A DNA stretch of 64,000 nucleotides from an uncultured bacterium (GTDB lineage Bacteria > Patescibacteriota > Minisyncoccia > Phycocordibacterales > UBA9973). The stretch spans positions 12,570 through 76,569 of the forward strand of contig CALCZP010000004.1 of assembly GCA_937903035.1 (NCBI GenBank). Direction: 5' to 3'. Numbering within the stretch: the first letter of the stretch is position 1; each line of letters starts with the position of its first letter. The notes under the pieces were generated by a model that was not told the origin of the DNA, ran no database searches, and worked only from the letters and a program-made list of their open reading frames with translations. This document shows positions 1 to 64,000 of this stretch, one piece after another. The position numbers and the translations under genes were made by a program.

Positions 1-221
1 TTCTCTTTAATAAGAGTAAGTAGTTGGCTTTCACTCATGTCATTTACCAAAGCGACACCTTCAGAAAGAGCACTGTCCATTTTCTTAAGAAATTCTTTAT
101 CATCTTTTCGCCAACGATAAACACTATTACGAGATAGTCCTGTTTTCTCACATGCAACTTGAACTATTGGCACCTTCCGAAGTTCATCAAGGAACTGATC
201 TTGAAATTTATTCTTTTTCAT
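1..221 (-). CDS. phBC6A51-like HTH / terminase small subunit-like protein (runs off window)
   Basis: Not in ORF track. Translated from ATG 221: MKKNKFQDQFLDELRKVPIVQVACEKTGLSRNSVYRWRKDDKEFLKKMDSAL; overlaps the methylase stop. Confidence 0.7.
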   Translation of the reverse strand, partial: MKKNKFQDQFLDELRKVPIVQVACEKTGLSRNSVYRWRKDDKEFLKKMDSALSEGVALVNDMSESQLLTLIKE

Positions 222-1485
222 AGAAGTTCTTGATTACCTGTGCTTTGCGACCAGTTAATTTTTCGTATCTGCGAATTGCCAAATCGCAGAACACAGGTTC
301 TATCTCTAGGGAATAGACCTTTCGCCCAAGTTGTTCTGCACAGATCATGGTGCTTGCGGATCCAGAGAAGGCGTCAAAAATAATGTCTCCTGGTTTGGTG
401 CAACGCATAATAAACTTATGGTGGAGTTCAGGATTTTTACTTGTTGCATGCTCCATTTGATTTGCAGGAAGTCGTTTTGTCGCCCAGATATTTGAGATAT
501 CTTCTAGAAGCTGATTGCCAGTTCCGTAGTCTTTGTTTTGTACTTCGTTGAGATTTTTTACGAGATCAGAAATATATGGAGACCCTTTTGTGCCATACAC
601 GCAATACTCGAGGCACTTATTGAACGCCACGGTAGGTGTCGGCGATGAATTGTTTTTGATCCAGACATTGAGCCGTCTATTCTTAACTTCATGCTCCATA
701 TAGAGTGTTTGAAATACCCACACCCACGCTTCATCGCACCAGAAAGCGACGTGTACGTCCTTAGTAGATACAGCTAGTGAAGACTTAAGAACTTTGCGAA
801 TAAATTCTTTGTATTCTTCAGGTGATTGGTTGTCGTCAAATGTGCCACCATAGTTGGATTTATTGCCAACCCCTTTGTCATATGAAAGTCCGATATTAAA
901 GGGTGGGTCATTATATATAGCGGTAGCTTTATCATCGCCAAATAGTTTTTTAACGGCATTTATATCGGTTGAACTAGCACATAATAATTTGTGACCACCC
1001 ATGACAATCAGATCACCAGGTTTTGTTTGTGGTGTTTTGATTTTCTTTAATTCTTTCTCAACATCGAATTTATCGTCTTTAGTATCTTTTTCTTCGTCCC
1101 AAAACTTAACCAATTCTTTTTCGTTGAATCCAGCGAACTGTAAAAGCTCTAGATCAAATGACTTGAGCTTTTCAAAATCCCATTCGCCGTCGTTAATATT
1201 GCTTTCGATCGCAATCTTGCGACGTTCTTCGTCAGTCAATTTACGATCAGGAATCAACACATTTACTTGCTTAATACCGAGCTGTATCAAAGCAGTTTTT
1301 CTTTGATTACCTGAAATAATCGTATTGTCTGTATCAATAACGATTACACTATGAAAACCACTTTGAATGATCTTCTCTTTTAATTTTTCCATAGCGACCC
1401 GTGAGATTTTTCTTGGATTTTCTTTCCAAGGGAGCAGGTCTGTGACATCTCGAACTCCTGTTGTCCATGAAGGTTTTTTATTCAT
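208..1485 (-). CDS. ParB N-terminal domain + N4/N6 DNA methyltransferase
   Basis: N-terminal ENPRKI/IISGNQR ParB-like region; NDPPF catalytic motif; HATSKN; DAFSGSAST SAM-binding motif. Confidence 0.9.
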   Translation of the reverse strand: MNKKPSWTTGVRDVTDLLPWKENPRKISRVAMEKLKEKIIQSGFHSVIVIDTDNTIISGNQRKTALIQLGIKQVNVLIPDRKLTDEERRKIAIESNINDGEWDFEKLKSFDLELLQFAGFNEKELVKFWDEEKDTKDDKFDVEKELKKIKTPQTKPGDLIVMGGHKLLCASSTDINAVKKLFGDDKATAIYNDPPFNIGLSYDKGVGNKSNYGGTFDDNQSPEEYKEFIRKVLKSSLAVSTKDVHVAFWCDEAWVWVFQTLYMEHEVKNRRLNVWIKNNSSPTPTVAFNKCLEYCVYGTKGSPYISDLVKNLNEVQNKDYGTGNQLLEDISNIWATKRLPANQMEHATSKNPELHHKFIMRCTKPGDIIFDAFSGSASTMICAEQLGRKVYSLEIEPVFCDLAIRRYEKLTGRKAQVIKNFYEKE

Positions 1486-1659
1486 AGAGTTTTTATTTAA
1501 TTACTTATAAATTTGTAGATGACTAATCTACTAACTCCATGAAATCAAAAAGGTACATAGTCATGTAATCACCACAAAATTGAGTAGTATAAAGAAAAAA
1601 CGCCTATTTAAAGGCGATTTTTCAAAGTTATCCACTCAACTTGGTGTCAACTTAGGAAT

Positions 1660-2292
1660 TTATTCTTTTTCTATGTGGATTTTTGGATTGATACGATACC
1701 CAGATCCTTTCTTTCCTTGAATGAGTTTCGTCTTCTTAGGAAGTCTTAGAGTGTTTATTGCGTAATCATTAAAAGTCTGAACCATTTTTGCTACCGCTTG
1801 TGATGAGGGGCAAGAGAGTATTCTTTGTAAGTCTTTTGTTTGTATATATGCATCTCGGTCAAGTAATGTTTCAAGTAATTTCTTTCTTTTTCCATTTTCA
1901 GTAAGGTCATATGAAAATAGTTTGCCGCCTAAATGTCTATCGAGCGATCCGTTATCTCTGTCGTAGATAATCACGTTACTATCTTGGCTTGAAGATAGAA
2001 GTCGCTTGTGATTTTTATTCAACTCCTGAAGTTCTTCTAAGATGTCATATTCAACAGGGCGACGATATACTATGGCTGGATATTCTACTGGCTCAAAAAG
2101 TTTTGCTTGTTCGCGAACGCGATTCATTTGTTCAATAATTGGTTGTGCAACTTTTTTGATATTTTCAATCATTTCAGCATGTCTTTTACCAATCTCTTGA
2201 AATTGAGAAATCTGCCCCTCACTTAAAGTAGGGGGATGTATTTTTGCCACCAGTTCACCAACAGTCATTGGTTTTTTCTGCTCGTCTGCCAT
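1660..2292 (-). CDS. Hypothetical protein with C-terminal winged-helix (OmpR-like) domain
   Basis: C-terminal LIQGKKGSGYRIN wing motif; divergent from lexA. Confidence 0.6.
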   Translation of the reverse strand: MADEQKKPMTVGELVAKIHPPTLSEGQISQFQEIGKRHAEMIENIKKVAQPIIEQMNRVREQAKLFEPVEYPAIVYRRPVEYDILEELQELNKNHKRLLSSSQDSNVIIYDRDNGSLDRHLGGKLFSYDLTENGKRKKLLETLLDRDAYIQTKDLQRILSCPSSQAVAKMVQTFNDYAINTLRLPKKTKLIQGKKGSGYRINPKIHIEKE

Positions 2293-2298
2293 GTAGTT

Positions 2299-2350
2299 AT
2301 GATAGCAAATACTTGCTTTTTTGTATAGAGTAATTTATACTATTTATACC
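2299..2350. promoter_or_regulatory. Divergent promoters with candidate LexA operator palindromes
   Basis: TTGCTT(2313)-N17-TATACT(2336) before lexA; TATCAT 6 nt before the divergent ATG; palindromes AGCAA-N4-TTGCT (2304-2317) and GTATA-N8-TATAC (2323-2340). Confidence 0.55.
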
Positions 2351-2968
2351 ATGACAAATAACCTAAGTGATAAAGATAAAAAAGCGTTTGCCCTTATCCG
2401 TAACAAGATTGTTCATTATGGCAAAAGTCCTACACTTAGTGAGATTAACGAGGTTACAGGTGGAGCTTCTCCACGATCTGCAAGCCTAGTAATTAATCGA
2501 CTAATCGATGCAGGACTTATAAAGAAAATCGGGCGACAACTTATCCTTACTGGATCACAGACAACAGCTTCAATAAGCACAGTTGATGTTCCGTTGGTTG
2601 GTGCTGTGACTTGTGGTGCTCCTGTTCTTGCCGAAGAAAATATTCAAGCACTAATTCCTGTCTCAACAGGTTTAGCAAAGAAAGGATCGAAATATTTTCT
2701 TTTGCGTGCTATGGGTGACTCGATGAATCTTGCGGGTATTAATAGTGGAGATCTGCTTTTGATTCGACAGCAAGATACAGCAGAAGATAATGAAAAAGTT
2801 GTTGCTCTTATAAATGACGAAGCAACCGTCAAAGTGTTCAAGAAAGCGAATGGTGCCGTTGTACTTCAACCGAAATCAACAAACAAAAACCACAAGCCGA
2901 TTATATTAACAGATAACTGCATCATACAAGGAGTAGTCGTTGCTGTACTTCCTGGTGATCTATATTAA
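2351..2968 (+). CDS. lexA: LexA-family repressor (S24 peptidase)
   Basis: wHTH SPTLSEI; VPLVGAVTCG-AP cleavage site; GDSM serine; TVKVF lysine; ATG 2351 follows the promoter. Confidence 0.9.
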   Translation: MTNNLSDKDKKAFALIRNKIVHYGKSPTLSEINEVTGGASPRSASLVINRLIDAGLIKKIGRQLILTGSQTTASISTVDVPLVGAVTCGAPVLAEENIQALIPVSTGLAKKGSKYFLLRAMGDSMNLAGINSGDLLLIRQQDTAEDNEKVVALINDEATVKVFKKANGAVVLQPKSTNKNHKPIILTDNCIIQGVVVAVLPGDLY

Positions 2969-2972
2969 AAAT

Positions 2973-3200
2973 ATGGCAAAAAATATTCACACTGTTTACA
3001 ACTCAGAGCGTGGGATGTGGGAAAATAAAAAAGAAGGCTCTTCTTCTCCTGTTTCTTCGCACCACACAAAAGAAAATGCTCTTGATAGAGCAGAAAATAT
3101 TGCTGAAAAAGCAAAGGTCGAACATTTTATTCATGGTAAAGACGGAAAAATCCAGGAGCGTAACAGCTATGGAAACGATCCTTTCCCACCACGGGGTTAA
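2973..3200 (+). CDS. DUF2188 domain protein
   Basis: HHTKENA...FIHGKDGKIQERNSYGNDPFPPRG, the typical DUF2188 C-terminus. Confidence 0.85.
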   Translation: MAKNIHTVYNSERGMWENKKEGSSSPVSSHHTKENALDRAENIAEKAKVEHFIHGKDGKIQERNSYGNDPFPPRG

Positions 3201-3206
3201 AACACT

Positions 3207-4130
3207 ATGGCTATTCCGCTTTCTCAACTGACAACATGGTCAAATCAGGGTGCTACTGTTTCAGCAAAAACAACACACGAATCTATTCGGACGGCACTAA
3301 CACACGATCAATCTCCACTTAAAGATCGTATCAGTAACGGCTCGGTAAAAATCTATCTCCAAGGATCGTATAAAAATGATACAAACATTCGAGCAGATAG
3401 CGATGTGGATGTAGTTGTCGAACTAACAACCACATTTGGTCATAATGCACACGAACTTCCTTATGATCAGAAAAATGCTCATGATCAGGCATACAGTAGT
3501 GCTGTTTATGATTGGCAAGATTTACGCAGAGATGTTATCTCTGCTCTGACTAAATATTACGGACTACTATCTGTTGATACAAGTGGTAATAAGTCAATTA
3601 AACTCAAACCTTCTTCAGGAAGGCTAAAGGCTGATATTGTTCCTGTTATAAATTATCGAAAATATGATTATTTTTATGGTACCACTAGCCATAATGCAGA
3701 AGAGGGTGTGAAGTTTTATCATCGCACAACAAATCGCGGAATTATAAATTATCCAGAGCACCACTATCAAAATGGAGTTAATAAAAATTCAGATACTCGT
3801 ACAGGTGGGCGTTTTAAACCAACAGTACGAATTTTCAAGAATATGAGAAACCATCTTGTTGATACAGGTAAACTTGCCGACGGTGTAGCACCATCATATT
3901 TCTTGCAGTCATTAGTTTATAATGTCCCTGATGAGCACTTCAATGGTGATAATTCCACAACCGTGCACGCCGTATTAAAACATCTCTGGTCTGCATTACC
4001 TTTGGGACAATGTGTGTGTCAAAACCATTTTCATGAATTATTTGGTGAAAGCGAGGAGCAATGGAATCAAGATGATGCGGTAAAAACTATTAGTGCTTTT
4101 GTAGAGCTTTGGGATAACTGGAATCAATAA
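3207..4130 (+). CDS. cdnE: CBASS cyclic dinucleotide synthase, CdnE-like CD-NTase
   Basis: QGSYKNDTNIRADSDVDVVV, ADIVP, IINYPEHHYQNG, APSYFLQSLVYNVPD; colinear with Rhodothermus marinus CdnE as recalled. Confidence 0.92.
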   Translation: MAIPLSQLTTWSNQGATVSAKTTHESIRTALTHDQSPLKDRISNGSVKIYLQGSYKNDTNIRADSDVDVVVELTTTFGHNAHELPYDQKNAHDQAYSSAVYDWQDLRRDVISALTKYYGLLSVDTSGNKSIKLKPSSGRLKADIVPVINYRKYDYFYGTTSHNAEEGVKFYHRTTNRGIINYPEHHYQNGVNKNSDTRTGGRFKPTVRIFKNMRNHLVDTGKLADGVAPSYFLQSLVYNVPDEHFNGDNSTTVHAVLKHLWSALPLGQCVCQNHFHELFGESEEQWNQDDAVKTISAFVELWDNWNQ

Positions 4131-4132
4131 TT

Positions 4133-4732
4133 ATGCAAAATATACACCCATATTCAATAAATTCTGAAGAACACAAGTATGTATCGCTCTACCTTGCGGT
4201 ATTATCCATATTACTTGCTTGGGGTTTATATCTTTTCTCAAAAAATGTCTTTGTGCTTCCGTGGTGGATTGAGGCTCCTTCGGTGATTGGTTTTTACGGA
4301 ATTTTACATAAGTGGTTCGAGACTAAGTTATGGAGAAATAATTTTATTCGTAAAATTACTAGTATAAAAACTCCTATCGTAGATGGAAATTGGTCTGGAA
4401 CCATAACATCTCATTCAAATCATGCTAACGGTCCAATACAGATTAAGAAATTTTGTATTAAACAAACGTGGACTCATCTACTTATTTATCTAGAAACAGA
4501 AACATCCGAATCTTTCAGTTTTGAGGCATCAATGAATGTTGATGAGTTTGGAACGGCTCGAATACATTATCAATACAGAAACAAACCAAAAGATAATGCT
4601 CCCGAAAGTATGCACATACATGAAGGATCAGCATCTGCAAAACTAGAAGATGAAGGAACGCTTCAAACAGAGTATTACTCAGGTAGAGATCGTAACAATA
4701 CAGGCTCTTTTGAAGTTAAAAAGTTACAATAG
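4133..4732 (+). CDS. cap15: CBASS effector Cap15 (2TM + beta-barrel)
   Basis: Two N-terminal TM helices, then P-x-V-D-G-x-W-x-G, IKQTWT and MHIHEG in a beta-rich domain; 2 nt downstream of the CD-NTase. Confidence 0.88.
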   Translation: MQNIHPYSINSEEHKYVSLYLAVLSILLAWGLYLFSKNVFVLPWWIEAPSVIGFYGILHKWFETKLWRNNFIRKITSIKTPIVDGNWSGTITSHSNHANGPIQIKKFCIKQTWTHLLIYLETETSESFSFEASMNVDEFGTARIHYQYRNKPKDNAPESMHIHEGSASAKLEDEGTLQTEYYSGRDRNNTGSFEVKKLQ

Positions 4733-4781
4733 ATTGTAACTTTTATAGTCAATCCTGTGTCACTTTTGTCACTTTTTATCA

Positions 4782-4912
4782 CTCGACAAGGGTCGATCTG
4801 ATATAATTAGAAAAGCTAAAAAAGCTTTGTGGTGCAATGAATCCCAAGGTCGCACCACGACTAGGCTCACAAAGCAAAAAGCGCTTCGCAAGAGGCGCTT
4901 TTTGCTTTGTGA
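4782..4912 (+). repeat. Copy A of ~130-bp unit (site-74 bp-site-hairpin)
   Basis: CTCGACAAGGGTCG at 4782, CACGACTAGGCTCACAAA at 4856, then a long GCAA-loop hairpin; same layout as 6471-6601. Confidence 0.65.
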
Positions 4913-5056
4913 TTTTTTCAGCATATATGTTGAAAAAAGAATCGAACCGGGAAAGGGTCGGGAAACGGGAGTTTCCCGTGGAGGAAGGCAGGCGAAGCCG
5001 TTGGAAAACCGTGGGTTTCCAAAGTGTGAGATAATGAAATGTCCCCGTAGGGTCAC
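4863..5056 (+). other. Highly structured tRNA-associated palindromic element
   Basis: Serial hairpins (GCAA, GGGA and GAA loops), inverted tRNA T-arm GAATCGAACC, terminal tRNA-Glu-like 3' end. Confidence 0.55.
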
Positions 5057-5095
5057 TATTTAGAGAGCCCTCGAGAAGCGTCATAATAAATTACT

Positions 5096-5785
5096 ATGAA
5101 AAGACAAAACAACATACAAGCACAAATTAAAAGAGCCTCAGAAATTTTACCGAAAATCGAACAAGAATATAATAACTCTCTACACAAAAAAGAAGTTAGT
5201 GACGATTTAAAATTGGATATTCAAACTTTTTTAGGACACTTAAGATCTGCCTTAGATTACTTATCAAAGGATATAATTGAAAAATATTGTCCTAATGTAG
5301 ATAAATCATATTTCCCAATTAGGCATGACAAAAATTCTTTTATGAAAATGATGTCCGAATCTTATCCGGAGCTTATTTCACATTCTCCTGCTCTATACTC
5401 ATATCTGGAATCAATACAGCCATATACTAATTCGGATAACTCATGGCTAGCTCATTTCAATAAACTTAATAATGAAAACAAACATAACGATTTAGTTGAA
5501 CAAATACGAACAGAAACCGAGAGGGTTAATGTGGAGATTAATGGGGGTGGTAGTGTAAATTGGGACCCTTCGGCAGTTAGATTTAGTGGACCAGGTGTTT
5601 ATATAGGAGGAGTTCCTGTGGATTTTAATACTCAAATACCAGTACAATCAAATACTCAAACTGTAACTATCCAAACATGGATTGATTTCAAATTTAGTGA
5701 TATTGAAACTTCTGCCCTTCACTTACTAAAAGAGTCACTAAGCAAAATAAAAGATATAAACACTGAGATTGTTAAATTTCTATAA
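5096..5785 (+). CDS. Hypothetical protein, HEPN-like helical fold suspected
   Basis: LRSALDYL...YFPI...LNNENKH motif pattern; AT-rich cargo gene. Confidence 0.6.
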   Translation: MKRQNNIQAQIKRASEILPKIEQEYNNSLHKKEVSDDLKLDIQTFLGHLRSALDYLSKDIIEKYCPNVDKSYFPIRHDKNSFMKMMSESYPELISHSPALYSYLESIQPYTNSDNSWLAHFNKLNNENKHNDLVEQIRTETERVNVEINGGGSVNWDPSAVRFSGPGVYIGGVPVDFNTQIPVQSNTQTVTIQTWIDFKFSDIETSALHLLKESLSKIKDINTEIVKFL

Positions 5786-5802
5786 TTATTGGAAATAATA
5801 TT

Positions 5803-6468
5803 ATGATTGGCGCAATATTAAAACTTTCATATAACCAAATTGGAGAAAATACTATTATTGGGGGTATATGTGGGACGTGTTTTGCTATTGATAGACATAG
5901 GTTACTAACAGCTGAACATATTATTTCTAAAAATAGTTTTACACCGGACAATGGCTTTGAGAAAGTGCGGTACTGGGCATTACTTGAGTCTGGTCAAAAT
6001 ATTGAGATATATAAAAATAACATAGAAAGTAAAAGAGAAAAAGATCTTAGTATTATAAAAACATCTAAATGGATAAATGGTAAAGTTCTAAAAGTAATAA
6101 ATTCTGAGACAAATATTAACTCAACATGTGGGAATTATGGATACACAGCAAGAACAATGCCTGACATAGATGGTGCTTGGAGTAAAAGAAAATTCAATAT
6201 TAAGTTCCATTCTTTACAAGAAAACAGAATTCATTCAAGCGGTTATGTTAAATCAATAAAAAATGCAGAAGTTAATACTAATGATTTAAATTTAAAATCA
6301 AGAATCCTAGAACTTAGTTATGGCGGTCGAGAAGGTATGTCGGGCGGCTGTTTACAAAATGAAAATAATGAAATAATTGGTTTGATGTCATTTGGGTTAC
6401 CTCCAGATCAAGCAGTAAAAAATATTCTATTCGCAGTTGATATAAGAGAAATTATAAATTATTTATAG
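5803..6468 (+). CDS. Trypsin-like serine protease, no signal peptide
   Basis: GTCFAI..LLTAEH (His), DLSII (Asp), GMSGG (Ser). Confidence 0.85.
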   Translation: MIGAILKLSYNQIGENTIIGGICGTCFAIDRHRLLTAEHIISKNSFTPDNGFEKVRYWALLESGQNIEIYKNNIESKREKDLSIIKTSKWINGKVLKVINSETNINSTCGNYGYTARTMPDIDGAWSKRKFNIKFHSLQENRIHSSGYVKSIKNAEVNTNDLNLKSRILELSYGGREGMSGGCLQNENNEIIGLMSFGLPPDQAVKNILFAVDIREIINYL

Positions 6469-6470
6469 CG

Positions 6471-6601
6471 CTCGAGAAGGGTCGAAGTGCAATACTAAAA
6501 AGCACCAGTAAACCTTACGGGGTAAAGTAACACTTGGTTCTATCTCGAGAAGGCTCACAAATACAAAACACCTCTTACGAGGTGTTTTGTATTTGTGAGC
6601 C
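6471..6601 (+). repeat. Copy B of ~130-bp unit (site-73 bp-site-hairpin)
   Basis: CTCGAGAAGGGTCG at 6471, CTCGAGAAGGCTCACAAA at 6544, perfect hairpin GGCTCACAAATACAAAACACCTC-TTAC-GAGGTGTTTTGTATTTGTGAGCC. Confidence 0.65.
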
Positions 6602-6632
6602 GGAGGGTAGTGTACAAAATAATTACTTAAGA

Positions 6633-7280
6633 TTAATTACTATATTTAATCTGCTGGTACTCTGCCATTAATGCATTATAAATATCTGTATATTTACTAT
6701 AAATATCATTTAATTCAGCATTTCGTTGTTCTATTGTTGAAATACCTGGAGCACTTTTCACAGCTGCCGAATCCTTTGCATATTTTGCATTAAGATTAGC
6801 AATCTGTAGATTTATAGCATCAAGCTTTTTTTGTTTATCAGCTATTTTTGCGTTTATAACATCTTGTTCTCTTTGTGCTTGTTTTTTTACAGTTTCTGCA
6901 TCCTTTAGCGCTTTTAATTCGATCAACCTATCTTCTTCTGTCTTAATCGAAGCAGCTCTCGCCAATTCATCTACTGTTTGTTTAACAACTAAGGCGTCGC
7001 TATCTTTTGCTTTAGATGTTACTTTTGTTTGTGCCTTAATAGCTGCTGAATTATCAACTTGAGAAGCAGTAAGAGATTCAGCGACCGGAGCAACTGAAGT
7101 ATTTTTAAGCGTTTTTTCAAGTTCATTAATTCTATTGTTTAACTCCTGTGTTTTAACATCTATTTTTGGAGTAAACGTCCAGTTATTGAACCATGTTTTT
7201 GGTTGCCACCAAGCAGCGTTTGTAACCGTAGGAAATGCTAAAAAAAATCCTAGAAATAATAGTGAAATTAATTTTTTCAT
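6633..7280 (-). CDS. Secreted coiled-coil protein
   Basis: Sec signal peptide ending TNA-AWWQPKTW; heptad-rich C-terminus. Confidence 0.7.
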   Translation of the reverse strand: MKKLISLLFLGFFLAFPTVTNAAWWQPKTWFNNWTFTPKIDVKTQELNNRINELEKTLKNTSVAPVAESLTASQVDNSAAIKAQTKVTSKAKDSDALVVKQTVDELARAASIKTEEDRLIELKALKDAETVKKQAQREQDVINAKIADKQKKLDAINLQIANLNAKYAKDSAAVKSAPGISTIEQRNAELNDIYSKYTDIYNALMAEYQQIKYSN

Positions 7281-7430
7281 ACTTAAAAGTAATTATTAAA
7301 TGCCTAATCTCTTAATTATGCTACCAGATTGATTTTAGTCAATCATTTAAGTATTTAGATATAAGATTGTTTCAATTTGCTCCTAATTTGGTCGCAAAAA
7401 AAAGAAGCACCACTTAGTGCTTCTTTATGC

Positions 7431-8243
7431 TTAAGCCATAACACGTTTTTTGGAAGGATATAGACTTTTTGCTCTCTGTATATAGAGTTTTGTAACATCA
7501 ACATCCAGATGATCACCAGGTCTGCCTGATTTGGTCAACTGGCTTTGAGCATCAATACTCACCCCATATCGTTTTACAAGCTCAGCTACTCTCCACACCG
7601 TCTTGGGACCGAGAGCTCCGGCAACTGTAAACTGCAGTTCACTGGTAAGGTTACAAATACCATCAATATATCCCTCAACACCTGGAAGATCTATTGCGTA
7701 GCCTTCCCCGCCAGATGCGTCAATGAGTACATGAGAAATAATACCAACATAGTGCTTCACTTCATGAGCAATTTTTATCGGATCCTCATTGTGCATATAC
7801 ATTGCATCTCTTCCAATCTGAAGGATAAGATCAATGTCAGGACATTTTTTCTTGAATGCTTCAAGCTCAGCAGGATCTGGCCATATCATGTCGAGCTGTA
7901 AAGCTTTCATGTTGGGACCACAAAGATCTACTACTGATGAAAGCTCTGCACATAGATGAAATCCCCGATCTGCATCATAATTTGCATAATGCACAGAGTT
8001 TACTATGCGACAATCTCGAACACTGAAAATATCTTTCAATGTTGTAACTGATGGATAGACACTTGCATGCTTTGTTGGCTTATCATGAAGTATCTTGTGA
8101 CTGGTCATAGCGCCAACCATAAACTGAGGGGTACTTTCATCAAAACCAGGAAGCACTTTCCATACTTCCATAACCTGCTCACCTGACTGAAATCCACAAG
8201 CACCAATGTAGGTACCTAATTTTTTTGTTTGTTTTTGTTGCAT
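7431..8243 (-). CDS. TrpF-like (phosphoribosylanthranilate isomerase fold) TIM-barrel protein
   Basis: VLIDASGGEG, AGALGP and SIDAQS motifs; no other trp genes nearby. Confidence 0.6.
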   Translation of the reverse strand: MQQKQTKKLGTYIGACGFQSGEQVMEVWKVLPGFDESTPQFMVGAMTSHKILHDKPTKHASVYPSVTTLKDIFSVRDCRIVNSVHYANYDADRGFHLCAELSSVVDLCGPNMKALQLDMIWPDPAELEAFKKKCPDIDLILQIGRDAMYMHNEDPIKIAHEVKHYVGIISHVLIDASGGEGYAIDLPGVEGYIDGICNLTSELQFTVAGALGPKTVWRVAELVKRYGVSIDAQSQLTKSGRPGDHLDVDVTKLYIQRAKSLYPSKKRVMA

Positions 8244-8336
8244 ATGATGTACTATTTTGTTTTTCTTTACAGTACTACAGAATTAACAAAAGTCAAATAA
8301 TCTACCGAGGTCAAAAAACCATTACGTAACAATATA

Positions 8337-8362
8337 AAAACCACCGAATATTCGGTGGTTTT
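8337..8362 (-). terminator. Intrinsic terminator of the arginine kinase gene
   Basis: AAAACCACCGAA-TA-TTCGGTGGTTTT. Confidence 0.7.
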
Positions 8363-8366
8363 ATTT

Positions 8367-9383
8367 TTATAATGCTTTTTCGATTTCAATAAGCTTTTTA
8401 ACTCCATTGTAGAGCTGCTCATAAATCTCACGCTCAGTCACTCCTAAGCGACGTTTATTTGAGATATCATAGATACCATCTGATGATTCAGAATGTTCTC
8501 CATGTACACCACGGATTGATAATCCGAGTGTGCCACAAATTGCTTTGAAATTTTGACTGTTTGAAAACTTTGGAATCCTAATATGTACTGATGCACGCAT
8601 TGCAGTTCCAAGGTTTGTCGGACAAGTCGTGTGATACCCACGAAGATCATCAAATGCAAAGTTGATTTTCTCATTGATAAAATTCAATGCTGTTGCCAAT
8701 CGGGTAAACACTTCAGCGATGTCAGCTCCTGGCTGCATACTTATGATACGCATACTGTCTTCTTCTGAAACCCAGACAAGGAATTTCTTGTCGTCAGAAA
8801 AGAAAATTCCACGATTCTTTGGCCAATCACGATTTACACCGGCACTTTCCAAGAAACGGTCGCCTTGCTTGAACAAAAAATGATCCTCAACCATTTTGGC
8901 ACGAACTTCTTCGCTCATACCATCAAGTGGAAAATACTCACCCTTAAGTGTTCCTGGGAGTTGTTTCAATGCTTCAATAATTTCGGATTCCATAGCAGCA
9001 CGATCTTCTGCTGAGATAGCAGAAGGAAAAGCATACTTTGCAAAATTACGACCAACACGAATACGGGTTGATACAACATAATTACCTTCAGGGTCTAAGT
9101 TTTCAACAGGAAGACCGGTGAGTGAGAAATCACTCTTATGCCCGCTCATATCATAATTATGATACTCCTTGATAACAGGATCAAAAAGAGAGGCAAGTAT
9201 AGTATACGATTCAGGATCTCCTGCATATACACCAATACTGGAGTCCTGGTTATCAATACCAGACTGAATTGCCTTTTGAAGAGTCCAGCCATGTGGTGTA
9301 ACAGCAGTAGCTAGCTGTTCTTGTACTTGTTCAGTACAATGCTTTTTCATTAACATGTCAGGGTTTTGTGTGTTTTTTGTCAT
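8367..9383 (-). CDS. Arginine kinase (ATP:guanido phosphotransferase with N-terminal domain)
   Basis: SGIDNQDSSIGVYAGDPESY, STRIRVGRN, FKQGDRFL, SEED, TCPTNLGT, RGVHGEHS, DISNKRRLG. Confidence 0.92.
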   Translation of the reverse strand: MTKNTQNPDMLMKKHCTEQVQEQLATAVTPHGWTLQKAIQSGIDNQDSSIGVYAGDPESYTILASLFDPVIKEYHNYDMSGHKSDFSLTGLPVENLDPEGNYVVSTRIRVGRNFAKYAFPSAISAEDRAAMESEIIEALKQLPGTLKGEYFPLDGMSEEVRAKMVEDHFLFKQGDRFLESAGVNRDWPKNRGIFFSDDKKFLVWVSEEDSMRIISMQPGADIAEVFTRLATALNFINEKINFAFDDLRGYHTTCPTNLGTAMRASVHIRIPKFSNSQNFKAICGTLGLSIRGVHGEHSESSDGIYDISNKRRLGVTEREIYEQLYNGVKKLIEIEKAL

Positions 9384-9482
9384 AAAGAACGTATTTTAAT
9401 ATAAATTTTTATATAATACTAACTTATAAAGTTTTTTTGTCAATTACACCATAAATCCCCGTCTTGTGAACGGGGATTTTTT

Positions 9483-9803
9483 CTACATCTTTTTTTTCTT
9501 TCTGAGATCAAAGTAGTTCGTGATTTTTATAAACTCAACTTCTGCTTCACATCCTAACTCTTCGAGTACCTCAATGACCTGATGAACGATGGCAAATTCA
9601 CTACTAAACATACGCAGGAATGGGCGATCTGTTTTTTCGGTATCAATTACTTTAGTCTTAATTTCAGAAAATGTTACGTTTTTGTAATCATCTTCTGAAA
9701 AAACTTTTTTTAAAGCATCGAGTAGATTATCACGAAGACTCATAAAGCCTGAATGAGAATAACCATGAAATTCAATTAAAGGAGCATAACTAGAGTGTTG
9801 CAT
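9483..9803 (-). CDS. Hypothetical protein
   Basis: 106-aa ORF with its own TTGACA promoter and a downstream hairpin. Confidence 0.6.
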   Translation of the reverse strand: MQHSSYAPLIEFHGYSHSGFMSLRDNLLDALKKVFSEDDYKNVTFSEIKTKVIDTEKTDRPFLRMFSSEFAIVHQVIEVLEELGCEAEVEFIKITNYFDLRKKKKM

Positions 9804-9854
9804 AGTATACTATTTTTCAAAACCATATATGTATTTTTTAAATTTGTCAATAAT

Positions 9855-11321
9855 CTAGTCTTGGCGAGGCTTCAGAAGTGGAAAGATTTGTGATTCGCGT
9901 ACTGGCTTGTCGAGGAGGAATGAGAAGAGTCGCTCTGATACACCAAAGCCAAATGCTGGCGGCATACCATACTCCATCGCCTCGACATATTCCATATCTG
10001 CCATTTGTGCCTCATCATCCCCCGCATCACGGAGATCTTGCTGCTTCATAAAGCGCTCCTTTTGATCTACCGGATCATTGAGTTCACTAAAGCCTTTGCC
10101 GACTTCACTCCCCGCAATGATGACTTGGAAGCGTTCTACAGTCTGGGGGTTAGTACGATTTTTCTTTGCAAGTGGCTCGAGATAGACAGGAACGTTAACA
10201 AGGAATCCTGGACCACCGAGTGATTTGCGCACTTTTTTCCAGAGCAGATCCACTCCACGCTCAACAGAGATAGCTTTCTTGTCATACTCAATACCATGTT
10301 TGATAAGTGCAGCTTCGATTTCATCTACTGATGTCGCAAGTGCATCAATACCATAATGCTCCGCAATGATTGCGACAAAGTCATATGTCACCCAATCAGC
10401 ATTAAGGTCCACAGTAAATCCTTTGATGGTAAATGTTGTCGTACCAAACGTTTTTTCAGCGATTTCTCGATAGAGTCTCTTGATCATTTCCATTCCTTTC
10501 AAGTAGTCACTGTATGCCATATAGAACTCCATCTGTGTGTAGTCCTGGAGATGTTCGGCAGACATGCCTTCGTTGCGGAAAATGCGACCGATCTCAAAGG
10601 TGCGAGGAATACCTGCCACAAGGAGCTTCTTTTGCCAAAGCTCACCTGCTGAGATACGAAGGAAGACCTCCATATCAAGTGCATTATGATGTGTCACAAA
10701 TGGTCGAGCCTCTGCACCACCTGTTGTATTTTCAAGCACCGGTGTTTCAACTTCAACAAAGTCTTGTGCAAGCAAAAATGATCGCATCGTATTCCAAAAG
10801 ACTGAGCGCTTTTTCACCATCTCAGCCACATCAGCGTTTCCAAGAATATCGAGATATCGCTTGCGAAGCTTTTCTTCAGGATCTTCGATACCGTACCACC
10901 CATCAGGAATAGGACGCAGACTTTTCGCAAGCATATGCCAACTTTTTACAAACAAACTCTGTGCACCGCGTTGTGTCGTGTATGCAGTACCGATGACTTC
11001 GATAAAGTCTCCCGTATCAGCAGTATCAGTAAAGAGCGCATAGAGTGCACTATCCATCCCATCAGACTTAAATACGAGCTGTGTCTTTGCAGTTCCATCA
11101 AAGAGATCGACAAATGCGAGGGCACCTTGTCCACGTTTGGACATGATGCGACCAGCAAGCGTGATTTCATCCTTCCCTGCTTCGTATAAACTGAAACGAT
11201 CAATAAACGTCGCAACCGTATCAGTACGATGTGATGCGGCAGGATAGGACTCAATACCTTTTTCTTTGAGGAGCTCAATCTTTTTCAGTCGGTCGTTCCG
11301 GAGTTCTTCAATGGATGCCAT
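9855..11321 (-). CDS. lysS: Lysine--tRNA ligase (class II)
   Basis: GGAEARPFVTHHNAL, FRNEG, YGMPPAFGFG; start moved to ATG 11321 behind TACAAT. Confidence 0.96.
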   Translation of the reverse strand: MASIEELRNDRLKKIELLKEKGIESYPAASHRTDTVATFIDRFSLYEAGKDEITLAGRIMSKRGQGALAFVDLFDGTAKTQLVFKSDGMDSALYALFTDTADTGDFIEVIGTAYTTQRGAQSLFVKSWHMLAKSLRPIPDGWYGIEDPEEKLRKRYLDILGNADVAEMVKKRSVFWNTMRSFLLAQDFVEVETPVLENTTGGAEARPFVTHHNALDMEVFLRISAGELWQKKLLVAGIPRTFEIGRIFRNEGMSAEHLQDYTQMEFYMAYSDYLKGMEMIKRLYREIAEKTFGTTTFTIKGFTVDLNADWVTYDFVAIIAEHYGIDALATSVDEIEAALIKHGIEYDKKAISVERGVDLLWKKVRKSLGGPGFLVNVPVYLEPLAKKNRTNPQTVERFQVIIAGSEVGKGFSELNDPVDQKERFMKQQDLRDAGDDEAQMADMEYVEAMEYGMPPAFGFGVSERLFSFLLDKPVRESQIFPLLKPRQD

Positions 11322-11360
11322 ATCCGGAGATTGTACTAAAAAATAAGCCAAAAAGCACCT

Positions 11361-12428
11361 TTATATCCCTTCTTTCTTGAGTTGCTCGATCACTTCCTTT
11401 GCATGCTTGGAGAGTTTCTCAGGAAGGCGGATGTCGAGTTTGATGATGAAGTTGCCGCGACGAGAGCCATGTGGCACACCTTTGCCTTTGAGGGTGATCA
11501 TCTCGCCAACTGTTGTACCAGACGGGATCGATACTTTCTCCACACCATCAAGTGTTTCGATATCGTACTCAGTACCGAGGAGTGCGTCAGTGAGCTTGAT
11601 CGGGAGATTGATGATGAGATCATTCCCCTGACGAGCAATAGTCTTGTGCGTAGACACACTCACGCGAACATAGAGATCGCCTGACTGGCCACCCTTGATC
11701 GCTTCGCCAAGTCCAGTAAGTCTGAGCGTCTCGCCATGTTGAATACCAGTAGGCACATTGATCTTGATCGTGCGAGGTTCGTTGACCACACCCTTACCTT
11801 TACAGGTATCACACCGTGTCTTTGGAATCTTGCCAATACCATCACATGTTGGGCAGGTTTGTGTTGTTTGGATAGAGCCGAGAATGGTACGCTGTACTGC
11901 CTTAACGACACCACTACCGTGACACTGGCCACATATATCGACATGCGTACCAGGCTTTGCACCATCACCCTTACACGTCGTACAGGTCGAAGGTTTAGTG
12001 ACACGGATTTCCTTTTCAACACCGAATATTGACTCTTTAAATGTGAGACTGATAGAGGTCTGGAGATCTGCTCCGCGACGAGCCTTGGGACGGCGATTGC
12101 CACCACCAAACATGTCACCAAACATGTCACCGAGATCAAACTCAAATCCGCCCGCATTTTGCCCAAAGCCACCGAAATCAAATCCGCCAAAGCCTTGACC
12201 ACCTCCACCACCCATTTGTGGCCCATCCGCTCCAAACTGATCGTATGATGCACGCTTCTGATCGTCAGAAAGTGTCTGATATGCCTGGTTCACTTCCTTG
12301 AACTTGCTGTCATCTCCGCCGTTTTTGTCCGGGTGGTGCTTGTGCGCAAGCTTATGAAAAGCTTTCTTGATTTCGTCCTTGGAGGCGCTTTTGCTGACGC
12401 CCAATGTCTCGTAATAGTCTTTTGCCAT
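11361..12428 (-). CDS. dnaJ: Chaperone DnaJ
   Basis: J domain with HPD, G/F-rich region, four CxxCxGxG repeats. Confidence 0.97.
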   Translation of the reverse strand: MAKDYYETLGVSKSASKDEIKKAFHKLAHKHHPDKNGGDDSKFKEVNQAYQTLSDDQKRASYDQFGADGPQMGGGGGQGFGGFDFGGFGQNAGGFEFDLGDMFGDMFGGGNRRPKARRGADLQTSISLTFKESIFGVEKEIRVTKPSTCTTCKGDGAKPGTHVDICGQCHGSGVVKAVQRTILGSIQTTQTCPTCDGIGKIPKTRCDTCKGKGVVNEPRTIKINVPTGIQHGETLRLTGLGEAIKGGQSGDLYVRVSVSTHKTIARQGNDLIINLPIKLTDALLGTEYDIETLDGVEKVSIPSGTTVGEMITLKGKGVPHGSRRGNFIIKLDIRLPEKLSKHAKEVIEQLKKEGI

Positions 12429-12508
12429 AGGGCTATAATAGCATAATCATGCTGCTATTGACAATACTATATTTATATGATATTATATACTTAATAAACA
12501 AACAAATT

Positions 12509-12634
12509 ATGAAAAAGATATTCAGTGTTCTTTTAGTTGCCGTGATAGTAAGTATTGCATTCAGCAGCTGTGCTGGTGAAAAAACGATGACCGTGTTTGG
12601 CAATACTGTCAAAGGCAACAAATGCAAAGGATAA
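12509..12634 (+). CDS. 41-aa lipoprotein-like peptide
   Basis: MKKIFSVLLVAVIVSIAFSS-C lipobox; TTGACA(12458)-N17-TATTAT promoter. Confidence 0.6.
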   Translation: MKKIFSVLLVAVIVSIAFSSCAGEKTMTVFGNTVKGNKCKG

Positions 12635-12653
12635 ACCCTTTCAAAGTAATGCA

Positions 12654-12680
12654 AATCCCCTTCTTTTCAGAAGGGGATTT
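12654..12680. terminator. Bidirectional hairpin between two convergent small ORFs
   Basis: AAATCCCCTTCT-TTTC-AGAAGGGGATTT. Confidence 0.7.
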
Positions 12681-12685
12681 ATTTA

Positions 12686-12763
12686 TTATCGGTGACGCAT
12701 TGAGACAGTCTTGCCGTCCTTCTTGCGCTTGTTCTTAGCAGCGATTTTGCGTTTCTTGTTCAT
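12686..12763 (-). CDS. 25-aa highly basic peptide
   Basis: MNKKRKIAAKNKRKKDGKTVSMRHR-TAA-TAA; GCTATAGT -10 element just upstream; terminator downstream. Confidence 0.6.
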   Translation of the reverse strand: MNKKRKIAAKNKRKKDGKTVSMRHR

Positions 12764-12829
12764 ATGTCCTAGCACTATAGCATAGAAATCCAAAAGAAAA
12801 AGCCCTGATACGACAGGGCTTAAGATTTT

Positions 12830-13243
12830 TTAAATCAGTTTAACTTTATGAGCTAACTCGTAAGTTTTTTCTGCATCCTCCTTTGAGAGGTCAAATTCAC
12901 TAGTCCAATGCATGATCCATTCTTCTTTCGGGGAATGCATTGTTGGTAAATATGATCCTGAAAGAAACATGCCGTCTTTTTCAGCTAAACCTGCTTGAGT
13001 GAGTTTGTTTTTTACTTCCTTTAAAGCTTTTCTAATTTGTCTTTCAAAATCAGCATGAGGTGTAAATTTTTGTAAGCCCTCAGCAATTTCTTTTGGAGAA
13101 ACGATAATTAAATCAGCAACCGTTATAACTTTTACTACTTGTCGTTTATCGCCGGCGATGAGCCAATTTATAAATTCAAATGGTAAACAGCTTTTCTTTA
13201 GTTTAGTAATTTTGCAAACCTCAGAAGTAAGTATATTTTTCAT
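12830..13243 (-). CDS. Hypothetical protein, RNAP alpha-CTD-like segment
   Basis: ITVADLIIVSPKEI...KALKEVKNKLTQAGL resembles alpha-CTD helices. Confidence 0.5.
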   Translation of the reverse strand: MKNILTSEVCKITKLKKSCLPFEFINWLIAGDKRQVVKVITVADLIIVSPKEIAEGLQKFTPHADFERQIRKALKEVKNKLTQAGLAEKDGMFLSGSYLPTMHSPKEEWIMHWTSEFDLSKEDAEKTYELAHKVKLI

Positions 13244-13348
13244 TGTTTATTATTTTGGTGAAGAACTTTCTATATAATAGCACATATTTATATATACGTC
13301 AATAACACAAAAAGCCCTATTTCTAGGGCTTTTTGGAGGTTTTTTCGA

Positions 13349-15244
13349 TTATTTGGTTTCTTCACCTGATGCGTCGCGGACATTTTCCGTACCATCATCT
13401 GAGATTTCAGTTGGCTGAGGTTCTGCGGCAGTAGACTGTTCGCCATTCTTGGAGATATGCTCACCAATCTTTTGCATTTCCATTGAGAGCGCATGAGTCG
13501 CGGCTTCGAGTGCAGCCTTGTCATCCCCTTCCTTTGCTTTCTTCAACTCATCAATCTTAGCCTGTACTCCAGACTTGATGTCATCAGTGATAGCAGCTGC
13601 ATGTTCGATGAGTGCCTTCTCTGCTGAGAAGATCATCATATCTGCAGTGTTCTTCGCATCCACGAGCGCCTTCTTGGCTTCGTCTTCGGTTGCATGGAGT
13701 TCGGCATCTTTTTTCATACGCTCGATATCATCTGCAGTGAGACCTGATGATGCTTCGATACGGATGGACTGCTCTTTGCCAGTACCCTTGTCCTTGGCCT
13801 TTACATTGAGGATACCGTTGGCATCGACATCAAAGGTGACTTCGATTTGTGGCATGCCGCGTGGTGCTGGTGCAATACCATCGAGGATAAATCGTCCGAG
13901 GGACTTGTTGTCAGCTGCCATTGGGCGCTCACCTTGCGTGATATGAATCTCAACTGACGGCTGATTGTCGACCGCAGTTGAGAATACCTGACTCTTTGAT
14001 GATGGGATCGTTGTGTTGCGCTCAACGAGCTTGGTTGCTACACCACCCATCGTCTCGATACCGAGTGAAAGCGGGATCACATCAAGAAGGAGCACATCGC
14101 GCACATCACCCTGGAGCACACCACCCTGCACTGCAGCACCAAGTGCTACCACTTCGTCCGGGTTGATTGAGCGATTTGGTTCCTTGCCAAAGAGTTTTTG
14201 CACCTCTTCGACGATCTTTGGCATGCGAGTTTGCCCACCGACGAGAATGATCTCGTTGATATCAGACATTGCAAAGCCTGATGCTTCGACAGCACGCTTG
14301 GTGATCTCGATAGAGCGAGTCACGTATTCATCAGCGATACTTTCGAGCTGCGCGCGAGACATCTTAAGGAGCAAGTGCTGCGGACCTTCGGCGGTCGACG
14401 TAATGAACGGAATGTTGATCTCGGTCTCCATGGTTGTTGAGAGCTCGATCTTTGCTTTTTCAGCAGCCTCGTCCAGTCGCTGCTTTGCGAGCGGATCATT
14501 CATCACATCCACACCGGATGACTTTTTGAATTCATCAGCAATCCACTGCATAATCTTGAGATCAATATCACGACCTCCCATCATTGAGTCACCATCAGTA
14601 GACTTTACTTCGATGACATCGTTTGAGATCTCGAGTACTGACACGTCAAACGTACCACCACCGAGGTCGTAAATCACAACCTTTTCTTCCTTTTTAGTAT
14701 CAAGACCATATGCAAGCGCTGCTGCAGTCGGCTCGTTGATGATCCGCTTCACATCGAGACCTGCGATCGCACCGGCGTCCTTGGTCGCCTTTCGCTGTGC
14801 ATCGTTGAAGTATGCAGGCACGGTGATGATCGCTTCGGTAACTTTCTCACCGAGCTTTGCTTCAACGTCTGCCTTGATCTTCTGAAGGATCATTGCTGAT
14901 ACTTCCTCTGGACGATAGTCCTTGTCGCCGAGATGTACGAGAATGCCGCCATCAGGACCTTTTGAAACCTTGAACGGCGAGCTCTTGATCACCGCATCCA
15001 TGCCATGATCGTCGTACTGGTGACCCATGAAGCGCTTGATACCATAAATGGTATTTTGCGGGTTGGTCACTGCCTGACGCTTGGCAAGGAGCCCAACGAG
15101 GCGGTCGCCGCCTTTGCCCACCGCAACGATAGACGGAGTTGTACGTGCACCTTCGATGTTTTCAATAATTTTTGGCTGCCCACCTTCGATGATGGCGACA
15201 GCTGAGTTTGTAGTTCCAAGGTCAATTCCAATGATTTTAGCCAT
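13349..15244 (-). CDS. dnaK: Chaperone DnaK
   Basis: [25 protein letters not shown]. Confidence 0.98.
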
Positions 15245-15279
15245 ACTATTTAAACAAATATAAGTCTAATAAATCGGTC

Positions 15280-15347
15280 ATAAGAAACATCTCTTTTCGA
15301 AAAGCCAGACCCAAGCCTAACCCTTTTCTCAAAAAGATATTTCTTAT
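15280..15347 (-). promoter_or_regulatory. Long G-U-rich hairpin in the dnaK 5' leader
   Basis: Pairs on the dnaK strand using G-U wobbles; lies between TATACT (15399-15404) and the ATG. Confidence 0.6.
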
Positions 15348-15420
15348 TCCCTCTATTTTACGTGTATTCCGCGAACGCGAAATACTTGTACAAAGAGCAG
15401 TATAGTGCTAGCATTTTCAC

Positions 15421-15954
15421 ATGTCAACAAGTGGCGACAAAAACTCCGGCTATTCCAAGAAAATCCTCAAGCTTCTGGGCTCAAAACGGGCTATTTCCGA
15501 GTCTGAACTCACCGAATTGATGGATGTCTCGGGTCCGAGCAAGTATGCCCTCACACGCTCCCTCAAAGGCCTCTCTGACACCGGCCTCGTCGAGACCCAT
15601 CACTCAGGTCGCCAGACCTATGCGAGCCTCACCAAGGATGGCAAACGCAAGCTTCACAGTATCTCACTTGAGTCAGATGCCGCGCTCGTTGATCCCAACT
15701 GGGATGGCAAATGGCGTATCGTAATGCTCGACCTCCCCGAAGATCGCAAGACTGAACGTGAAGGCCTCCGCTACCTCCTAAAAAAAGCAGGGTTTGTGTG
15801 TCTGAAAAATGCAGTGTGGATTTCACCACAACCGTTTGAGCACCTCTTTATGAATATTAAAAAAGACCTCGGTCTGACGACTGAGATCATGATATTTGTG
15901 ACCGATACACTTGATAGTGCAACAGAAGAAGCGTTTAAAGAAATAGTGAAATAA
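15421..15954 (+). CDS. PaaX-like transcriptional regulator (wHTH + Cas2-like central domain)
   Basis: WDGKWRIVMLDLPE...LRYLLKKAGF..LKNAVWISP. Confidence 0.85.
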   Translation: MSTSGDKNSGYSKKILKLLGSKRAISESELTELMDVSGPSKYALTRSLKGLSDTGLVETHHSGRQTYASLTKDGKRKLHSISLESDAALVDPNWDGKWRIVMLDLPEDRKTEREGLRYLLKKAGFVCLKNAVWISPQPFEHLFMNIKKDLGLTTEIMIFVTDTLDSATEEAFKEIVK

Positions 15955-15999
15955 AAAAACCCTTACAAAAGTAAGGGTAATGTTTTTAACGGTAGTTAA

Positions 16000-16194
16000 T
16001 TAATAGGCTCTTCTGAAAACACTTTTTGGTTCGTTTGATTCATTTATTTTATTCACAAATAAACAAACTAAACCGGCAAAGGCCAAAACTTCAGATGCTG
16101 CCCATAAACCAATATCTGTTTTTTGCACGGCAATCATAAATACAAGAACGGACGCTGCAAAAGATGCAAGACCAATAATCACTAACTTTTTCAT
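16000..16194 (-). CDS. Small 2-TM membrane protein
   Basis: Two hydrophobic segments; TTGACT-N17-TATAAT promoter upstream. Confidence 0.55.
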   Translation of the reverse strand: MKKLVIIGLASFAASVLVFMIAVQKTDIGLWAASEVLAFAGLVCLFVNKINESNEPKSVFRRAY

Positions 16195-16254
16195 ATATGT
16201 AGTTTTTAAGTTCATTTACATTATAGCACTATATACTATAAAAGTCAATACAAG

Positions 16255-16818
16255 CTATTTCGCCTTGTAGACAGAGACTCGTGCGGGACGGAGAATGTTT
16301 TCACCGAGTTTGTAACCTTGCTGGAGGACTGAGGCAATTTTGTGATCGAATGCTAGGTCTTCTGTTTCAGTATCAGACACTGCCTGATGAAGCATTGGGT
16401 CAAAGGTCTCGCCTACTGCCCCAAACACCGCGAATCCACGAGCACTGAGCGTATTCATGAGCTGCTGATGGATGTACTCCACGCCGGTGCGCCATCCTGC
16501 ATCTACCTTTTCCCATGCTTCCTTGTTGGCCATTGCCATACCAAAGCTATCTACGACAGGCAGGAGCTCTTCGATGAATGCTTCCTCTGCAAATCCTTTC
16601 ATACGCTTTTTGTCTTCCTCAGACGTTTTCACAATATTTGCATAGTCCGCACGAGCGCGCTGCCAGCCATCGAGGTATTCCTGTTTCTCTTTTTCGAGCT
16701 CTTTGATCTTGTCCTTCAATTGCCTTACCTTTGCAGTAGCGTCAAGCTCCATTCCCTCTTCGGTACTCGGCACGATCTCATCGTCGTATACAATTTCGTC
16801 AGTAGTGTTGTCGTCCAT
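16255..16818 (-). CDS. grpE: Nucleotide exchange factor GrpE
   Basis: QRARADYAN, FDPMLHQAV, QQGYKL..ILRPARVSV. Confidence 0.95.
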   Translation of the reverse strand: MDDNTTDEIVYDDEIVPSTEEGMELDATAKVRQLKDKIKELEKEKQEYLDGWQRARADYANIVKTSEEDKKRMKGFAEEAFIEELLPVVDSFGMAMANKEAWEKVDAGWRTGVEYIHQQLMNTLSARGFAVFGAVGETFDPMLHQAVSDTETEDLAFDHKIASVLQQGYKLGENILRPARVSVYKAK

Positions 16819-16868
16819 ATGCCCTTGATTATACTTATTTTTCAAAAACAAAAAAGCCCCGAAGGGCT

Positions 16869-17129
16869 TTATGCTGCAACATTTTGTCGTAGCAAATGAA
16901 GTTTAAATGTGTTAAACGCAAGCTTTGGTGTGACGTGAGAAAATAATTGACCATTGTCAGTATATGACCCCATTACGACACCAGAAACAGTTGCTTCTAA
17001 CTTCATACTGATTTGTCCGACCGAAGTAGTAGCGGTGGCATTGACTACGGTCTCATTACTTGAAAATTCAATTTTTTCCTGGATAAGCATAGCTACCCAA
17101 GGCTCAAGGGATGGATGAATCTTCTGCAT
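16869..17129 (-). CDS. Hypothetical protein (86 aa)
   Basis: ATG 17129 below the rpsI terminator; the longer ORF-track start overlaps rpsI. Confidence 0.5.
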   Translation of the reverse strand: MQKIHPSLEPWVAMLIQEKIEFSSNETVVNATATTSVGQISMKLEATVSGVVMGSYTDNGQLFSHVTPKLAFNTFKLHLLRQNVAA

Positions 17130-17211
17130 AAAAAACGATTTGGTTCGACCTATAGTATATACCTCAGCAAAAACAAAACACCTCTTGCGAGGTGCTGTGT
17201 TTTGTTTTGTT

Positions 17212-17616
17212 TTAACGCTTTGACCACTGTGGGGCCTTGCGAGCTTTCTTGAGACCGAACTTGCGGCGCTCTTTTGATCGAGGGTCACGCTTGAGAAATC
17301 CTTCCTGCTTGAGCGTGGTCTTGTCGCTCTCATGCTCAACCACGAGACCTCGAGCAATACCATGACGGACTGCTTCAGCCTGTGAGTGAATACCTGAGCC
17401 TTTCACGAGGACACTCACTGAGTATGCGTCTGCCTTCTCAGCAACCTTCATCGGATCAGTAACGATCTTCTGGAGCTCATCTGTTGGGAAATAGGTTGCA
17501 AGGTCCTTGCCGTTGATCACGTAGCTTGATTTAGTAGCCGGAGTGATGCGTACACGAGCTGTCGCAGTTTTGCGGCGGCCGATGGTCTCTATGTATCTTT
17601 TCTTTGTTTTATCCAT
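17212..17616 (-). CDS. rpsI: 30S ribosomal protein S9
   Basis: GRRKTATARV, ERRKFGLKKARKAPQWSKR. Confidence 0.98.
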   Translation of the reverse strand: MDKTKKRYIETIGRRKTATARVRITPATKSSYVINGKDLATYFPTDELQKIVTDPMKVAEKADAYSVSVLVKGSGIHSQAEAVRHGIARGLVVEHESDKTTLKQEGFLKRDPRSKERRKFGLKKARKAPQWSKR

Positions 17617-17633
17617 ATATTTCTGTATCTAAA

Positions 17634-17978
17634 TTATTCGGTCACGGTGAGAGCTTTCATCATCTCGTTCTGAAGCTTGTTCTTTGGGAGCATACCTTTG
17701 ACTGCGAGTGTTACGACTTCTGCATAGCCTTTCTTTTCGACAACGTGCGCCATACTTGAAACCTTGAGTCCACCTGGGTAGCCAGAGAAACTAAGGTAGG
17801 TCTTGTCTTTGAGCTTTGGAGCTGTAACCTTGAGCTTTGACGCGTTGGTTACGGTCACAGTTACCCCTGAAAGGTTGTTGCGAGTGAACTCTGGACTGTT
17901 CTTACCCATGAGAAGTACTGCTACTTCTGAAGCGAGACGGCCGAGTGATTTGTTTGTTGCGTCGATAGTGTGGTTCAT
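17634..17978 (-). CDS. rplM: 50S ribosomal protein L13 (short form)
   Basis: IDATNKSLGRLASEVA, SGYPGGL, GMLPKNKL. Confidence 0.95.
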   Translation of the reverse strand: MNHTIDATNKSLGRLASEVAVLLMGKNSPEFTRNNLSGVTVTVTNASKLKVTAPKLKDKTYLSFSGYPGGLKVSSMAHVVEKKGYAEVVTLAVKGMLPKNKLQNEMMKALTVTE

Positions 17979-17982
17979 AAAA

Positions 17983-18333
17983 TTATACGAGTTCAATAAC
18001 TGCCATTGGACTTGCGTCCCCTTTGCGAGGCGTAAGCTTGGTGATACGAGTGTAGCCACCTGGACGTTCTGCGTAGCGAGGAGCGATAGCAATGAGACGA
18101 TCTACGACATCAGTGCTGTTGTAGAGACCTGCAAGGAGGAGACGACGGTTTGCAAGGGTAGGATTCTTGGCCTTGGTGAGCATTTTCTCAAACTTTGGGC
18201 GAAGTTCCTTTGCCTTCGCTTCTGTAGTAAGGATACGCTCGTGCAATACCAATGATGCTACAAGCCCCTTCAAAAGAGCTGTTCGCTGGTTGTTATCACG
18301 TCCGAATTTTCTGTTGGCATCATGGTGTCGCAT
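17983..18333 (-). CDS. rplQ: 50S ribosomal protein L17
   Basis: MRHH..RKFGR, TTEAKAKELR, RPGGYTRI. Confidence 0.97.
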   Translation of the reverse strand: MRHHDANRKFGRDNNQRTALLKGLVASLVLHERILTTEAKAKELRPKFEKMLTKAKNPTLANRRLLLAGLYNSTDVVDRLIAIAPRYAERPGGYTRITKLTPRKGDASPMAVIELV

Positions 18334-18355
18334 AGTGAGTACTCTTTATAGCGTA

Positions 18356-19369
18356 TTAATCCTTCAAAGACAAGTTGAATGCAGCAAGTGCTTCCTTGAT
18401 CTCGGTAATCCCCTTGTCGCCAATGCCGTCGATCTCAAGAAGATCAGCAACATGCTTGCGCGCAACACCTCCGACAGTGCGGATGTTTGCTGCAGAGAGC
18501 GCATTGAGGGTACGAGTAGAAAGGCCGATTGCATCGATGCGATTCTTGAGCACATCAGTCACATCAACTGAATCATCTTCTGATGAAGTTGCTTCTTCAG
18601 ATGCTTCTGTGACTTCCATAGCCGGAGCTACAGCTTTTGCACTTACTTTTGACTGAATGTCAGCAATGATTGCACCGCTGTCTACTGATACGATAGCCGC
18701 AAGCTGCTCGATCATCGTGTTTACTGAGGTTTCAAGTGCCTCACGTGGTGAGATCGTTCCATCAGTTTCAATGGTCATACGAAGACGGTTGAAGTTCGTC
18801 TTGTCGCCGACACGCATTTCCTCTACATCGTAGCTCACGCGACGGATTGGAGAGAAAATAGCATCGAGAAAGATCGTACCGATGTCAGCCCTCTGTTTGT
18901 TGTGGTGTGCATCACGAGGAACAAAACCGAGGCCACGTTCGATGGTGAGTTCAACATCGAGAGAAACCTTGCTAGTAATCTCACAGATGTACTGGTCAGT
19001 ATTTGAAATAGTTACAGCACCTTTTGCATTGATATCAGCAGCAGTTACTTTTTTTGGACCTTTTACTGAGAAAGAAACCTTTACTGGCTCATCACCAACG
19101 AGCTGAAAACGGACGTTTTTGAGGTTCAAAAGGATTGTAATAACGTCTTCTTTGACGCCTTCGATCGTAGAAAATTCATGAGAAACACCATCAATCTTGA
19201 CTGCAGTTACTGCAGCACCAGAGAGTGATGAAAGGATAATACGACGAAGCGAGTTACCAAGGGTGTATCCGTATCCTGGTACGAGACCGTCAATCTCAAA
19301 TACGCCTTTGTTAGCTTCTTCTGAAATTGCCTTTGGTTTTGATGGGAGGGTGATTTTTTGCTCAGTCAT
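18356..19369 (-). CDS. rpoA: RNA polymerase alpha subunit
   Basis: GYGYTLGNSLRRIILSS, HEFSTIEGVKED. Confidence 0.97.
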   Translation of the reverse strand: MTEQKITLPSKPKAISEEANKGVFEIDGLVPGYGYTLGNSLRRIILSSLSGAAVTAVKIDGVSHEFSTIEGVKEDVITILLNLKNVRFQLVGDEPVKVSFSVKGPKKVTAADINAKGAVTISNTDQYICEITSKVSLDVELTIERGLGFVPRDAHHNKQRADIGTIFLDAIFSPIRRVSYDVEEMRVGDKTNFNRLRMTIETDGTISPREALETSVNTMIEQLAAIVSVDSGAIIADIQSKVSAKAVAPAMEVTEASEEATSSEDDSVDVTDVLKNRIDAIGLSTRTLNALSAANIRTVGGVARKHVADLLEIDGIGDKGITEIKEALAAFNLSLKD

Positions 19370-19421
19370 AGTATTATACTTTACAACTATTTTGTAATTA
19401 TTGCAATAATGTGTCGTAACG

Positions 19422-20033
19422 TTATCGGCTGTAGTACTCAAGAACCGTTTCAAACTGGAGGAATGCCTCTGTATTCTTTGGCTTTCCTACTACCTCTGCC
19501 TTGAGCTCAGCTGGTACCAGCTTGAGCCATGTCGGCCAGGTGTAGCTTTCTACTTTCTTTTCAAATTCACCAAATGCAGGACTCTTGCGAGATCCTTCGC
19601 GAACTGAGATCACATCTCCAACGCGCACCGCATATGAAGGAATGGTTACCTTGGTGCCGTTGACAGTGAAGTGACCATGTGAGACGAGCTGACGAGCAAA
19701 GCGACGAGTGTTTGCAAAACCAAGACGATATACAACGTTATCGAGACGGTTTTCGAGTTCTTCGAAGAGCTTTTCGGTTACTGGCATACCTTTAGTGTGG
19801 GTTGCCTTTTCTACGTAGTTTGAAAGCTGCTTTTCAGAAAGTCCATATGAAAAACGAACTTTTTGCTTTTCGATGAGCTGACGACCGTAGTCAGAAGGCT
19901 GCTTTGGGCGCTTGCCTTTTGATGCTGCTGCAGACTTTTTAGTCTCAGACTGTACGTACTTCGCAGTCTGGCATTTTTCAAAAACACCAGAACCGAGACG
20001 TCGACACATTTTGTATTTTGCTCTTGTTTCCAT
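19422..20033 (-). CDS. rpsD: 30S ribosomal protein S4
   Basis: SDYGRQLIEKQK, LENRLDNVVYRLG. Confidence 0.97.
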   Translation of the reverse strand: METRAKYKMCRRLGSGVFEKCQTAKYVQSETKKSAAASKGKRPKQPSDYGRQLIEKQKVRFSYGLSEKQLSNYVEKATHTKGMPVTEKLFEELENRLDNVVYRLGFANTRRFARQLVSHGHFTVNGTKVTIPSYAVRVGDVISVREGSRKSPAFGEFEKKVESYTWPTWLKLVPAELKAEVVGKPKNTEAFLQFETVLEYYSR

Positions 20034-20037
20034 AAAA

Positions 20038-20469
20038 CTATACTCTTCGTGGTTTCTTAGCCTTTACTCCGTTGTGTGGAACTGGAGTCTGGTCCTTGAT
20101 TGATAATAGTTCGATTCCTGTACCGACGAAACCTCGGATCAATGGTTCGCGACCACTTCCAACACCGGTAACAAGCACATGGGTTTCTTTGATACCGATG
20201 GCAGTAGCTTTTTCAGCAAGGATTTCACCCACCTTTGAAGCAGCAAATGGAGTTCCTTTTTTTGCACCCTTGAAGCCAAGTGAACCTGATGAAGACCAGA
20301 AGAGAACATTACCTTTGAGGTCACTGACAACTGCTTTGGTGTTGTTAAAGGTTGCTTCAATAGCAAGGATTGAGGTAGTGAGTTTCTTTTTTGGTGTACG
20401 AGCAGCAGTACGTGCGCGTGCCCCGTCAACCAACTGTCCTTCTTGATTTGTGATACGTTTTTTACCCAT
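20038..20469 (-). CDS. rpsK: 30S ribosomal protein S11
   Basis: TFNNT, GFKGAKKGTPFAA, TPVPHNG. Confidence 0.97.
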   Translation of the reverse strand: MGKKRITNQEGQLVDGARARTAARTPKKKLTTSILAIEATFNNTKAVVSDLKGNVLFWSSSGSLGFKGAKKGTPFAASKVGEILAEKATAIGIKETHVLVTGVGSGREPLIRGFVGTGIELLSIKDQTPVPHNGVKAKKPRRV

Positions 20470-20479
20470 ATATTATCGA

Positions 20480-20860
20480 TTATGTTTTAGATTCCTTACG
20501 ACGTCCGCTACCCATAGTGTTTCGGATGTTCCCACGAACGGTACGAGAGTTGGTCTTAGTACGCTGACCTTTGACTGGGAGGCGACGCATGTGACGAACA
20601 CCACGGTATGCTTTGATATCTTTGAGACGCTTGATATTTGAAGCAATCTCACGCTTGAGGTTACCTTCGATGGTGCGGTCTTCGAGGATGGTACGAATCG
20701 CATTTTCTTGTTCGAGGGTGATATCAGCAGGTTTTGCAGATGAAGCAACACCAACTTGCTTGAGAACCTTGTTCGCAGTTGCTGTACCTACACCATAGAG
20801 TGAGGTAAGGCCGATAGAAAGCTGTTTTTCATTTGGAATAGTAATACCGAGAATACGCAT
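20480..20860 (-). CDS. rpsM: 30S ribosomal protein S13
   Basis: YRGVRHMRRLPVKGQRTKTNSRT. Confidence 0.97.
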   Translation of the reverse strand: MRILGITIPNEKQLSIGLTSLYGVGTATANKVLKQVGVASSAKPADITLEQENAIRTILEDRTIEGNLKREIASNIKRLKDIKAYRGVRHMRRLPVKGQRTKTNSRTVRGNIRNTMGSGRRKESKT

Positions 20861-20869
20861 GGGAAAGTC

Positions 20870-20980
20870 TTATTGTTTTTGCTTATGTTTAGGGTTGTCA
20901 CAAATCACGAGTAAGTGCCGACTGCGTTTTACAATCTTGCACTTGTCACACATCTTTTTAACTGTTGATTTGACTTTCAT
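20870..20980 (-). CDS. rpmJ: 50S ribosomal protein L36
   Basis: Not in ORF track; [36 protein letters not shown]. Confidence 0.95.
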
Positions 20981-21030
20981 AAAATAAAAAAGTTGCACTG
21001 TAGATTTCAGGCCGAGGGAGTATACACTAC

Positions 21031-21240
21031 CTATCCTCTTCTGACAATACGCGCTTTGCCACCGTACGGATCAAGAATCATTTCGACAGAATCCCCTACT
21101 AATACCTTGATACGATGCAGTCTCATTTTGCCAGCTAAATAAGCAACAATGAGTTGCTCATTTGCGAGCTCGACTCGGAACATGGTATTGGGGAGGGCTT
21201 CCTTTACGATACCCTTAACTACTTCTTCTTGTGATGCCAT
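21031..21240 (-). CDS. infA: Translation initiation factor IF-1
   Basis: [26 protein letters not shown]. Confidence 0.96.
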
Positions 21241-21284
21241 GTGGTTACCGGAACACTATACTATAAGGCTTTATTTGGGTCAAC

Positions 21285-22553
21285 TTATTTGACTTCAACC
21301 TTGATTCGAGACTCCTTGGTTGGGAAAAAGGGTGACCAAAATGGGAGTAATGAGTATCGAGCTGTATCAATTTCTGGTATAGCAGCAAGTGCGGAAACAA
21401 ACTTTGTCCGAGGAAGACCAACAAGTACATCAGTGACTTCTGAGATAGAGGCTTTAGGAATAAGGGTTCCCGACCCAGAAACACGGATAGTGATAGACTC
21501 TGGTACACGAGTAGGACTGGTTGGAATAGCAGATATAGGATCAACTGAAAGATTTGCAAGTGTCGGTACACTCACCCGCGGAAGCGTGGCACCACTGACA
21601 GCTTTGGTAGCAATAGCACTCTCAAGAAGCTCCCTCGAAATCAAATATGAGACCATGGTACCACTGATTGTTGCAGGAAACTTCACTTCAGGACCTTCAA
21701 GCTTGAGCAGATCAGTATTAATAGAAACAAACTGAAGATTTGGGTAGGTAATCAAATTTTCAGGAATCTGGGTGCGAGTCTCCCGCTTGAGACGCTCGGT
21801 AAGTTGCGCAGTAAGGGTCGCCATTACTTCCGGGCGATCAGCATTGGATACACCATGCATCATCCCTGACTCACCCCCACTAATAACACCAGCAGATTGG
21901 GCATAAAATGTCTTTGATGAGCCAAATCCACTCACACTAAAACTTGTACCATTTGTGTTATATGCAGGACCGGTCTCCTCTGCAACAACCAATACAGAAG
22001 CACTTGTACCAGCTGTTTTCTTTTTAGTCTTAGTATCGGTGGTATACCCAGGAACTGTAACTGATGCCTGTGTTATATAACGTTTGCCATTTTGTGCGGT
22101 AAGTGTGGTACCACTTTTAACCGTTTTAGCTGTAGTGCTTAACTCATTAAAAAAGACCACCTTGCCGCGAGCTTTTGAAGTACTTGCACGAAGCTCTGAG
22201 CCATAGACCTCACGACTAATAGTCGCCTCAACAACCATGGTCTGGAATGAGAGTCTCCCTTGTGCAGCATCCTTTTCATGCAAAAGTTCAAGCTCAGCAT
22301 TGGTCAATGAAAATGGTATTCGTCGCTCAACAATCGTCACCTGTGCACGCACCATATACATACCTGCAACATAGAGTCCTACCAACAGGATACCTGCACC
22401 ACCGATAATAAACAGTTTTTTCCATGGTGACTGCCGTTTGTAATTGACGTTAGGTGCAGGGGCATCATGATGGACCGCTTTCTCTATTGTACTATCAGAG
22501 AACTGCTTGTCATTTTGCAATCGTTCTTTGCGGATAACGTCGTAGAGTTTCAT
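21285..22553 (-). CDS. Membrane-anchored baseplate J/gp47-like protein
   Basis: Single N-terminal TM; KARGKVVFFN, GTTLT, V.A.E.GPAYN motifs. Confidence 0.65.
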   Translation of the reverse strand: MKLYDVIRKERLQNDKQFSDSTIEKAVHHDAPAPNVNYKRQSPWKKLFIIGGAGILLVGLYVAGMYMVRAQVTIVERRIPFSLTNAELELLHEKDAAQGRLSFQTMVVEATISREVYGSELRASTSKARGKVVFFNELSTTAKTVKSGTTLTAQNGKRYITQASVTVPGYTTDTKTKKKTAGTSASVLVVAEETGPAYNTNGTSFSVSGFGSSKTFYAQSAGVISGGESGMMHGVSNADRPEVMATLTAQLTERLKRETRTQIPENLITYPNLQFVSINTDLLKLEGPEVKFPATISGTMVSYLISRELLESAIATKAVSGATLPRVSVPTLANLSVDPISAIPTSPTRVPESITIRVSGSGTLIPKASISEVTDVLVGLPRTKFVSALAAIPEIDTARYSLLPFWSPFFPTKESRIKVEVK

Positions 22554-22561
22554 TGGTAATA

Positions 22562-23719
22562 TTATATCAGGCGCTTGGCAAAAAGAGTTGCTATCGAAAG
22601 TGGAATATCAACGCTCACATCATCAATTGCTCTGATATGACTATCAAGTACTGCTTCAGTAAGAAAAATAGGTTGCACTACTCCTCGAGAACATGCATGC
22701 TGAATAAATGGATCATGTGTAATGACATTAACAAGCAGTGATTCAAACCGTGGGTCAGCGCTGATATAGCAACGCTCAGGTAAGCAAAAACCATACCGTC
22801 CTGTATCGAGTACTTGCTGTAATGCTTTCTGCCATGTTTCTTGAAATACACCAAGTGCTTCTGTTGCTTTTTGAGCACCAAGACCGCCGAGCTTGTTGAG
22901 ACGATACCCTTCAAACAGCGTCCGTGCCTCAAGAATACTTGCTGCATCAAGAGCTCTATAGAGCGCATACATACCTACAGGAAATGAGTGTTGATACAAA
23001 AAGAGTCCGTCTTTGACGAAAGCAACATCAGTAATCTCCTCTCCGACATCGATAACGATACACTCATCATCAGGATGAATATGGTCACGACTCACAATAT
23101 ACGCCGCAAATGGTGCGGTTGTGACGCCAAGCGTACGGTCGCCATATGCGCGCTTGAGTGGAGTCAATATACGATCCATCACCATAGTGGGTACAGTAGT
23201 AATTGTAATAGACAGCTCGAGCGACGTCGCAGATTTACCATAGGGATTTTCAGTTGTATAGCCATTGAGCTTTATACTTGAGAGCTGCTTTTCAACAACA
23301 CTTCCCTCACTACCAAACCCAGTATCGGTTGTTACTGCATGAGCGAGCTCTTTGTCGATGAGTCCATCAACAAGCTTTTGAGTACATATGAAAGGCACTG
23401 TCTTGGTATATACCATCGTACGAGTTTGTGAGAGGTACCAGGGAGATGCAAGTACTACTTGTATATAGTCGGGATGATGAACATCAGCTTTGTGCAATCG
23501 AGCAACCACCTGCTCAAGATTTTTTGCAGTGTGTTCAACAAGTCGTGCAATATCAGGTTCACCCGAGAGTGCGGCATCTACTCGTGTCGATGCAAGAAAA
23601 AGAGACTGGTGTTTAGTATGAACATCACGCTCGAGCAATACATGTCCTCCAGCAACAGAGCTTGAACTAATATCAAATACGGCGATAACTTTTTTTGGAC
23701 GCGGACGCGCAAATAACAT
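22562..23719 (-). CDS. FtsA/PilM-like actin-fold protein
   Basis: VFDISSSSV and VIDVGEEITDV phosphate-loop-like motifs, SFPVG. Confidence 0.7.
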   Translation of the reverse strand: MLFARPRPKKVIAVFDISSSSVAGGHVLLERDVHTKHQSLFLASTRVDAALSGEPDIARLVEHTAKNLEQVVARLHKADVHHPDYIQVVLASPWYLSQTRTMVYTKTVPFICTQKLVDGLIDKELAHAVTTDTGFGSEGSVVEKQLSSIKLNGYTTENPYGKSATSLELSITITTVPTMVMDRILTPLKRAYGDRTLGVTTAPFAAYIVSRDHIHPDDECIVIDVGEEITDVAFVKDGLFLYQHSFPVGMYALYRALDAASILEARTLFEGYRLNKLGGLGAQKATEALGVFQETWQKALQQVLDTGRYGFCLPERCYISADPRFESLLVNVITHDPFIQHACSRGVVQPIFLTEAVLDSHIRAIDDVSVDIPLSIATLFAKRLI

Positions 23720-23752
23720 GCACCAAGTATAGCGCGAAGAAGTAAAGTTGTC

Positions 23753-25501
23753 CTATGAAAGGATCGCTTTAATACGACGAATACCGGCAGACGATGCTTC
23801 TTCTTTTTGAATAGTAAACTTTCCAAGTAATGCTGTTTCAGTAACGTGTGGTCCACCACAAAACTCTTTGGAAACTGGCGTACCATTTTTATCTTCGATG
23901 AAATACACCGACACAATATCGGGGTATTTAGTACCAAACTCCATTTCTGCCCCAATTGCCTCAGCATCGGTACGTGGCATTTCGCGACGACAAACCCTAT
24001 GGTTTTCAGTGATCCACGTATTTACCTGATCTTCAACTGCTTTTTTCTCTTGATCAGTCATCTTGCGGTCAAAATTGAAGTCGAGACGGAGACGCTCGTC
24101 AGTAATGTTGCTTCCCTTTTGTTTTACTTCGGGCCCAAGGACTTTCTGAAGAGCAGCGAGAAGTAAGTGATGTGCGGTATGGAGTTTAGTCGTCATTTCT
24201 GTAGTACCAGCAAGTCCCCCTTTGAATTTCTGTTCGGCACCTGCACGAGACGCAGCTTGATGTGCAGCCATATCAGCGTCAAACTTTACACGATCGATAC
24301 TCATCCCCTTTTCTGACGCCAGCTCTTCGGTAAGCTCAATAGGAAAACCATAGCTCGTCGCAAGAAGAAACGGATCAGTTCCCTTTTCAAATTCTTTAAG
24401 CCCCTGTGCAAGCGTTTTGCCAAATTTATTGATTTCAGCATAAATCACTTCAACAATCTCAGCCTGTTTTTCAAAAACATCATAGACACTCTGATATGGG
24501 GCAAGCAATGCCGTGATAATACCTGCAAGCTTTTCACGCTCAATCAGTAATACCTTGTTCATATAAAAACGCGTTGCACGACGAATCAATCGACGAAGAA
24601 TATAACCCTGGTCTTTATTGCCAGGAAGCACACCATCAGCAATCAGAAATGATGCAGTGCGAAGGTGGTCAACAATAATACGTGATTCTCGCATATCATA
24701 AGTCCCTGTATGACTGTCGAGATATGCTATCGCTGGTGCAAAAAAGTCAGTATCATAGACAGTAGTCTTGCCTTGTATGAGCATTGTAATGCGTTCAAGA
24801 CCACTACCAGTATCAATATTTTTTTGTGGAAGCTGCCCAACCACCGCACCATCTTTTGAAAGGTACTGCATGAATACATCATTCCAAATCTCAACAACTT
24901 CACCGATATCGTCCGCAGCAACATACTCCTCGTGTGTCATATCACCAAGACCTTGCGGGGTAACATCATAAAACATCTCTGTGTCAGGACCACACGGGCC
25001 ATTATCACCCGCACTCCACCAGTTGTTTTTCTTTGGCAGAAAATAAATACGATGTTCAGGAATGTACTGCTTCCAAATCTCAACCGCTTCGAGATCACGC
25101 GGTGCATTGTCATCACCCTCAAATACGGTCACATAGAGACGAGCAGGATCAAGTCCAAGACCCTGGTCCTTTGATGTGAGGAATTCATAGCTCCATTTGA
25201 TCGCGTCTTCTTTGAAATAATCCCCGAGCGACCAGTTGCCAAGCATTTCAAAAAACGTAAGATTCTTGTGGTTGCCTACCTCTTCGATATCACCGGTACG
25301 AACGCATTTCTGACAACTTGCCAGACGCTTGCCAAGCGGATGTGTCTCACCCATCAAATACGGCACAAGTGGCTGCATACCAGCGGTATTGAAGAGTACA
25401 GACGGATCATTCTTAGGTACAAGTGAGGCAGACGGAACAACCGCGTGTCCACGTGTTTCAAAAAAGGTGAGGAATTTCTGTCTGATCTCAGCTGATGTCA
25501 T
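23753..25501 (-). CDS. alaS: Alanine--tRNA ligase (no C-Ala domain)
   Basis: FNTAGMQP, FFEMLGNWS, HTAHHLL, EFCGGPH. Confidence 0.96.
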   Translation of the reverse strand: MTSAEIRQKFLTFFETRGHAVVPSASLVPKNDPSVLFNTAGMQPLVPYLMGETHPLGKRLASCQKCVRTGDIEEVGNHKNLTFFEMLGNWSLGDYFKEDAIKWSYEFLTSKDQGLGLDPARLYVTVFEGDDNAPRDLEAVEIWKQYIPEHRIYFLPKKNNWWSAGDNGPCGPDTEMFYDVTPQGLGDMTHEEYVAADDIGEVVEIWNDVFMQYLSKDGAVVGQLPQKNIDTGSGLERITMLIQGKTTVYDTDFFAPAIAYLDSHTGTYDMRESRIIVDHLRTASFLIADGVLPGNKDQGYILRRLIRRATRFYMNKVLLIEREKLAGIITALLAPYQSVYDVFEKQAEIVEVIYAEINKFGKTLAQGLKEFEKGTDPFLLATSYGFPIELTEELASEKGMSIDRVKFDADMAAHQAASRAGAEQKFKGGLAGTTEMTTKLHTAHHLLLAALQKVLGPEVKQKGSNITDERLRLDFNFDRKMTDQEKKAVEDQVNTWITENHRVCRREMPRTDAEAIGAEMEFGTKYPDIVSVYFIEDKNGTPVSKEFCGGPHVTETALLGKFTIQKEEASSAGIRRIKAILS

Positions 25502-25510
25502 GGGGATACT

Positions 25511-27274
25511 TTATATCTTTTTCATCTTTTTTGCGAGTTTCTCGAGTTTGATAATATCAGCCTCTATTCCTTTGAGGCCCGCCTCAAAGAATGCTTTATT
25601 AGTTGTGATACCAATCGACTTAAAAATATCTTTTGGATTCATTGAACGACCCGCAGAAAGAAACTGTTCTACTTTGTGTATATACGCATGATCTTGTTTC
25701 CAATTTTCAAACAAAACACGACTCACCAATCCTCCGTAGGCATACGTGTAGGTGTAGAAGAAATATCGAATATGTGGCCAGGTAACAAAGGAATATCCAT
25801 CGTCTTCGGTAATAGTAAATGCATCTCCACAGTATGCCTGCAAATGTTTTTGCATGAGCTGCGCCATTACTTCTTTACTCACCTGTCCTTCTGTTCGTAT
25901 ACGGGTATGCAATTCTAATTCAAAATTGAAACATGCAATCTGACAAAAAATAGCGTGAATATCTTCTGAAAGAGATCGATGCAGATGAATAAACTTTTCT
26001 TCATCAGAAAGATATTTCTGAAGCTCAAGTCCAACAAACTGCTCAAAAAACATACTCGCGACCTCCGCTGTCGCAAGTGAGTGACCCTGATACAAAGGCG
26101 ACAAATGATTATCAAGTTCAGCATGAATTGCATGTCCCATCTCATGTGCAAGTGTTTCAATAGATTGCACATTATCTACCTGATTGAGCAAAATATACGT
26201 TGGCAAATCACCTACAGACATGCAATAACCACCAGAAGACTTACCCGAGCGTGGATATACATCGATCTGACCCTTTTGAAGGTAGCTTTCAAGTAATGCT
26301 CCATATTTTGGATCCGCAGTAGTAAGTGCGTCTTTTGCAACAGAAGCTCCTGTTTTGAAATCGAATTTCTTTTTAATTGCACCTATCATTACACGACGAT
26401 CTGCGAGGGTAATCTTTTTTTCTCCTAACAACTTTGCATGTAGTTTATAAAATCGGCGACTAAGTCCGAAATGATCGGTAACAAGTTCTGAAAATTCTTT
26501 GATTTCATCTTCAGTGTTTTCATTTCCAATAACAGAAGCACTGTATGGTGTTTTATACCCTCGCTTTTCGTCAATCACCTTTTTATAGTTACAAATGGCA
26601 TTTAATTCAGCTTCAGCAAGGAAACTGATAGATTTTGAAACCATCGTCATCTCATGCGCCATCAAGTGTCGTTCTTTTTTTGGAAGATTGACGAGCATAT
26701 CTCTTGCCTCGGAAAGTGGAATACGTTTCTTTTTATACCTAACAGTTTGCTTGCCGAGCATTTTTTTCTGAACATCAAGCCACATCGCCTCACTCGTTTG
26801 ATTTAGCAAATTATTTAGTTGCTCTTCTTTTTCACTTAGTTGATACGAGGCATTGAGAAATATATTTTTCAGAAAGTGTACATACGGTTGTAACACAGCT
26901 TCAGCAAGATACCGCTTCTGTGCTACTAAAGGAATTTTTGCAATTTCAAGAGTGAAAAATGTTGCCTTGTTGCTTGCCGTAGCAATACGATGCTCAACAA
27001 GTGTTGCCCTTGCTTGAAGGTTTGTATTATCTGATTCAATATCTTTTTTAAGATAAAAGTACAACAATGGTTTTGAAAGCCATGCTTCGTTGAGTGACTC
27101 ATATTGCTTCAATGCTTTTGCAAGCTTCTGAGGTGTTTCAATATAAGCCTTGTTACGATATGTTTTTTCAAAATCACTGCAAGCCTTTTCGATTGCAAGA
27201 ATATCGCATTCCATTTCTGGATCATGTTCGCTTTTGTAGAGTAATCCCAAATCCCACTTAACCTTATAGTTCAT
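25511..27274 (-). CDS. M3 family oligoendopeptidase F
   Basis: WDL N-terminus, TLAHEMGHAIH, AEVAS. Confidence 0.9.
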   Translation of the reverse strand: MNYKVKWDLGLLYKSEHDPEMECDILAIEKACSDFEKTYRNKAYIETPQKLAKALKQYESLNEAWLSKPLLYFYLKKDIESDNTNLQARATLVEHRIATASNKATFFTLEIAKIPLVAQKRYLAEAVLQPYVHFLKNIFLNASYQLSEKEEQLNNLLNQTSEAMWLDVQKKMLGKQTVRYKKKRIPLSEARDMLVNLPKKERHLMAHEMTMVSKSISFLAEAELNAICNYKKVIDEKRGYKTPYSASVIGNENTEDEIKEFSELVTDHFGLSRRFYKLHAKLLGEKKITLADRRVMIGAIKKKFDFKTGASVAKDALTTADPKYGALLESYLQKGQIDVYPRSGKSSGGYCMSVGDLPTYILLNQVDNVQSIETLAHEMGHAIHAELDNHLSPLYQGHSLATAEVASMFFEQFVGLELQKYLSDEEKFIHLHRSLSEDIHAIFCQIACFNFELELHTRIRTEGQVSKEVMAQLMQKHLQAYCGDAFTITEDDGYSFVTWPHIRYFFYTYTYAYGGLVSRVLFENWKQDHAYIHKVEQFLSAGRSMNPKDIFKSIGITTNKAFFEAGLKGIEADIIKLEKLAKKMKKI

Positions 27275-27328
27275 AGAATCCATAATACCAGAAAACAACA
27301 AAGCCCCAAGTGAGGGGGCTTTGTTGTT

Positions 27329-27796
27329 TTAGAGTGCCTGATCGTGATGCTTCTTGTTCTGACGAAGTTCGATATTACGGAGCTGCTTTTCAATGAGCCA
27401 AAGTACGATGAATGTAAAGAGGGTGAGTACGGTAATAGCAATTGCGAGATAGTAAAGTCCAAATCCACATGCCATACCAATACCAGCCGCAACCCACATA
27501 CCACTTGCAGTCGTAACACCACTAACCTGGTTATCATTACGATGCACAATAGCACCAACACCCAGAAATCCTGCCGCTGCCACTACTTGCGCAGCAATAC
27601 GCATTGGATCAAAATTATGAATCGACATACTACTCGTCACAATCTCTGAAATCACCACAAAGACTGCGGAACCCATTGAGATTAGTGTATACGTGCGCAT
27701 GCCTGCAGTTTTGTGTGCCACAAAGCGCTCAACACCAAGTGTCATACCGAGCACCATTGCGAGCATGATATTTAAGTAGATTTCAGGAATCATCAT
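27329..27796 (-). CDS. MgtC/SapB family membrane protein
   Basis: GVER..AGMRTY, DPMRIAAQVV..GFLGVG, GVTTASGMW. Confidence 0.9.
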   Translation of the reverse strand: MMIPEIYLNIMLAMVLGMTLGVERFVAHKTAGMRTYTLISMGSAVFVVISEIVTSSMSIHNFDPMRIAAQVVAAAGFLGVGAIVHRNDNQVSGVTTASGMWVAAGIGMACGFGLYYLAIAITVLTLFTFIVLWLIEKQLRNIELRQNKKHHDQAL

Positions 27797-27797
27797 A

Positions 27798-28574
27798 TTA
27801 TTTTTCTTCAACAAGAATCGCTTCGGTAGTCTCAGTGGTATCACTCACCACAACAGGCTCTACTGCCTCTGTAGTATTTCCTCCCTCAAGTGCTCGATAT
27901 AACTGGATAACAACTAACAGTGCAATCGGATATGCAACAATGAGTCCGAATCCAAATGTGCAGATCCCGACAAGAATCAGGAGTATTGCAAGTACAACAA
28001 CGGTAAGAAAAATAGTCCAAAACTTTGTTCCTTTGGTGATCGACCATGAATAACGAATCGCATCACGAACCCCCTTCTGTCGGTCAACAAATGAAATAGT
28101 AGCAAACATAAGTCTCGTACTAACGTATATAACTGGAATCACTACTAAGATCAGGTATGCGGCGCCTATTGAAATAGTAAGCCCAACACCCATAAACAAT
28201 AATGGAAGGCCTACTATGCCAAATGTCACAAGTAGTCCAAGTGCAACCATAATCGGCAAACTAACGATAATACTTACGCCAAATACTTTGAGCCACTGCA
28301 TCACAGTCGGGAGATGTTTGAATAGTCCTTGTACAGTTCCTACTTTTTCTTCTTTACCATCAATCACCGCAAGTGTTACGGAGATCGCGATGTAGGTCAC
28401 TACAAGTGACAAGATACTTGAAACAACTGCAAGCAGAGTGTTTACATGACGGTGGTGTGTATCGAGATTAAGGATTGCGATTACTAGTGCAATGACGATA
28501 TAGATCGTCGCATGCTTAGTGAAGAGCTGCCAAGCTTTTTGAATAGAGTTTCGAATTGAAAAGTGGAATTGCAT
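27798..28574 (-). CDS. Multi-pass membrane protein
   Basis: About 6 TM segments; AIRYSWSITKG motif. Confidence 0.7.
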   Translation of the reverse strand: MQFHFSIRNSIQKAWQLFTKHATIYIVIALVIAILNLDTHHRHVNTLLAVVSSILSLVVTYIAISVTLAVIDGKEEKVGTVQGLFKHLPTVMQWLKVFGVSIIVSLPIMVALGLLVTFGIVGLPLLFMGVGLTISIGAAYLILVVIPVIYVSTRLMFATISFVDRQKGVRDAIRYSWSITKGTKFWTIFLTVVVLAILLILVGICTFGFGLIVAYPIALLVVIQLYRALEGGNTTEAVEPVVVSDTTETTEAILVEEK

Positions 28575-28579
28575 ATAGG

Positions 28580-30295
28580 TTACATACGGTCGGGGGCTAT
28601 CTCATAATAATTCGTTAAGAATTGTACCATGCTAAAAAATGGATCACCAAGAGTCTGAATGGCAAACTGGGCACCGTTCTTTGGATATACATTGTACAGA
28701 TACAGTACGTAGCGAGGATTTGTTGCGGGAAAAAAGCCGATTAGTGAGTGCAAGTTGCGATCATTATAATATCCCGTACCATCTGATTTTGCGATTTGTG
28801 CAGTACCCGTCTTTGCGCCGACAGTATAGTGTGGGAGTCCTCGATGATAACCATCATCTACCACATGAGTAAGCATGCTACGAATCGTCGCAGTGGTTTC
28901 TGACTTAAGAACATTATCAATAACCGGATACTCGAGTTTCTTGGTAAAACCATTTGACTCTTTGATCTCTCTTACCAAATGCGGCGTCACGAGTTTGCCA
29001 CCATTTGCAAGGATTGCAAATCCACGCACGGTGTTGATCGGTGTCGTTGCAATACCTTGCCCGAATGATGCAGTCGCATAATTGACATCGTTTGGCGTCT
29101 TAAGTCCACTGACCAACCCCTTAATTTCATTTGGAAGATCAATCCCGGTACGCTCACCGATTTTGTACCGATCAAGCATATATTCCTTAAACAGATCTTT
29201 ACCCATCTTTTGCTCAACAAAAACCATACCTGTGTTGAGTGACTGATTGAGCACATCCTGCATACTCACCTTACCTCGACCTTTATGATCAAAGTTCTTG
29301 AGTACTTTGTCATCAACTTTTACCTCTCCGCTATCAAAGTAGGTTGTTGATGACGTAACGATACCTGCATCAATTGCTGCAGCCATAACAAGTGGTTTAA
29401 CAATTGACCCCATTTCATAGACGTTTTGAGTAAAAGGATTAGCGTACACACTGACGTTTTTGGCACTTCCGTACTCGTTGAGGTCAAATGTTGGGACCTG
29501 TGCCATCGCAATGATTTCTCCTGTATATGGATCCATCACTACACCGCCAACAGCATCACTCGACCAAGTATTTTCTATACCTGCGATTGCGGCCTCGAGC
29601 TGATTTTGAACACTTGGCTCAATAGTAGTAACCACATCCCCTGTTGCTGTTTTATTATGAAAAATGCTTGATTGGACGTTTGCAAAAATCTCAGCAAAGA
29701 AGTTGACATAAAAATTCTCTGCATTTCGTGAAAGTACATCATTATATTCCTCTTCAAGACCATAGTTGCCTGTTAGTTCATTGTCTTTATATGAGACAAA
29801 GCCGATTGCTTTTGCCGCAAGGCTGCCGCCAGGATAGGTGCGCCATTTCTGGCGATAGAGTGTAACACCAGGCAAATCAAGCGTAGTAATCTTTTGCCCC
29901 TGATCATTGGTGACTCGCTCAGCGATCTCTTCATATGGATCATTTTTTTTACCAATACTTACAACAAAGTCATCATAATCTATCGGAACAATCGCATTGA
30001 GCGCATTGTAGGTATGCTCAGCATCACTAATCTGTGCAGGAACAATCGCTACTTTGAATCCATCTTCAACGGTTGCAGCTGCAATCGTTGTACCATCTTT
30101 TTTGGTGAAATAAATATTTCCTCGATCAAATGATGAGCCACTCGGTGTGACGTACTGGTGCTGTGCCTTTTGTTTATAGGTGGCGCCATTCATCACCTGC
30201 AACGAAAAAAGACGGATGATGACAAGCACCCCGACTATAATGACAGCAATGATGATGATACGTATACGCGTACGATGTATGCTAGCGTCCAACAT
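28580..30295 (-). CDS. ftsI: Class B penicillin-binding protein (FtsI-like)
   Basis: GSIVK (SxxK), SLN, KTGTAQ; in the mraZ-rsmH-ftsL operon. Confidence 0.88.
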   Translation of the reverse strand: MLDASIHRTRIRIIIIAVIIVGVLVIIRLFSLQVMNGATYKQKAQHQYVTPSGSSFDRGNIYFTKKDGTTIAAATVEDGFKVAIVPAQISDAEHTYNALNAIVPIDYDDFVVSIGKKNDPYEEIAERVTNDQGQKITTLDLPGVTLYRQKWRTYPGGSLAAKAIGFVSYKDNELTGNYGLEEEYNDVLSRNAENFYVNFFAEIFANVQSSIFHNKTATGDVVTTIEPSVQNQLEAAIAGIENTWSSDAVGGVVMDPYTGEIIAMAQVPTFDLNEYGSAKNVSVYANPFTQNVYEMGSIVKPLVMAAAIDAGIVTSSTTYFDSGEVKVDDKVLKNFDHKGRGKVSMQDVLNQSLNTGMVFVEQKMGKDLFKEYMLDRYKIGERTGIDLPNEIKGLVSGLKTPNDVNYATASFGQGIATTPINTVRGFAILANGGKLVTPHLVREIKESNGFTKKLEYPVIDNVLKSETTATIRSMLTHVVDDGYHRGLPHYTVGAKTGTAQIAKSDGTGYYNDRNLHSLIGFFPATNPRYVLYLYNVYPKNGAQFAIQTLGDPFFSMVQFLTNYYEIAPDRM

Positions 30296-30620
30296 TCCAA
30301 GCAACAGCACGACGAGGTGCAGCAAATGCCGTCTTTTCAGCACGGACGAAACCTTCGGCTTGTGCATAACTTTCAGTCAGGTTCTTTTCTTGTGATAGGT
30401 AGGTAAGCTCCTCGGTACTCATTGCTGAGATGAGTCCCTTGATATCACGTGCGAGCTCCTGTTGCTTCACCACTGAAAATGTAATTGCGCCAACAAAATA
30501 CAAATAACAAGCAAAGAGTGCCCCGCTCCCGATCCACGTATACGTAAGTACGGTACGAATATGTTTGTTCATGTCTTCAAATTGAACGTTTCTGATTTTG
30601 TTGGTGATTTTTTGTATCAT
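30282..30620 (-). CDS. FtsL-like cell division protein
   Basis: TM plus short coiled coil between rsmH and ftsI. Confidence 0.65.
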   Translation of the reverse strand: MIQKITNKIRNVQFEDMNKHIRTVLTYTWIGSGALFACYLYFVGAITFSVVKQQELARDIKGLISAMSTEELTYLSQEKNLTESYAQAEGFVRAEKTAFAAPRRAVAWNVGR

Positions 30621-31498
30621 AGTTTTTGTATGGTGCGAAGTTTGGCGCTACGCGCGCGAGGATTTGATAATTGTTCGTGACGAGACGGAGGAAGTGGTTT
30701 TTTTGTAATGTGTTGTGCATCAGTACGTGCTTTCATCCATTGTTTGACCACCCGATCTTCGAGACTGTGAAAGGTGATCACACTGATGCGCCCTCCAGGC
30801 TTCAGTCGTTCCCACCAGGCGTTCAATGCCTCTGGGATGACTGCAAGCTCATCATTGACAACAATACGAAAAGCTTGGAAGGTTTTAGTTGCAGGGTGAG
30901 TTCTTCCACTCTTGGGAATGACCGAGAGAATGATATCGGCAAGTTGCCTTGCAGTGTTGATAAGTCCATCGAGACGGGCATCAACAATTGCCCGTGCAAT
31001 TTTGCGCGATGCACGATCTTCGCCATACGCATAGATTACATCAGCAATCGATGATTCTTCCCATTCGTTTGCAATGTCCCACGCTGTGATGCCTGTATGA
31101 GATCCTGCATGCGCAAACGTCATTTGAAGGGGCGTATCAGTATTGAATGAAAACCCTCGATCATCCTGCAGTAGTTGAAATGTACTCGTGCCAAGATCAA
31201 GCAAGAGCTTATCTACATGATCTTGGCCGGCAGCTTCAAGAATATGATCAGCGTTTTTAAAGTTGGACTGAACGAATGTTGCCTTGCCAACCAACGCTGA
31301 TGCTTCAAATCGATCTTTTGCATGTTCATCAAGATCGACACAAATGAGGGTGATACTAGGACATGCCGCAAGTATCGCACTTGAATGCCCTCCACCACCG
31401 AAGGTGCCATCGACGACGATGTTGCCGTTTTGAAGATCGAGTGATTGAATACTTTCTTCTAAAAGAACAGGAACATGGAATGGCTGATCAGTTTTCAT
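30617..31498 (-). CDS. rsmH: 16S rRNA m4C1402 methyltransferase
   Basis: HVPVLL, DGTFGGGGHS, FHSLEDR, NPRARSAKLR. Confidence 0.96.
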   Translation of the reverse strand: MKTDQPFHVPVLLEESIQSLDLQNGNIVVDGTFGGGGHSSAILAACPSITLICVDLDEHAKDRFEASALVGKATFVQSNFKNADHILEAAGQDHVDKLLLDLGTSTFQLLQDDRGFSFNTDTPLQMTFAHAGSHTGITAWDIANEWEESSIADVIYAYGEDRASRKIARAIVDARLDGLINTARQLADIILSVIPKSGRTHPATKTFQAFRIVVNDELAVIPEALNAWWERLKPGGRISVITFHSLEDRVVKQWMKARTDAQHITKKPLPPSRHEQLSNPRARSAKLRTIQKL

Positions 31499-31500
31499 GA

Positions 31501-31935
31501 TTAGAGCACTCCGATGCCTCCCAAACGCTCAGCGAGACTATCAGCGTTTGCCTCGACGTCTTTCTTGTATGTTTTCCATGTCGCCTCATCCCAAAGTTCA
31601 ACTCTGGTATGCACGCCGACAATCGCTACCTTTCCTTCGATACCAGCTCGCTCCTTGAGAAAGTCTGGAACCAACATACGACCCTGCGCATCAACTGAAA
31701 CTTCAGTCGCACCTCCGAGAAGGTATCGGTTGAAGCTTCGAGTATCTGCTTGGAGCATGGATGAGTTTGCCAACTTCTCAGCAATACTCGTCCACTCTTT
31801 GGTAGTAAACACGAACAAACAACGGTCGAGCCCAGGCGTCACCACTACCGTTTTTCCCATTTCCTTTCTGAATTTGATCGGAAATGAGAGTCGGTTTTTT
31901 TCATCAATTGTGTGTGTATATTCGCCGATTAACAT
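31501..31935 (-). CDS. mraZ: Transcriptional repressor MraZ
   Basis: MLIGEYTHTIDEKNRL, DAQGR. Confidence 0.96.
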   Translation of the reverse strand: MLIGEYTHTIDEKNRLSFPIKFRKEMGKTVVVTPGLDRCLFVFTTKEWTSIAEKLANSSMLQADTRSFNRYLLGGATEVSVDAQGRMLVPDFLKERAGIEGKVAIVGVHTRVELWDEATWKTYKKDVEANADSLAERLGGIGVL

Positions 31936-31948
31936 TACATTTTATTTA

Positions 31949-32018
31949 CCACTTCTTCCCACTTCATTCCATTTTACTCCACTTCTATCCCCTCTAGCAA
32001 GGAAATTAATGTGGATAA
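31949..32018 (-). promoter_or_regulatory. MraZ operator repeats and DnaA box
   Basis: GTGG/ATGG repeats with 10-bp period at 31949, 31959, 31969 and 31979; TTATCCACA at 32010-32018. Confidence 0.75.
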
Positions 32019-32061
32019 CAAAAAAAGCCCTCGCTTGAGGGCTTTTTTTGAACGGACTACT

Positions 32062-32520
32062 TTAGTCAAGACTAAGGATTTTGTATGAAATGTCACCTTT
32101 CGGAGTATGCACTGCGATAAGATCACCTTTTTTCTTGCCGAGGAGTGCGACACCGATCGGAGATTTGTATGAAATCTTACCTGAGAGCATATCCGTCTCC
32201 TCACTGCCTACAATGATGAACGTGCGGGTGTTGGTCTCACCTTCTTTTTGGATCACAACGGAGCTCCCCACAGATACAACGTCGGTTGTCTTGTGATTGA
32301 TAACTTCTGCATGCTTGAGCACGTGCTCAATCGTCGCAATACGCTCCTCGAGCTTGCCCTGCTCTTCGCGGGCATTATGGTATTCGGCATTTTCGGAGAG
32401 GTCACCGAGACTCTTGGCATATTCGATCGCAGACACGATCTCTTTGCGCTTTGGTCCAGAGAGTTCCTTGAGCTCAGCTTCAAGCGCCGCCTTGTTTTCC
32501 TTGGTGATATATTCTTTCAT
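32062..32520 (-). CDS. greA: Transcription elongation factor GreA
   Basis: GDLSENAEYH, ISYKSPIG. Confidence 0.96.
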   Translation of the reverse strand: MKEYITKENKAALEAELKELSGPKRKEIVSAIEYAKSLGDLSENAEYHNAREEQGKLEERIATIEHVLKHAEVINHKTTDVVSVGSSVVIQKEGETNTRTFIIVGSEETDMLSGKISYKSPIGVALLGKKKGDLIAVHTPKGDISYKILSLD

Positions 32521-32544
32521 TGGAACAACTATACTGTGGTTTGG

Positions 32545-34227
32545 TTATTCGGTCAAAAGCTCAGGCCGGTCAGCAAATAACTGGAGTACTGGCTTGAATG
32601 CATGGGTTGCACCACTTGAAACCTTGGGACCGTCTTCCATGAGGACTGTAAATGCAAAGCGAGGATTGTCGAGCGGAAAGAATCCGATTGCCCAGGAGTT
32701 CACTCGCGTATTTCCCTTGATCTGGGCCGTACCTGTCTTTGCAGCAACAAGAATATTTGGGTTATTAAGTGCTCCTGCAGTACCTTCAGTCACCGTCATG
32801 CGCATTGCATCATGCACAACATTGTACTGGGTGTCAGTAAACGGAAGCTTAGCTGAAACAACAGGCACATTGGTTACATTCTTAAGAATCGTCGGCGTGA
32901 CAAGTCTGCCACGAGATGCAATTCCTGCGACCGCACGCAACATCTGGATAGGTGTCACCTGGAAGCCGTACTGACCAATAGCGGTATGATACGTATCTCC
33001 CAGACGCCATGGATCACCTTTAAAGTTTTTTGCTTTCCACGCAACACTTGGAACAGTTCCAGCGAGCTCACCCGAAATATTGATACCTGTTTTTTCACCA
33101 ATACCAAAGAGTTCGGCGTACTTTTCAATGTTTGCAATACCAAGGCCTTTTTGATCACCAAATCCGCCTCCGATCTGATAGAAATAGACATTAGATGAGA
33201 CTGCAATAGCCTTTCGCATATCGACATCACCATGATCGGCATTATCATTAAATATAGAATACTGGCCTGGGTTGTACGGATTTGGAATACGAAGCTCACC
33301 GGTGGTATGAATGACCTTTGTCGGTGAGATAATACCTTCTTCGAGTGCAGCAAGCCCAAGGAATGGCTTAACAATCGATCCGGGTGTATAGAGTCCTTCG
33401 GTCATACGATTAAGAAACGGCCGCTCGTCTCCGGTGATATATGATCTGATCGTCGCAACATCTTTACCTGCTGAGAGGATGCTCTGGTTGTACTCGGGAT
33501 AACTCGTCATTGCAAGGAGCTCTCCAGTGCGAATATCCATCACCGCTCCTGCACCGCCTTTATATCCTGATTGCTCAGCGAGTGCCCTGATCCCCTCAAA
33601 GAATGTTTTTTGAATCGTAGCATCCACAGACAGATTAATGTTTTCACCACGTATTGGTACTTCAATCGTACTTTGCGAGAGTACTTCCCCGCTCACGTCA
33701 GTCTCAATGAGGTTCGTACCGTTGATACCAGCAAGCGCCGTATCAAATTCTTTTTCAGCACCATCCTTACCAATAATCTTTTCTTGCCATAGATTGCCAC
33801 TCTTGTCCTTTGCTGGATATGACACGTAGCCGACTAATGTCGCAAAGCCGCCATCCTTGGTGTATTCACGTGCAGTTGGTGCGACATCGTTACCAACGGT
33901 ATTCCATGCGAGCTCAATACCATTTCTGTCATAAATGATGCCGCGATCAGCAAAGATCGGAATATGTCCGAGACTATTTTGTTCACTCTTTTTCTCATAG
34001 TAGTCAGCACGTGCAAGCTGTAGCACTCCGAGTCGCACCGGGAAGCACATCGCAACAAACACCATCACGCCAAACAATATCGCGAGTGAGCGTTTGGATA
34101 TTGCCTGTTCAATGCGACCTTCAAACTGCTGTCGATCGAATGCGGGCGAGTTGTGCACATCGAGCAAGATCTCATCTGGCTCAAGCTCAACGGTCTTTAT
34201 AAAACGTCGTCTACTTCTTCGGAACAT
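32545..34227 (-). CDS. mrdA: Penicillin-binding protein 2 (MrdA-like)
   Basis: GSIVK, SSN, KTGTAQ. Confidence 0.85.
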   Translation of the reverse strand: MFRRSRRRFIKTVELEPDEILLDVHNSPAFDRQQFEGRIEQAISKRSLAILFGVMVFVAMCFPVRLGVLQLARADYYEKKSEQNSLGHIPIFADRGIIYDRNGIELAWNTVGNDVAPTAREYTKDGGFATLVGYVSYPAKDKSGNLWQEKIIGKDGAEKEFDTALAGINGTNLIETDVSGEVLSQSTIEVPIRGENINLSVDATIQKTFFEGIRALAEQSGYKGGAGAVMDIRTGELLAMTSYPEYNQSILSAGKDVATIRSYITGDERPFLNRMTEGLYTPGSIVKPFLGLAALEEGIISPTKVIHTTGELRIPNPYNPGQYSIFNDNADHGDVDMRKAIAVSSNVYFYQIGGGFGDQKGLGIANIEKYAELFGIGEKTGINISGELAGTVPSVAWKAKNFKGDPWRLGDTYHTAIGQYGFQVTPIQMLRAVAGIASRGRLVTPTILKNVTNVPVVSAKLPFTDTQYNVVHDAMRMTVTEGTAGALNNPNILVAAKTGTAQIKGNTRVNSWAIGFFPLDNPRFAFTVLMEDGPKVSSGATHAFKPVLQLFADRPELLTE

Positions 34228-34489
34228 AGAGTTCAGCAACGCGTGTCTGTGTCGTTATAAGAAAATGAATAAGGAGTACAACCATGACAACCATTGTGAC
34301 CTGGAACATTGATATGCCAAATCCGCGCGTTGGCACATAGACCGCATCTGCAAAGATCGCAGGCAGGAGCAAAAAGATCCGATACCGTACCGAAAGCACA
34401 GCAATCAAAAGCAGCAGTCCCTGAAGCCATAATGGCGCCCACAGAACAGCTGCAGCAAGTATCAAAATGGCGATGATAGTGCGAACCAT
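34211..34489 (-). CDS. Small membrane protein upstream of PBP2
   Basis: Hydrophobic 92-aa ORF; TAGAAT just upstream of ATG 34489. Confidence 0.55.
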   Translation of the reverse strand: MVRTIIAILILAAAVLWAPLWLQGLLLLIAVLSVRYRIFLLLPAIFADAVYVPTRGFGISMFQVTMVVMVVLLIHFLITTQTRVAELYVPKK

Positions 34490-34511
34490 TAGGCTGATTC
34501 TAGCATATTGC

Positions 34512-35639
34512 TTAGGCAAACACCACTGCAACAGCGGGTACAAGCCGTGTGTCGAAAATATCAGGGACGATCATAGTTTCGGTCGGTGTCGCAACAAGAT
34601 CTGCGATGACATGCGCCGCTTTGATCAAATGACCATGTGTGATCTCTCGCGTAGCAGTATCGAGCGCACCGCGAAAGAGTCCTGGGAATGCCAGCGCATT
34701 ATTGATCTGATTTGGAAAGTCTGAGCGACCTGTTGCCATGATGTATACACCTGCATCATGCGCATCATTTGGATGAATCTCGGGTACTGGATTTGCCATC
34801 GCAAAAATGATTGGGCGTTCATTCATACGTTGCACCATGTCCTTGGTTAGCGCGTTGGCAACACTGACACCGATGAATACATGCGCACCGACAAGTGCTT
34901 CAGCGAGTGTTCCTGCAGTTGCATGTGTTTTCTCTGCAATGAGTTTTTTCTCTGGTGTTAGATCAGTGCGAGACATACTGAGTGCACCTTTACTATCAAG
35001 CACCGTCATCTGATGTATACCCGCATCCCACAGAAGCTCTGCAATCGCAATACCTGCAGCCCCTGCACCATTAATCACCACTCGTGCATCAGCAAACGCG
35101 AGTTCGCGAAGCTTGAGCGCATTGATGAGACCTGCGAGTACAACAGTAGCCGTACCATGTTGATCATCATGAAAAACCGGGATCGAGAGTCGTGCGCGGA
35201 GCTTTGCTTCTATTTCAAAACAACGTGGTGCTGCAATATCCTCAAGGTTAATACCGGCAAATGATGGCGCAAGCGCTGCAACTGTTTCAATGATCTGATC
35301 TGTATCTTGGGTTGCAAGACAAAGCGGCACCGCATCAATATCTGCAAAGCGTTTAAAGAGTGCAGCCTTGCCTTCCATGACTGGCATTGCCGCAGCAGGA
35401 CCAATGTTGCCAAGTCCAAGCACTGCAGAGCCATCAGTAATGATCGCAACGGTGTTTCCAATGTTCGTGTATTTTTTTGCAAGCGATACATCAACTGCAA
35501 TATCTGATGAGATGAGTCCAACACCGGGCGTGTATGCAAGCGAGAGATCTGCCTTGGTATCAAGTGGTACCTTGAGTGCTGTTGCGAGCTTGCCATGGTG
35601 TCGCGCGTGAAGTTCACGTGCCTGTTCGTCAAACGTCAT
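34512..35639 (-). CDS. NAD(P)-dependent malic enzyme
   Basis: LAYTPGV, INLEDI, FHDDQHGT, GAGAAG, GRSDFPNQINN. Confidence 0.95.
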   Translation of the reverse strand: MTFDEQARELHARHHGKLATALKVPLDTKADLSLAYTPGVGLISSDIAVDVSLAKKYTNIGNTVAIITDGSAVLGLGNIGPAAAMPVMEGKAALFKRFADIDAVPLCLATQDTDQIIETVAALAPSFAGINLEDIAAPRCFEIEAKLRARLSIPVFHDDQHGTATVVLAGLINALKLRELAFADARVVINGAGAAGIAIAELLWDAGIHQMTVLDSKGALSMSRTDLTPEKKLIAEKTHATAGTLAEALVGAHVFIGVSVANALTKDMVQRMNERPIIFAMANPVPEIHPNDAHDAGVYIMATGRSDFPNQINNALAFPGLFRGALDTATREITHGHLIKAAHVIADLVATPTETMIVPDIFDTRLVPAVAVVFA

Positions 35640-35640
35640 A

Positions 35641-36396
35641 CTAAATAAATCGTCTGATAATAAAACGAAGCACAATGAATGCGAGTACGATTCCAACCAC
35701 GTAGAACATGAGCATGCTACCGAGGAGTGATGCGAGCGACGTTGCGCCAATCAGAATCAAGTAATCCTTGGGATTGTTCTGGCTGTCAGCAGAAGGATTC
35801 TTCTCAGGCTCAACACCGGCGATTTCCTTGGCGATTTTTTCCTCGACTTGTCGTGCGACCGAAATACCGAGATCGCGCTTTGCTTCGTCACGCATTGTTG
35901 CAAAATGCTCTGCCTGTGCGATACGCCACTTCTCTACTGATGCAAGATGTATACCAAACCATTGCTTGATCGCATCAGCCCCCGGGAAGCCATTGATAGC
36001 GATAGGTGCAGTCGCACCAACTGCGATGGTACCGAGTTCTCCTTTAAGACTCGCAACATCCTTTTTATCCTTGGTATTTACTGCCTTGGTGATCGATACA
36101 AGAATGCTTGCAGGAGCTTCAGGCATGACCCATGGCACGACTGCGCTCTTGCCACTCTCTTTTGGTACTACGACAACTACTGTTCCGATATCGGTACCAC
36201 CGGACGCAAACATGACCGTCACCGAGACTTCATTCTTGGTGTTGTTGTACACAAATGCATTGAGATCAATCGTGGCACCTGGCCTTGCATCAGATGGAGT
36301 AACCCACAGTGTTTCAGCAGGAGGAGTCGCAACGGCTCCTACTAGCGCAGGCACAAGGAATACGATGAGCGATAGAATACCGATGAGTCGTCGCAT
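35641..36396 (-). CDS. Surface protein: signal peptide, Ig-like beta domain, C-terminal TM
   Basis: Hydrophobic N- and C-termini with a beta-rich middle. Confidence 0.65.
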   Translation of the reverse strand: MRRLIGILSLIVFLVPALVGAVATPPAETLWVTPSDARPGATIDLNAFVYNNTKNEVSVTVMFASGGTDIGTVVVVVPKESGKSAVVPWVMPEAPASILVSITKAVNTKDKKDVASLKGELGTIAVGATAPIAINGFPGADAIKQWFGIHLASVEKWRIAQAEHFATMRDEAKRDLGISVARQVEEKIAKEIAGVEPEKNPSADSQNNPKDYLILIGATSLASLLGSMLMFYVVGIVLAFIVLRFIIRRFI

Positions 36397-36397
36397 G

Positions 36398-37123
36398 TTA
36401 TTTAAGTGAAAATGCTGCCTTTACTGTCACAGTCACCTGCTTTTCGATCTGAGACGTATCATAGCTCCCATAGTCAGATACATCAGTTGAGTTGCGAGAC
36501 TGGACTTGGACCACACCACTTGATGCACTCTTGAGGGTACCGACATCCTTGCCTGAATTCTTGGCAATCTCGCCTGCACGGGCCTTGGCATCATCAATAG
36601 CCTGTGAGAGAAGCGTGATACGTGTCTCAGGAAGCTTTGAGTAGTAGTACTCGAGCGAGAGACTTGAGAAGATCACATTCTGCCCCACTACTGTCGCGAG
36701 ATTTTTGGATGCATTGGTTACGCGATCAACATCCATCGTTGATACAGTGAGCACCTGCGTGAGCGAGTAGAGCTTTTCGGCAGATTGGTTCTGCTGATAG
36801 ACCTCATTCATCGAGACCGGACTAATATTGAGCTCAGTATCAGCGATCTGCTGCCCTTTCATGAATGATTTGGTGATCTCAAGGTCACGGGCAATCTGCT
36901 CATACCCGCTCTTGAGATTACTCTCGCGCACGGTGCGACTGATCTGGGTGATCCACTTTGCCTGGTCTGCCGTGACCTCCATCTTTGCAGAGCCGGTCAC
37001 TGACACGGTGTCATTGAGCGAGCGCAAGCGAAATACGGTCATTGCACCAACAACTGTTGCAATGAGAAAACTGCCGCCGAGAATAATACCAAGGAGTACG
37101 AGTGGGTGAAATTTTTGCTGCAT
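36398..37123 (-). CDS. SIMPL (DUF541) domain protein
   Basis: VSVTGSA..V.AD.A.W, AIDDAKARA. Confidence 0.88.
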   Translation of the reverse strand: MQQKFHPLVLLGIILGGSFLIATVVGAMTVFRLRSLNDTVSVTGSAKMEVTADQAKWITQISRTVRESNLKSGYEQIARDLEITKSFMKGQQIADTELNISPVSMNEVYQQNQSAEKLYSLTQVLTVSTMDVDRVTNASKNLATVVGQNVIFSSLSLEYYYSKLPETRITLLSQAIDDAKARAGEIAKNSGKDVGTLKSASSGVVQVQSRNSTDVSDYGSYDTSQIEKQVTVTVKAAFSLK

Positions 37124-37147
37124 ATACGTGAAGTATAGCACTGCTTG

Positions 37148-37756
37148 CTAGTGGAACGTAAAGAAACCGTAGAATATTGCCGCAAAGTTAAGTACTGCAT
37201 GCGCGAGCGATATCAGGATCAAGCTTGGGAAATACCGATACATGAGTGCAAAACAAAGCCCTCCGATGAATGCAACTGACAACATGATGCCAGGCAATGG
37301 ATAAATGACATGCAAAAACGTAAACAACAGAACATTAAATAGAATGATGAACCACCACTTTGATGAAAGCAATCGCAATTTATAAAAGAGAAATCCTCGA
37401 TAAGCGATTTCTTGCAACAGAGACACCGGAAGAAACATAAATAACAGATGCGATGACTGCCACCATGTTCCGACAGATTCGAGTCCAAGCTTTTTGGATA
37501 CCCACGCAAGTGCACATACACCCGCTATAGTAAACAAGGTATATGGGATCAATCCTTTGCGAAATGATGTTCGTGAGATGCCAAGGGCAGCATCAGGAAT
37601 GCGTTCATGCATGATAATGCCATACATAAGGAGCATTGAGATGCACAGTACAAGCATCCGCCATTCTGGATTGATGATACCAGTCGCAATGAGCGCAACC
37701 GGTACGATAAAGATAAAGAAAATCTCGCTGAGGATTGTTTCTCGGTCAGTAGTCAT
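37148..37756 (-). CDS. CPBP (CAAX/Abi) intramembrane protease family
   Basis: QEIAYRGF, FTFLH, HAVLN. Confidence 0.85.
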   Translation of the reverse strand: MTTDRETILSEIFFIFIVPVALIATGIINPEWRMLVLCISMLLMYGIIMHERIPDAALGISRTSFRKGLIPYTLFTIAGVCALAWVSKKLGLESVGTWWQSSHLLFMFLPVSLLQEIAYRGFLFYKLRLLSSKWWFIILFNVLLFTFLHVIYPLPGIMLSVAFIGGLCFALMYRYFPSLILISLAHAVLNFAAIFYGFFTFH

Positions 37757-37758
37757 AC

Positions 37759-38031
37759 TTATGCGTTAATTGCGCCTTCCTTGATAAGGAGTGCTCGCTT
37801 GGCATCAGGGCCACCACGGTTGTACCCACCTACTTTTCCATCAGATCGGATCACGCGGTGACACGGAACAGTCAGATCATAGTTATCCTTCATGATCGCA
37901 CCGACTGCACGAGCAGCACCAGGATACCCCGCCTTTGCGGCAACTGCACCATAGGTCATGGTCTTGCCCACAGAAATCTTGCGGACCTCTGCGCGTACCT
38001 TATCTGCAAATATTGTTTCGATCTTTTTCAT
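37759..38031 (-). CDS. MGMT-family alkyltransferase (C-terminal domain only)
   Basis: TYGAVA, AARAVG, PCHRV. Confidence 0.9.
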   Translation of the reverse strand: MKKIETIFADKVRAEVRKISVGKTMTYGAVAAKAGYPGAARAVGAIMKDNYDLTVPCHRVIRSDGKVGGYNRGGPDAKRALLIKEGAINA

Positions 38032-38095
38032 AGACTTAGTATATCCTATTGCAAAAAAGCGGTTTTGTATTACAATCTCATAGTCCCACTCAAAT

Positions 38096-38171
38096 GGGCC
38101 CTTAGCTCAGCTGGTAGAGCAGTGCTTTTGCAAAGCAAAGGTCAGGAGTTCGAATCTCCTAGGGTCCACCA
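38096..38171 (+). tRNA. tRNA-Ala(UGC)
   Basis: Cloverleaf with G3-U70 pair, loop TTTGCAA, encoded CCA. Confidence 0.96.
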
Positions 38172-38223
38172 AAAAAGCAAAACCGCCTATGTGGCGGTTT
38201 TGCTTTTTTGGAGTAGAGAATGC

Positions 38224-38868
38224 TTATTGAGCTTTTACACTCGCAGATGCATCCACTTTCACCTCAGACTTTGCGTTTGCACGAAATGCTTTGACGAGCT
38301 TGTCGGCATCAGCACGAGCTACTTGGAGACTCGTACGCGCAAGCTTGATCTTGGCACGAGCTTCCATCCCAATTTTTTTATTTGCTTCTGCTATTTCTTT
38401 TGTTGCTCCATCAGTTTTTGCAGTTGCTGCAATATCAGCTGCTGCCTTTGCTTGTACCTTTGCATCAGCAACCTTTGCAGTGTAGTCAGCGTAGATTGCA
38501 GTCCATGCAGCAACATCAACACCATTTGCCTTTGCCGCATTGATGCGCGCTTCAAGCTTGGTACCAAATATTGTCATAACATCAGCAGTCGCAATGATAC
38601 GGTTTGTCACCACATTCACCATATTGATACCAAAAGCTCGAACCATACCGCGCTTCATATCAACATTTGCTTTCACATCTGCTTTGATATCCGCACGAGC
38701 TTCACTGCGCTTTTCCATTATTTCACGCACTGGCATGGTACCTGAAGTAGTAACAGCTGCCTTTACCCCCATGTCAGCATTCAGACGAACTGTCTCTTGT
38801 GCTACAGCTGGAGTTACAGCAATTGAAACAATAGCAGCAACCACAACTATAGAGTGAGTGTATTTCAT
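38224..38868 (-). CDS. Secreted alpha-helical Ala/Lys-rich protein
   Basis: Signal peptide ending AVA-Q; helical composition. Confidence 0.7.
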   Translation of the reverse strand: MKYTHSIVVVAAIVSIAVTPAVAQETVRLNADMGVKAAVTTSGTMPVREIMEKRSEARADIKADVKANVDMKRGMVRAFGINMVNVVTNRIIATADVMTIFGTKLEARINAAKANGVDVAAWTAIYADYTAKVADAKVQAKAAADIAATAKTDGATKEIAEANKKIGMEARAKIKLARTSLQVARADADKLVKAFRANAKSEVKVDASASVKAQ

Positions 38869-38869
38869 A

Positions 38870-39124
38870 TTATTGTATTGATTTCTGTTGAGTACTTTCT
38901 GCATCGACTGCTGCAGAATCCTGTTCGATAAGTTTGAGCTGTGCATCCATGGTTGCCATATCACGCTCCAGGTCATTATTTGAATTCCCTGTCGTAAGTT
39001 TTGCCTCTGTCTGAACAGTAGTCTGTTCTTTTTTTATTGCCTCTTTTTTATTGTGATTAAAGATTCCATACCCCACACCACCAATAACAGCAGCTGAGAG
39101 TATAATACGTGCAAGTAGTGGCAT
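38870..39124 (-). CDS. Small membrane-anchored protein
   Basis: N-terminal TM and short coiled coil. Confidence 0.6.
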   Translation of the reverse strand: MPLLARIILSAAVIGGVGYGIFNHNKKEAIKKEQTTVQTEAKLTTGNSNNDLERDMATMDAQLKLIEQDSAAVDAESTQQKSIQ

Positions 39125-39246
39125 ATAATACTAGTAGTTGATTAGCTAATAACCTCCTGCTGCGACGATTCGCAACATACCTAAAGTATACCACTAGACG
39201 TATCTGCCACCTGCCTTATATACTTTAGATACTAACTACATATCCT

Positions 39247-39921
39247 ATGCGAATATTACTCGTTGAAGATGATGTTGACATGCGTGAATTTCTCAAATCA
39301 CGACTTGAGAAAAAATGTTTTGCCGTCGATGCGTTTGCTGATGGATATAGCGCACTATATCAGGCAAAGATCAACGAATATGACCTGATCCTGCTCGACT
39401 ATGATCTTCCTGATACAAATGGGTACCGCATCTGTGCTGACCTGCGAGCAAGTAGGATAACTATCCCGATCATCATGATCTCGGCAACAACTGAAGTGCC
39501 ACACAAAATTGAAGGATTTGAGCTTGGTATTGACGACTATGTCACCAAGCCTTTTTTCTTTGATGAACTTTTCGCTCGTATCCAAGCAGTATTGAGACGA
39601 CCTAAAGCACAAGAACAAGCAATCCTCTCAATTGATGATCTCTCACTTGATACTATCAAACAAAAAGTGACTCGTGGCACGGAAAATATCTATCTAACTC
39701 GCAAAGAATTTTCGCTTCTTGAATATCTATTACGAAATACAGGGAATGTTATATCGCGAAGTACACTGATGGAACATATTTGGGATATAGATGCTAACCC
39801 ATTCTCAAATACGATTGAAACTCATATTTTAAATCTCCGAAAGAAAATAGATCATACTTCTGTACATAAACTCATTCATAGCGTACCAGGTCGTGGATAT
39901 AAAATAGAGCATATTCACTGA
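39247..39921 (+). CDS. OmpR-family response regulator
   Basis: MRILLVEDD, DLILLD, DDYVTKPF, C-terminal GRGY. Confidence 0.95.
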   Translation: MRILLVEDDVDMREFLKSRLEKKCFAVDAFADGYSALYQAKINEYDLILLDYDLPDTNGYRICADLRASRITIPIIMISATTEVPHKIEGFELGIDDYVTKPFFFDELFARIQAVLRRPKAQEQAILSIDDLSLDTIKQKVTRGTENIYLTRKEFSLLEYLLRNTGNVISRSTLMEHIWDIDANPFSNTIETHILNLRKKIDHTSVHKLIHSVPGRGYKIEHIH

Positions 39922-40820
39922 TGACTGACCATGTCGTGATTCGCCAGTACCTTACGATTGGCATGACCGGCTGTGCAGTTATTCACTACCTCTGTGTTCT
40001 AGGAGGAATCTACATTCTCCTGAGAAAGGTATATGCCTTTTATCAACAACGAAAATCTCGTGAGCAAGAAATACTCATCGAATGCGCAACTCGTCACCAC
40101 AAAGAACATCTGCAAGCAAGAAATCATACAGAAAAGCTCGCCCAGCTATATACATTTGTAGAATTTGGTAAATTGTCTTCAGGCTTATTTCACGACCTCA
40201 TGAATCCACTGAATGCTCTTGTAGGGACAGTTGAATCAATGTCTCATACCGAACAAGTACCTGAGCTTCTCCCCTATGTAGAAAAAGCTGTTATTCATAG
40301 CAAACGAATGCAACGTGTTATGAATGTTGTACAAAAACAAGTCGATATGAGTCTCCTTGAACGACCATTTTCCTCAAGTGCTGAATTACATGAAGCAATT
40401 ATGGTCTTGAATTATCGTGCACGAACAACTTCTACACGTATTAATACCTGTATTCGCAACAACCTCATTCTATACGGAAATCCTCTGAAGTTTTATCAGA
40501 TTGCAGTAAACCTGATTAGTAATGCGATTGATGCAACTAATACAATCACTGATAGAGAGCGGTACGTTAGTGTTGAACTACTCCATAGTCATGGAAGTGC
40601 AATCTTAAAGGTGAGAGACAATGGCATCGGCATACCTGCTGCATTTCATTCAAAAATCTTTGATCCCTTTTTTACAACAAAAGAGAAAAATGGTATGGGG
40701 ATCGGACTCTCTACAACCAAAGACATTGTAGAACGACATTTCAATGGAACAATCACCGTATCGAGCATTCCAACTATTGGTACTGTATTTACCGTGCGAA
40801 TTCCTCGAAAGAGTACCTAA
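39921..40820 (+). CDS. Sensor histidine kinase (single TM, no large sensor domain)
   Basis: HDLMNPL, NLISNA, DNGIG, FFTTK, GMGIGL. Confidence 0.92.
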   Translation: MTDHVVIRQYLTIGMTGCAVIHYLCVLGGIYILLRKVYAFYQQRKSREQEILIECATRHHKEHLQARNHTEKLAQLYTFVEFGKLSSGLFHDLMNPLNALVGTVESMSHTEQVPELLPYVEKAVIHSKRMQRVMNVVQKQVDMSLLERPFSSSAELHEAIMVLNYRARTTSTRINTCIRNNLILYGNPLKFYQIAVNLISNAIDATNTITDRERYVSVELLHSHGSAILKVRDNGIGIPAAFHSKIFDPFFTTKEKNGMGIGLSTTKDIVERHFNGTITVSSIPTIGTVFTVRIPRKST

Positions 40821-40873
40821 CAAAAACGGCATTGCTGCCGTTTTTGTTCCCTGTATTCACGCACTAGTAATTA

Positions 40874-41836
40874 CTATCTACTCCAATCACCCTTGAAAAA
40901 GTGGCGAAAGAATGAGCCGATACGAGTAAAGATGCCTTTTGAAGCTCGTACTTCATCAACACTGGTCGCATCAACTGATGTGCCACTTACCGTACCACGC
41001 ACTACCACACTCTCACCTACTTTAATGTCATCCTTGTCCTCATCGCCCACCACCTCACTGGTATCAACTTGGTAGCTTGTACCATCAGATACAAGCACCG
41101 TTAGTGAATTAACAGTCTTTGCGGTCACGGTACCTCGGATACCAGCATGTGCCATCTCTTGTGGAAGGTTCACCTCAACTACATTTGTTGCAGTCACTGA
41201 TGTACCATTCACCTTACCTTGAATGATCACACTGTCGCCGACATCAAGGTCATCCATGCCACCCTTACTATTCTTGTCTTTCCAAATACTCGCATCAGCG
41301 GTCATTACTGTGTAGGTCGTACCGTTTTTACCAACTATGGTGATAGAGGTATCACTCGTCGCAGTGATGGTGCCGATAATACCTGACATATCGTTCGGCA
41401 TGGGCTTCGTCACAGTACCTGCTTTTGCAGTCACGATACTAGTCGCAACGATCGTATTACCACTGATCGCACCTTGGATCACGACAGCGTCATTCACACT
41501 GATTGATGAGAACGAGATGTCATCGTTGCCACGACGAACCTTTGCATTGGAGGCATCAACGACATAGATCGTGCCGCTGTTGCCAGCCTTGATCGTAAGG
41601 GTCGTGTCAGTCTTTGCGGTCACCGTACCTACTACAGCAGGATCGTATGACCAATCTTTCCATCTGTCCCAAAGCTTGTCATCAACCTTAATACCACCAT
41701 TGAGCGTTATGCTTCCTTTGATAGTTGTATCGTTGCGTTTATCACCATCATTCGTTGCGAATGCAACAGATGCGGAGCTAGTAAACATTGCAAGCGCAAC
41801 AGTACTTGCGAATAATTGTTTGTATAATGATTTCAT
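40874..41836 (-). CDS. Secreted protein with three DUF5666-like OB-fold repeats
   Basis: Three G-T-(V/I)-T-A...V-x-D/E-x-V-x-x-x-G...AT units after a signal peptide. Confidence 0.75.
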   Translation of the reverse strand: MKSLYKQLFASTVALAMFTSSASVAFATNDGDKRNDTTIKGSITLNGGIKVDDKLWDRWKDWSYDPAVVGTVTAKTDTTLTIKAGNSGTIYVVDASNAKVRRGNDDISFSSISVNDAVVIQGAISGNTIVATSIVTAKAGTVTKPMPNDMSGIIGTITATSDTSITIVGKNGTTYTVMTADASIWKDKNSKGGMDDLDVGDSVIIQGKVNGTSVTATNVVEVNLPQEMAHAGIRGTVTAKTVNSLTVLVSDGTSYQVDTSEVVGDEDKDDIKVGESVVVRGTVSGTSVDATSVDEVRASKGIFTRIGSFFRHFFKGDWSR

Positions 41837-41980
41837 AAGCGTTTTATGTATATTACTACCATTACTGATAATGATTCGACTCATCTAGTAGTGACGACCC
41901 TATGGGGTGATACTTACATCTCTATGTGATTGACAAATTTTATATGTATACTATAGTGAAATCCAACTAAAAACTATTTT

Positions 41981-42151
41981 ATGCTCCTTGTATCATCTCC
42001 TTTTTTTCATCCTAACTCCAACTGGCTATGGGGAGGTCTGGCATTGGGTATTGTTCTAGCTGTAATTCTTGTATTTCGTACAAGAAAAAAAAGAAATAAC
42101 GCCAATCAAGACGATGAGACTGACATCATTCTTTCTGATGGTGATAGATAG
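41981..42151 (+). CDS. 56-aa single-TM protein
   Basis: Not in ORF track; MLLVSSPFFHPNSNWLWGGLALGIVLAVILVFRTRKKR...; TTGACA promoter upstream, hairpin 42163-42192 downstream. Confidence 0.55.
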   Translation: MLLVSSPFFHPNSNWLWGGLALGIVLAVILVFRTRKKRNNANQDDETDIILSDGDR

Positions 42152-42203
42152 CTCTCCATGCAAAAAGTCGTCCCTCCAAGGGACGACTTTTTTACTTATA
42201 CGA

Positions 42204-42458
42204 TTATGAAAGATGCTTTGAAACGAGCTTGGTCATTTCGAACATGTTCACGACTTTCTTACCATCGAACACTTTGAGTAATTTCTCATCGGCATTGATA
42301 TTGCGCTTGTTTGCAGGATCCTGAAGATCATGTTTTTTGATGTATACCCAGATTGCCTTGGTAACTTCAGGGCGTGACATTTCGTCAGCACCCACCACTG
42401 CCGCGAGGTCAGCGCTTACTTTCATTGGTTTTGAGAGTCCGGTGTTTGTTGTAGCCAT
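42204..42458 (-). CDS. SWIB/MDM2 domain protein
   Basis: MSRPEVTKAIWVYIKKHDLQDPANKRNINAD, MFEMTKLVSKHL. Confidence 0.92.
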   Translation of the reverse strand: MATTNTGLSKPMKVSADLAAVVGADEMSRPEVTKAIWVYIKKHDLQDPANKRNINADEKLLKVFDGKKVVNMFEMTKLVSKHLS

Positions 42459-42660
42459 AGGCCATACTATACCATATTCCATAGAAAATGGAATGAACCC
42501 GATTCTTTGAAAAAATTTGATGGAAACTACATGCCTTAGCTATACCTAGAGGCATTTTTATTTCGATCATTCTCAATACTCTGTAGTATATTGACTTTTA
42601 ATATAATTTGTGCTATTATATGTTGGAAGCTCCTTACAATCACCAACAAAAAAACTCCTA

Positions 42661-43293
42661 ATGAAACAACTAATCGCAAGTTTAGCTTTCTTATTTCTTC
42701 TTGGTACCCTATCTGCTCAAGTAATCTACCACCGCACAAAAAATCCTAATGTAGGATTTGGCAAAGCAACTGATTGTACACAAAGTCTCTATATGAACTT
42801 TTGTGTGAATGGTCCACTTGTTAGCCCTAACAAACTTCCAGTTGGTGGATACGTCGATAACGGTACTCAGATGAAAAATTGGGTTAACCCAGAAGATAGC
42901 GGAGGAAACTTTGCTGTCGACAATGCAATCTTTGGACTTGGATTTGATGGCAACCTCTACATGGTTTCATCAAACCAGAAAGAAATGGTACCTCAAATGA
43001 AATGGGCATTTCAAAATGGCCCTATCTTAGTAAAAGATAGTCTAAACATGAGAGGAACATCCCAATCCAAAACTGCTCGCTCAGGAATTGGATACAAAAA
43101 AGATGGCACTATCGTTGTGATAGTATCTATTTCTCCAATTACATTTTATGAGTTTGCAAACTTATTTGTTCAAGAAGGTTGCTCAAATGCACTCTACTTG
43201 GATGGAGGCCCCTATGTTGGGTGCTCAAATAAGGATACGACTTATGGAACGATGGTGAGCCAAGCTACTAAATTACAGTTTTTCAACAATTAG
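42661..43293 (+). CDS. Secreted phosphodiester glycosidase (NAGPA/YigE-like)
   Basis: GGNF, FQNGPILV, RSGIG, ALYLDGG; signal peptide ending LSA-Q. Confidence 0.8.
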   Translation: MKQLIASLAFLFLLGTLSAQVIYHRTKNPNVGFGKATDCTQSLYMNFCVNGPLVSPNKLPVGGYVDNGTQMKNWVNPEDSGGNFAVDNAIFGLGFDGNLYMVSSNQKEMVPQMKWAFQNGPILVKDSLNMRGTSQSKTARSGIGYKKDGTIVVIVSISPITFYEFANLFVQEGCSNALYLDGGPYVGCSNKDTTYGTMVSQATKLQFFNN

Positions 43294-43383
43294 TATCAAA
43301 TGAACCCACCGGCAAAACCTGCTTCGGCGGGTTTTTTTATTTTAATGATATTGATGAAGCTTTGGTTCAATATTGAAACTTTT

Positions 43384-43821
43384 TTATGTAAGGCTTACTT
43401 CTTTTCTTTTACTTTTATAAGCAAGAATCGTTAGCACTAATGCATATACAATATGCTCATCTACAATAGGGTTATTTTCAGGTGGTAATAATGATAGCCA
43501 CATAAGTAGCATCATAACTACACCAGCGATTGCTCCCCATTTTACAAATCTATTGAGCAACAGGGTAAGTCCGATAAATAACAGACCGAGCATAAACAGC
43601 CAATCAATACCAGCTACACCTGCAAGACTTTTAAAAAATTCAGCAAAAGGACCCTTGGTTGCAAACGATAAAAACCCTGTTGTTGGTGAACCTCCGTTTA
43701 TCCATGCATTTTCTGGTTTAGTAGCGAATCCAAGACCAAAGACCTTATCAAAGAACGCCCACAAAAAAATGAGTGCCATTACGATTCTCAATTTTATAAG
43801 TGCAATTTTTTGTATATTCAT
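43384..43821 (-). CDS. DoxX family membrane protein
   Basis: LRIVMALIFLWAFFDK, GGSPT.GFL, NPIVDEHIVY. Confidence 0.85.
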   Translation of the reverse strand: MNIQKIALIKLRIVMALIFLWAFFDKVFGLGFATKPENAWINGGSPTTGFLSFATKGPFAEFFKSLAGVAGIDWLFMLGLLFIGLTLLLNRFVKWGAIAGVVMMLLMWLSLLPPENNPIVDEHIVYALVLTILAYKSKRKEVSLT

Positions 43822-43860
43822 AGATATAGTATATTTTAACTTATTAAATTTATAAATCAT

Positions 43861-44250
43861 CTACGCTTGGAAATTAATTTCAAAAGGATACATACCCATT
43901 CCACAGCTACCCTTTAGTACCCCCGCCTGTTGGATCCCGAGATCAAGTTCGGTAACACCTGTTTGTGGCAAATTTTGTGATATGTTCAGAGATGGAATTC
44001 GTACGGAAGAAGAACAATCAAATGTACCTTTTGTAGTAACACGAAGCACTGTAGGAATTCCAGCTTTTGCATCAATACTACGAGGAGTAAACCCTCCTTT
44101 TGCCCGTAAATCAATAATTTGCTTTCCATCAACTACAGTAACAACATTTATAGGCACCTCTTCTTCTTTTGGCACACTATTTACCGCTACGAGTATTCCG
44201 AACCCAATAATTACGATACCTATAGAGATTGCAAGAATATTTTTTTTCAT
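43861..44250 (-). CDS. Cupredoxin domain protein
   Basis: GGFTP..I, C..S, SCGMGMY. Confidence 0.85.
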   Translation of the reverse strand: MKKNILAISIGIVIIGFGILVAVNSVPKEEEVPINVVTVVDGKQIIDLRAKGGFTPRSIDAKAGIPTVLRVTTKGTFDCSSSVRIPSLNISQNLPQTGVTELDLGIQQAGVLKGSCGMGMYPFEINFQA

Positions 44251-44252
44251 AG

Positions 44253-45293
44253 CTATAAATTAAATAAAGGTGGAATAAGACCAATTACCGCCAAGCTATT
44301 AATGAGATTGAACAGTGCAAACAGTATAACAATCAATCCTGCAGATTTAAAGAATATTCCTGCACGAGAACTTTTCTTGACACTAAATGAACTAAACCCC
44401 ACAAGGAGCAGTACCGGGAGCGTACCAAGTGCATATGCAAGCATGGTAAGACCGCCTTTCATAAAGGTTCCCGTGGAAAGAGTGTATATCTGCATTGACT
44501 GAGTAAAGCCGCACGGAAGGAAGAACGTCGCAATACCGACCAGAAAAGGAGTAAACGTATGTGTCAGCTTACTTACTGAAAATGCTTTCTTCGAAATCAT
44601 TTTTGGCATGCCCGGCTGCAATCTTTTTGTGAAATGGAAAACATCGAGCAAGTTTAATCCCATAAGAAGCATGACAATGCCGATTACGATACCAAGAATA
44701 AATGTTGCTGTTGTGTTGAGCGCAAAAGCTGAACCGATTCCACCAATAACACCTCCGAGAATAAAGAATGAGATAAGACGTCCTAGTTGAAACAAAATTT
44801 GTGGACGAATTTTATCCCCCTCTCTCGCAAATGTAGCTGACATTGAAAGCACGAGTCCACCAACTACTGCCATACATGTTGAGAGTGAGGCTATGATACC
44901 GATCACAAATGCAGTCCCGTACGACACATTACTTGCATCAACAAGATTTACAATCCCCATCTTTTGCAAAAGTACAAATAGTACAGCAAATACAATAGCT
45001 ATAGGAATGGCGATCGAAAACTCGCGTGTTCGTTTTGTTTTTACCGCAATCTGTTTTTGAGTAGAGACTGTATATCCATGAGATTTGAGTACTTCAGTAA
45101 ACCGCTCTGCTAATTCTTCCTGCGTTTTACCCTCAAACATACCTGTCACCGTGACGGTATGTTTCGAAAGACTAGCGTGTGCATGTTCTACTTCCGACAG
45201 TTCATTCAGTTCCCCCTCTGTAAGCAGAATACATGCCTTGCAGTGCATACCGTGTATATGAAATGTATATGTTTGTTTTTCTGTATTATTCAT
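44253..45293 (-). CDS. HMA domain + DsbD_2/TauE-like membrane protein
   Basis: GMHCKAC; STCMAVVGG; FLPCGFTQ. Confidence 0.85.
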   Translation of the reverse strand: MNNTEKQTYTFHIHGMHCKACILLTEGELNELSEVEHAHASLSKHTVTVTGMFEGKTQEELAERFTEVLKSHGYTVSTQKQIAVKTKRTREFSIAIPIAIVFAVLFVLLQKMGIVNLVDASNVSYGTAFVIGIIASLSTCMAVVGGLVLSMSATFAREGDKIRPQILFQLGRLISFFILGGVIGGIGSAFALNTTATFILGIVIGIVMLLMGLNLLDVFHFTKRLQPGMPKMISKKAFSVSKLTHTFTPFLVGIATFFLPCGFTQSMQIYTLSTGTFMKGGLTMLAYALGTLPVLLLVGFSSFSVKKSSRAGIFFKSAGLIVILFALFNLINSLAVIGLIPPLFNL

Positions 45294-45295
45294 AC

Positions 45296-47554
45296 TTATA
45301 GTTTTTTAGCTTTTAACCGCAATGAGTTTCCTACCACCGACACGCTCGAGAATGCCATTGCAAGCCCTGCAAATATCGGATTAAGCAGCCATCCAAATAG
45401 TGGATAAAATACACCTGCCGCAAGTGGTATCCCTACAATATTATATATAAATGCCCAGAATAAATTTTGCTTAATCCCACGCATCGTAATCTTTGAAAGA
45501 TTGATTGCCTTAACAAGTTTTGTAATATCACCGTGCAAGAGTGTGATTCCCGCGCTCTCTATAGCAACATCTGTCCCGGTTGCCATAGCAATACCGACAT
45601 CTGCTTGAGCGAGAGCTGGAGCGTCATTGACTCCATCTCCAGCCATTGCGACTACTTCTCCCGATGATTGTAATTTTTTGACTGTATTGAGTTTATCTTC
45701 AGGTGTTACTTCGGCAATGACCTCATCTATTCCCACAGAAGAAGCAATAAACTGCGCAGTATTTATATTATCTCCAGTTAACATGTAAACCTTAATTCCT
45801 TTCTTATGAAGCTCCTGTATAGCATTTTTTGCTTCAGGCTTTACCGCATCTGCAACCATAACGATTGCAAGTATTTTTTCTTTCGTAGCAAGTAGCACTG
45901 GTGTTTTTCCAGTTTTTGTCTCTGCCTCAATCATTGATATGTCTATAGCGTGCTTGAGGTTTTCCATAAGCCGGATATTACCAGCAAAATATTCTATTCC
46001 GAGTATTGAACCACGAATACCTTCACCTTTTACAATCTGGAATGATCCAACTGGAGGAAGTTGTATATCTGTTTCTTTCGCATACGAAACAATTGCATCT
46101 GCAATAGGATGTTCAGATTTTTTCTCAAGCGCAGCAAGTAGTGCAATAATCTCTTCATCTGACCGATCAGAAAGATTTTTTATAGACACTAGCTCTGGTT
46201 TTCCTTTTGTAATAGTCCCTGTCTTATCAACAACAACCGTGGTAACTTCGTGAAGTTTCTGCAACGTAGCAGCGTCTTTGATAAGAATGCCATTCCTTGC
46301 CCCTTTACCTACCCCAACGATAATTGCTGTCGGCGTAGCAAGTCCAAGCGCACATGGACACGCAATTACGAGCACACTTACAAACGAAAGTATTCCAAGT
46401 GAAAGTGCTTGTGAGAAGCCAAGATAGGTTGAGCCAATAGTTAGCCATGCAACTATTGAAAGAAAGGCAATGACTAGAACAATAGGAACAAACACGCTTG
46501 AGATTTTATCGGCGAGCGCCTGAATTGGCGCACGACTTCCCTGCGCCTCTTCTACCATTTTGATAATATTCGCAAGCATAGTTTCTGCTCCTACTTTTGT
46601 TGCCTTGAATGTAAATGACCCTGTAGTATTCATAGTACCTGCAACCACAGTATCTCCTTCCCCTTTTTCCACAGGAATTGGCTCGCCAGTAATCATAGAT
46701 TCATCCACATATGAAGACCCCTCAGCAACAACACCATCAACTGGTATTCTACCGGCGGGCTTTACAACAATAAGATCCCCATGCACCACTTCAGTGATTG
46801 GAATTTCAACTTCTTCTCCCTGACGAATAATAAGGGCGGTTTTTGCCTGAAGCGTGAGTAGAGCTTCAATCGCATCCCCTGTTTTCTTTTTTGATCGAGC
46901 CTCCAAGTATTTTCCAAGTGTAATAAATCCAATCACGACAATAGTCACATCAAAATAGGTGAATTCTGGTACACGCAATAGGTCGCGAATAGATGGTAAT
47001 AGCGTTATAACAACACTGTATAAATATGCAGTGAGCGTACCAATACCAATAAGGGTATCCATATTAGCAACCTTATATCGAAGGAATCTTGTAACACCTT
47101 TTAAAAATGGTTTTCCAACCCAAAACAATACTATTGTTGCAAGTACCATGTTTATTATATTGAAAAGATCCATAGGTATAGGAAGATTTGGAACACGAAC
47201 AAATGTCCGTGCGAGAATATCCCATAGCATAAGTATAAATATTACGCCAGTGATTGGCAGTACAAAATGTGTTTTCTGTTGTAATAGCACAAGTTCGCTG
47301 TCAGAAGTTTTAGCATGATCATGTACTCCAGATTCTTCTTCACCAGTAGACATAATCATATATCCTAACTTCTCAAGCTCTGTATTCATTACTTCAATAG
47401 AGGTAGCAGACGGATCAAACGAAAGATTCGCTTTTTCACTCACAAAATTCACCGATATATCACGCACACCTGGAACCTTTGAAACAGTTTTCGTAATTAT
47501 GGAAGCACAACTTGCACAGTGCATCCCTTTTATTGTATAGACATCTTTTTTCAT
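45296..47554 (-). CDS. copA: Cu(I)-translocating P1B ATPase
   Basis: [29 protein letters not shown] and MAFSS. Confidence 0.95.
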
Positions 47555-47568
47555 ATCTTTGTAATGAG

Positions 47569-48132
47569 TTAAATTGAATACCATGTTGACCTAAGACCTT
47601 TAAGTGTTTCTATACCCCCTTTGAGAAATGCTTCTACTCCATCTGCATTATTAAGAATTTCAGCCCTACTTGATTTAATACGTGTTTCTTGAGTCATCTC
47701 AATACCAGCTTCATGGTGTGCAATAATTGCGTTTAAAAATCTAAGGTCAAATTTTTCATCTTTTGGACCAAGGTTTGCAACAATAGGATCACGCACTTTT
47801 CTACTATCTCCGTACCACTCTTTTTTCCATGTATAAAGCTCTTCAATAAGCACAGGCTCTCCTTTCAATATATCAGCTGCGAGCGTTTGTAGTTCAGGTC
47901 TATCAGTATTTTTTTGGAGTTGCTCAGCAAGTAGCATTGCGCCCCGATGATGCGCAATCATTGCGTTAATATAACGCAAATCAAACGTACGGTCAGCACG
48001 TCCTAAATCCATTGTGTTTTTTTCATACATTGAAGTTCTATATTCAGGAGTAAGGGCATACCCAATACCAAGACCAAGAACCCCGGATACAATTGCTATG
48101 CTAATTGCGAAATATAATGATATTTTTTTCAT
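47569..48132 (-). CDS. DUF305 (CopM-like) copper-binding protein
   Basis: Two FDLR.(I/L)NA(M/I)IAHH repeats. Confidence 0.85.
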
Positions 48133-48154
48133 ATAAATAATTATTTCTATTAAA

Positions 48155-48418
48155 TTACTTGCGCTTTAAACGATAAACTTGGATGATTTCTTGTGTAGCT
48201 TTATCAGCTTTTCCATCCTTAATTTGGTTAATTAAGCAATGGCCCAAATGATGCTCAAGAAGAGTATCCTCAACATTGGAAATTCCCTGCTTTATCGCGG
48301 ATGCCTGCGTGATGACGTCGATACAATATGTACCTTTTTCAATCATGTCTTGAAGACCCCTTACTTGACCTTCAATTATTTTTAACCGGCGTATCATTTT
48401 TTCTTTATTCGTAGACAT
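48155..48418 (-). CDS. csoR: CsoR/RcnR family metal-sensing repressor
   Basis: RRLKIIEGQVRGL, YCIDVITQ, HLGHC. Confidence 0.92.
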   Translation of the reverse strand: MSTNKEKMIRRLKIIEGQVRGLQDMIEKGTYCIDVITQASAIKQGISNVEDTLLEHHLGHCLINQIKDGKADKATQEIIQVYRLKRK

Positions 48419-48424
48419 GTACCG

Positions 48425-48453
48425 AGTATATACCCCCAGGGGGGTATTGTCAA
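48425..48453 (-). promoter_or_regulatory. sigma70 promoter with CsoR operator in the spacer
   Basis: TTGACA-ATACCCCCCTGGGGGTA-TATACT, 6 nt before the csoR ATG. Confidence 0.88.
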
Positions 48454-48603
48454 AGGTATTTTAAATACTTAAATATCGTAATAGCCTACTCTTCAATTAT
48501 TCTTAAAAGGTAACTAGAATTAAGGTTCTAATTTTAGGTGTGAAATATCGACTTATCCTTATTTAGGAGTACTATTTATAAATATAAATAAGAATAAAAA
48601 CAT

Positions 48604-49002
48604 ATGAAAATTGATGAAAATATTGAAAAATTTATTTTATCTGCCGAATCAAAAGCACTTGCAACATATGGCACAAACATAAACGTTGTTCCTGTATCTT
48701 CAATAAGGATTGTGGAAGGGAAAATTTGGCTTATAAACTATTTTCTTGATAAAACACTAGCAAATATTCTTCTTAACCCCTCGGTTTCTCTTGTATGCTG
48801 GAAAAAAATGATGGGATATCAGATAAAAGGAAATGTTGAATATATAACAGATGGAGAATATTTTGATAATGCAACCTCATGGATAAAAGAACAGCTGCCA
48901 GATAGAGTAGTAAAAGGTTTGTTGATTTTAACACCAGAAGAGATATACGATATTGCTCCTACCAAAGATACTGCGGAAAAGTTTTTAAATGAACTATCCT
49001 AA
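48604..49002 (+). CDS. Pyridoxamine 5'-phosphate oxidase family (FMN split-barrel) protein
   Basis: LAT..NVVP, KTLANI..NP.VSL, GYQIKG. Confidence 0.82.
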   Translation: MKIDENIEKFILSAESKALATYGTNINVVPVSSIRIVEGKIWLINYFLDKTLANILLNPSVSLVCWKKMMGYQIKGNVEYITDGEYFDNATSWIKEQLPDRVVKGLLILTPEEIYDIAPTKDTAEKFLNELS

Positions 49003-49101
49003 AATGATGAGATATCGTAAATACAAAAGACACCTAAAATTAGATGTCTTTTGTTCTGGTTACCGCACTCAGCGGGTATGCAATTTCAGTATAGTATATC
49101 G

Positions 49102-49144
49102 AGCTAGCTCGAGAAGCGTTATTTCAACGCGTCTCGTGCTAGCT
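49102..49144. repeat. Imperfect palindrome containing the CTCGAGAAGCGT site
   Basis: 19-bp arms (17/19 match) around ATTTC. Confidence 0.75.
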
Positions 49145-49152
49145 GTCAATTG

Positions 49153-49223
49153 CTGGGGAACTAGGACTCGAACCTAGATAAACGGAACCAAAATCCGTTG
49201 TCCTACCATTAGACGATTCCCCA
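49153..49223 (-). tRNA. tRNA-Gln(UUG)
   Basis: TGGGGAA/TTCCCCA acceptor stem, loop TTTTGGT, GTTCGAGTC; CCA not encoded. Confidence 0.95.
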
Positions 49224-49274
49224 ATATTGTGCCCTGCAGTTATACCATGACAGGTGTTTTTTTTGAAGAGTTTT

Positions 49275-50318
49275 TTATTTCTTCCCTTCTATCCCGAGCA
49301 TGTCGATAAATGCGAGCTCGAGTGCGAGTGTCGGCACTGCAGCATAGGCAATACGCTCGATCGCCGTGATCACCGCAACAATACCGCGTGATGAGATGGC
49401 TTCTGTACTCTCCACTGCTCCCCGCTTGATGATCTCCATGTACTGCTCAGAGTATTCAGCTTCGATATCGGCACGCTTGTTCGGCGCATAGCGATACATG
49501 AGCGAGCGACGCATCGTATCGAGAAAGAGCTGCGCCAGGAGCATCATGTCGGTATGGTGCGCCTCAGCACGAGCAAGCGTCGTATAGATCGCATCCATGT
49601 CGCACTCAATGAGCGCAGTATAGAGCTCATGAATCACCTGGAGTGATGGCGCACCGGTGATACTCTCAATGAGCTCACGAGTAATCACGCGCCCTTTTGC
49701 AGCAGAGAGTACCTTTTGCAAAATACTGAACGAATCACGAAACGATCCATCGCCGAGAAATGCCACGAGTGCGGCACTCTCCTTGTCGATCACCACATGC
49801 TCACGCTCCGCAATGCTTTCGATGATACTTGCGAGGACTTTCTCATTTGGCTTGCGAAACGAAAATACTTGGCAACGAGAGAGGATCGTATCAGGCACCT
49901 TGTCGAGCTCAGTCGTTGCAAGCACAAAGATCACATGAGCCGGTGGCTCCTCAATGGTCTTGAGAAGTGCATTGAATGCATGTGATGAGAGCATGTGCAC
50001 CTCGTCGATGATGTAGACCTTGAAGCGTGATGAAAATGGGAGTACACGCACGCTCTGTCGGATCTCATCGACATCAGCCACCTGACGGTTTGATGCGGCA
50101 TCGATCTCAATAATGTCCTCAGGGTTCGTACCGAGCGCACGGGCAAAGATGCGAGCGACTGAAGTCTTGCCCGTACCACGACTGCCTGTAAAGAGGTATG
50201 CATGGGAGAATGTACCACTTTCGATTGACTGAGAGAGTGCCGAGACAATGTGCTCTTGCCCCACCACTTCATTCCACTCACTCGGGCGATATTTGCGGTA
50301 CAAGACTTGGCTTTCCAT
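49275..50318 (-). CDS. dnaX: DNA polymerase III gamma/tau
   Basis: LYRKYRP, GSRGTGKT, EIDAASN, DEVHML. Confidence 0.95.
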   Translation of the reverse strand: MESQVLYRKYRPSEWNEVVGQEHIVSALSQSIESGTFSHAYLFTGSRGTGKTSVARIFARALGTNPEDIIEIDAASNRQVADVDEIRQSVRVLPFSSRFKVYIIDEVHMLSSHAFNALLKTIEEPPAHVIFVLATTELDKVPDTILSRCQVFSFRKPNEKVLASIIESIAEREHVVIDKESAALVAFLGDGSFRDSFSILQKVLSAAKGRVITRELIESITGAPSLQVIHELYTALIECDMDAIYTTLARAEAHHTDMMLLAQLFLDTMRRSLMYRYAPNKRADIEAEYSEQYMEIIKRGAVESTEAISSRGIVAVITAIERIAYAAVPTLALELAFIDMLGIEGKK

Positions 50319-50382
50319 GACGACATTGTAGCAGACATGCCCAAAAGAAAAAGCCTGCACGGTGTGCAAGGCTTTAGGGTTT

Positions 50383-50817
50383 TTAATGTGGAGTAAACGT
50401 GAATAAAAAGTTATCATCTTTCACTTGCTCAACAACTATTTCAGCTTTTGTATTCCAAATAGCAGATATTTGAGCACATATCCGAGCTAACTCATTGAGT
50501 GAATACTGACTGATGAGTACTTCTTTTTGTACCAAAAAGGTGCTTTGCTGGGCAGCTTTTTCTCCATTGAATACTAATGTTGCATCAAGTAATGCATACA
50601 GAAGTGTCTTTGTATGTTGTACGGGCAGGATCAATAAACGCCTCGCATCATCAGCATTTTCTTGAGATGGAGGAATTAGAAGTGATTTGTAAATCGGCTC
50701 TAGATACTGCATTCGCTGAGCCTCAAATGCGGAGCTAGTCTTATTAACTGCATATACAGTTTTTGAAAAGGGTCCATAAAGGCGGCTCGTACCTTCGGTA
50801 AGAAGAATTTTTTTCAT
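50383..50817 (-). CDS. Hypothetical protein
   Basis: AT-rich ORF with a TTGACA promoter and a downstream hairpin. Confidence 0.55.
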   Translation of the reverse strand: MKKILLTEGTSRLYGPFSKTVYAVNKTSSAFEAQRMQYLEPIYKSLLIPPSQENADDARRLLILPVQHTKTLLYALLDATLVFNGEKAAQQSTFLVQKEVLISQYSLNELARICAQISAIWNTKAEIVVEQVKDDNFLFTFTPH

Positions 50818-50852
50818 GGTACTTAGTTTTTCAACAAAATACCATTTGATAA

Positions 50853-51929
50853 CTAACTTGTCAAAAATTGTACTACAATCCCCTCAACTTCACCTGCATC
50901 CTTTGCTTCCATGAGCTCCATACGAAGTTCCTTTGCACCGCGGAAGCCCGTGCAGTATGCCTTGTAGTGTTTTTTCATAATGGCAAATGACTTGATATCA
51001 CCGAGCAAGTCCTCAAAGAGTTTCGTATGTTCTACCATTACCGTGAGTCGCTCCTCGATCGTGATCGGACGCGCAGCAGATTGTGCGAGCGTGCGCTTAC
51101 TCGTCCCAAAGATATGTTTCAAAAAGGTACTGCGGATCCATCGTGGTTGCTTGCGCGGAATACTTGCCACCACTTCACGCGACGCATCAAAAAACCATGG
51201 ATTACCAAACAGTGCTCGTCCTACCATCACGCCGTCAGCCCCACTCTCTACTGCTTTTTGTTTCCCATCAGCAAGCGACGTCACATCACCGTTGCCGATA
51301 ATGATCGTCTCTGGCGCAAGCTTGTCGCGGAGCTCGACGACGCGCTTAAGACGAGACCAGTCAGCAGGTACTGCGGAGAGTTCTTTGCGGGTGCGTACAT
51401 GCACACTGAGTGCAGCAATTCCTGCAGAGAGTAGTAGCGGGATCCATTTTTCTATTTGTACCGTCTGATACCCAACGCGTGTTTTCACCGAAAGCGGAAT
51501 ATCACGACCTGATGCCTGGATACCACGTTTTGCAGCGGCAATCACTGCCAATGCAACATCAGGTGTCTTGATCATTGCGGCACCTGCGCCCTGCTTCTCA
51601 ATAGTCTTGTCAGGACATCCCATGTTGATGTCGATACCATCAAAGCCGAGCTCGGCCGCGAGCTTACACGCGCCTTCCATATTTGTGGGATCAGCAGAAA
51701 AAAGTTGCGCGACAATCGGTCGCTCTGCTTCAGAAAACACCAAGTCACGCGCGAGTATCTCCCGCCCCTTGCTCATGAGTCCATTTGCAGACACAAACTC
51801 CGTCCATATGACATCAGGCTTGCCATGACGAGCAATGAGTGCGCGAAATGCAGGATCAGTCACATCTGCCATCGGTGCGACGACAAAGAATGGCTTTTTA
51901 GTTGATTTGAGTTGTTGCCAGAAGTTCAT
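50853..51929 (-). CDS. tRNA-dihydrouridine synthase
   Basis: APMADVTD, DINMGCP, SVKTRVG, GNGD, VMVGR. Confidence 0.93.
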   Translation of the reverse strand: MNFWQQLKSTKKPFFVVAPMADVTDPAFRALIARHGKPDVIWTEFVSANGLMSKGREILARDLVFSEAERPIVAQLFSADPTNMEGACKLAAELGFDGIDINMGCPDKTIEKQGAGAAMIKTPDVALAVIAAAKRGIQASGRDIPLSVKTRVGYQTVQIEKWIPLLLSAGIAALSVHVRTRKELSAVPADWSRLKRVVELRDKLAPETIIIGNGDVTSLADGKQKAVESGADGVMVGRALFGNPWFFDASREVVASIPRKQPRWIRSTFLKHIFGTSKRTLAQSAARPITIEERLTVMVEHTKLFEDLLGDIKSFAIMKKHYKAYCTGFRGAKELRMELMEAKDAGEVEGIVVQFLTS

Positions 51930-52747
51930 TAGTCGAATTTATACACTACTTTGTTCTCAAAGCGAAGGTCGATATAGCGGAGCACACTCGCTGAGTGATA
52001 CATCGTCTCCAAAGGATCAGTACGGAGCGCACTAAAGAGCGCCTCGAGCGTCGTATCAGCATCATGCAAGGGATCGATCATGAGCTTTGCTTCGTTGGCT
52101 TGATGCATAAACACAATATCAAGCTCACGCTCCGATACAAAGTGAAATGCAATCGGATCAATCGAAATATCACGCAAGTGATCGATATATGTTTGTATGA
52201 GCATTAGTTGATCTAGTGTGATAGGTACAAACGGAAGCTCACCGCGAGTACCGATAGAGATTTTCACATATGCATTCCCCGAGAAGTACGGCGCCTGCGC
52301 AAATACTGATCCACGCTCATCCATAAAGAAACACTGCTCATCACACCAGAGATATTTACCTTCGTATTCTGCAACAGAGACCATGAGCTTGGTCGCACCA
52401 TCACGCGTGACCGATACTTGCTTGAACCTTGGAAACATTTCCTTGATGCGAGACGCGAGCATATCACTATCAAGGAGCAGCATGCTTTTCTTGGGAAATA
52501 GTTTCAAATGATTGCCTTCGAGTAAGCTCGCCGCATAGAGTCTAACTTCTTCGGGATCAGCGACATTTGCACCAACAACTTCAATGGTCTGCACTTGAAG
52601 CTTGGGGGTACGAGTCAGCATCACAAAGCCTACAATCACTGCAATAATACTGAGTATGATGACCAAACGCTTCAAGGGAAACTTCTTTGGATCAGGTTTC
52701 GATGCGTCTGACTTGAGAACGCGTGATTGATACGTGCGTTCGTACAT
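51929..52747 (-). CDS. FtsQ/DivIB-like cell division protein
   Basis: TM plus POTRA-like region, C-terminal YIDLRF. Confidence 0.8.
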   Translation of the reverse strand: MYERTYQSRVLKSDASKPDPKKFPLKRLVIILSIIAVIVGFVMLTRTPKLQVQTIEVVGANVADPEEVRLYAASLLEGNHLKLFPKKSMLLLDSDMLASRIKEMFPRFKQVSVTRDGATKLMVSVAEYEGKYLWCDEQCFFMDERGSVFAQAPYFSGNAYVKISIGTRGELPFVPITLDQLMLIQTYIDHLRDISIDPIAFHFVSERELDIVFMHQANEAKLMIDPLHDADTTLEALFSALRTDPLETMYHSASVLRYIDLRFENKVVYKFD

Positions 52748-52752
52748 ACGTA

Positions 52753-54018
52753 TTATCCGAGATAGTCCTTACCGATATAGGGCTTGAGCACATCAGGTAC
52801 TTTGATACGACCATCTGCCTGTTGGAAATTCTCGATGATCGCAGGAATGATACGTGACGGTGTTGCAACAAGCGTGTTGTTGAGTGAGTGCGCATAGCGG
52901 AGCTTGCCTTCGGCATCCTTGTACCGAATGTTGAGACGTCGTGTTTGAAAATCATGAAAGTATGACGCTGAATGTGTCTCACGGAATTTACCTTGTGACG
53001 GCATCCATACTTCGATGTCGTATTTCTTGACCTGCCCGAGACCAAGGTCACCACCGCAGTTCACCACAATATGATAGTGCAGACCGAGTGCCTGAAGGAG
53101 CTCCTCGACATTCGTCGTGATTTCTTCATGGAGTGCAACAGAAGCTTCATGACTTGCTTCACAGAGTACAACTTGTTCGAGTTTGTAGAACTCATGCACA
53201 CGGATCAAGCCCTTCACATCCTTGCCATGGCTTCCCGCTTCACGACGGAAACATGGTGAAAATGCTACGTACTTTTTTGGGAGATCACTGACTGAAAGCA
53301 CCTCATCAGAATGATATGACATGGTCGCGACTTCACCAGTACCTGCGAGGTAGTCATCGTCTTGTGTTTTATACAAATCCTCCTCACCTTGTGGTAAGTA
53401 ACCTGTACCGTAGAGTGTGTTCTTGGTGACAAGTGACGGTACAACAAGTGGCGCAAATCCTTTTGCAACGATTGCTTGCATAAAGTACTGCCAGAGTGCG
53501 AACTGGAGAAGTACTGCATCATTTTTTAAAAAGTATCCACGAAAACCTGCAACTTTGGTTCCACGATCAAAGTCCACCATATCACGCGCTTCCATGAGCT
53601 CAGTATGATCCTTTACTGGGAAATCAAATGTTGGTTGTTCACCCCATACACGATACTCAAGATTTTCTTCGTCACTCGCACCTTCAGGAACTGAAATATC
53701 AGGTACGTTTGGTACCTGAAGCATCATGAGCTGCCATTCGCGGGTGATGGTTTTCACCAACTCTTCTTTTGCCTGAACTTCTTCTTTGATCGGCTTGAGA
53801 TCTTCGATGAGCTTGGTGCGAGTCTCGACATCAGGCGCCTTTGGAATCTCATCAGAGAGACGGTTTTGCTCAGCACGGATGGTCTCAAATGCCGTCAGTG
53901 CTTCACGACGCTTCTCTTCGAGTGCAAGGAGTGCATCCACATCAAAGGTAATATGTTTTTTGGCAGCGGCCGCCTTGATAAGCTCAGGATTTTCTTTGAT
54001 GAATTTGATATCTAACAT
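52753..54018 (-). CDS. serS: Serine--tRNA ligase
   Basis: MLDIKFI, FRREAGS, GLIRVHEF, YDIEVWMP. Confidence 0.97.
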   Translation of the reverse strand: MLDIKFIKENPELIKAAAAKKHITFDVDALLALEEKRREALTAFETIRAEQNRLSDEIPKAPDVETRTKLIEDLKPIKEEVQAKEELVKTITREWQLMMLQVPNVPDISVPEGASDEENLEYRVWGEQPTFDFPVKDHTELMEARDMVDFDRGTKVAGFRGYFLKNDAVLLQFALWQYFMQAIVAKGFAPLVVPSLVTKNTLYGTGYLPQGEEDLYKTQDDDYLAGTGEVATMSYHSDEVLSVSDLPKKYVAFSPCFRREAGSHGKDVKGLIRVHEFYKLEQVVLCEASHEASVALHEEITTNVEELLQALGLHYHIVVNCGGDLGLGQVKKYDIEVWMPSQGKFRETHSASYFHDFQTRRLNIRYKDAEGKLRYAHSLNNTLVATPSRIIPAIIENFQQADGRIKVPDVLKPYIGKDYLG

Positions 54019-54096
54019 GTAGGAGCACTATAGCGCATTTTTTGACTTTTTTGAATATTTATCTTTTCTTGAGGGTTGGCACCATACAATATATAC

Positions 54097-54966
54097 ATGG
54101 AAGACTACCCGATCCGAGAACTGCACCCTCTTGAGGCATTTCCATCCCTTGCTGAAATCCCCGACCAACCCAAGGTGCTCCATATCCGCGGATCACTCGA
54201 TCGTATGCAGGGCACCAAGTACGTGACCGTCGTCGGTAGTCGCAAATGTACAAGCTATGGCAGAAATGTCTGCCAATCATTGATTGCTGGACTTGCAGGA
54301 TATCCAGTCACTATTGTTTCAGGTCTTGCACTGGGCATTGATGGCATTGCACATCAAGCAGCGATTGATGCAGGACTTCCAACCATCGCATTTCCCGGAT
54401 CAGGACTTAATGCAAACGTGCTCTATCCCGCGAGTCATCATGGTCTCGCACGCAGCATACTCGAACACGGTGGTGCACTCATTAGTGAATACGACAATGA
54501 TATGATTGCAACGCCGTGGACTTTCCCGAGACGCAACAGACTCGAGGCAGGTATTTCAGATATCACCATTATTATTGAGGCACAAGAAAAGTCGGGCACC
54601 CTCATCACCGCGCGATTGGGCACCGAGTACAACAAGATCGTCGGCGCCGTGCCTGGACCTATTACGTCGGACACCTCGCGGGGTACTAACTGGCTTCTGA
54701 AACTTGGGGCAGTACCAATCACTGATTCTACAGATATTTTGCGCGAGCTCAATCTTGCGGAGAAACTCACGAGTGATATATCGAGCTATCTGATGCTCAA
54801 TGCTGATGAAGAACGCGTAATCGCTATCTTAAATGAACCAAAAAGTCGAGAAGATATCATGCATGAACTTGAACTTGATGCATCATCTGCGAACATGCTG
54901 TTCTCTACACTTGAGATCAAAGGAGTCATACGAGAGACGCTCGGTTATATTGAGCGCATGCTCTAG
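54097..54966 (+). CDS. dprA: DNA-processing protein DprA
   Basis: VGSR..YG, VSGLALGID, FPRRNRL, SGTLITA. Confidence 0.95.
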   Translation: MEDYPIRELHPLEAFPSLAEIPDQPKVLHIRGSLDRMQGTKYVTVVGSRKCTSYGRNVCQSLIAGLAGYPVTIVSGLALGIDGIAHQAAIDAGLPTIAFPGSGLNANVLYPASHHGLARSILEHGGALISEYDNDMIATPWTFPRRNRLEAGISDITIIIEAQEKSGTLITARLGTEYNKIVGAVPGPITSDTSRGTNWLLKLGAVPITDSTDILRELNLAEKLTSDISSYLMLNADEERVIAILNEPKSREDIMHELELDASSANMLFSTLEIKGVIRETLGYIERML

Positions 54967-55013
54967 AAATTTGCCAAAGAATATTCCTCGTGGTACTACT
55001 GCATGAGCAAACT

Positions 55014-57224
55014 ATGAAATTACTTATTGTCGAGAGTCCCTCGAAAGCAAAAACAATCGAAAAATATTTGGACGGTGCATATACCGTACGCGCATCAGTC
55101 GGCCATATTCGCGATCTTCCAAAGTCAAACAAAAAAGCCATCGACATTCCAGGTGGCTTTATTCCTCATTATGAAATCGCCAAGGGTAAAAGTCATGTCG
55201 TGGACGAGTTGCAGCACCTTGCACACAGCGCCAAAGAAATCATGCTCGCAACTGACCCGGACCGAGAAGGAGAAGCCATCGCGTGGCACATTGAGGAAAT
55301 TCTCCATGCCGACAAAAAAGTCAAAGCACCAATCAAGCGTGTGACATTTAATGAGATCACCAAGGAGGCAGTGACCGAGGCATTAAAACATCCTCGTAAT
55401 ATCGATACAAATCTTCGTCGTGCACAAGAAGCACGCCGTGTCCTTGATCGCCTCGTGGGCTATGATCTCTCAGGTATTATCTGGCAGAAAGTCCGCTACG
55501 GCCTCTCAGCAGGTCGCGTACAATCCCCTGCGCTTCGCATTCTCATGGAGCGCGAGCGCGAAATCCGCGCATTTATTCCTGAGACCTACTGGGTACTTGA
55601 TGGACTCTTCAAGACCAAAAAAGGTGTCACTATCGGACTTGCTGCAACCGAAGAACCACGCGACAAAGCTGAGGTTGATCGTATTATCAATATCGCCAAG
55701 TCTGCTGACTGGATCGTGACTGAAGTAAAGACTAGTGAGCAAAAACGCTCACCACGTGCACCATTTACCACTTCAACGATTCAACAGACAGCGAGTACAC
55801 GTTTTGGCTTTTCGCCTGCACGCACCATGCAGATCGCACAAAAGTTGTATGAAGCCGGTCATATCACCTACATGCGTACTGACTCGACCACCATCTCCGC
55901 ACAGATCATGCCGATGATCGTCAAAACGATTGAAAAGAAATTTGGCAAGGAATTCGTGGAAGTTCGCACATACAAAACTAAGGCAAAAAACGCACAGGAA
56001 GCCCACGAAGCCATCCGTCCAACTCACCCAGAGAAAATCTCAGCAGGTACGACCGATGAACAAAAGAAACTCTACTCCTTGATTTGGGAGCGCACGATTG
56101 CATCACAAATGATCGATGCAAAGCTCATGAAAACACGCATTGCGGCAAATGTGACCAAGGGTACGATCCCTGACTTTGTCGCAAACGGCTCACGTGTCAT
56201 TGCACCAGGATGGCTCATGGCTGATATTGGCGCACGCGGCGAAGACATTGAACTCCCGGAAGTGCACGAACAAGACCCGCTCACCCTTGTTGAATTCAAA
56301 GACACTGAGAAACAAACCGAGCCACCAAATCGCTACTCCGAAGCAGGGCTCGTCAAAGAGCTTGAGGCACGAGGCATTGGTCGTCCTTCAACCTATGCAG
56401 CTATCATCTCAACACTTGAGGCACGAGGATATATTGAAAAGGTAAATCGCTCACTCCATCCGACTGATACCGGCGATGTTGTATCATCATTCCTTGAGGC
56501 ACACTTCATGAATTATATTTCCGACACCTTTACCGCAGAAATGGAAAATGAGCTCGATGATATTGCAAACGGTGATCGCGACTATACCAAAACGCTCAAG
56601 GAATTCTACACACCATTCCAAAAGGAAGTAAAGCAAAAAGAAAAGCTCGACAAAGCGACTACTCTTGAGAAAGCCGATGACAAATTCAAATGTCCGAAAT
56701 GTGGCGCAGGCATGATTGTAAAGCTTGGTCGCGGCGGCAAGTTTCTCTCATGCGATCGCTACCCTGACTGCGATGGCGCACTCACCATTGAAGGTCTTGA
56801 AATTAAAAAAGATGAACCAATTGGTATTGATCCTGAGAGTGGACTTCCGATCTTTGTGCTTATTGGACGTTTTGGCCCCTATGTACAGCTTGGGCTCAAA
56901 CCTGAAAAGACCGCGAAAGCAAAGAAAGGTGAAAAGAAAGAGAAGCCTCGCATGGCAAGTATTCCCAAAGAGATTGATCCAACGACCGTGACGGTGGCAA
57001 TGGCAACCAAATACCTCTCACTCCCGCGCGTACTGGGTATACACCCAGACAGTGGCAAAGAAGTCATGGCAAACATTGGACGCTTTGGTCCATATGTCGG
57101 ACATGACGGCAATTTCCGATCAATCAAAGCACCCCTTGATGTGTACACTATTACCCTAGATGAAGGACTCCATCTCCTCGCCCAAGAAAAGAAACCTCGT
57201 GGATTCCAGAAAAAGAAAGTCTAA
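55014..57224 (+). CDS. topA: DNA topoisomerase I
   Basis: IVESPSKAKTI, ATDPDREGE, ITYMRTD; Zn finger plus GRFGPY repeats. Confidence 0.97.
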   Translation: MKLLIVESPSKAKTIEKYLDGAYTVRASVGHIRDLPKSNKKAIDIPGGFIPHYEIAKGKSHVVDELQHLAHSAKEIMLATDPDREGEAIAWHIEEILHADKKVKAPIKRVTFNEITKEAVTEALKHPRNIDTNLRRAQEARRVLDRLVGYDLSGIIWQKVRYGLSAGRVQSPALRILMEREREIRAFIPETYWVLDGLFKTKKGVTIGLAATEEPRDKAEVDRIINIAKSADWIVTEVKTSEQKRSPRAPFTTSTIQQTASTRFGFSPARTMQIAQKLYEAGHITYMRTDSTTISAQIMPMIVKTIEKKFGKEFVEVRTYKTKAKNAQEAHEAIRPTHPEKISAGTTDEQKKLYSLIWERTIASQMIDAKLMKTRIAANVTKGTIPDFVANGSRVIAPGWLMADIGARGEDIELPEVHEQDPLTLVEFKDTEKQTEPPNRYSEAGLVKELEARGIGRPSTYAAIISTLEARGYIEKVNRSLHPTDTGDVVSSFLEAHFMNYISDTFTAEMENELDDIANGDRDYTKTLKEFYTPFQKEVKQKEKLDKATTLEKADDKFKCPKCGAGMIVKLGRGGKFLSCDRYPDCDGALTIEGLEIKKDEPIGIDPESGLPIFVLIGRFGPYVQLGLKPEKTAKAKKGEKKEKPRMASIPKEIDPTTVTVAMATKYLSLPRVLGIHPDSGKEVMANIGRFGPYVGHDGNFRSIKAPLDVYTITLDEGLHLLAQEKKPRGFQKKKV

Positions 57225-57238
57225 GGTATAGTGAGTCC

Positions 57239-58711
57239 ATGCACGACATTGCATCACTCACCAAGCTCATCACGTATCCTATTACTGATGATGACAAAAC
57301 ACGGATAGAAAGAGCGTACACCTTTGCAGAAGCAAAACACGCAGGTCAGAAACGAAACTCTGGTGAGGACTATTTTTTTCACGTACTTGAAGTCGCCAAA
57401 AACTGTGCAGTACTTGGCATGGATACCACAACAATTATCAGCGCACTCCTTCATGACACTCTTGAGGATACGGATGCAACTGAGGATGAGATGCTTGAAG
57501 CGTTTGGCGAGCAGGTAGTCTTTTTGGTCAAAGGGGTCACTAAACTTGGCAAGATTAAATACCGCGGACAAGAACGACATGTTGAAAGTATGCGTAAGCT
57601 CTTTGTTGCAACAGCGGAGGATTTGCGTGTACTTATCATCAAGCTCGCTGACCGTTTGCATAATGTCTCAACACTTGAACACGTTCGTCCTGACAAGCGC
57701 ACTCGTATCGCACTTGAAACAATCGAAGTGCATGCATCACTCGCCGGACGACTTGGTATGGGTAAACTCAAAGGAATGCTTGAGGATTATGCATTCCCCT
57801 ATGCTTTTCCAAAAGAATACGAACGAACAAAAGCATTCTTCACCGAACGATCACCAAAAGCACAAGAGACTGCCAGCAAGGCACACACTGAGCTCACCCA
57901 GACACTCAATGGCTTTACACTACCTAACATCGAGATCGATTCTCGAGTCAAGCATCTCTACAGCCTGTATCGCAAAATGCTCAAGTATGAAAAGCGCAAA
58001 GAGTCGACCGATCAGATCTATGATATCGTTGCACTTCGTGTACTCACTGACTCAGTTACCGACTGCTATCAAGTCCTTGGACTCGTTCATATGCTCTGGA
58101 AACCACTCCCTGGCCGTATCAAAGACTACATTGCCCTTCCTAAACCCAATGGCTACCAATCACTCCACACAACTGTTATAACCCCGACTGGTATTGTTGA
58201 GATACAAATCAGAACTCATGCGATGCACCAAGAAAGTGAAATCGGTATCGCAGCACATTTTGCGTACAAAGAAGCTGCCCACCCTCAAGCACATGCTCCA
58301 AAGAAAAAACTTCGATGGATTGATGACCTCAAAGAGTTCCATGGTGCAATTAAAAATCCCAACAAATTTCTTGATCAGCTTCGTACTGATCTGTTCAAGA
58401 ACCGTATCTTTGTCTTTACCCCAAAAGGCGATGTGATTGACCTCCCTGAGGATGCATCTCCAATCGACTTTGCATATGCAGTTCACTCAGATATCGGTAA
58501 CAGCGTGAGCTCCGCTCGTATTAATGGCAAAATAGCAGCGCTTGGCAGCGCTCTCAATAATGGCGATATCGTTGAAATCATCACGAGTAAAAATGCCAAG
58601 CCTTCGAGCAAATGGCTCGACTATGCACGCACTGGTATGGCCAAGCGTCGTATTCGCACCTATATTGCCGAGCACGGCGGTCTCCTCGAGAAGTTTCTGG
58701 CAAAAGAATAG
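57239..58711 (+). CDS. RelA/SpoT homolog (HD-synthetase-TGS, C-terminally short)
   Basis: LLHD, IKLADRLHN, KPNGYQSLHT, FTPKG, DFAYAVH. Confidence 0.93.
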   Translation: MHDIASLTKLITYPITDDDKTRIERAYTFAEAKHAGQKRNSGEDYFFHVLEVAKNCAVLGMDTTTIISALLHDTLEDTDATEDEMLEAFGEQVVFLVKGVTKLGKIKYRGQERHVESMRKLFVATAEDLRVLIIKLADRLHNVSTLEHVRPDKRTRIALETIEVHASLAGRLGMGKLKGMLEDYAFPYAFPKEYERTKAFFTERSPKAQETASKAHTELTQTLNGFTLPNIEIDSRVKHLYSLYRKMLKYEKRKESTDQIYDIVALRVLTDSVTDCYQVLGLVHMLWKPLPGRIKDYIALPKPNGYQSLHTTVITPTGIVEIQIRTHAMHQESEIGIAAHFAYKEAAHPQAHAPKKKLRWIDDLKEFHGAIKNPNKFLDQLRTDLFKNRIFVFTPKGDVIDLPEDASPIDFAYAVHSDIGNSVSSARINGKIAALGSALNNGDIVEIITSKNAKPSSKWLDYARTGMAKRRIRTYIAEHGGLLEKFLAKE

Positions 58712-58832
58712 CTCCACAAAAACACCATTCATATGACACGCATATTTTTCTGGTGAAAATTGCTATGCTCGCACCAGTCGCGCTTGTGCAATGTCATAGA
58801 ACTAGTATTTTTTATAGTGGGCTAGGGTAAAA

Positions 58833-59804
58833 TTACAGTGAGAAGTTTCTGATATTGTAGAGCTCATCGATCTCTTGATCAGCTTCTTTCACTTCTTCTT
58901 TACTTCGATCATCAAGTTCAACAACTGTCGGCTCCTCTGCCTGATCAGCAACAGTAGTACCAACAGCTGCAATCTGTGAACGTTCCTCTGCGAGTACCTT
59001 CATAATCGCCTGCAAATCTTCTGGCGTGAAGTAGTCAATCGTGATCTTACCACCAACTTCACGAGGTTCAATATGGACGCGAGTACCAAGTGACTCCTGG
59101 AGCTTTTGCTCGATCTCCATGAGTTCAGGTGTCGGCAAAAGATTCTGTTTTCTCACTTTCTCAACAGCAATACGGCGCGCGATACGCTCAGCTTCACGGA
59201 CACTGATCTTGCGGAACATGATTTCCTTGAACAATGTCTGCTGCTCTTCGGGACGACTCGAAAGCATCATGAGCGGACGTGTGTGGCCTTCGTTAATCTT
59301 GCCCATTGAGAGCGCATCAAGCATGTCCTGTGGGAGCATGAGGAGGCGAAGCGTGTTTGAAACAAATTCGCGGCTCTTCCCTACTTTTTGCCCAATCTGT
59401 GTATGGGTGAGCTTGAACTCCTCCACGAGCCGAGAGAATGCTCGTGCACGCTCGACGGCATTAATATCCTCACGCTGGAGGTTCTCAATGATCGCAAGCT
59501 CAAGCTTCATGAGGTTGTCATCACCCACACGAATGATTGCAGGCACCTGCGTGAGTCCTGCGAGCTTGGATGCACGGAGTCGTCGCTCCCCAGCAATGAG
59601 TTCATACTCGGTCGTGAGACCTCCGTCTTCGGTTACTTTTTCGAGACGAGACACCACAAGCGGCTGAAGTACTCCGTACTGGCGGATCGACTCTGCGAGA
59701 TCCTTGAGCGGACCTTCTTCAAACTCACGACGTGTCTGATACGGGTTTGGCGCAACGCGATCAACATCAATAAAGAAAATGGAGTTGGTATAGAGTTCGG
59801 ACAT
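58833..59804 (-). CDS. parB: ParB/Spo0J partition protein
   Basis: PNPYQ.R, AGERRLRA, ENLQREDIN. Confidence 0.93.
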   Translation of the reverse strand: MSELYTNSIFFIDVDRVAPNPYQTRREFEEGPLKDLAESIRQYGVLQPLVVSRLEKVTEDGGLTTEYELIAGERRLRASKLAGLTQVPAIIRVGDDNLMKLELAIIENLQREDINAVERARAFSRLVEEFKLTHTQIGQKVGKSREFVSNTLRLLMLPQDMLDALSMGKINEGHTRPLMMLSSRPEEQQTLFKEIMFRKISVREAERIARRIAVEKVRKQNLLPTPELMEIEQKLQESLGTRVHIEPREVGGKITIDYFTPEDLQAIMKVLAEERSQIAAVGTTVADQAEEPTVVELDDRSKEEVKEADQEIDELYNIRNFSL

Positions 59805-59867
59805 GGGATTAGTGTATCACATACCTTATTTGAAATAATCGTGGAAAAATGCCAATATACAGGCATT

Positions 59868-59950
59868 GCCGGTGTGGCGGAATGGTAGACGCGATCGACT
59901 CAAAATCGATTACCCGTACGGGTGTGGAGGTTCGAGTCCTCTCTCCGGCA
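59868..59950 (+). tRNA. tRNA-Leu(CAA)
   Basis: Long variable arm, loop CTCAAAA. Confidence 0.95.
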
Positions 59951-59955
59951 CAAGA

Positions 59956-60037
59956 GCCCGAATGGTGGAATTGGTAGACACGTACGCTTCAGGTGCGTAT
60001 ATCGCAAGATGTGGGAGTTCAAGTCTCCCTTCGGGCA
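59956..60037 (+). tRNA. tRNA-Leu(CAG)
   Basis: Long variable arm, loop TTCAGGT. Confidence 0.95.
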
Positions 60038-60038
60038 C

Positions 60039-60866
60039 ATGAGCAAGCAAAAAATTATCGTCGTATGCGGACCGACTGCGACCGGCAAGTCAGATCGCGC
60101 CGTTGAGATCGCTAAAGAAAAAAATGGTGAGGTTATTTCTGCAGATTCACGTCAGGTGTACCGAGGACTCGATACTGGAAGTGGCAAGATTACAACTGAA
60201 GAAATGCAAGGTATTCCCCACCATCTCCTTGATGTGGCTGATCCAGCTGACAAATTCTCAGTCACACAATACCAAACACTTACCAAAGCATGCATTGATG
60301 ACATCATCGCTCGCGGCAAAACGCCCATTATCTGTGGTGGTACCGGACTTTATATTGACGCCATTGTTTCTGGCACCGTATTCCCTGCTGTTCCTCCTAA
60401 TGAAACACTACGCGCTTCCCTTGCAAAGGAACCTCTCGAGTCACTCCAAGAAAAACTACAAACACTCGATCCTGAACGGTATGACATGATCGATGAACAA
60501 AACAGTGTTCGCCTCATCCGTGCCATCGAGATTGCAACAGCACTTGGCAAAGTTCCCGCGCTTGAGACAAAGCGTGAGTATGAAGTTGAATGGATCTACC
60601 TCGACTTTCCTGATGACGTATTAAAATCACGCATTCACGATCGCCTATTGAAGCGCATGGATAGGGGTATGCTTGATGAAGTGAGTAATCTACATGCAAA
60701 AGGAATCTCATGGGAGCGTCTCGAATCCCTCGGACTTGAGTACCGGTACCTCGCACTCTACCTCCAAGAAAAGCTCTCATATGACGACATGCTTCAGCAG
60801 CTTGAGATAGCGATTTGGCATTATGCCAAGCGACAACGAACGTGGTTTAAGAAATACGCGAAGTAA
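60039..60866 (+). CDS. miaA: tRNA dimethylallyltransferase
   Basis: GPTATGKS, ISADSRQVY, GGTGLY, YAKRQRTWF; the ORF-track start lies inside the tRNAs. Confidence 0.95.
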   Translation: MSKQKIIVVCGPTATGKSDRAVEIAKEKNGEVISADSRQVYRGLDTGSGKITTEEMQGIPHHLLDVADPADKFSVTQYQTLTKACIDDIIARGKTPIICGGTGLYIDAIVSGTVFPAVPPNETLRASLAKEPLESLQEKLQTLDPERYDMIDEQNSVRLIRAIEIATALGKVPALETKREYEVEWIYLDFPDDVLKSRIHDRLLKRMDRGMLDEVSNLHAKGISWERLESLGLEYRYLALYLQEKLSYDDMLQQLEIAIWHYAKRQRTWFKKYAK

Positions 60867-60973
60867 AACACCAATATAAAAGCGCATCTTCTTGTGTTTT
60901 CTTTGAAAACATCCGCGAAGCAAATTTCCGCTTTTTATACGGAACGCTGTCACTTGTAAAAAACGAAAATTTG

Positions 60974-61044
60974 CGAGCGATGAGGGAATCGAACCCCCGC
61001 CAAAGGTTTTGGAGACCTTCGTTCTACCATTAAACTAATCGCCC
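60974..61044 (-). tRNA. tRNA-Trp(CCA)
   Basis: GGGCGAT/ATCGCTC acceptor stem, loop CTCCAAA. Confidence 0.95.
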
Positions 61045-61095
61045 AATTTGCCCTGCCACTATAGCAAAAAAGTAGTCTTGCGACTACTTTTTTGT

Positions 61096-61254
61096 TTATT
61101 TCTTTGATTCCTTGAACTTGATGACCTTGCGGAGCTTCTTGGAATATTTGTTGAACTCGAGCTTGATACCCGCGAGTTTCTTGCGGTTCTTTGCAGACCA
61201 GTAGACCTCTCCAGTCTCTTTGTTTACGAGTTTTACGAGATTATCTTGTGACAT
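61096..61254 (-). CDS. rpmG: 50S ribosomal protein L33 (Cys-free)
   Basis: Not in ORF track; MSQDNLVKLVNKETGEVYWSAKNRKKLAGIKLEFNKYSKKLRKVIKFKESKK. Confidence 0.9.
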   Translation of the reverse strand: MSQDNLVKLVNKETGEVYWSAKNRKKLAGIKLEFNKYSKKLRKVIKFKESKK

Positions 61255-61414
61255 AGTGGCAAAACTATAGCACCGAACACGTATTTGGGCAAATCTAGCT
61301 ATACTTGACTTTTATTTTATAAAGTGTTATAAAATATTTAGAGGTTAAGGAAAATACAGCATTTGAAATTATTCGAATCCTGCATTTTTCTTAACCAAAA
61401 AACCGTTCTTTGTT

Positions 61415-62371
61415 ATGAACACAAACACACAGGTACTTAGCGCCGTGAACACGATAGTGACTCACCGCCGTCCTCATATCGATGAAATAGTAGCTATTGT
61501 TCTCTTGAGAGCATATGGTGAAAAAAAGTTTCCCGGCATCAAAAATGCAACACTTGCTTTTTGGGATGCAGGATCAGCAAACACGGATAATAAAAGCTGG
61601 AAGCAACATCACCGTGAAGGCAGAGTATTAATTGGTGTTGGAGGTAGCTGCTTTGATGAGCATCCTTCTGCTACGAATGACAGAAAAGATGGTCACTGTG
61701 CTGCAACTCTTGTTGCTCAGTATCTCGGAATTTCAGATTTACCTGAGCTAGAACAATTGTTAAGGTACACCTTGAACAATGATACAAAGGGTGGCAATAA
61801 CCCTTTTGATCTTGCGGCACTAACCAATCTTATGAATAAGACATGGTTCGACACGAACCCGCAAGGTGCAGTGAACTGGGCAATCCAGGCAGTAGAAATG
61901 CTTTTACAAAAGCAGGTTAAATTCTTTAGGCAAACCGCTAAGGAATTTAATGAATATGCAGAAGTCATCAAATGCGACCACAAAGGGAAAAACATCACTG
62001 TTGTGGCAATTCAAAGCAACGATGAAGACATGGGTGCGTACGCTCGTTCTGACTACGGAGCAAGTGCGGCAATCGTGATTCAACAAAATCAAAAAGGTCA
62101 GGTAAGCATTACTTCTCAAAAAAGAGCAAAGATTGATTTTAGTAAAGCAATCGTTGTTATACGGAGAAAAGAGGCTTATTTGAAAAAAATTGATTTTAGC
62201 AAAATGAACCTCACTATTGAAGGTACTATACCTGAAATTAGCGAATGGTACTACGATGAACCTGCGGCACGTATCTTGAATGGAAGCCTAACAGCACCAA
62301 ATGTTGCGGCAACACAAATTCCATTTGGTGAGTTGATAGGTATGATTATTAAAGCCTTGTCTACTACATAG
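61415..62371 (+). CDS. MYG1/DHH-like metal-dependent hydrolase
   Basis: IVTHRRPHIDEIVA, GVGGSCFDEH, CAATLVA. Confidence 0.65.
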   Translation: MNTNTQVLSAVNTIVTHRRPHIDEIVAIVLLRAYGEKKFPGIKNATLAFWDAGSANTDNKSWKQHHREGRVLIGVGGSCFDEHPSATNDRKDGHCAATLVAQYLGISDLPELEQLLRYTLNNDTKGGNNPFDLAALTNLMNKTWFDTNPQGAVNWAIQAVEMLLQKQVKFFRQTAKEFNEYAEVIKCDHKGKNITVVAIQSNDEDMGAYARSDYGASAAIVIQQNQKGQVSITSQKRAKIDFSKAIVVIRRKEAYLKKIDFSKMNLTIEGTIPEISEWYYDEPAARILNGSLTAPNVAATQIPFGELIGMIIKALSTT

Positions 62372-62447
62372 TAGTGTTCTAAAAGTGCTCTGGTCCCCGA
62401 TATAAATCGGGGACTTTTTTATTTGGTGCTACACTGGTATAACAAAG

Positions 62448-63047
62448 ATGTTTATGAAGAAATCAATACAAGAAACTATGGAGCGCACCAAGAAACTTGA
62501 ACGGACTGCTGATGTCGCAACTCGCTGGATCGGGTCTACTCGTTCACTCCTTGTGCACACCTTCGTCTTTGCCGCAGCCTTCATTGTGCCGTTTTTTGGT
62601 ATTGCCCTTGATCGCGTACTCCTTGTACTCACAACCGCCCTCTCGCTCGAGGCGATCTATCTCGCTATCTTTATCCAAATGTCAGTAAACAAAAACACTG
62701 CTGATATCGAGGTCATCCAAGAAGACGTTGAAGATATCCAAGAAGAGATCGAGGATATTGGTGAAGATGTTGAAGAAATCCAAAAGGATGTCGATGACAT
62801 CGCCGAGGAAATCGAGGATATCGGGGAGGATGTTGAGGAAATTCAGAAAGACGTCGTAGAGATCCAAGAAGACGTGGAAGGTATTGAAAAAGACGTTGAG
62901 GAAATTCAAGGCGACATTGAGGAAATCGAGGAGGATAGCGACGAGGATGTAAAAATTGAGCAAAAAGAGCAGCAAACACTTGCTGCAATTCAGGAAACAC
63001 TTGCGATCCTTCAGAAAGAAATCGAAAGCCTCAAAAAGAAACGTTAG
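62448..63047 (+). CDS. DUF1003-like 2-TM protein with acidic heptad coiled coil
   Basis: WIGS..SL..H, LSLEAIYLAIFIQMSVN, then about 11 D/E-rich heptads. Confidence 0.8.
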   Translation: MFMKKSIQETMERTKKLERTADVATRWIGSTRSLLVHTFVFAAAFIVPFFGIALDRVLLVLTTALSLEAIYLAIFIQMSVNKNTADIEVIQEDVEDIQEEIEDIGEDVEEIQKDVDDIAEEIEDIGEDVEEIQKDVVEIQEDVEGIEKDVEEIQGDIEEIEEDSDEDVKIEQKEQQTLAAIQETLAILQKEIESLKKKR

Positions 63048-63610
63048 ATTGTACGCGCACCCTGTCGCAAGACGATCACTTCACCTTCTTCAAACTTTAC
63101 TATCGTTGATGGCTCACTCACTTTTTCTCCGCCATCAACATACGTATCGATACGCTCACCAAAATATACTTCTGCTTCTGCAACCGTTTGTGCAGGTACT
63201 CCGCCTTGCGGATTTGCACTTGGTGCCACGAGTGGGCCAGTGATTTTCAATAGTTCCAGAAGTTCGAGATTGTCAGGAAAGCGAAATGCGAGTGTGTTGG
63301 TACCACGATGTAGGTATTCAAGATCGGCTTGATAATCATCCCCGATCGGGAGTATGACCGTGACTGCACCTGGCCATAGATCAGTGAGCTTTGAAGTTTC
63401 ATCAGATGAAAGCTCCACACCAAAGTCAGCAAGTCGCTCAATACTATCGATCAATATAATAAACTGTTTGTGTTCATCGCGCCCTTTGAGTTTATAGATA
63501 CGCGCCACCACGTCAGGCAACAATGCACTCCCGACAATGCCATACAGCGTATCTGTTGGGATTACTGCAATACCACCGTCTTTCAATACTTGCACTACTT
63601 CTTCGTTCAT
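63044..63610 (-). CDS. tsaC: L-threonylcarbamoyladenylate synthase
   Basis: PTDTLYG, KGR, WPG, APSAN, LRQG. Confidence 0.93.
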   Translation of the reverse strand: MNEEVVQVLKDGGIAVIPTDTLYGIVGSALLPDVVARIYKLKGRDEHKQFIILIDSIERLADFGVELSSDETSKLTDLWPGAVTVILPIGDDYQADLEYLHRGTNTLAFRFPDNLELLELLKITGPLVAPSANPQGGVPAQTVAEAEVYFGERIDTYVDGGEKVSEPSTIVKFEEGEVIVLRQGARTI

Positions 63611-63702
63611 TGTTTAAAAAATTAAAATTCTATTTGTCCGACTCCGGCCTTGGGAGGGCCTCCGCTGGATGATTGAATTCAAAATATGAAAACGTGGCCG
63701 TT

Positions 63703-64000
63703 TTATATTTTAAACTCGATCACATCACCGTCTTTGACGATGTAGTCCTTACCTTCAGTACGAACCAATCCTTTTGATCGAGCATTCCCGTATGATCCTG
63801 CATCCAGAAGGTCACTCCAAAAGATCACTTCAGCGCGGATGAATTTATCCTTAAAGTCGGTATGAATCGCTGTACCTGCAATTGGTGCAGTACTCCCCTT
63901 TGCAATCGTCCATGCACGAGTCTCGTCTTCACCGGTGGTGAAAAATGTCTCAAGGCCTAGGAGCTTGTACGCAGCGGTAATGAGGTTGTTAATACCATCG
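63703..64000 (-). CDS. ychF: Redox-regulated ATPase YchF (3' part)
   Basis: FFTTGEDETRAWT, AIHTDF, EGKDYIVKDGDVIEFKI-stop. Confidence 0.95.
   Translation of the reverse strand, partial: DGINNLITAAYKLLGLETFFTTGEDETRAWTIAKGSTAPIAGTAIHTDFKDKFIRAEVIFWSDLLDAGSYGNARSKGLVRTEGKDYIVKDGDVIEFKI

Follow-up and report, generated by a model that had tools for sequence, protein, structure and literature searches.

A LexA-type repressor gene at the head of a swappable defence slot in an island of a CPR-type bacterium

The DNA directly 3′ of the stop codon of an island-borne lexA is a swappable defence slot, and this lexA is a gene of the island backbone. In the window, the whole stretch of 64,000 nucleotides that was analysed, the slot is loaded with a CdnE-Cap15 pair of the CBASS type; in related loci it carries other cargo. 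How abortive-infection systems stay quiet and why DNA damage triggers them is an open question, and the published regulators (CapH/CapP, CapW, CapK/CapS) rely on other sensors. The host genome is of the CPR type (645 kb in 8 contigs, 98.7% complete). A search of its contigs found a recA gene and a second, chromosomal lexA on contig C8.

Gene order and cargo of the slot

Four ORFs lie in series on the + strand at 2351-4732:

2351-2968, + strand: lexA, LexA-type island repressor with wHTH and S24 peptidase domains (205 aa; TIGR00498, Pfam, motifs)
2973-3200, + strand: DUF2188 small protein, PADLOC candidate PDC-S16, optional lead gene of the slot (75 aa; Pfam above cut-off)
3207-4130, + strand: CD-NTase of the CdnE clade (307 aa; PADLOC cyclase, E 3e-106)
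4133-4732, + strand: Cap15 effector with two TM helices and a cyclic-dinucleotide receptor barrel (199 aa)

The original prediction described four co-oriented genes with gaps of 4, 6 and 2 nt; the same ORF coordinates were recovered, and the gene families agree. This arrangement exceeds chance, because 7 of the 35 distinct loci selected by lexA show the same order, lexA-DUF2188-CdnE-Cap15, one of the seven (L012) being probably the same strain.

These loci come from a lexA query that returned 79 metagenome loci. Rows were kept if lexA was at least 64% identical and reached residue 200, with at least 300 nt downstream. Removal of one partial row and seven duplicates from the 48 rows kept left 40, and removal of the window itself and of four cyclase-selected loci left 35. 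Cargo was labelled by BLAST to scanned representatives. Among 401 genomes of the class, lexA matches at E<=1e-30 occur in nine, with two others at 73-75% identity.

CBASS is the cargo in 13 of the 35 loci: eleven are of the CdnE type (one cut inside cdnE), one is of a HORMA type and one of a 1TM type. TIR/Thoeris-like systems occupy nine slots, with macro-domain, caspase, 8xMP and PDC-M50 forms and two examples incomplete at contig ends, while Pycsar occupies two. The further eleven comprise five MBL+TM pairs, three cargoes with an unknown gene of 303-320 aa, two Ymh/HEPN and one PDC-M36A-like cargo. The 303-aa gene has no match in Pfam, NCBIfam, PHROGs or Atlas. Nucleotide-signalling systems thus make up 24/35 of the slot cargoes. 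The first slot gene is short (<=92 aa) in 21 of the 35 loci, ten of these genes being DUF2188, and the next ATG lies <=8 nt from the lexA stop codon in 30/35.

The cargo type is not clustered on the lexA tree: cargo changes 21 times over the 40 rows, which is near the shuffled mean of 22.0, and equally low values arise in 61 of 200 shuffles. Loci L022 and L023 differ in cargo although their lexA is identical; metagenome contigs may be chimeric at a repeated lexA, with possible inflation of swaps such as this one. Since 22 of the 35 loci hold other cargo, unclustered on the tree, lexA is not a CBASS-specific regulator, and the original reading of a CBASS-specific architecture finds no support in the census that it had called for. 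It is further weakened by locus L010 (labelled Bacteroidota), which has an 84%-identical CdnE-Cap15 pair without lexA. Viewed from the cyclase, L010 is the exception among five close loci with upstream DNA, the other four having the lexA island. Among 400 further genomes from the phylum, three carry a distant CdnE, and none of the three has lexA or DUF2188 within 1.5 kb.

The original prediction also implied that LexA is a dedicated CBASS regulator travelling with the CBASS genes, as a fourth analogue of CapH/CapP and CapW. CBASS is indeed the commonest single cargo, and distant LexA homologues (38-56% identity) likewise head CBASS operons at L058, L068/L069 and L077/L078. Counted by hand over loci with downstream DNA, with fusions and partial matches left out, 8 of 14 distinct loci of such distant LexA run straight into DUF2188 or a recognised defence gene. 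However, lexA keeps company with the island backbone (18/20 loci, see below) and not with the cyclase, and close and distant CdnE genes do occur without it. Hence the census largely refutes this model, which we regard as highly improbable.

The island and its borders

The surroundings of the four genes contain the following features:

1-221, - strand: terminase small subunit (TerS), start of the gene
208-1485, - strand: ParB-like domain and N6/N4 DNA methylase, island backbone (Pfam)
1660-2292, - strand: divergent gene with a coiled N-terminus and a predicted OmpR/PhoB-like winged-helix C-terminal domain (210 aa; model pLDDT 79)
4735-4870, no strand: right border of the slot, conserved and non-coding, ~136 nt, with a TGTCACTTTT repeat near its start
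4867-4920, + strand: terminator-like 20-bp hairpin with a T run

Beyond the window edge (contig C4, 1661-12790) follow TerL, a DGR-like RT/Avd module, type III RM genes and a large serine recombinase. From this gene content we read the lexA region as an integrated terminase/serine-recombinase island of ~16 kb, which is likely mobile. The island may be a PICI or phage satellite: it has the serine recombinase, the divergent pair, TerS and TerL, and no capsid family was recognised in the island ORFs scanned, which were most but not all of them. The best Foldseek match of the divergent-gene model has E 9e-3, with none at E<=0.001. Viral collections gave one IMG/VR locus, whose contig of 33,370 nt is as long as that of L015, and one distant phage match at 37%.

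The divergent ParB-methylase lies within 1.3 kb in 18 of the 20 loci having at least 1 kb of upstream DNA. Because lexA faces this arm of divergent wHTH, ParB-methylase and terminase genes in 18/20 loci, it is first of all the island's own repressor. On the other side, the right border is common to relatives, whose sequences diverge beyond it, and a short motif recurs in 26 of the 48 rows; this border is likely the island end. Cargo may be swapped by recombination between the 3′ end of lexA and the conserved right border. One contig from a public DNA run departs from the reference right after lexA and ends loose, which is consistent with other cargo. Two RNA and two DNA runs out of 23 listed were compared, all of them contigs and the RNA ones from mixed relatives, and nothing in them bears on transcription, its strand, co-transcription or excision.

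The LexA-type repressor

LexA proteins repress their own genes, and cleavage of LexA on RecA-ssDNA is established. The island protein belongs to this family: it scores 131.8 bits with the NCBIfam lexA model TIGR00498 (cut-off 110.95), and Pfam Peptidase_S24 is above its cut-off, with LexA_DNA_bind slightly under (21.1 bits, cut-off 23.7). Cys88-Gly89 aligns with the Ala-Gly cleavage site of solved LexA, and Ser124 and Lys161 align with its catalytic dyad. An intact Cys-Gly site and Ser/Lys dyad had been predicted, and both are borne out, the Cys-Gly, G.SM and AT.K motifs being kept in 47/47 LexA homologues. The gene has no Shine-Dalgarno sequence, and a candidate -10 (TATACT) lies 9 nt upstream of its ATG. 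Its transcript is likely leaderless, as that of lambda cI is.

Because a second lexA sits on C8, the island lexA is not the host's SOS LexA. In the 200 nt ahead of recA, where an SOS master regulator of the host would have its box, none was found for the island protein.

Candidate operator and promoters

The start codons of lexA and the divergent gene are 58 bp apart. The interval between them contains three candidate elements:

2323-2340, no strand: candidate operator, a GTATA-N8-TATAC palindrome, with a third TATAC half-site at 2345-2349 (conservation in upstream segments)
2313-2341, + strand: candidate promoter of lexA and the slot, -35 TTGCTT, 17 nt, -10 TATACT (sequence and conservation profile)
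2299-2327, - strand: candidate divergent promoter, TATACA-17-TATCAT with TG (consensus match alone)

The palindrome overlaps the -10 of lexA on one side and, on the other, the predicted -35 for divergent transcription, which coincides with the left half-site; the third half-site falls on the likely transcription start. Conservation was profiled over 28 distinct upstream segments, which are related to one another (L025, L079 and L048 were left out). The profile is anchored on the -10, and therefore the right half-site is fixed by the anchoring. The left TATA (2324-2327), which sits inside the spacer of the candidate lexA promoter, is invariant in 28/28 segments and preceded by G in 23 of them, and the 8-nt spacer of the palindrome varies (22 forms). 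This double overlap speaks for a two-way switch, but since the right half is the -10 and the left half the divergent -35, promoter constraint may account for part of the conservation. The palindrome is retained in L050 and L051, both of which have no divergent ParB-methylase arm. The TATA motif is AT-rich and lies within an AT-rich region.

A position on the -10 is one where a repressor would act. The autoregulation that had been proposed for this LexA fits with the conservation of a palindrome across its promoter; a likely second target of the operator is the divergent gene.

Exact GTATA-N8-TATAC sites occur three times in the 645 kb, against ~1 expected by a hand estimate from base composition, and none of the three lies within 200 nt before recA. 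A GAAC-N4-GTTC site, which we take to be the host's own type of LexA box, lies upstream of the C8 lexA; there are only six such sites genome-wide, and the island promoter has none. The island LexA looks to have a private operator that differs from the host type, since the palindrome does not stand before recA and the host-type site is missing from the island promoter. A further GAAC-N4-GTTC site, which lies upstream of terS within the coding sequence of the ParB-methylase, was rejected as an operator and attributed to codon chance; of 22 homologous codon stretches only three have it, and these include copies of its own locus.

A promoter scan by consensus gave 23 promoter-like sites, where chance alone would yield 22.2. 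It omitted the candidate at 2313-2341, because the -35 of this candidate matches in only 3/6 positions. An Rfam scan returned nine matches, none at the gathering score.

These data bear on the question whether the slot is a recombination hotspot alone, with cargo that has an internal promoter and a place behind lexA that is without regulatory meaning. A promoter-like site (10/12 match) at 2764-2791 within lexA would fit such a reading, and two genes upstream of cdnE are exchangeable too (L005, L008, L034). There is precedent in the P2 and P4 hotspots, which exchange defences between core genes (PMC13586616). However, only 5 of 47 homologues retain both hexamers of the internal site, for which reason it was rejected as a promoter, and the scan as a whole yields about as many sites as chance does. 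Eight unrelated cargo types in one orientation also speak against this reading, and a cargo start within 8 nt of the lexA stop codon in 30/35 loci leaves no intergenic room for a promoter. We consider it very unlikely.

Proposed mechanism

We lean slightly towards a mechanism in which the LexA-type repressor binds the palindrome over both promoters, and its RecA-driven self-cleavage raises the expression of slot and island genes jointly. A single leaderless transcript would run from lexA through cap15. LexA would bind and repress at the palindrome, which covers the island's divergent promoter as well as that of lexA itself. DNA damage would give rise to RecA-ssDNA and thereby to self-cleavage of LexA, upon which expression of the slot defence would rise and the island's own genes would be started together with it. 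Negative autoregulation would also provide a steady basal level, perhaps enough for defence, as with CBASS controlled by CapH/CapP or CapW. A single private operator over both promoters would likely couple defence expression to island induction, and with the defence slot behind LexA, DNA damage would likely raise whatever defence is loaded, not CBASS in particular.

The logic of lambda cI-rexAB would predict another outcome. The slot would then be on the repressor's maintenance transcript and steady while the island is quiet; damage would induce the island with slot expression flat or down, sparing the island from its own abortive-infection cargo. The palindrome on the -10 and the third half-site on the likely start are positions of a repressor and not of an activator, the protein is above the TIGR00498 cut-off in a family that represses itself, and 58 bp between the start codons leave little room for a switch of the OR1-OR3 type. 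On the other hand, the island lexA faces a divergent partner and, like lambda cI, seems to be leaderless, and the architecture of the slot fits equally well. The rexAB genes lie directly downstream of lambda cI, and those of Pseudomonas putida P1 form one operon with the gene of a CI-like repressor, whose own promoter depends on it for activity (PMC12894663). Anti-phage protection by CapH/CapP or CapW systems, as reported, did not need induced expression. Overall we judge the cI-rexAB logic unlikely for this island, although it is the chief rival of our model.

The repressor of P. putida P1 activates its own promoter (PMC12894663), which is the opposite sign to that assumed in our model of joint de-repression. 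In strains of E. coli, defence expression is reported to correlate negatively with recA (preprint 10.64898/2025.12.14.694197), and this argues against a general SOS induction of defences.

A one-gene, 58-bp switch ahead of eight or more types of cargo would offer a compact and testable case of RecA-dependent control. It would also link the expression of defence genes to the induction of the element that carries them. For CPR bacteria, in which immunity is poorly characterised, the slot gives a practical place to look for new defence systems.

Relation to known systems

Control of CBASS and other immune operons by DNA damage is published for CapH/CapP (bioRxiv 10.1101/2022.04.27.489752), CapW (PMC9122588), CapK/CapS (PMC13373217) and DdaA. 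Like that of the island, the repressors of CapH/CapP, CapW and CapK/CapS stand next to a variety of immune operons (CBASS, type IV Thoeris, DUF2188/DUF3892 operons); DNA damage releases them, as we propose for the island. These systems rely on a metallopeptidase encoded separately, on a WYL domain or on a kinase, with capH/capP on the opposite strand, whereas the island has a single, predicted self-cleaving S24 protein encoded by the first gene of the same run, within the backbone of a mobile element. A CapH/CapP-regulated CBASS was rejected for the window: there is no opposite-strand HTH repressor with a Zn metallopeptidase, the upstream genes being lexA on the same strand, the wHTH gene and the ParB-methylase. 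CapH/CapP accompanies 408 of 6,233 CBASS, and its operons include DUF2188 and DUF3892 genes (bioRxiv 10.1101/2022.04.27.489752). We count this in favour of a defence slot, given that 21/35 slots are led by such a gene of <=92 aa. LexA is unmentioned in the available text of the CapH/CapP and CapK/CapS work (bioRxiv 10.1101/2022.04.27.489752; PMC13373217).

Lambda cI-rexAB and the P. putida P1 repressor-rexAB (PMC12894663) resemble the island in that an integrated element encodes a RecA-cleavable repressor (predicted to be so in the island), with abortive-infection genes 3′ of it and a partner gene diverging from it. The island differs from them in its hypervariable cargo, two thirds of it nucleotide-signalling (24/35), in the palindrome on the -10, and in its terminase and serine-recombinase genes with no capsid gene recognised. 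In the P2/P4 hotspots (PMC13586616), too, intact defences swap rapidly between conserved cores, and identical cores carry different defences; element and host group are others here, and the slot directly adjoins the repressor gene, at a distance of a few bases.

None of the parts is without precedent, nor is the logic. A private LexA-type repressor with a two-way operator and a swappable, signalling-rich slot in a CPR island appears to be undescribed; a full-text literature search turned up no paper on a LexA-led defence slot or on this island. We tentatively go further, with a proposal that falls narrowly short of what we would call probable: a LexA-type repressor that cleaves itself in dependence on RecA and has an operator to itself may be an undescribed class of immune-operon regulator, which de-represses an exchangeable nucleotide-signalling defence (of the CBASS, Pycsar or Thoeris type) and the packaging arm of a CPR island together. 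The same proposal holds that the unnamed cargoes (the 303-320-aa gene, the MBL+TM pair, TIR+8xMP and a 752-aa membrane protein) and the small lead proteins (DUF2188, DUF3892, DUF1508) may be new defence components.

The CBASS cargo of the window

By itself the CBASS core is ordinary. Its sequence identifies the CdnE-Cap15 pair as an ordinary type I CBASS, which would respond to phage infection, by homology, with synthesis of cUMP-AMP and disruption of the membrane by Cap15. Cap15 has Pfam Cap15_TM and Cap15_CD_rec above cut-off and matches the PADLOC 2TM effector (E 4e-57) and PDB 7N34 (E 2e-9). Ancillary genes of the Cap2/Cap3 or HORMA/TRIP13 families are absent: cap15 is followed by the border and the hairpin, and the next two ORFs match no such family. 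Known type I CBASS (RmCdnE 6E0K; the Lp/Cl/EfCdnE-Cap15 operons, PMC10442399; Ssc-CdnE03-Cap15, PMC10686824) are described as alike in cyclase clade, catalytic motifs, lid Asn, an adjoining effector of 2TM and barrel, and the lack of ancillary genes. In contrast to these, the pair in the window stands behind a LexA-type repressor as one cargo among several, in an island of a CPR-type genome.

The DS-2 system of DefensePredictor (phospholipase, cGAS and diadenylate cyclase) was rejected, the NCBIfam DS2_2 score of 295.7 bits being below the cut-off of 350 and phospholipase and DAC genes not being found beside the cyclase. The DUF2188 protein has a confidently predicted structure (pLDDT 84) with no Foldseek match at E<=0.001. 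An AcrIF5-like fold was rejected as too weak (best VIA Z 5.5, rmsd 2.8, 60 aligned).

The active site of the CD-NTase is intact (G[GS]...DxD...D: Gly53-Ser54, Asp66, Asp68, Asp143), and its closest solved relative is CdnE of Rhodothermus marinus (6E0K, E 4e-65). With residues counted by hand, Asn181, Cys271 and Glu284 align with Asn166, Cys252 and Glu265 of RmCdnE, a configuration that has been associated with uracil as the acceptor and with a donor pocket that is open (PMC10442399). Because of this match and the lack of the (R/Q)xW motif of c-di-UMP makers, the enzyme is predicted to be a cUMP-AMP synthase. Cyclases 96-98% identical to it occur in genomes labelled Nomurabacteria, Paceibacterota or Saccharibacteria.

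Cargo of the slot in related loci

The slot directly after the lexA stop codon carries exchangeable cargo, and one gene of 303-320 aa recurs there (L008:6088-6999, and likewise in the related loci L005, L018, L031 and L051); in two genomes it stands ahead of cdnE in the place of DUF2188. This gene, for which no match was found in Pfam, NCBIfam or Atlas, is a candidate for a new defence gene. A pair comprising an MBL-fold hydrolase and a membrane protein, which corresponds to the PADLOC candidate PDC-M48, occupies the slot in 5 of the 35 distinct lexA-selected loci (L029, L046, L052, L092, L093). Further cargoes are:

L013:5448-6773, TIR-TIR-8xMP
L022:7627-9830, TIR-caspase-TIR-8xMP
L020:7590-9700, and also L049, Pycsar, with PycTM between two PycC-like cyclase genes

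The two TIR cargoes are Thoeris-like, with an octameric membrane protein as effector.

Downstream flank of the slot

A 55-nt direct repeat is present in two identical copies, at window 5002-5056 and at the very start of the contig (G000:C4:1-55). It terminates in a duplicate of the tRNA-Glu 3' end, the genome's tRNA-Glu itself lying on contig C8, and suggests stacked island remnants. Beyond it follow:

window 5096-6468, two more low-GC genes (a 229-aa unknown and a trypsin-like peptidase), flanked by short CTCGAGAAG repeats
window 6552-6601, perfect 23-bp inverted repeat, similar to the terminator-like hairpin at 4867-4912

The arrangement across 5096-6601 is cassette-like.

Candidate operator: a variant motif and a further copy

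Among loci with a LexA of about 52% identity (L055, L059-L063, L065, L066, L070), the promoter upstream of lexA holds an ATAC/GTAT-rich motif with other spacing, which suggests that the operators of different island lineages have diverged. The candidate operator (GTATA-N8-TATAC) also occurs as an exact copy at G000:C4:184185, where a chromosomal gene of 209 aa follows about 110 nt downstream; this copy may be due to chance.

Other genes in the window and to its left

window 8367-9383, ATP:guanido phosphotransferase including the N-terminal domain, in a CPR-type genome
G000:C4:7912-10776 (L091, left of the window), DGR-like module within the island: reverse transcriptase, Avd and a 302-aa gene
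G000:C4:326-1645 (L091), second reverse transcriptase, 439 aa, unrelated to the DGR-like one and convergent on the recombinase

The domain combination of the first is the layout of eukaryote-type arginine kinases. The C-terminus of the 302-aa gene resembles an ORF-like stretch near 9126-9422, which by this similarity is likely the DGR template repeat. The 439-aa reverse transcriptase shows weak matches of DRT/retron type and is preceded by a 300-nt leader.

Follow-up and report, generated by a model that had tools for sequence, protein, structure and literature searches.

What do the repeated copies of a 14-bp word mark in this DNA, and how did the genes between them come to lie there? The 64,000-bp stretch that we analysed (the window) corresponds to positions 12570-76569 of contig C4 in the 645-kb source genome (G000). 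A preliminary description had listed five same-strand copies of the word and interpreted them as att-type scars of repeated site-specific integration at a tRNA, which would have built a defence array resembling an integron but lacking attC sites. The feature is real. The earlier view of att scars survives, but the crossover lies elsewhere and the defence label does not apply in general. The features of the locus are collected in Table 1.

Table 1. Features at the locus, in window coordinates unless a contig is named.
Feature	Position	Strand	Remarks
Element E	C4:54-17437 of G000 (17,384 bp); window 1-4868 is its last 4,868 bp	+	Left end at C4:54 adjoins a tRNA-Glu 3' copy
Operator-like box, right end of E	4723-4777	+	Palindrome GTTACA-N6-TGTAAC (4723-4740) and tandem TGTCACTTT repeats (4758-4777)
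Site 1 of E	4782-4795	+	Distal right-arm motif, 66 bp before the T-loop mimic
Extended -10-like hexamer TGATATAAT	4799-4807	+	Points outward from E
Site 2 of E	4848-4870	+	23-nt mimic of tRNA nt 52-74; predicted crossover TC at 4867-4868; includes the 4856 copy
Terminator-type hairpin	4867-4912	+	Directly 3' of tRNA-Glu in a relative (G009)
Hairpin-rich mini-element	4939-5056	+	Found after many different tRNAs; ends in a 15-nt tRNA-Glu 3' copy (5042-5056)
Cassette K	5055-6556 (1,502 bp)	+	Two genes, recombinase-less
Left arm of K	5055-5083	+	Motif at 5070, +16 from the crossover
K gene 1	5096-5785	+	229 aa, helical-bundle protein, conserved NxNxxKH
K gene 2	5803-6468	+	Trypsin-like protease, 221 aa
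Site 1 of K right end	6471-6484	+	Distal right-arm motif
Site 2 of K	6536-6558	+	Predicted crossover TC at 6555-6556; includes the 6544 copy
Long hairpin after K	6552-6601	+	Distal arm pairs back across the junction
Gln-type left arm	49108-49148	-	Directly 3' of tRNA-Gln(TTG); the 49108 copy is the inverted partner in a hairpin

Copies of the 14-mer and the layout of the locus

A mismatch scan of the window places exact matches to the 14-mer at 5070 and 6471 and matches with a single mismatch at 4782 and 6544, each of them on the + strand. The copy at 4856 differs at 4 of 14 positions and falls outside a listing at up to three mismatches. These are the positions given in the preliminary description, which was equally correct about the spacings of 74 bp (4782/4856) and 73 bp (6471/6544), the alignability of the two pairs (59 of 92 columns agree), the GGCTCACAAA and long hairpin after each pair (hairpins at 4867-4912 and 6552-6601), and the close bracketing of a two-gene unit (5070 is 26 bp before the ATG at 5096 and 6471 is 2 bp after the stop at 6468). 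The five copies have three roles: a distal right-arm motif (4782 and 6471), a core half-site (4856 and 6544) and a left-arm motif (5070). A further copy, overlooked at the time, lies at 49108.

A genome-wide motif scan had been proposed as a check. At up to one mismatch G000 holds 8 copies, where an order-3 Markov model expects 0.78 (0.002 per 1.82 kb); element ends hold 7 of them, and the remaining one is apparently in coding sequence. At up to three mismatches the 21 matches in the window are weakly above the chance mean of 11.2. The bare pattern has matches in 33 of 201 genomes, and because many of the 30 loci inspected lie within long ORFs, the word alone is a poor marker.

The stretch 4871-5056 does not belong to the motif system and consists of a separate hairpin and a mini-element. 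The hairpin is, on sequence grounds, displaced host-side sequence. The idea that downstream hairpins are copies of the element arm did not prove general, as 2 of 14 extend by 3 bp. The mini-element closes with the exact last 15 nt of tRNA-Glu, including TC at 5053-5054, which had also been overlooked, and its last 55 bp (5002-5056) recur at C4:1-55. The contig ends of G000 overlap by 55 bp in the order C4, C1, C3, C2 and reverse C8, and the single open join in the genome is that between tRNA-Glu(CTC) plus 125 bp and the start of C4. The tRNA-Glu gene lies across an assembly gap: element E and cassette K each adjoin a copy of the tRNA 3' end, not the gene itself, and they likely sit behind that gene. 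The order at the locus, newest first, would be K, mini-element, E, second mini-element and an unassembled unit. In an alternative history, E and K would have inserted into the tRNA copy of the mini-element. An empty-site comparison by lysS synteny found tRNA-Glu or a right end in 0 of 12 lysS regions.

Inside the window, E carries genes for a ParB-methyltransferase, a LexA-type repressor, DUF2188, a CBASS cyclase and Cap15. Beyond it lie an RT, a large serine recombinase, a Mod/Res-type R-M pair, a DGR RT with Avd, and terminase-like genes, whose terminase-domain match, relevant to a comparison with phage satellites (PICI-like), is weak. We dropped a retron assignment for the first RT, the best PADLOC match of which is DRT UG17. 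The recombinase gene (C4:1661-2932, minus strand) ends 1.6 kb inside the left junction; its product has Resolvase, Recombinase and Zn-ribbon domains and matches SPbeta YokA and TP901-1 in the PDB. The GC content is 37% in E, 32% in K and 44% in the host.

Right and left ends across the order

A first pattern, the TGTCAC box joined to the motif, gave 84 loci among GTDB genomes. A second site follows 59-68 bp further on in 80 of these, a Deltaproteobacteria-titled locus being among the four without it. A right-end model built from sequence alone had matches in 23 of the 51 genomes searched in the genus and in 50 of the 151 searched in the order, among them G000. With 80 upstream regions added, the census comprised 174 right ends in 148 loci, 160 of them distinct, and each right end closes with a 23-nt mimic of tRNA nt 52-74.

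We paired distinct right ends with the nearest upstream tRNA on the same strand. In the resulting 71 pairs, which include kin that are not independent so that the figures are not probabilities, the dinucleotide equals tRNA nt 71-72 in 67 cases and mismatches in 4; 10,000 shuffles gave a mean of 23.1 and a maximum of 40, and the other tRNAs of the same loci agree in 11 of 54. Identity between mimic and tRNA in these distinct pairs is 0.90-1.00 at nt 53-56 and 58, 0.96-0.97 at nt 71-74 and at most 0.72 elsewhere. The tRNAs involved are those for Gln (27), Glu (21), Ser (17), Trp (4), Gly (1) and Ile (1), and the core that is identical between tRNA and end has a median length of 5 bp (range 2-15 bp). 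Such a very short crossover core and inverted half-sites, both found here, are features of large-serine-recombinase elements. The crossovers predicted in the window are TC at 4867-68, 5053-54 and 6555-56. The 14-mer is, as we read these alignments, an arm motif and not the crossover. The earlier proposal of exchange at the 14-mer with a 1,401-bp circle thus gives way to a crossover at the dinucleotide of tRNA nt 71-72, for which the predicted circle is 1,502 bp, with 6556 joined to 5055.

Site 1 lies 66 bp from the T-loop mimic in 94 of 131 ends and 64-68 bp from it in 130 of 131. Its core differs by target: 47 of 52 Glu-type ends have AAGG, whereas ACGC is found in 32 of 43 ends of the Gln type and in 26 of 31 of the Ser/Trp type. 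The -10-like pattern TGnTAnnnT is present in 41 of 131 ends (shuffles 1.3%). From the hexamer at 4799 we infer an outward promoter; a -35/-10 promoter scan did not include the 4799 site in its listing. The operator-like TGTCAC box was found at 90 of 160 distinct right ends, a figure that is partly due to the selection of loci by the box, and none was found at the right end of K.

Could the ends be recombination sites and the 14-mer at 4782, 5070 and 6471 nevertheless an operator for a LexA-type repressor, a ParB domain or a small terminase? Site 1 is near-palindromic, adjoins the -10-like hexamer and lies about 85 bp from the crossover, and genes for LexA and ParB-methyltransferase are frequent upstream. 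However, the site-1 core covaries with target type and recurs both in the core half-site and at +16, which is the position expected for a zinc-ribbon domain, and site 1 is kept in units that have no LexA gene. We consider such an operator unlikely. The distal 14-mer (4782 and 6471) would rather be an extra binding site of the same recombinase, placed beside an outward promoter, and the outward -10-like signal overlapping site 1 may drive the next cassette.

The left-arm signature follows 27 of 83 Glu, Gln, Ser and Trp tRNA ends and 0 of 77 ends of other tRNAs, in loci chosen for their right ends. A left-arm motif is recognisable in 35 of 82 complete units and absent from the rest, at an offset of +16 (21 units), +17 (4), +25 (2) or +26 (8). 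In these 35 units the arm symmetry is 7.7 of 14, compared with 4.8 for downstream flanks that have no such motif.

We treated the ends as DNA sites because RNAalifold found 0 consensus base pairs in an alignment of 81 of them. The same result bears on a further reading, by which the conserved end, 120 bp long, would represent a structured non-coding RNA or a tRNA-like transcript. That a -10-like hexamer precedes the end and that the end finishes like a tRNA would suit it, but the parts keep a constant distance in base pairs, as protein-binding sites do, and no Rfam family reached its gathering score in 4600-6800, where the matches were hairpin-level and all below that score. This makes an RNA very improbable. 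A LOOT RNA attains its cut-off in L148 and L168 and does not in E or the C3 element.

Recombinases, stacked units and cassette K

Our recombinase set began with 41 ORFs of at least 380 aa; four without a downstream right end were left out, and 33 of the 37 kept run opposite to the element direction. We calculated a quick tree without bootstrap, in which kin are not independent and the main group excludes five long-branch rows. One branch of it (SH-aLRT 89) unites all 10 Glu-type rows, two of which are near-copies, and the target group changes 6 times over all groups (17.4 when shuffled), 5 times for Gln (12.6) and 4 times for Ser/Trp (7.4). Judging from these comparisons, recombinase clade and site-1 core track the target tRNA. 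Among the Glu-type enzymes, those of E, L107 and L198 (423-427 aa) go with a +26 arm and those of L147 and L148 (439-440 aa) with a +16 arm.

A complete unit was defined as the DNA between a tRNA or right end and the following right end of the same type (n = 82; some may include other insertions). A recombinase match was found in 17 of the 82, while 63 have no match to recombinase, terminase or ParB-methyltransferase. These core-less units have a median length of 1,521 bp, 50 of the 63 are under 2.5 kb, and 66 of their 82 genes are co-oriented. Two or three same-type ends are stacked at 19 loci.

Directly observed are the architecture of the ends, their spread over the order, their agreement with the tRNA next to them, the way they covary with recombinase clade, and their stacking. 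The earlier idea of stacked att-type scars left at a tRNA by repeated site-specific integration is supported. Very probably, a large serine recombinase inserted DNA units serially at nt 71-72 of tRNA-Glu, the sites being their ends, and left a 17.4-kb recombinase-bearing element and a 1.5-kb recombinase-less cassette in tandem. The right arm of an incoming circle would imitate the T-loop of the tRNA, at -19 to -11 relative to the crossover, the position of the zinc-ribbon motif in attB-type sites. Its left arm would restore A73 and often CCA, with a CWCGAGAMG motif at +16 to +24, the attP-type position, or one helical turn further out. For comparison, the accessible text of PMC3783163 has serine integrases contacting a motif 16-24 bp from the crossover in attP and 11-19 bp from it in attB. 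Because the circle junction would resemble a tRNA site already occupied by an element, each insertion would rebuild a usable site. The tRNA would be left intact, later units would enter beside it, and older ones would be pushed away, which would give the newest-first order. It counts against the proposal that known integrases, as described in the same text, block hybrid-site recombination in the absence of a directionality factor (PMC3783163).

Within this scheme K would have moved in trans. Its ends match those of L147 and L148 and not those of E: the arm is of the +16 kind, and site 2 is identical to that of L148, a recombinase-bearing Glu element. The mover, as far as such small numbers can indicate, would therefore most likely have been a sister Glu-type recombinase and not that of E.

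Recombinase-less units might instead be decayed remnants of complete elements, or cargo left behind by imprecise excision, comparable to the accretion seen at other tRNA islands, and not independently mobile cassettes. Unit sizes are indeed continuous from 0.46 to 19 kb, and L086, L129 and L149 contain truncated pieces of recombinase or terminase. The sole 100% match to K, in L234, has the same neighbours, so that no near-identical K was found in another context, and K has no TGTCAC box. The available portion of PMC3146451 likewise discusses module-less Dehalococcoides islands as cis-mobilisable or fixed. Decay is harder to reconcile with the small size of most core-less units, their same-facing genes, the intact state of both arms in many of them, and the canonical +16 left arm of K with its site 2 identical to that of a complete element. 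We regard remnants as possible but rather doubtful, and retain serial insertion of small cassettes as the preferred reading.

The contigs of 4 of 19 sequencing runs (X1, X4, X6 and X7) were compared over C4:1-19800, runs with a share under 0.2 being left out. One contig of X1, whose left flank is different, joins exactly at C4:17436, which is window position 4867 and the predicted TC. In X4, X6 and X7, which come from three other studies, E is covered at 90-99% identity from the recombinase up to a point near its right end, and depth is zero over K and the host sequence beyond, a pattern that fits E travelling as a unit. The depths of 29-36 for E and 51 for K, which are not cell fractions, hint at genomes that lack E. 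No circle or empty-site joint for E or K, the 1,401-bp and 1,502-bp circles included, was found in the contigs of the four runs; contigs drop rare forms, so this is no proof of absence. X1 may be the source sample, and its other flank is not in the site-2 format of the family.

As to cargo, the label of a defence array suits the large recombinase-bearing elements and fails for the small cassettes. Strong defence matches (E<=1e-25) to Shedu, Gabija, CBASS, R-M and PDC systems were found in 11 of 16 recombinase-bearing units scanned, four L086 genes being left out. In 57 core-less units under 6 kb, PADLOC (E<=1e-8) matched 11 of 118 genes, compared with 16 of 120 host-side control genes, and thus gave no enrichment; four of the 11 matches are strong and near full length. 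Pfam (1e-6) matched 43 of the 118 genes, mostly small enzymes and transporters, and none of the other 75.

K gene 1 has 258 relatives, and a Pfam search assigned it to no family. Its predicted structure (pLDDT 91.6) aligns with HEPN chains at Z 9.2 and 9.1 (rmsd 2.9-3.2, 121-126 aligned) and with a non-HEPN bundle at Z 9.7, and Foldseek returned no match to it at E<=0.001. The relatives conserve NxNxxKH in place of the HEPN Rx4-6H Arg motif. The protein is possibly HEPN-like, the model tying with unrelated bundles. At 7 further metagenome loci with homologues, neither family ends nor a protease neighbour was present. The genes of K may serve in defence or as toxins.

Relation to known systems and meaning for Patescibacteria

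An integron consists of IntI, attI and attC, and its arrays are made of small co-oriented gene units, the newest next to the fixed site. The present arrays share with integrons and CALINs the small co-oriented units, the newest at a fixed site, and overlapping kinds of cargo, but have a serine recombinase and a tRNA target in place of IntI, attC cores and a folded site. We also considered the reading that the array is a genuine integron or CALIN whose atypical attC sites fold as single strands and are processed by a tyrosine recombinase. Units of one to three co-oriented genes of mostly unknown function (75 of 118 without a Pfam match) would be in keeping with it, and homologues of K gene 1 elsewhere sit between what we take to be attC-like repeats. 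However, G000 has 0 matches to IntI (TIGR02249) over the cut-off, the junctions (4700-5100 and 6460-6660) contain no GTTRRRY or RYYYAAC, the 81 aligned ends yield no common fold, and the ends track tRNA identity and serine-recombinase clade. The integron reading is thereby largely refuted and hardly credible any longer, and the early view that the sites are not attC is borne out.

The closest parallels use serine recombinases. SCC/SCCmec elements, as presented in the accessible part of PMC11470126, likewise have a large serine recombinase (CcrAB or CcrC) and a fixed site at the 3' end of an essential gene, with tandem cassettes between repeated att sites, a recombinase that acts on neighbouring cassettes, and defence cargo. 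In contrast, the target here is nt 71-72 of several tRNAs and not rlmH, there is one recombinase gene per element, and the putatively mobile units of one to three genes are as small as 0.5-2.5 kb, whereas SCC cassettes measure about 17-48 kb (PMC11470126). The Dehalococcoides ssrA islands with DsiB, to go by the portion of PMC3146451 mentioned above, also have a reverse-strand serine integrase, ParB-domain and methylase genes in the module, and a tandem arrangement behind an RNA gene with many module-less islands (15 there). They differ by a 20-bp ssrA direct repeat and an integrase gene that overlaps attL, where our units have a core with a median of 5 bp and the recombinase gene of E stops 1.6 kb short of the left junction (PMC3146451).

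Phage-type serine integrases (LI/A118, phiC31 and Bxb1) share the three-domain protein, the central dinucleotide, the inverted half-sites and the motif at 16-24 or 11-19, in the text of PMC3783163 available. The units described here differ in that their own junction seems to have an attB-like left half and an attP-like right half, the right half of the target lacks conservation, and there is an additional motif at a distance of about 85 bp (PMC3783163). The tycheposons of Prochlorococcus similarly comprise tRNA-specific integrase clades, serial insertion beside the tRNA, and cargo-bearing and terminase-bearing forms, according to the preprint (10.1101/2020.12.28.424599). Of those, 910 of 937 have tyrosine recombinases, the partial tRNA copies are about 40 nt and many carry replication genes, unlike here, although a serine-recombinase minority already exists among them (10.1101/2020.12.28.424599). 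We rejected membership in this group, as there is no distal tRNA copy of about 40 nt, and the 15-nt copy at 5042-5056 belongs to the mini-element. The array would work in the manner of tandem SCC cassettes and ssrA islands, and it parallels tycheposons and integrons in outcome. It is, in sum, neither an integron nor an SCC element, an ssrA island or a tycheposon.

Tentatively, one may go further and see in the family a serine-recombinase equivalent of the integron in Patescibacteria, an idea that we hold to be speculative. All junctions (the tRNA target, both ends and the circle) would then have the same hybrid form, with a T-loop motif on the left and an element arm on the right. Single-gene cassettes would be added, removed and reordered in trans without a fixed direction, recognition of the universal T-loop together with a dinucleotide would let the family hop between tRNAs, and the large terminase-bearing elements would serve as the vehicle.

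The mechanism class is already known from SCC and the DsiB islands, which limits the surprise. Our literature search found no paper that describes this system in Patescibacteria; subscription journals and supplements were outside its scope, so large recombinase or island tables may list the enzymes. Passages from two later genomic-island papers make no mention of Patescibacteria. Islander, in the available sections of its 2014 paper, seeds on a 7-nt word, discards islands shorter than 2 kb and was confined to tyrosine integrases, serine integrases not being known at that time to target tRNAs (PMC4383910). The arrays may have gone unnoticed because a scar of about 5 bp is below that 7-nt seed, small islands are dropped and the scope was restricted to tyrosine enzymes.

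Single-protein serine recombinases that are aimed at conserved tRNA ends and leave the tRNA intact might be developed into tools for uncultured hosts. The genomes of Patescibacteria are tiny, and the routes by which these bacteria gain defence and accessory genes are poorly mapped. The locus offers a precise and testable route of such gain, in which the enzymes are named, the crossover spans two bases and the target tRNA can be predicted from the arm motifs.

Further elements and recombinases in the source genome

Besides the 17,384-bp recombinase-bearing element E, the source genome contains several other features, some of them of the same family, which are listed in the table together with two features of E and its locus. 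At the Gln-type left arm we also looked for the corresponding right end and detected none. Similarly, the model of the family's right ends gave no matching end for either of the two further large serine recombinases. A weaker right end is found 3' of tRNA-Ser(GCT) at C3:147214-147297.

Features of the element, its locus and the source genome (C2, C3 and C4 are contigs of this genome)
Feature	Position	Remarks
Hairpin-rich mini-element	window 4939-5056	also at loci L002-L010, L012, L013, L017, L018
DGR RT, Avd and 302-aa candidate target	C4:7912-10776	inside E
Complete Ser-type element of the same family (L137), 6.7 kb	C3:20182-26997	recombinase and ABC-transporter-like cargo
Gln-type left arm, plus AT-rich stretch	window 48500-49151	after tRNA-Gln(TTG)
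Large serine recombinase (two further genes)	C2:32332 and C4:143167	beside tRNA-Asn and tRNA-Gln(CTG)

LOOT RNA (RF03000) is present inside two recombinase-bearing elements of this family (L148 and L168).

Variation within the element and at its right end

A comparison of other sequencing runs with the DGR region of E shows clusters of differences near C4:9344-9521 and 9908-9992. Over C4:3014-10898 in run X4, which comes from another study, a single low-depth contig links the recombinase region directly to the terminase gene and the R-M and DGR block is absent from this join; the short side of the joint is only 31 letters long, and its source may be another organism.

In run X1, possibly the source sample itself, a second, unassembled unit terminates at the same TC as E (C4:17436, window 4867), and its flank departs from the site-2 format of the family. 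The gap that separates tRNA-Glu from C4 in the assembly probably holds this unit.

The mini-element and the two-gene cassette

The mini-element, which is about 110-190 bp long, is found 3' of many tRNAs (Glu, Gly, His, Arg, Pro, Met, Phe and Thr) and also after the 3' end of an apparent ribosomal protein S9 gene. The end of the adjoining gene is usually repeated in it as one direct and one inverted copy. At the window locus, the 3' copy would have served as the landing site for both E and the recombinase-less cassette K.

The hairpin 3' of K (window 6552-6601) base-pairs back to GGC of the element arm and not to the tRNA-Glu sequence, as is the case in 2 of the 14 hairpin junctions, possibly by chance. 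An ATP:guanido phosphotransferase (arginine-kinase-like) gene lies near the array (window 8367-9383), and locus L163 holds a copy of it that is 86% identical.

In other bacteria (L236, L238-L240), homologues of the first gene of K, which encodes a 229-aa helical-bundle protein, are flanked by attC-like repeats. Because of this location between attC-like repeats, the gene family seems to be carried by, and mobile in, both cassette systems, the serine-recombinase type and the attC type.
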